DNA of 12,213 bases from Gemmatimonadales bacterium (GTDB lineage: Bacteria > Gemmatimonadota > Gemmatimonadetes > Gemmatimonadales > GWC2-71-9), in assembly GCA_038321865.1 (NCBI GenBank), contig JBBQFH010000055.1:1-12213 (forward strand). The letters are read 5' to 3'. The notes under the pieces were generated by a model that saw nothing but the letters and a program-made list of their open reading frames with translations, had not been told where the DNA came from and did no database searches. A program made the translations under genes and the position numbers. Shown here in pieces: positions 1-12,213 of the stretch (position 1 is its first letter; each line of letters begins with the position of its first letter).

Positions 1-9
1 GAGGTCGCC

Positions 10-312
10 TTGCTCAGTATCGCACGCCTCGCATCTCCTGAACAGCCCGCGCCGCCAACGCCGTCACCGTCGCGCCCGCGCAACTGCCGGTGCCCCGCAT
101 GCGAGGCATTGCCTCCGGGCGCCCCGTCCGTCTCGCGCGACAACCCCGGCGAGGCGCTGCGCGTCACGCCGTTCGTGGACGGCTGGTGGTGCGAGTGCAG
201 CAAGAATCCCGTCTACGGGACGGGCGGCTCGCCGGGCTGCGCCCACATCCGCGCGGTCATCGCCTTCCGCGAGCACGACCGGGCCGAGTGCGCGATCGGA
301 GGGTTGCGGTGA
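10..312 (+). CDS. SWIM-type zinc-finger protein
   Basis: WWCECSKNPVYGTGGSPGCAHIRAV fits the SWIM pattern CxC-xn-CxH; an extra CRCPAC lies upstream. The stop overlaps the next GTG (GTGA 309-312). The TTG start is uncertain at the window edge. Confidence 0.7.
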   Translation: MLSIARLASPEQPAPPTPSPSRPRNCRCPACEALPPGAPSVSRDNPGEALRVTPFVDGWWCECSKNPVYGTGGSPGCAHIRAVIAFREHDRAECAIGGLR

Positions 313-506
313 ACGGGACGGATCGCAGTCACCGCCGGGCGCGCATCCTGGCCGAGCTGCGGCACGTGGCGCTGCGGCAGACCGAGTACGTGCGCCAGTT
401 CGAATGTCGCTATGGCCCCACCCACCCCAAGACCAGGCGTCAGGCGGGGTTCCTGGAGACGACGACGCGCCAGGTGCGGGCGCTGGAATGCGAGGCGATG
501 CCATGA
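309..506 (+). CDS. Hypothetical phage protein (65 aa, MNGTDRSHRRARILAEL...)
   Basis: GTG 309 overlaps the upstream TGA and the stop overlaps ATG 503; this is the 3' part of track ORF 90..506. Confidence 0.65.
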   Translation: MNGTDRSHRRARILAELRHVALRQTEYVRQFECRYGPTHPKTRRQAGFLETTTRQVRALECEAMP

Positions 507-715
507 GCGACACGCAGCGACGGCTGCTGCTGCTGGCGGTTCGGGGGTTCAGCGATGTGGAGATCGCGGCGCTGTGCCGCCTCAAGGCGACGGACTGGGC
601 CGCCACGGGGCTGGACCGCGGCCCGCAACCGCCAGCGTCCGAGTTCCCGGCGCGCCTGGTCTGCCTGCTGGTGACGGGGTTGCTGTTCGGCGTCGTGCTG
701 GGGCTGCGCGCATGA
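503..715 (+). CDS. Small membrane protein with N-terminal HTH-like segment (70 aa)
   Basis: ATGA overlaps at both ends; MSDTQRRLLLLAVRGFSDVEIAALCRL resembles the start of a LuxR/sigma-region-4 HTH; hydrophobic C-terminal helix LVCLLVTGLLFGVVLGL. Confidence 0.6.
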   Translation: MSDTQRRLLLLAVRGFSDVEIAALCRLKATDWAATGLDRGPQPPASEFPARLVCLLVTGLLFGVVLGLRA

Positions 716-960
716 GCCCCGAGATGATCCTGGCCGAGACGAAGGAGCTGCTGGCGGTGGCGCGGCTCAGGGGCGGCGATCCGGGGCGCATCGCGTTCCT
801 CGAGGGCGAGGTCGCGCGCATGACGGCGGAGGTGGCGCGGGCGCATCCGCCGGTGCCGCCCGCGGCCCGTGGCGAAGGAACGGTGGGGCACGCGCGCGCC
901 GTTCGGGGACGGACCGCGGGCTTCGCGGTGGCGCGGGCGATGTTCGGGAGGCGCTCATGA
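712..960 (+). CDS. Hypothetical phage protein (82 aa, MSPEMILAETKELL...)
   Basis: ATGA overlaps at 712-715 and 957-960; 3' part of track ORF 412..960. Confidence 0.65.
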   Translation: MSPEMILAETKELLAVARLRGGDPGRIAFLEGEVARMTAEVARAHPPVPPAARGEGTVGHARAVRGRTAGFAVARAMFGRRS

Positions 961-1208
961 GCGTCATGGCCAAGAGGCGGACGCCGCCCCGCTTCTCGAC
1001 GCGACGCCCCGCGGTGGCGCAGCTCACGCGCCACCAGCTCAACGTCGACACGCGCGCCAAGAGGCGCGCCGCTGCCAAGGCGATCGGGGGCTCTTCGCGG
1101 TTGCCCACGTGGGGCTGGTCGCTGGTGGCGATCGCGGCGTCAATCGCATGTGTCGTGTTGTGGATAGCGGTATTTGGGGCGCACGGACTGCGCCCGGGAG
1201 CGTACTGA
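957..1208 (+). CDS. Small basic protein with one C-terminal transmembrane helix (83 aa)
   Basis: ATGA overlap, GGGAGG just upstream; Arg-rich N-terminus then WGWSLVAIAASIACVVLWIAVFG. Confidence 0.7.
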   Translation: MSVMAKRRTPPRFSTRRPAVAQLTRHQLNVDTRAKRRAAAKAIGGSSRLPTWGWSLVAIAASIACVVLWIAVFGAHGLRPGAY

Positions 1209-1209
1209 A

Positions 1210-3255
1210 ATGAGCACCGATCTTCGCACCATCCCCAATGGCACGGCGCGCGAGCTGGCGCCGGTTGCCACAGATCTCGTCAAGGGTTTCGCACTGCTGG
1301 ACTCCTACGCCGGCGGCGAGGTGGACGAGGCGCCGCGGCTGGACGCGCTGGCCACCATCAGCGCCGGCCAGAAGGTCACCAAGGATGGGAAGACGTTCCC
1401 GTCGCGAAGCCGTGACGGCACGATCGTCCTGCACGACGACGAGGGCCGGGCGCCGGGCCTGCGGGCGGCGCTCGAAGCGACCGGATACAAGCGGCTGACG
1501 ATCGCGTTTCCGTTCGACGATCCGCGGCTCTTCATTCAACAGCGGTTCGTGCTGTACAGCGCAACCAAGCTGGAAATCTACGGCGACGAGCGAGAAATCC
1601 GCGTGCTCGGGCCCGCCGGAATGGTGACGCACCGTGCAGGAACCGCCGAGTACGAGGCCACGGCAAAGCGCTGCAAGGTGAGCGTCTCGGTGTACTTCAC
1701 GCTCGCGGAATGGGGCGACAACGGGCCCGAAGTGGTACTCGCGGATGGCCTTGGGATGTACCGCCTGCGCTTCACCAGCCGCAATTCGCTCCGCTCCATT
1801 GTCGGGACACTGAAGCACGTCGCGAAGTTCAGCCACGGCCGGGTTGCGGGCATCCCGTTCGACCTGGTGCTGGTGAATCGCGACACGTCGGACGGGCAGG
1901 GAGTGCGTCGCGATATTTGCGTGTGGACCCTGGTCATGCGGCCTCCCGACACGCTGCGGCTGACGTCTCGCACGTTCGCCGACACGCTGGCGAAAGGGTT
2001 GAAGCAGGGCGAGGCGCTGATGCTGCCGGCCCCGAGCGCGGAGACGCTGGAATGGGCCGCTGCCGAAGGCCCGGACGTCGATCTGGACGAGGCGAGCGAG
2101 GAGGAGGCAGCCCTGATCGGGCGGGGCGGCGCCTGCAATCGCGACCACTGGCTGAAGCGATGGCACGCGCTGGTGGACGGCACGGAGTTGGACTCCGACG
2201 AGGCGCGAGCGGCGTTCCTCGACGACTACACCGCCCACGCCACGCGCTGGTCGGGCCCGCGCACGCGCAGCCTGGGGGACTTCTTGCTGCGCGCGACCGA
2301 GGAGGACGCGTCCGCGCTCATCGCGGAGGCGCTGGACTTCCTGCTCGCGCGCGGAGGCTCCGCCGCCGACGCGGACCCGCTGCGCATGGTGCGCCTGCAG
2401 CGGCAGCTCCTCGAGACGCTGACGGAGCCGCTCTCGCGCGACGCGTTCCGCGTGTTGGCCATGCAGCTCCCGGGCTTCGACGATCGCGCGGCCATCAATG
2501 CGGCCCTGCAGATCAAGGACTTCATGGCGTGGGAGGCGCAGGGGCGCGGCACGTGGGCGGACGCCTTGCGGATCCTGCACGCGCAGGTGGAGGCGCCGCC
2601 GGCGGCGGGAGAGCCGACCGTGATCGAGGGCGAGGTTCGCGAGGTGAGCGCCCCGGCCACGCTCGCGGGCCCGGTGCCCGCGGCCGGTGACGCGCCGACG
2701 GAGTCACCGGCCGAGCCGTCGAAGCGGGACCTGCAGCGATTCTGGATCCGCATGGGCGAGCTGGGCCTCAACCACGAGGAGGTGCACCGCATCCTGGGCG
2801 TGGCCAGCAGCAAGGAGCTGGCCCACCTGGCCGATGCCGAGGCGCGCGTGCGGGCCGCGCTGGAGGCGCGAGCAGAGGCAGAGGCCCAGGAGATCGAGGA
2901 TCAGGAAGCCGCGGACGACGGCGGGGTGGGCGAGGTTGACCCGCTGGTGGAGGACGCGCTCGCGGAGATCGCGGCACTGCGCGGCGAGCAGTCCGCACGC
3001 CCGACCGAGGATCAGCTCACCGACGCGACCCAGCCGCGGCGCAACGAGGTCGGGGTCGCCCTGGCCGCGATCGGGCTCAAGAACGGCGAGGCCAAGCGCT
3101 TCGTTGAAGTCGTCTTCGACAAAGCCCCCGGCACCGTCCTCTCGGTCGCGCAGGCCGACGTGCTGGATGCGTGGGCGAAGCGCCAGGGCTCCGGGTACAA
3201 GGCCAGCAAGGTCATGGCCGTCTATGGCGGCCGCAGCGCCCTGGTGGGCTCGTGA
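1210..3255 (+). CDS. Gp3-like (recombination directionality factor-like) domain protein with long C-terminal extension (681 aa)
   Basis: ATG 1210 one base after the previous stop, GGGAG upstream. N-terminal motifs ISAGQKVTKDGKTFP, LTIAFPFDD, CKVSVSVYF, GLGMYRLRFTSRNS and GRVAGIPFDLVL match my recollection of the phiC31 Gp3-like family; followed by acidic/Pro-Ala linkers and small helical domains. Confidence 0.7.
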   Translation: MSTDLRTIPNGTARELAPVATDLVKGFALLDSYAGGEVDEAPRLDALATISAGQKVTKDGKTFPSRSRDGTIVLHDDEGRAPGLRAALEATGYKRLTIAFPFDDPRLFIQQRFVLYSATKLEIYGDEREIRVLGPAGMVTHRAGTAEYEATAKRCKVSVSVYFTLAEWGDNGPEVVLADGLGMYRLRFTSRNSLRSIVGTLKHVAKFSHGRVAGIPFDLVLVNRDTSDGQGVRRDICVWTLVMRPPDTLRLTSRTFADTLAKGLKQGEALMLPAPSAETLEWAAAEGPDVDLDEASEEEAALIGRGGACNRDHWLKRWHALVDGTELDSDEARAAFLDDYTAHATRWSGPRTRSLGDFLLRATEEDASALIAEALDFLLARGGSAADADPLRMVRLQRQLLETLTEPLSRDAFRVLAMQLPGFDDRAAINAALQIKDFMAWEAQGRGTWADALRILHAQVEAPPAAGEPTVIEGEVREVSAPATLAGPVPAAGDAPTESPAEPSKRDLQRFWIRMGELGLNHEEVHRILGVASSKELAHLADAEARVRAALEARAEAEAQEIEDQEAADDGGVGEVDPLVEDALAEIAALRGEQSARPTEDQLTDATQPRRNEVGVALAAIGLKNGEAKRFVEVVFDKAPGTVLSVAQADVLDAWAKRQGSGYKASKVMAVYGGRSALVGS

Positions 3256-3671
3256 TGCGCATCTCGGTCGACTGGCGGCTCACGCTCCTGGTCAACGCGC
3301 TCCTGTGGGCGAGCATGTTCGCGATCGCCTTCGCGCGCGAGCCGCAGTCCGCGGGGGCCTCGGAGCCGTTCACGATGGACGACACCCTGGCCGCGGTCGA
3401 CGGCGCCCCGGAGCCGATCGGCTGCCTGGTCTACCACGAGACCTGGCCGCACTGGGATCCCTACAGCGTGGGTGCGGCGGGCGAGCTGGGCGCCGCGCAG
3501 CTGCACCCCGGCGGGGAGCTCCCCGCCTTCCTGCACGGGGACTGGACTCCGCTGCCGCCGTCGGAGCGCGACCCCTTCAACCCGGACCAGGCAGTCGCCT
3601 ACCTCGAGTGGTACGGCGCCACGCACGACGGCACCTACGAGCCCTGGAGCACCTGGAGGCTGTGCGCATGA
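3255..3671 (+). CDS. Secreted or membrane-anchored lysozyme-like / SLT transglycosylase domain protein (138 aa)
   Basis: TGATG overlap at 3253-3257; N-terminal hydrophobic segment LTLLVNALLWASMFAIAFA; SLT-like motifs CLVYHET (catalytic Glu position), GELGAAQL (GLxQ equivalent), DPFNPDQAVAY and terminal PWSTWRLC. Confidence 0.7.
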   Translation: MRISVDWRLTLLVNALLWASMFAIAFAREPQSAGASEPFTMDDTLAAVDGAPEPIGCLVYHETWPHWDPYSVGAAGELGAAQLHPGGELPAFLHGDWTPLPPSERDPFNPDQAVAYLEWYGATHDGTYEPWSTWRLCA

Positions 3672-4417
3672 GCGCGGATGAGCACACACCCACGTTCAGC
3701 GTCGCCCGGTTGGCGCGGATGTTCGGGTTCAGTTCGCTGAATCCCGTGCAGGCCTGGTTGGGCTCCGGCCTTCTCCGCGCCTCCAAGACGGGCGAGGGCA
3801 AGACCGTGCGGCATCTGGTCTCGCCAGAGTCCGTACTCGCATTCGTGCAGAGCCAGCCGGACGCCTACGACTGGCGAACGATCTCTGACGAGCGCCTGAA
3901 AGCGTATGCGCGGCGTGTGGAGGAGCGCGACCCGCTGGTGCCCATCGGCGAACTTGCGGCATCGACGTCGGCGTCCGAGCCGGAACTCCGGGGTTTGGCC
4001 CGCAAGGGCGTCATCCCGCTGGTGGCCAGGGGCAGCGGCGGCCGGGGCGGCGGCAAGCGATCGTGGTGGATCCGGCGCTCCAAGATGGCCGGTGCCGCGG
4101 CCGCCGTCTCGCAGGCTCGCCGCGTCGCAGATCCGCTATCCGCCCTGCATTCACTCCTGGATCGTGCGGAGCGGGTGCCCGCGCCGACCGCCGCGGGAGC
4201 TGCGGCGGTCGCCACCGCGCCGACGTCACGCCTGACCTCGGCCGCGGCCCTGCCGGCCATCAAGTGTCCCAGGTGCGGCAGCCGGATGATGCGGACCTTC
4301 GCCGACGAGCTCAGCGAGGATACCGTGGACAAGTGCCTGTCCTGCGGCCACGAGCTGCCGGTGCAGGCGAAGAATGAGGGACCGAAGGCACTCGCGGCCG
4401 CGGCGGGGTGGGCATGA
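3668..4417 (+). CDS. DNA-binding protein: two Xis/MerR-like winged HTH domains plus C-terminal Zn ribbon (249 aa)
   Basis: ATGA overlap, GGAGG upstream; FSVARLARMFGFSSLNPVQAWLGSGLLRA and VPIGELAASTSASEPELRGLARKGVIP are HTH_17-like; CPRCG...CLSCG Zn ribbon. Confidence 0.72.
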   Translation: MSADEHTPTFSVARLARMFGFSSLNPVQAWLGSGLLRASKTGEGKTVRHLVSPESVLAFVQSQPDAYDWRTISDERLKAYARRVEERDPLVPIGELAASTSASEPELRGLARKGVIPLVARGSGGRGGGKRSWWIRRSKMAGAAAAVSQARRVADPLSALHSLLDRAERVPAPTAAGAAAVATAPTSRLTSAAALPAIKCPRCGSRMMRTFADELSEDTVDKCLSCGHELPVQAKNEGPKALAAAAGWA

Positions 4418-4638
4418 TCGCCCGGCAACCCTCCGCGGAGCTCGACGCGGCGATGTTCGACGAGTGCGAGCGGATCGTCCTGCGCAACCTGCCCGCATTC
4501 AAGGATGCCCTGGTGGCGTTGCGCGCGATCCAGCGGTGCGGGATCTCGGAGCTGGGCCGCCGCGGCTACACCTCGTTCGAAGATTACTGCGGGCGCCGCC
4601 TAGGGTGGGGCGACGTGGTCCACCTGGTGGAATCGTGA
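4414..4638 (+). CDS. Hypothetical phage protein (74 aa)
   Basis: ATGA overlap; ECERIVLRNLPAFKDALVALRAIQ...GYTSFEDYCGRRLGW resembles a helical module I recall from phage proteins (L.EI...RLY...TFEDYC.ERW type). Confidence 0.65.
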   Translation: MIARQPSAELDAAMFDECERIVLRNLPAFKDALVALRAIQRCGISELGRRGYTSFEDYCGRRLGWGDVVHLVES

Positions 4639-4868
4639 GAGCTGGCACGAGCGCCCAACTCCCGCCCGCCGAGGTCGGGGAGAGGGCTGCACCGCTGCGC
4701 ATCCGCGGGCGTTGCGGGTCGTGCCATCGGCAGCGCAAGGACCCGGCAGACCGGTGGATCACGTTCGAGGTGTGGGACGACCTGACGCTCCCATGGGCCG
4801 AGCGTCGCTCGGTGTGCGGCGTGGCGTGCCTGCTGGCAGCGATCGGCGCTCAGGGGGTGGATTCCTGA
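4635..4868 (+). CDS. Small putative Zn-finger protein (77 aa)
   Basis: GTGA overlap; CGSC...CGVAC (CxxC-xn-CxxxC, treble-clef-like spacing); stop overlaps the next ATG. Confidence 0.65.
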   Translation: MRAGTSAQLPPAEVGERAAPLRIRGRCGSCHRQRKDPADRWITFEVWDDLTLPWAERRSVCGVACLLAAIGAQGVDS

Positions 4869-5314
4869 TGGCCCGGAGTCTCCTGAGCCCGAGCGGCATC
4901 TGTCCCAAGTGCGGCGCTCGCGTGGAGCGCAGCCGCGTGCTCGGCCGCCCGGTCGACGTGGAGGGCGTGGGCGGGCCGCACTGCTGCCGCCTCCCCGTCC
5001 CGTCGCTGCTGGTGCCCGTGGAGTGCACCTGCGGGGCGCGCGTCGAGCGCGACGAATCGGACCTGTCGAAATGGGAGCCGGACGGATCCCCGCACGACTG
5101 CAGCGTGCGGCCCGTCGTTCACGTTGGGGCGCGGGGGGACGAGGGCCCCCAGTCCGCGCGTGCGCGCGCGGCTGGGAACCCGGACGAGTCCCGGCCCGCG
5201 GCGACGCGGGCGAAAGCAACAACGGCGGCCCCGGGGTCTGTTGCGGCCGCCGCCCCCCGCGCACACCCCGCCAGTAAGCCTCTCGATCTGCTGCCCAGAG
5301 TGTTGGGTGGATGA
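4868..5314 (+). CDS. Protein with two tandem Cys/His Zn-binding repeats and a low-complexity tail (148 aa)
   Basis: TGATG overlap; CPKCGARVER...GPHCC and CTCGARVER...SPHDC; Ala/Pro-rich tail; stop overlaps the helicase ATG. Confidence 0.68.
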   Translation: MARSLLSPSGICPKCGARVERSRVLGRPVDVEGVGGPHCCRLPVPSLLVPVECTCGARVERDESDLSKWEPDGSPHDCSVRPVVHVGARGDEGPQSARARAAGNPDESRPAATRAKATTAAPGSVAAAAPRAHPASKPLDLLPRVLGG

Positions 5315-6711
5315 GTGCGCCGACGTTCACGCGAGAGGGCGACGAGTACCACTTCGACTTCGAGGATGCCGGCGTGCGGCTGACGATCGAGCGGATCGAC
5401 GAATCCGACGGGCGCCTCTCCGGCCATGTGTGGGCGCGGAGCATCCACCCGGATCGGCAGGGGTTGCTGTACTGGGGCTGGCACGGCCTGGACAGCCCGC
5501 GCAGCCGGGCCGACCTGGCGAAGGAGATCGCGGCGCGGACGCCGGCGGTGTCGCTGGAGGCGTGGCGCGACATGGTGCTGCTGGCCTGCATCGAGGCGGG
5601 CAAGGCCTATCGCGGAGCGACCGAGCACGTGGAGTTGGCCGACGTGCCTCGCCGGGTGGGGTTGCGCCTGCTGTTCCCGGGAATCCCGCTCGGGGAGACG
5701 ACGACGATCTTCGCCGACGGCGAGACCGGCAAGAGCACGCTCGGCCGCCTCCTCGCGCTCGCCGTCGTCACCGGCAACCCGATGGGGGGCTTCACGCCGT
5801 CGCTCCAGGGGCCGGTGATGTTCCTGGACTACGAGACGAACCGCTTCGAATACGCCGAGGACATGCTCGCGTTGTGCCGCGGGATGGGGCTCTCGGAGAT
5901 CCCGCGCGGGCTGCACTACTACGAGATGCAGCGCCCGCTCGCGCACGAGATCCCCTTCCTGCGCGCGGAGCTGGACCGCACGGGAGCGGTCTTCGTGTTC
6001 CTGGACAGCATCGTGGCGGCGCTCAGCGGGGCGGCGAAGGACGACGATGCCGCCAAGGCGCTCATGAATGGGCTGCGCGCGCTCGGGCCGGCCACCAGGC
6101 TGGCGGCCACGCACATCACCAAGGAGGCCGCGCTGCCGGACGGGATCCGCAAGGTGCCGGCGACGGCGTTCGGCTCGCGCTTCTTCCATGCGTACTCGCG
6201 CTCCCAATTCCAGATGGAGAAGACGGACGAGCACGACGACACGGTGAATCTGGTGCTGCTGCACAAGAAGATCAACCGCGGGCGGAAGCTCACGCCGATC
6301 GGCCTGGAGCTGACGTTCCAGGAGGGCGAGCACCCCGCGATCGTGTTCCGCCGTACGTCGCCGGCGGCCGCGGTGCTCACGCACGGCACCAATCCGGAGC
6401 GGATCCGCGAGGCGCTCCGCCGCGGCGAGGTGGACACCAAGAAACTCGAGGAGGTCACGGGTCTACCGGCGAAGACGCTCAGCACGACGATCGGGCGGAT
6501 GCCCGACGTGGAGCGGGTCAATCGGATGGACGGCAGCGGCCGGGGCATCGTCGCGGTGTACCGGCTGAAGGAAGTCCAACACGTTGGACATACGTTGGAC
6601 TTTTCTCGCCGCAATGTTGGACTTTCGGGGTCGCCAGTGAACGGTACGGGCCGCGAGGCCGGCGACGATACGGGCCCCGAGAGCTTCGAGGAGCAGGAGG
6701 CGGTGTTCTAG
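5311..6711 (+). CDS. RecA-fold AAA_25 / RepA-like replicative helicase-ATPase with C-terminal winged HTH (466 aa)
   Basis: Walker A ADGETGKS (5713-5736), MFLDYE (catalytic Glu strand), Walker B FVFLDS, ATHITK, AFGS and KINRG motifs; C-terminal IREALRRGEVDTKKLEEVTGLPAKTLSTTIGRM is HTH-like. Confidence 0.85.
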   Translation: MSAPTFTREGDEYHFDFEDAGVRLTIERIDESDGRLSGHVWARSIHPDRQGLLYWGWHGLDSPRSRADLAKEIAARTPAVSLEAWRDMVLLACIEAGKAYRGATEHVELADVPRRVGLRLLFPGIPLGETTTIFADGETGKSTLGRLLALAVVTGNPMGGFTPSLQGPVMFLDYETNRFEYAEDMLALCRGMGLSEIPRGLHYYEMQRPLAHEIPFLRAELDRTGAVFVFLDSIVAALSGAAKDDDAAKALMNGLRALGPATRLAATHITKEAALPDGIRKVPATAFGSRFFHAYSRSQFQMEKTDEHDDTVNLVLLHKKINRGRKLTPIGLELTFQEGEHPAIVFRRTSPAAAVLTHGTNPERIREALRRGEVDTKKLEEVTGLPAKTLSTTIGRMPDVERVNRMDGSGRGIVAVYRLKEVQHVGHTLDFSRRNVGLSGSPVNGTGREAGDDTGPESFEEQEAVF

Positions 6712-6800
6712 TGGTCGCAGAAGTCCAACACGCCGGAGCCACGACCAGGAGCGGGGAAGCCCAACAGGAAGTCCAACAAAAGCCCAACGTGTTGGACTTC
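6571..6800. repeat. Nine GYCCAAC iteron-like repeats in two clusters forming a 32-bp imperfect inverted repeat; candidate replication origin
   Basis: Cores GTCCAAC/GCCCAAC on + at 6574, 6723, 6759, 6771, 6782 and GTTGGAC (reverse) at 6583, 6594, 6616, 6791. Segment 6571-6602 is the reverse complement of 6769-6800 at 28 of 32 positions. Confidence 0.85.
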
Positions 6801-7289
6801 TCTGGTTCGCCCCCCACACCCCCCACTCCTGAGTTACGACTCTCGTCACCCCCCTCCGTAGGTTCCCCCCACGCCGTTTCGGGTGGCGGTGAGGGGGAGG
6901 GAGGGCAGGCTTTCCTTGGGGCTGCGCCCCAAACCCCCGACCAGCTCGACGGCCTTCTGGTGAGCTTGGACCTGCAGGGCGTCTCGCTGCGGGCCGATGG
7001 GGAGCTCCTGCGAGCTCGCCCGCAGCCCAATCGGCAGCTCGACTCGGAGACGGCTGACCTGGTCCGTGCGCACAAAGCCGGCCTCATGGCGTGGGTCGGA
7101 ATGGGATTGGCCGAGCGCACCCGGCGACTCGTGGCCGCGTTCGAGGCGGTGCTGCCGACGGTCGGTCGCGAGGTGCAGGAGCTCTACAAGATTCGCGGCC
7201 GGTCGCATCCCGAGGCGCTGGCGGCCGAACGCGGCTTCCTGGTGGCCCTGCGGCGCTTGGAGCAGCTGTACGGAGGGGAGGGAGCATGA
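6711..7289 (+). CDS. Replication-associated protein with TubC_N-like small domain (192 aa if started at GTG 6711)
   Basis: GTG overlaps the helicase TAG, GGAGG at 6696-6700; LLVSLDLQGVSLRADGELLRARP...LVRAHKAGLMAWV resembles the TubC N-terminal docking-like domain often seen beside phage primase/helicase genes. The N-terminal third is low complexity and overlaps the repeat region, so the start is uncertain. Confidence 0.65.
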   Translation: MVAEVQHAGATTRSGEAQQEVQQKPNVLDFSGSPPTPPTPELRLSSPPSVGSPHAVSGGGEGEGGQAFLGAAPQTPDQLDGLLVSLDLQGVSLRADGELLRARPQPNRQLDSETADLVRAHKAGLMAWVGMGLAERTRRLVAAFEAVLPTVGREVQELYKIRGRSHPEALAAERGFLVALRRLEQLYGGEGA

Positions 7290-7741
7290 CGGCAGTCCTG
7301 ACCGACGGGTCCGAGGCGCGGAAGGCGGCGCAGCCATTCCTGATGGCGCAGCACGCGCGACTGTCGAACGTTCGCATCGTGTGGGCGTTCACGGACGCCA
7401 AGCCCCCGAAGAAGTTCACCTGCAAGGCGTTCGCGAGCATCACGATCCTGACCCCGTTGCACCGGTACCTCTCGGCCGGTGGCGGCGGCGAGGAGGAGGC
7501 AGCGGACGTGGCGATCGTGCTGAATCGTGTGTTGTGGTACGCCTGCACACCCGTCCAGCAGCGGTGGGTCCTGGATGACGCGCTCGAGCACATCTGGCTC
7601 GACGAGGATGGCGCGCTCAGCTTGCGGGAGCACGACATCGAGGCGTTCAGCGGGGTCCTGGAGCGTCAGGGCATCCCGTTCGACTCGATGCGCCATGCGG
7701 CTCGCGTCATCCGCCAGCTCGGACAGGAGGCGATGGGATGA
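7286..7741 (+). CDS. Putative phage metallopeptidase-family protein, active site degenerate (151 aa)
   Basis: ATGA overlap; family-like motifs HARLSNVRIVWAF, DVAIVLNRVLW and LREHDIEAFSGVLERQG, but DDALEH stands where DHELxH is expected. Confidence 0.7.
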   Translation: MTAVLTDGSEARKAAQPFLMAQHARLSNVRIVWAFTDAKPPKKFTCKAFASITILTPLHRYLSAGGGGEEEAADVAIVLNRVLWYACTPVQQRWVLDDALEHIWLDEDGALSLREHDIEAFSGVLERQGIPFDSMRHAARVIRQLGQEAMG

Positions 7742-7968
7742 ACGTGGCGATCGACGGCGGCTGGCCCGAGCTCGATCGGGCGAACGACAACACGCTCGCG
7801 TGGCTCGCGAACCGGCTCACGGATGCCGAGCGCGGCGCGACCTGGCCGTCGCGGGATGCGGCGACGCGCGCCATCCTCGACGCGCACGAGGGGATGCCGG
7901 AGAAGGACCCGCGCAGCGACCTGCTGCACCGCTTCTTCCGCGGCGGGAACTGGCGGCCGGACGCATGA
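7738..7968 (+). CDS. Hypothetical phage protein (76 aa)
   Basis: ATGA overlaps at both ends; GGAGG upstream. Confidence 0.65.
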   Translation: MNVAIDGGWPELDRANDNTLAWLANRLTDAERGATWPSRDAATRAILDAHEGMPEKDPRSDLLHRFFRGGNWRPDA

Positions 7969-8522
7969 CCGACCTGCTCTTTCTGGATGTGGAGACAGGG
8001 GGACTTTCCCCGGCCACCGACGCGCTGCTCGAGGTGGGGCTGGTGCACTGGCGGGACGGCGCGGTGCTGGACACGCTGAACTTGAGCATCCGCTCCGACG
8101 GGCGCCGGGTGGATCCCGAGGCGCTGCGCGTCAACGGCATCGACGTCGCGGCGCACGATCGCACGGCGCGCCACCCGATCCATGCGGCCGCGTACCTGTG
8201 CACCTGGATCGGGACGCGCTGGCCGGGGATGCGTCCCGACCCCGCCGGCCACAACGTGCCGTTCGACCTGGGCTTCCTGCAGGTCCTGCTGGGTCGGGAG
8301 CGCTACGGCCGGGTGCTCGGACGGCGCGCGGTGGACACCTGCGCGATCCTCCGCTTCGTGTGCGAGGCGGAGCTCGTGACGCTGCCGCGGCACAGCCTGG
8401 ACATGGCCTGCGCGCACTTCGGGATCCGCCGCGAGCGTGCCCACCGCGCGCTCGACGATGCGCTCGCCGCGGCCGAGCTCTACGGCCATCTGCTGGCCGT
8501 GGTGCGGGGGAGGGCGGCGTGA
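7965..8522 (+). CDS. DEDDh 3'-5' exonuclease (DnaQ/epsilon-like, 185 aa)
   Basis: ExoI FLDVETGGL, ExoII GHNVPFDLGFL, VDT, ExoIII AHRALDDA; ATGA overlap at 7965. Confidence 0.92.
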   Translation: MTDLLFLDVETGGLSPATDALLEVGLVHWRDGAVLDTLNLSIRSDGRRVDPEALRVNGIDVAAHDRTARHPIHAAAYLCTWIGTRWPGMRPDPAGHNVPFDLGFLQVLLGRERYGRVLGRRAVDTCAILRFVCEAELVTLPRHSLDMACAHFGIRRERAHRALDDALAAAELYGHLLAVVRGRAA

Positions 8523-8770
8523 GCGACAACGCAAGACTTCGCCAACGGGACGGCGACCAGCAACTCCCCACTCCCGGCCGCGAGAACGTCTCCGAGGCAG
8601 TGAAAGCCGATCTGGATGCGCGGATCGCACTGGGCATCCAGCTGTACGGCACGCCGCTGCAGACCTTCAACGGGCGGGACGCCTTGCGCGACGCCTACGA
8701 AGAGGCGCAGGACCTCGTGCATTACCTGAAGCAGGCGCTCATGGAGCGCGACGCGGGAGGTGCTGCTTGA
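8519..8770 (+). CDS. Small all-alpha phage protein, possibly MazG-like nucleotide pyrophosphohydrolase (83 aa)
   Basis: GTGA overlap; LGIQLYGTPLQTFNGRDALRDAYEEAQDLVHYLKQAL carries an EExxD acidic helix like the metal-binding helix of all-alpha NTP pyrophosphatases. The CDS is well supported; the function is inferred. Confidence 0.6.
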   Translation: MSDNARLRQRDGDQQLPTPGRENVSEAVKADLDARIALGIQLYGTPLQTFNGRDALRDAYEEAQDLVHYLKQALMERDAGGAA

Positions 8771-8801
8771 CCGAGAAGACGCGCCGCTACCAGGAGGGGA
8801 G

Positions 8802-8810
8802 TGGTAAAAT
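8802..8810 (+). promoter_or_regulatory. Extended -10 promoter candidate (TGgTAAAAT) for the HNH gene
   Basis: TG-n-TAAAAT at 8802-8810 in the only intergenic, locally AT-rich gap; no recognisable -35 at 17-bp spacing. Confidence 0.6.
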
Positions 8811-8829
8811 AGTGCAGCGAAATAGGTGT

Positions 8830-8883
8830 GCCCCCGCGCTGTTTGCACCAGCCGGGGGCGTGGCAACGAAGGAGTTATCTTCG
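8830..8883 (+). promoter_or_regulatory. Structured 5' leader: GC-rich hairpin plus RBS-sequestering hairpin
   Basis: GCCCCCG 8830-8836 pairs with CGGGGGC 8853-8859 and GCTG 8838-8841 with CAGC 8849-8852; CGAAG 8867-8871 pairs with CTTCG 8879-8883, overlapping the RBS GAAGGAG 8868-8874. Confidence 0.6.
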
Positions 8884-9573
8884 ATGCAATCTGAGTCTAC
8901 CCCCGCGCCTCTCCCATGCGCCCACTGCGGCGCCGTGTTCACGAAGCGCAAACCCTCTCAGCGGCGGCGTTTCTGCTCACACCGATGTGCCGATAGCCAT
9001 CGGACAGTGGTGGCGCGTGAGTCATTCTGGTCCAAAGTTGCGAAGTCGGCAGATCCGGACGGGTGCTGGCTTTGGACTGGTCAGCTTGGCGCAGGCGGCT
9101 ATGGGAAGCTCACGCTTGGCGGCGAGCACCTTCTGGCTCACCGTCTTTCCTACGCACGAGCAGCCGGACCGATTCCCGATGGCTTGTGGGCACTGCATCA
9201 CTGCCCGTCGGGGGATAACCCTTCATGCGTTCGCAACGACACCAAAAGCACCTACGTTCTTGATGGTGTTGAGCATCCTCTGTGTGGCCACTTGTGGCTC
9301 GGGACGAACGCCGACAACAACCGAGACATGCTGCTGAAAGGGCGTCAGGCCGCTGGAGATCGTAGCGGGTCGAGGCTGCATCCCGAATCGCGCAAGGGTC
9401 CACGAGGCGAACTGCAAGGCGCTTCTAAGCTGACCTGGGAAGCAGCCCGGGAAATCCGCCGTCTCTACGCGGCCGGCGGAATGAGTCAACGCGCTCTTGC
9501 CTCTCAATTCGGTGTCACGCAATCGACCCTCGGCAGCTTGCTGCGTGGGGAGACGTGGCAGGAACAGTCATGA
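8884..9573 (+). CDS. Free-standing HNH (HNH_3-type) homing endonuclease with N-terminal Zn finger and C-terminal HTH (229 aa)
   Basis: CAHCG...FCSHRC; FWSKV, CWLWTG, GYG, AHRLSY, LHHC..DNPSCV, HLWLGTNADNNRDM; SKLT...IRRLY...SQRALASQFGVTQSTLGSLLRGETW. RBS GAAGGAG; visibly more A/T-ending codons than the flanking genes. Alternative in-frame TTG start at 8767. Confidence 0.92.
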   Translation: MQSESTPAPLPCAHCGAVFTKRKPSQRRRFCSHRCADSHRTVVARESFWSKVAKSADPDGCWLWTGQLGAGGYGKLTLGGEHLLAHRLSYARAAGPIPDGLWALHHCPSGDNPSCVRNDTKSTYVLDGVEHPLCGHLWLGTNADNNRDMLLKGRQAAGDRSGSRLHPESRKGPRGELQGASKLTWEAAREIRRLYAAGGMSQRALASQFGVTQSTLGSLLRGETWQEQS

Positions 9574-10181
9574 CGGGGGCGAAGCAGAGAATACCGCTGG
9601 CTCAGGCTGAGTACCTGGCCGCCGAACTGGTGGCGCTGCTGTCGCCTGCGTGCGTCAGGATCGAAGTGGCAGGGAGCATTCGGCGACGCAAAGCCACGGT
9701 CGGCGACGTCGAACTGGTGATGGTGCCCAAGCTGGAAGCTGAGATGGACATGTTCGGCCTGAAGCCTGGTGGCAGCCGCAACTTGCTGGACGAATTGGCC
9801 GACGCACTGTTCGTCAGCGGCACGCTCGAGGCGCGCCAGGACATCAACGGCCGTCCGCGCTGGGGCAGTCGCTACAAGGCCGCCATGTACCGCGGCTTCG
9901 CAGTTGACCTGTTCAGCGTGCTGCAGCCCGCGCAGTGGGGCACGATCTTCTTGATTCGTACGGGCTCGGCGAAATTCTCGCACCGGCTGGTCACGCAGCG
10001 GCGCCAGGGCGGCTGCATGCCCGCCTGGATGCAGGAGCGTGACGGCGCGCTGTGGAGCCACGGCGAGATGGTCCCCACCCCGGAAGAGACCGATGTGTTC
10101 GCTGCTCTCGGGTTGCCGTTCGTGCCGCCGGAGCAGCGCACCGAGTCGTGGCGCCCCGTGGGCATGGGGGCGTTCTCGTGA
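9570..10181 (+). CDS. polX: Minimal family-X DNA polymerase (palm + thumb only, 203 aa)
   Basis: EVAGSIRRRKATVGDVELV, third acidic residue in VDLF, IRTGS, and thumb motif EETDVFAALGLPFVPPEQR; no N-terminal lyase/HhH domain and no PHP domain. Confidence 0.88.
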   Translation: MTGAKQRIPLAQAEYLAAELVALLSPACVRIEVAGSIRRRKATVGDVELVMVPKLEAEMDMFGLKPGGSRNLLDELADALFVSGTLEARQDINGRPRWGSRYKAAMYRGFAVDLFSVLQPAQWGTIFLIRTGSAKFSHRLVTQRRQGGCMPAWMQERDGALWSHGEMVPTPEETDVFAALGLPFVPPEQRTESWRPVGMGAFS

Positions 10182-10339
10182 GCGTCGAGACGTACAGGCC
10201 CGTCTGGCTGAACTGGATCCCATTGCAGCGGTGCCTGACGTGCCCCCTGATGATCTGGCGGGGGTGGCGCTATCCGGCGGGGCCTCTCTGCGGCGAGTGC
10301 CACGAGGCCTATCAGCGAGACGAGAGGATGGCGAGTTGA
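10178..10339 (+). CDS. Small CxxC-CxxC Zn-finger protein (53 aa)
   Basis: GTGA overlap; RCLTC...LCGECH. Confidence 0.6.
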   Translation: MSVETYRPVWLNWIPLQRCLTCPLMIWRGWRYPAGPLCGECHEAYQRDERMAS

Positions 10340-10361
10340 CCGCCGAGCAGGGTGCGCTGCT

Positions 10362-10775
10362 GTGAAGGCCCTGACCCTGACCCAACCCTGGGCAACCCTG
10401 GTCGCGCTCGGCGAGAAGAAGATCGAGACGCGCTCCTGGACCACGCGCTACACGGGGCCGCTGGCCATCCATGCGGCCAAGTCGTTCCCGGACTGGGCCA
10501 TGGAGCTGGCGACTTCGTACGAGGTCTTCACCCGCGCGCTGCAGCGTCACGGCCTGTCCGCACACCAGCTCCCGCGGGGAGTCGTGCTGGCGACCTGCCG
10601 GCTCAAGGATGCGCTGCCCACCACGTCGCTCCTAGCACCCGGCTTGGCCACGCGGGAGTGGGCATTCGGGGACTGCTCGCCGGGGCGGTTCATGTTCCGC
10701 CTCGAGGACGTGGTGCCGCTCGAGCGACCCGTGCCGGCGCGCGGCTCGCTGGGACTGTGGGAGTGGGAGCCGTGA
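10362..10775 (+). CDS. ASCH domain protein (137 aa)
   Basis: MKALTLTQPWATLVALGEKKIETRSW..RYTGPLAIHAAK (GxKxxExR signature) and C-terminal PVPARGSLGLWEW. Confidence 0.92.
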   Translation: MKALTLTQPWATLVALGEKKIETRSWTTRYTGPLAIHAAKSFPDWAMELATSYEVFTRALQRHGLSAHQLPRGVVLATCRLKDALPTTSLLAPGLATREWAFGDCSPGRFMFRLEDVVPLERPVPARGSLGLWEWEP

Positions 10776-10927
10776 GGGCGGCCTGGCGCGGCGACGTGGT
10801 CACGCCATTCCTGCTGGGCATGGCGTGCGGGATCGTGGCCGCCACCGCGGTGCTGGTGGCCAATTACCTGAGCTGGTACGTCGGGCGGCGCACGTTTTGG
10901 GTGCGGTTGAAGATGGGGGAGGGCTAG
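10772..10927 (+). CDS. Small membrane protein (51 aa)
   Basis: GTGA overlap, GGGAG upstream; hydrophobic FLLGMACGIVAATAVLVANYLSW; stop abuts the next ATG. Confidence 0.6.
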   Translation: MRAAWRGDVVTPFLLGMACGIVAATAVLVANYLSWYVGRRTFWVRLKMGEG

Positions 10928-11647
10928 ATGACCACGGGGCAGCAGTACGTCCACAAGGAGGCGTTCTGCCTCATGAAATACCAGACCGAGGACGGCTCCG
11001 AGACCGAGTGGATCTGGAACAGCCGCGACGGCGTGACGCCGTTCGTCGTGATGTCCCGCTCCGGCCGGAAGATGCGGCACGTCGAGTGGGCCCGCGATCG
11101 GCAGATCCCGGAGTACCTGCCCCTGCCGGGCATGCGCATCTTCGCGGACCTGACGCCCGAGCGCGCGCGGATGATTGCCGAGAAGACGGTCGCGCGCGAT
11201 TGGGACCGCGATTGGGACGATGCGGAGTACCCGATGCGCGCGCAGTGGCCGACGAAGGATGCCGCAGTCGCGGATATCGCGGCCGACCTGCTGCGGCAGC
11301 CGGGCACGCCGGACCTGATCGAGGCCGATCCGGAGGTACCCGTGCCCGGCGATGCAGATGTGGCGGGGCTGCGGGAAGGTCACGAGCGTTGCTGTGGTGA
11401 ACACGAGGAGGGGCTTGCGACGTGCAAGCGATGTGGCGGGACGTGGCCCTGCTTGGCTGAGAGGGTTTGCGCCCGCCTCCAGCGGGCCGAGGCGCGGGCG
11501 GGGGAGTACGTCAAAGCGTTGCGGGCAGTGCGACAGCCTGTGGCAAACGCGTGGACGCATTCCCCGCTGGACTCGCGTGTTGAACTCGACCTGCACGAAG
11601 CCCTGCTGCGCGTGGATGCCGCGCTGTCTTCGGCAACGGCGGGATAG
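10928..11647 (+). CDS. Hypothetical phage protein with EAFCLM/IWNSRDGVTPF motifs and a C-terminal CxxC-WPC module (239 aa)
   Basis: GGGGAGG upstream, abutting genes on both sides; HERCC...CKRCGGTWPC is a probable Zn site. Confidence 0.75.
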   Translation: MTTGQQYVHKEAFCLMKYQTEDGSETEWIWNSRDGVTPFVVMSRSGRKMRHVEWARDRQIPEYLPLPGMRIFADLTPERARMIAEKTVARDWDRDWDDAEYPMRAQWPTKDAAVADIAADLLRQPGTPDLIEADPEVPVPGDADVAGLREGHERCCGEHEEGLATCKRCGGTWPCLAERVCARLQRAEARAGEYVKALRAVRQPVANAWTHSPLDSRVELDLHEALLRVDAALSSATAG

Positions 11648-11986
11648 ATGCCCACCCGGGCCCCCCGCAACCCCAACGCCGCCATCGCCGAGAAGGACTT
11701 CCAGAAGGGCGTGGTGCGCCTGGCCCGGCAGCTCGGGTACTCGGTCTTCCACCCTTTCCTGTCGATCCGCTCCGATCCCGGATTCCCCGATCTGGTCTTG
11801 ATCCGCCCGGCCGACGGCAGGTACAGCGGGCGGGTCATCTTCTGCGAGCTGAAACGGGTGGGCAAGGAGCCGACGGAGAAGCAGCAGGCCTGGCTGGACG
11901 TGCTCGCCGCCGCGGGGGCGGAAGTTCACCTTTGGAGACCTGGTGATCCCGACGATCAAGAAATCTTGAACATCCTGGCGAGGTGA
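11648..11986 (+). CDS. VRR-NUC (PD-(D/E)xK) nuclease, probable Holliday junction resolvase (112 aa)
   Basis: EKDFQ, GFPDLVL, FCELK, PTEKQQAWLDVL and VHLWRP motifs. Confidence 0.9.
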   Translation: MPTRAPRNPNAAIAEKDFQKGVVRLARQLGYSVFHPFLSIRSDPGFPDLVLIRPADGRYSGRVIFCELKRVGKEPTEKQQAWLDVLAAAGAEVHLWRPGDPDDQEILNILAR

Positions 11987-11987
11987 C

Positions 11988-12213
11988 ATGGCACTGAAAG
12001 ACCCGGCAGCGAGGAGAGCGTGGAATTTGGCCTATAAGGCCGCTCGCCGAGCAGACTTGGCCGCCAAACAGCGCGACTACTACCAGAGAAACAGGGAGCG
12101 TTGCATGGCGGCCAACTTGGCGCGCATCGCCGCCAAGCCCTTCTGGTCTCGCGCCATCGTTTTCGCCAACATGGCCAATCGCCGAGCGAAGAAGTGGGGC
12201 ACGACCGAGAAGC
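11988..12213 (+). CDS. Truncated CDS, probably the N-terminus of a second HNH endonuclease
   Basis: ATG 11988 after GAGGTG, open to the window end: MALKDPAARRAWNLAYKAARRADLAAKQRDYYQRNRERCMAAN...ANRRAKKWGTTEK, a basic helical region of the kind that precedes phage HNH domains. The catalytic motif is not visible. Confidence 0.55.
   Translation, partial: MALKDPAARRAWNLAYKAARRADLAAKQRDYYQRNRERCMAANLARIAAKPFWSRAIVFANMANRRAKKWGTTEK

Follow-up and report, generated by a model that had tools for sequence, protein, structure and literature searches.

Phage context and the iteron array

The locus described here raises the question of what is done by a dense group of short, mirror-symmetric repeats (iterons) straddling the stop codon of a helicase gene, and of which protein reads them. 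The window, by which we mean the whole stretch of DNA analysed, is a complete contig of 12,213 nt from a 3.4-Mb assembly. Its genes encode a Gp3-like protein, an AAA_25 ATPase, a phage metallopeptidase, an exonuclease, HNH, PolX-like, ASCH and VRR-NUC proteins, and it reads as the early and replication region of a phage. A further contig (C64), encoding a GH25 lysozyme-like gene, joins upstream via a 61-nt overlap. No integrase was found in the ORFs scanned, no primase was identified in the window, and no RNA holder was listed. As set out below, the array is probably the replication origin of this phage, predicted to be bound by the winged helix of the RepA-like helicase encoded upstream, which would load itself without a separate initiator.

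A word scan of the window locates nine GYCCAAC sites (6574+, 6583-, 6594-, 6616-, 6723+, 6759+, 6771+, 6782+ and 6791-), reproducing every coordinate, strand and spacing reported in the first-pass annotation. The window as a whole contains 12 copies of the word against 3.2 ± 1.7 expected, and none of 200 shuffles reached 12. The mirror relationship proposed between 6571-6602 and 6769-6800, at 28 of 32 positions, is confirmed: the arms of 32 nt are 88% complementary and 166 nt apart. The impression that no comparable cluster exists elsewhere extends to the 3.4-Mb genome, where GYCCAAC occurs 552 times and every other 230-bp stretch holds at most three copies. The full site approximates to AAG(T/C)CCAAC(A/G); of the 18 genome-wide copies of the longer word AAGYCCAAC, eight lie inside the array.

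Table 1. Features of the array and its surroundings, in window coordinates
Feature	Position	Strand	Remarks
Predicted initiator-helicase gene, 466 aa	5311..6711	+	Pfam AAA_25, E 1.9e-16; AlphaFold2 model
C-terminal winged helix coding region	6361..6570	+	Winged-helix topology in model
Recognition helix, residues 387-395	6469-6495	+	T392 codon at 6484-6486
Iteron cluster A (+ - - -)	6571..6625		47% GC; within non-conserved helicase tail
Spacer between clusters A and B	6626..6717		71% GC, not AT-rich; contains helicase stop codon
Iteron cluster B (+ + + + -)	6718..6803		58% GC; 6769-6800 is the inverted copy of 6571-6602
C-rich then G-rich element	6804..6905		Immediately 3' of array; conserved at DNA level in closest relative, L103 (alignment)
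Downstream ORF 6711, 192 aa	6711..7289	+	First ~80 codons cover cluster B and the C/G-rich element

Cluster A begins exactly where the conserved helicase protein ends, and the array runs through both the tail of the helicase frame (residues 421-466) and the frame of ORF 6711. The latter has a GTG start with AGGAGG upstream, and its second half gives a weak TubC_N-like match (E 0.069, below the cut-off); no homologue was found among shorter proteins or in the 138 homologous loci considered below. That the array lies in two coding frames had been pointed out previously. The overlap is real, but it is incidental, because most homologous arrays follow the stop codon: in 44 of 56 the helicase ORF contains no more than one site. 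Between 6400 and 7100 no sigma-70-like promoter and no terminator were found; the array has no Rfam match, its strand folds well as DNA (z -4.2), and the sign of the GC skew of the window does not change there. The spacer does not provide an AT-rich centre, and the palindrome of a C run, a TA core and a G run seen in many relatives (see below) is also absent from the window. The C-rich/G-rich element is likely to be part of the origin. Shortly beyond it, at 6918-6940, stands a short hairpin-like word, GGGGCTGCGCCCC followed by AAACCCCC, with a single copy in the genome.

In one public run, contigs agree letter for letter with 4796-6623 and 6771-8161; they possibly come from the source sample, in which case they are not independent. 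Among the run pieces listed there is no joint and none spans the whole array, continuity across 6624-6770 resting on the assembly and on L103.

The helicase upstream of the array

The AlphaFold2 model of the helicase (mean pLDDT 90.5, below 50 in the tail) comprises an N-terminal domain (residues 1-101), a RecA/RepA-type ATPase core (approximately 103-349), a winged helix (351-420) and a disordered tail (421-466), which over cluster A is not conserved. The core finds as its top structural match RSF1010 RepA (1g8y; Z 22.2, rmsd 2.8, 218 residues aligned) and is positively identified as of RecA fold and predicted to be of RepA-like superfamily 4 (SF4) type, with RadA and DnaB near RepA in the same search (Z 20-22) and RadA less than one Z unit from the top. 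Residues K141, D232, H268, R297 and N322 are invariant in 83 sequences, and we take them to represent Walker A, Walker B and SF4-type motifs. A sequence search of the PDB with the helicase gave weak P-loop matches only. HTH, MarR or ArsR-type Pfam matches are found in a minority of the 83 homologues (HTH_20, for example, in six).

The N-terminal domain, a β-sheet with two helices encoded by 5311-5625, is conserved throughout the family and confidently modelled (pLDDT 96 for residues 1-105) and has no Pfam match. No clear fold match was obtained for it with Foldseek (none at E 0.001), VIA (best Z 7.3) or Atlas (top 0.81), which does not make the fold new.

At E ≤1e-30 the helicase family has 165 representatives. 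Most homologues stop a few residues past the winged helix (median 27 nt among loci with arrays). Among the 18 longer homologues scanned, 12 contain a primase-type domain (Prim-Pol, AEP, DUF3854 or Toprim) and three a DnaB N-terminal domain, which points to a replicative role for the helicase. One homologue of 787 aa (P0074) has an internal LAGLIDADG domain, possibly an intein. Cultured phages and plasmids yielded no full-length relative (no match for P0001, partial core matches only for P0090 and P0015), nor did 60 related genomes, and viral scans queried with the protein of the window, or with the clade closest to it, gave no match. A single one of 400 genomes of the phylum has a strong match (L003), with no obvious array there.

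Recurrence of arrays behind homologous helicases

The recurrence of the array was assessed in two sets of homologous loci. Of the 169 loci in the first, the window among them, 161 contain a closed helicase ORF; filtering by length and score left 149, and a cut at <80% identity left 107. A mixed-orientation array of 6-mers is present at the winged-helix end in 56 of these 107 (window included), compared with 62 of 2,071 background blocks. The second set of 80 further loci contributed 31 new ones, 17 with arrays, against 15 of 496 background blocks. Pooled, 73 of 138 non-redundant loci have an array directly behind the winged helix, in the same place as in the window, compared with about 3% of background blocks. 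Scan blocks placed at the winged-helix end give the signal in approximately 50% of loci; none of the other offsets listed gives it in more than 7%. By the threshold used, 65 of the 138 loci lack an array, and 54 have neither an array nor the palindrome.

The words themselves vary by locus (GTAACA, GCAACA, CGGACA, GGGACA, GTGACA, GTGGCA and others) and share an ACA/TGT end. Of 56 arrays, 44 open with a forward site and 37 close with a reverse one. Distances between sites of the same orientation peak near 8-13, 20-24 and 33-36 bp across the 56 arrays, a period of about 11 bp, in line with the helical phasing suggested for the window; the period is quoted without a permutation p-value because the permutation treats dependent pairs as independent. 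An open plus-strand frame over 240 nt is present in only 24 of 73 arrays. In array loci the first 150 bp past the winged helix lie 7-8 GC points below the locus mean. Of 36 array loci, 28 have a greater GC skew downstream than upstream (p 0.004), compared with 13 of 22 array-less loci; the test is weak because array-negative loci have a T/A skew shift of similar strength.

Elements rich in C and G runs accompany many arrays. A C4-N1-6-C4 word follows 22 of 73 arrays; it occurs in only 1 of the 44 loci that are array-negative, and in 63 of 671 background blocks. A palindrome consisting of a C run, a TA core and a G run is found 3' of the gene in 34 of 138 loci; it is present in 23 of the 73 loci with arrays and in 7 of 44 that are clearly array-negative, compared with 8 of 1,057 background blocks. 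It is a candidate minimal melting or cruciform site. Perfect examples, with a core of TTTA, TAAA or TATA type, lie up to 450 nt past the winged helix in L077, L087, L114 and L127. The palindrome is often flanked by iterons and is present also where there are just two or three of them (L082 and L084).

Some loci depart from the common arrangement. In ten array-negative loci (L026, L027, L031, L049, L053, L058, L059, L060, L075 and L091) a conserved ORF of about 130-140 aa with a Cys-rich end overlaps the helicase stop codon; it may stand in for the cis element or signal another mode of initiation. One clade with neither array nor palindrome has such a small ORF right on the stop codon. One clade (L015, L016, L020, L021 and L040) has extra motif copies within the winged-helix coding sequence.

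Concerted changes and covariation with the recognition helix

The closest relative, L103, has a helicase 50% identical to that of the window and was excluded from the locus counts, as its sequence runs on for only some 200 nt past the stop codon. Its array has the layout of the window, + - - in the tail and + + + + - after the stop, and is likewise followed by a C-rich/G-rich element, but its site is AAGT-GCGG-CA where that of the window is AAGT-CCAA-CA, the core having changed from CCAA to GCGG at all sites at once. Across cluster B the DNA of the two is conserved but the reading frame is not, being shifted. Similarly, L152 and L178, with helicases 56% identical, share a layout in which eight copies of GGGACA in one correspond to seven of GCAACA in the other, with zero cross-occurrence.

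Whether the repeat word covaries with the winged helix, a check proposed along with the origin, could be answered across the family. With motifs registered independently of the proteins, the top three of 2,331 column pairs in the first set fall in the recognition helix (column 392 twice, and 396). In the pooled data, registered by a profile method that misplaces a few words (L019, L040, L101 and L108), column 392 with motif base 3 ranks first of 1,557 pairs (z 7.7). G stands at base 3 in 21 of 28 loci with R, K or Q at residue 392 but in 4 of 44 with other residues, a count of 72 loci since one of the 73 was dropped for an undefined base. With a tree built without the winged helix, independent pairs favour this rule 8:0 (median p 0.008), and both the window (T, A) and L103 (K, G) obey it. 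The 17 held-out arrays give 2 of 3 against 3 of 14 (p 0.19), not significant alone, and the pooled p-values are not independent because the rule itself came out of the first data set. The rule is broken in 11 of 72 loci (for example L089, L114, L177, L067, L191, L231 and L254), in some via mis-registered motifs. Two further rules, which pair R391 with a G at the first base and N388 with a C at the second, failed the independent-pairs test. The notion that the motif merely copies the codons of the recognition helix is rejected, the motif being present in those codons in 0 of 73 loci.

Comparison with known systems

The lambdoid origin, to which the array had at first been likened, has its iterons within the gene for an O-type initiator and employs a separate helicase or loader, whereas the gene here encodes the ATPase/helicase itself. 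The analogy is also not supported in that most of the 56 arrays lie essentially outside the helicase ORF, and that the tail over cluster A is disordered and not conserved.

The staphylococcal pathogenicity islands (SaPIs) offer a closer model. According to PMC9371898, SaPI iterons are placed immediately downstream of rep and are read by the winged helix of Rep. In the same paper and PMC7581432, SaPI/PICI Rep and SCCmec Cch2 have a C-terminal winged helix, as predicted in the window; just past the helicase gene lie 6-12 short iterons, oppositely oriented on the two sides; and the word differs between elements, as it does in the family described here. SaPI Reps are, however, AAA+ enzymes (SF3 or MCM-related) that move 3' to 5', in contrast to the RecA/RepA SF4-type core of the window helicase, and the SaPI origin is AT-rich at the centre, in contrast to the GC-rich spacer of the window and to the short TA core between C and G runs of many relatives. 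The window thus has mirror iterons and, in the model, the winged helix, and has neither an AT-rich centre nor an AAA+ motor; because the motor is of RecA fold and the centre is not AT-rich, we do not count it as a SaPI Rep/ori system. The design of a helicase reading its own iterons is known from staphylococcal islands, and the helicase class here is different.

Phage P4 alpha combines an SF3/D5 helicase and a primase in one protein, in contrast to the window helicase, and its sites are not at the end of the gene. The P4 type-1 iteron word, presumably TGTTCACC, has the TGT/ACA end in common with the window's family. RSF1010 (IncQ) employs a separate initiator, RepC, to handle its iterons; the match of the window helicase to RSF1010 RepA is limited to residues 103-349. 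Pfam AAA_25 is common to this RepA, to RepA-like SF4 phage helicases such as BFK20 gp43 and to the window helicase, among whose relatives are AEP fusions. According to PMC4889955, P4 alpha binds its origin via a C-terminal winged helix, as is predicted here for the window helicase; the role of helix 3 is treated in PMC2777425. In the passages of PMC4889955 consulted, winged helices are named for SF3, where they bind origins, and for SF6-like DUF3987, and none is named for SF4. The literature searched, which covers few subscription papers, yielded no description of the window helicase family or of SF4 helicases reading iterons.

Alternative explanations

The array could be a regulatory or parking site for the winged helix, serving autoregulation, copy-number titration or as a crr-like accessory element, with strand opening elsewhere. 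The lack of an AT-rich centre in the window would fit such a role, as would the overlap of cluster B with the start of ORF 6711 and the motif copies inside the winged-helix coding sequence of some clades, and covariation indicates a binding partner, not replication. Nevertheless, the array sits at the 3' end of a gene, not at a promoter, and none of sigma-70 type was seen nearby, nor a terminator; the depressed GC content of the 150 bp after the winged helix in array loci and the agreement in position with tested origins also argue for an origin, and we consider a purely regulatory role improbable. That the array merely adjoins the helicase gene and serves another protein, such as a terminase, a recombinase or the products of ORFs 3668 or 6711, is very unlikely. 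Although the perfect C-run/TTTA/G-run type palindrome of 34 of the 138 loci could suit a nuclease or packaging enzyme, the neighbouring genes vary freely, and tblastn with ORFs 3668, 4862, 6711 and 7286 gave no match in the 138 loci, so that the 6711 and 3668 proteins are not supported as binders; the top covarying column, moreover, is within the recognition helix of the helicase.

It is equally hard to credit that the repeats are a by-product of low-complexity coding for a disordered linker, of an RNA hairpin or of faulty assembly. Both clusters do overlap open frames in the window, the strand folds well, and no listed contig spans the whole array. But the sites are on both strands, homologous arrays lie for the most part outside helicase ORFs and without long open plus-strand frames, L103 keeps the DNA and not the frame over cluster B, and Rfam gives no match. 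An assembly artefact is argued against because L103, from an unrelated assembly, has the same layout, and recurrence across the family already largely refutes this explanation. What survives of the initial idea of a helicase-read origin is thus its core, supported by the 73 arrays and by the covariation of word and helix, without the lambdoid analogy or the alternative binders.

Proposed mechanism and its significance

For the preferred reading, an origin read by the helicase, the comparative evidence lets us infer that the winged helix binds the array. The recognition helix would read the iteron word, with residue 392 selecting base 3 of a (G/C)N(A/G)ACA-like hexamer, small residues favouring A and R, K or Q favouring G. 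This residue-to-base code is partial and is the least certain part of the picture. The mirror-symmetric sites, spaced by about 11 bp, may gather helicase subunits on either side. Then, if SaPI Rep is taken as a model, the duplex might open and two helicase rings load in opposite directions, to be followed by a primase, which in relatives is fused or adjacent.

More broadly, these loci may represent a widespread family of uncultured phages in which a self-loading SF4 (RepA/DnaB-type) helicase is its own initiator, winged helix and word switching together under a residue-to-base code (A or G according to residue 392) to give dozens of natural orthogonal helicase-origin pairs, with many members opening at a very short TA core held between runs of C and of G and not at an AT-rich tract; for this wider proposal we see the chances as evenly balanced. 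Ring helicases of the bacterial (SF4) type generally depend on an initiator, and often on a loader as well, while the self-loading helicases tested are, to our knowledge, AAA+ enzymes. If the reading is right, an SF4 helicase able to find and open its own origin would show how such a ring gets onto duplex DNA unaided. The 73 natural pairs of protein and origin, including close relatives in which every site has changed together, bring two questions within direct experimental reach: the coordinated change of specificity in an initiator and its many iteron copies, and the reading of bases by a winged helix. The array pattern also offers a way of locating origins in uncultured phage genomes.

Other observations

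The distant AAA_25 gene of L008 (a 609-aa ORF) has eight copies of ACTTGC, in both orientations, at its 3' end, which suggests that the design extends beyond the family of the window helicase. Elsewhere in the window, an HNH/HTH endonuclease gene at 8890-9573 lies in a stretch of reduced GC content (about 62%) with a contig depth below that of its flanks in run X1, and is possibly a recent or variable insertion. Beside it, at 9555-10181, is a stand-alone PolX-like gene (DNA polymerase beta palm and thumb) in a phage.
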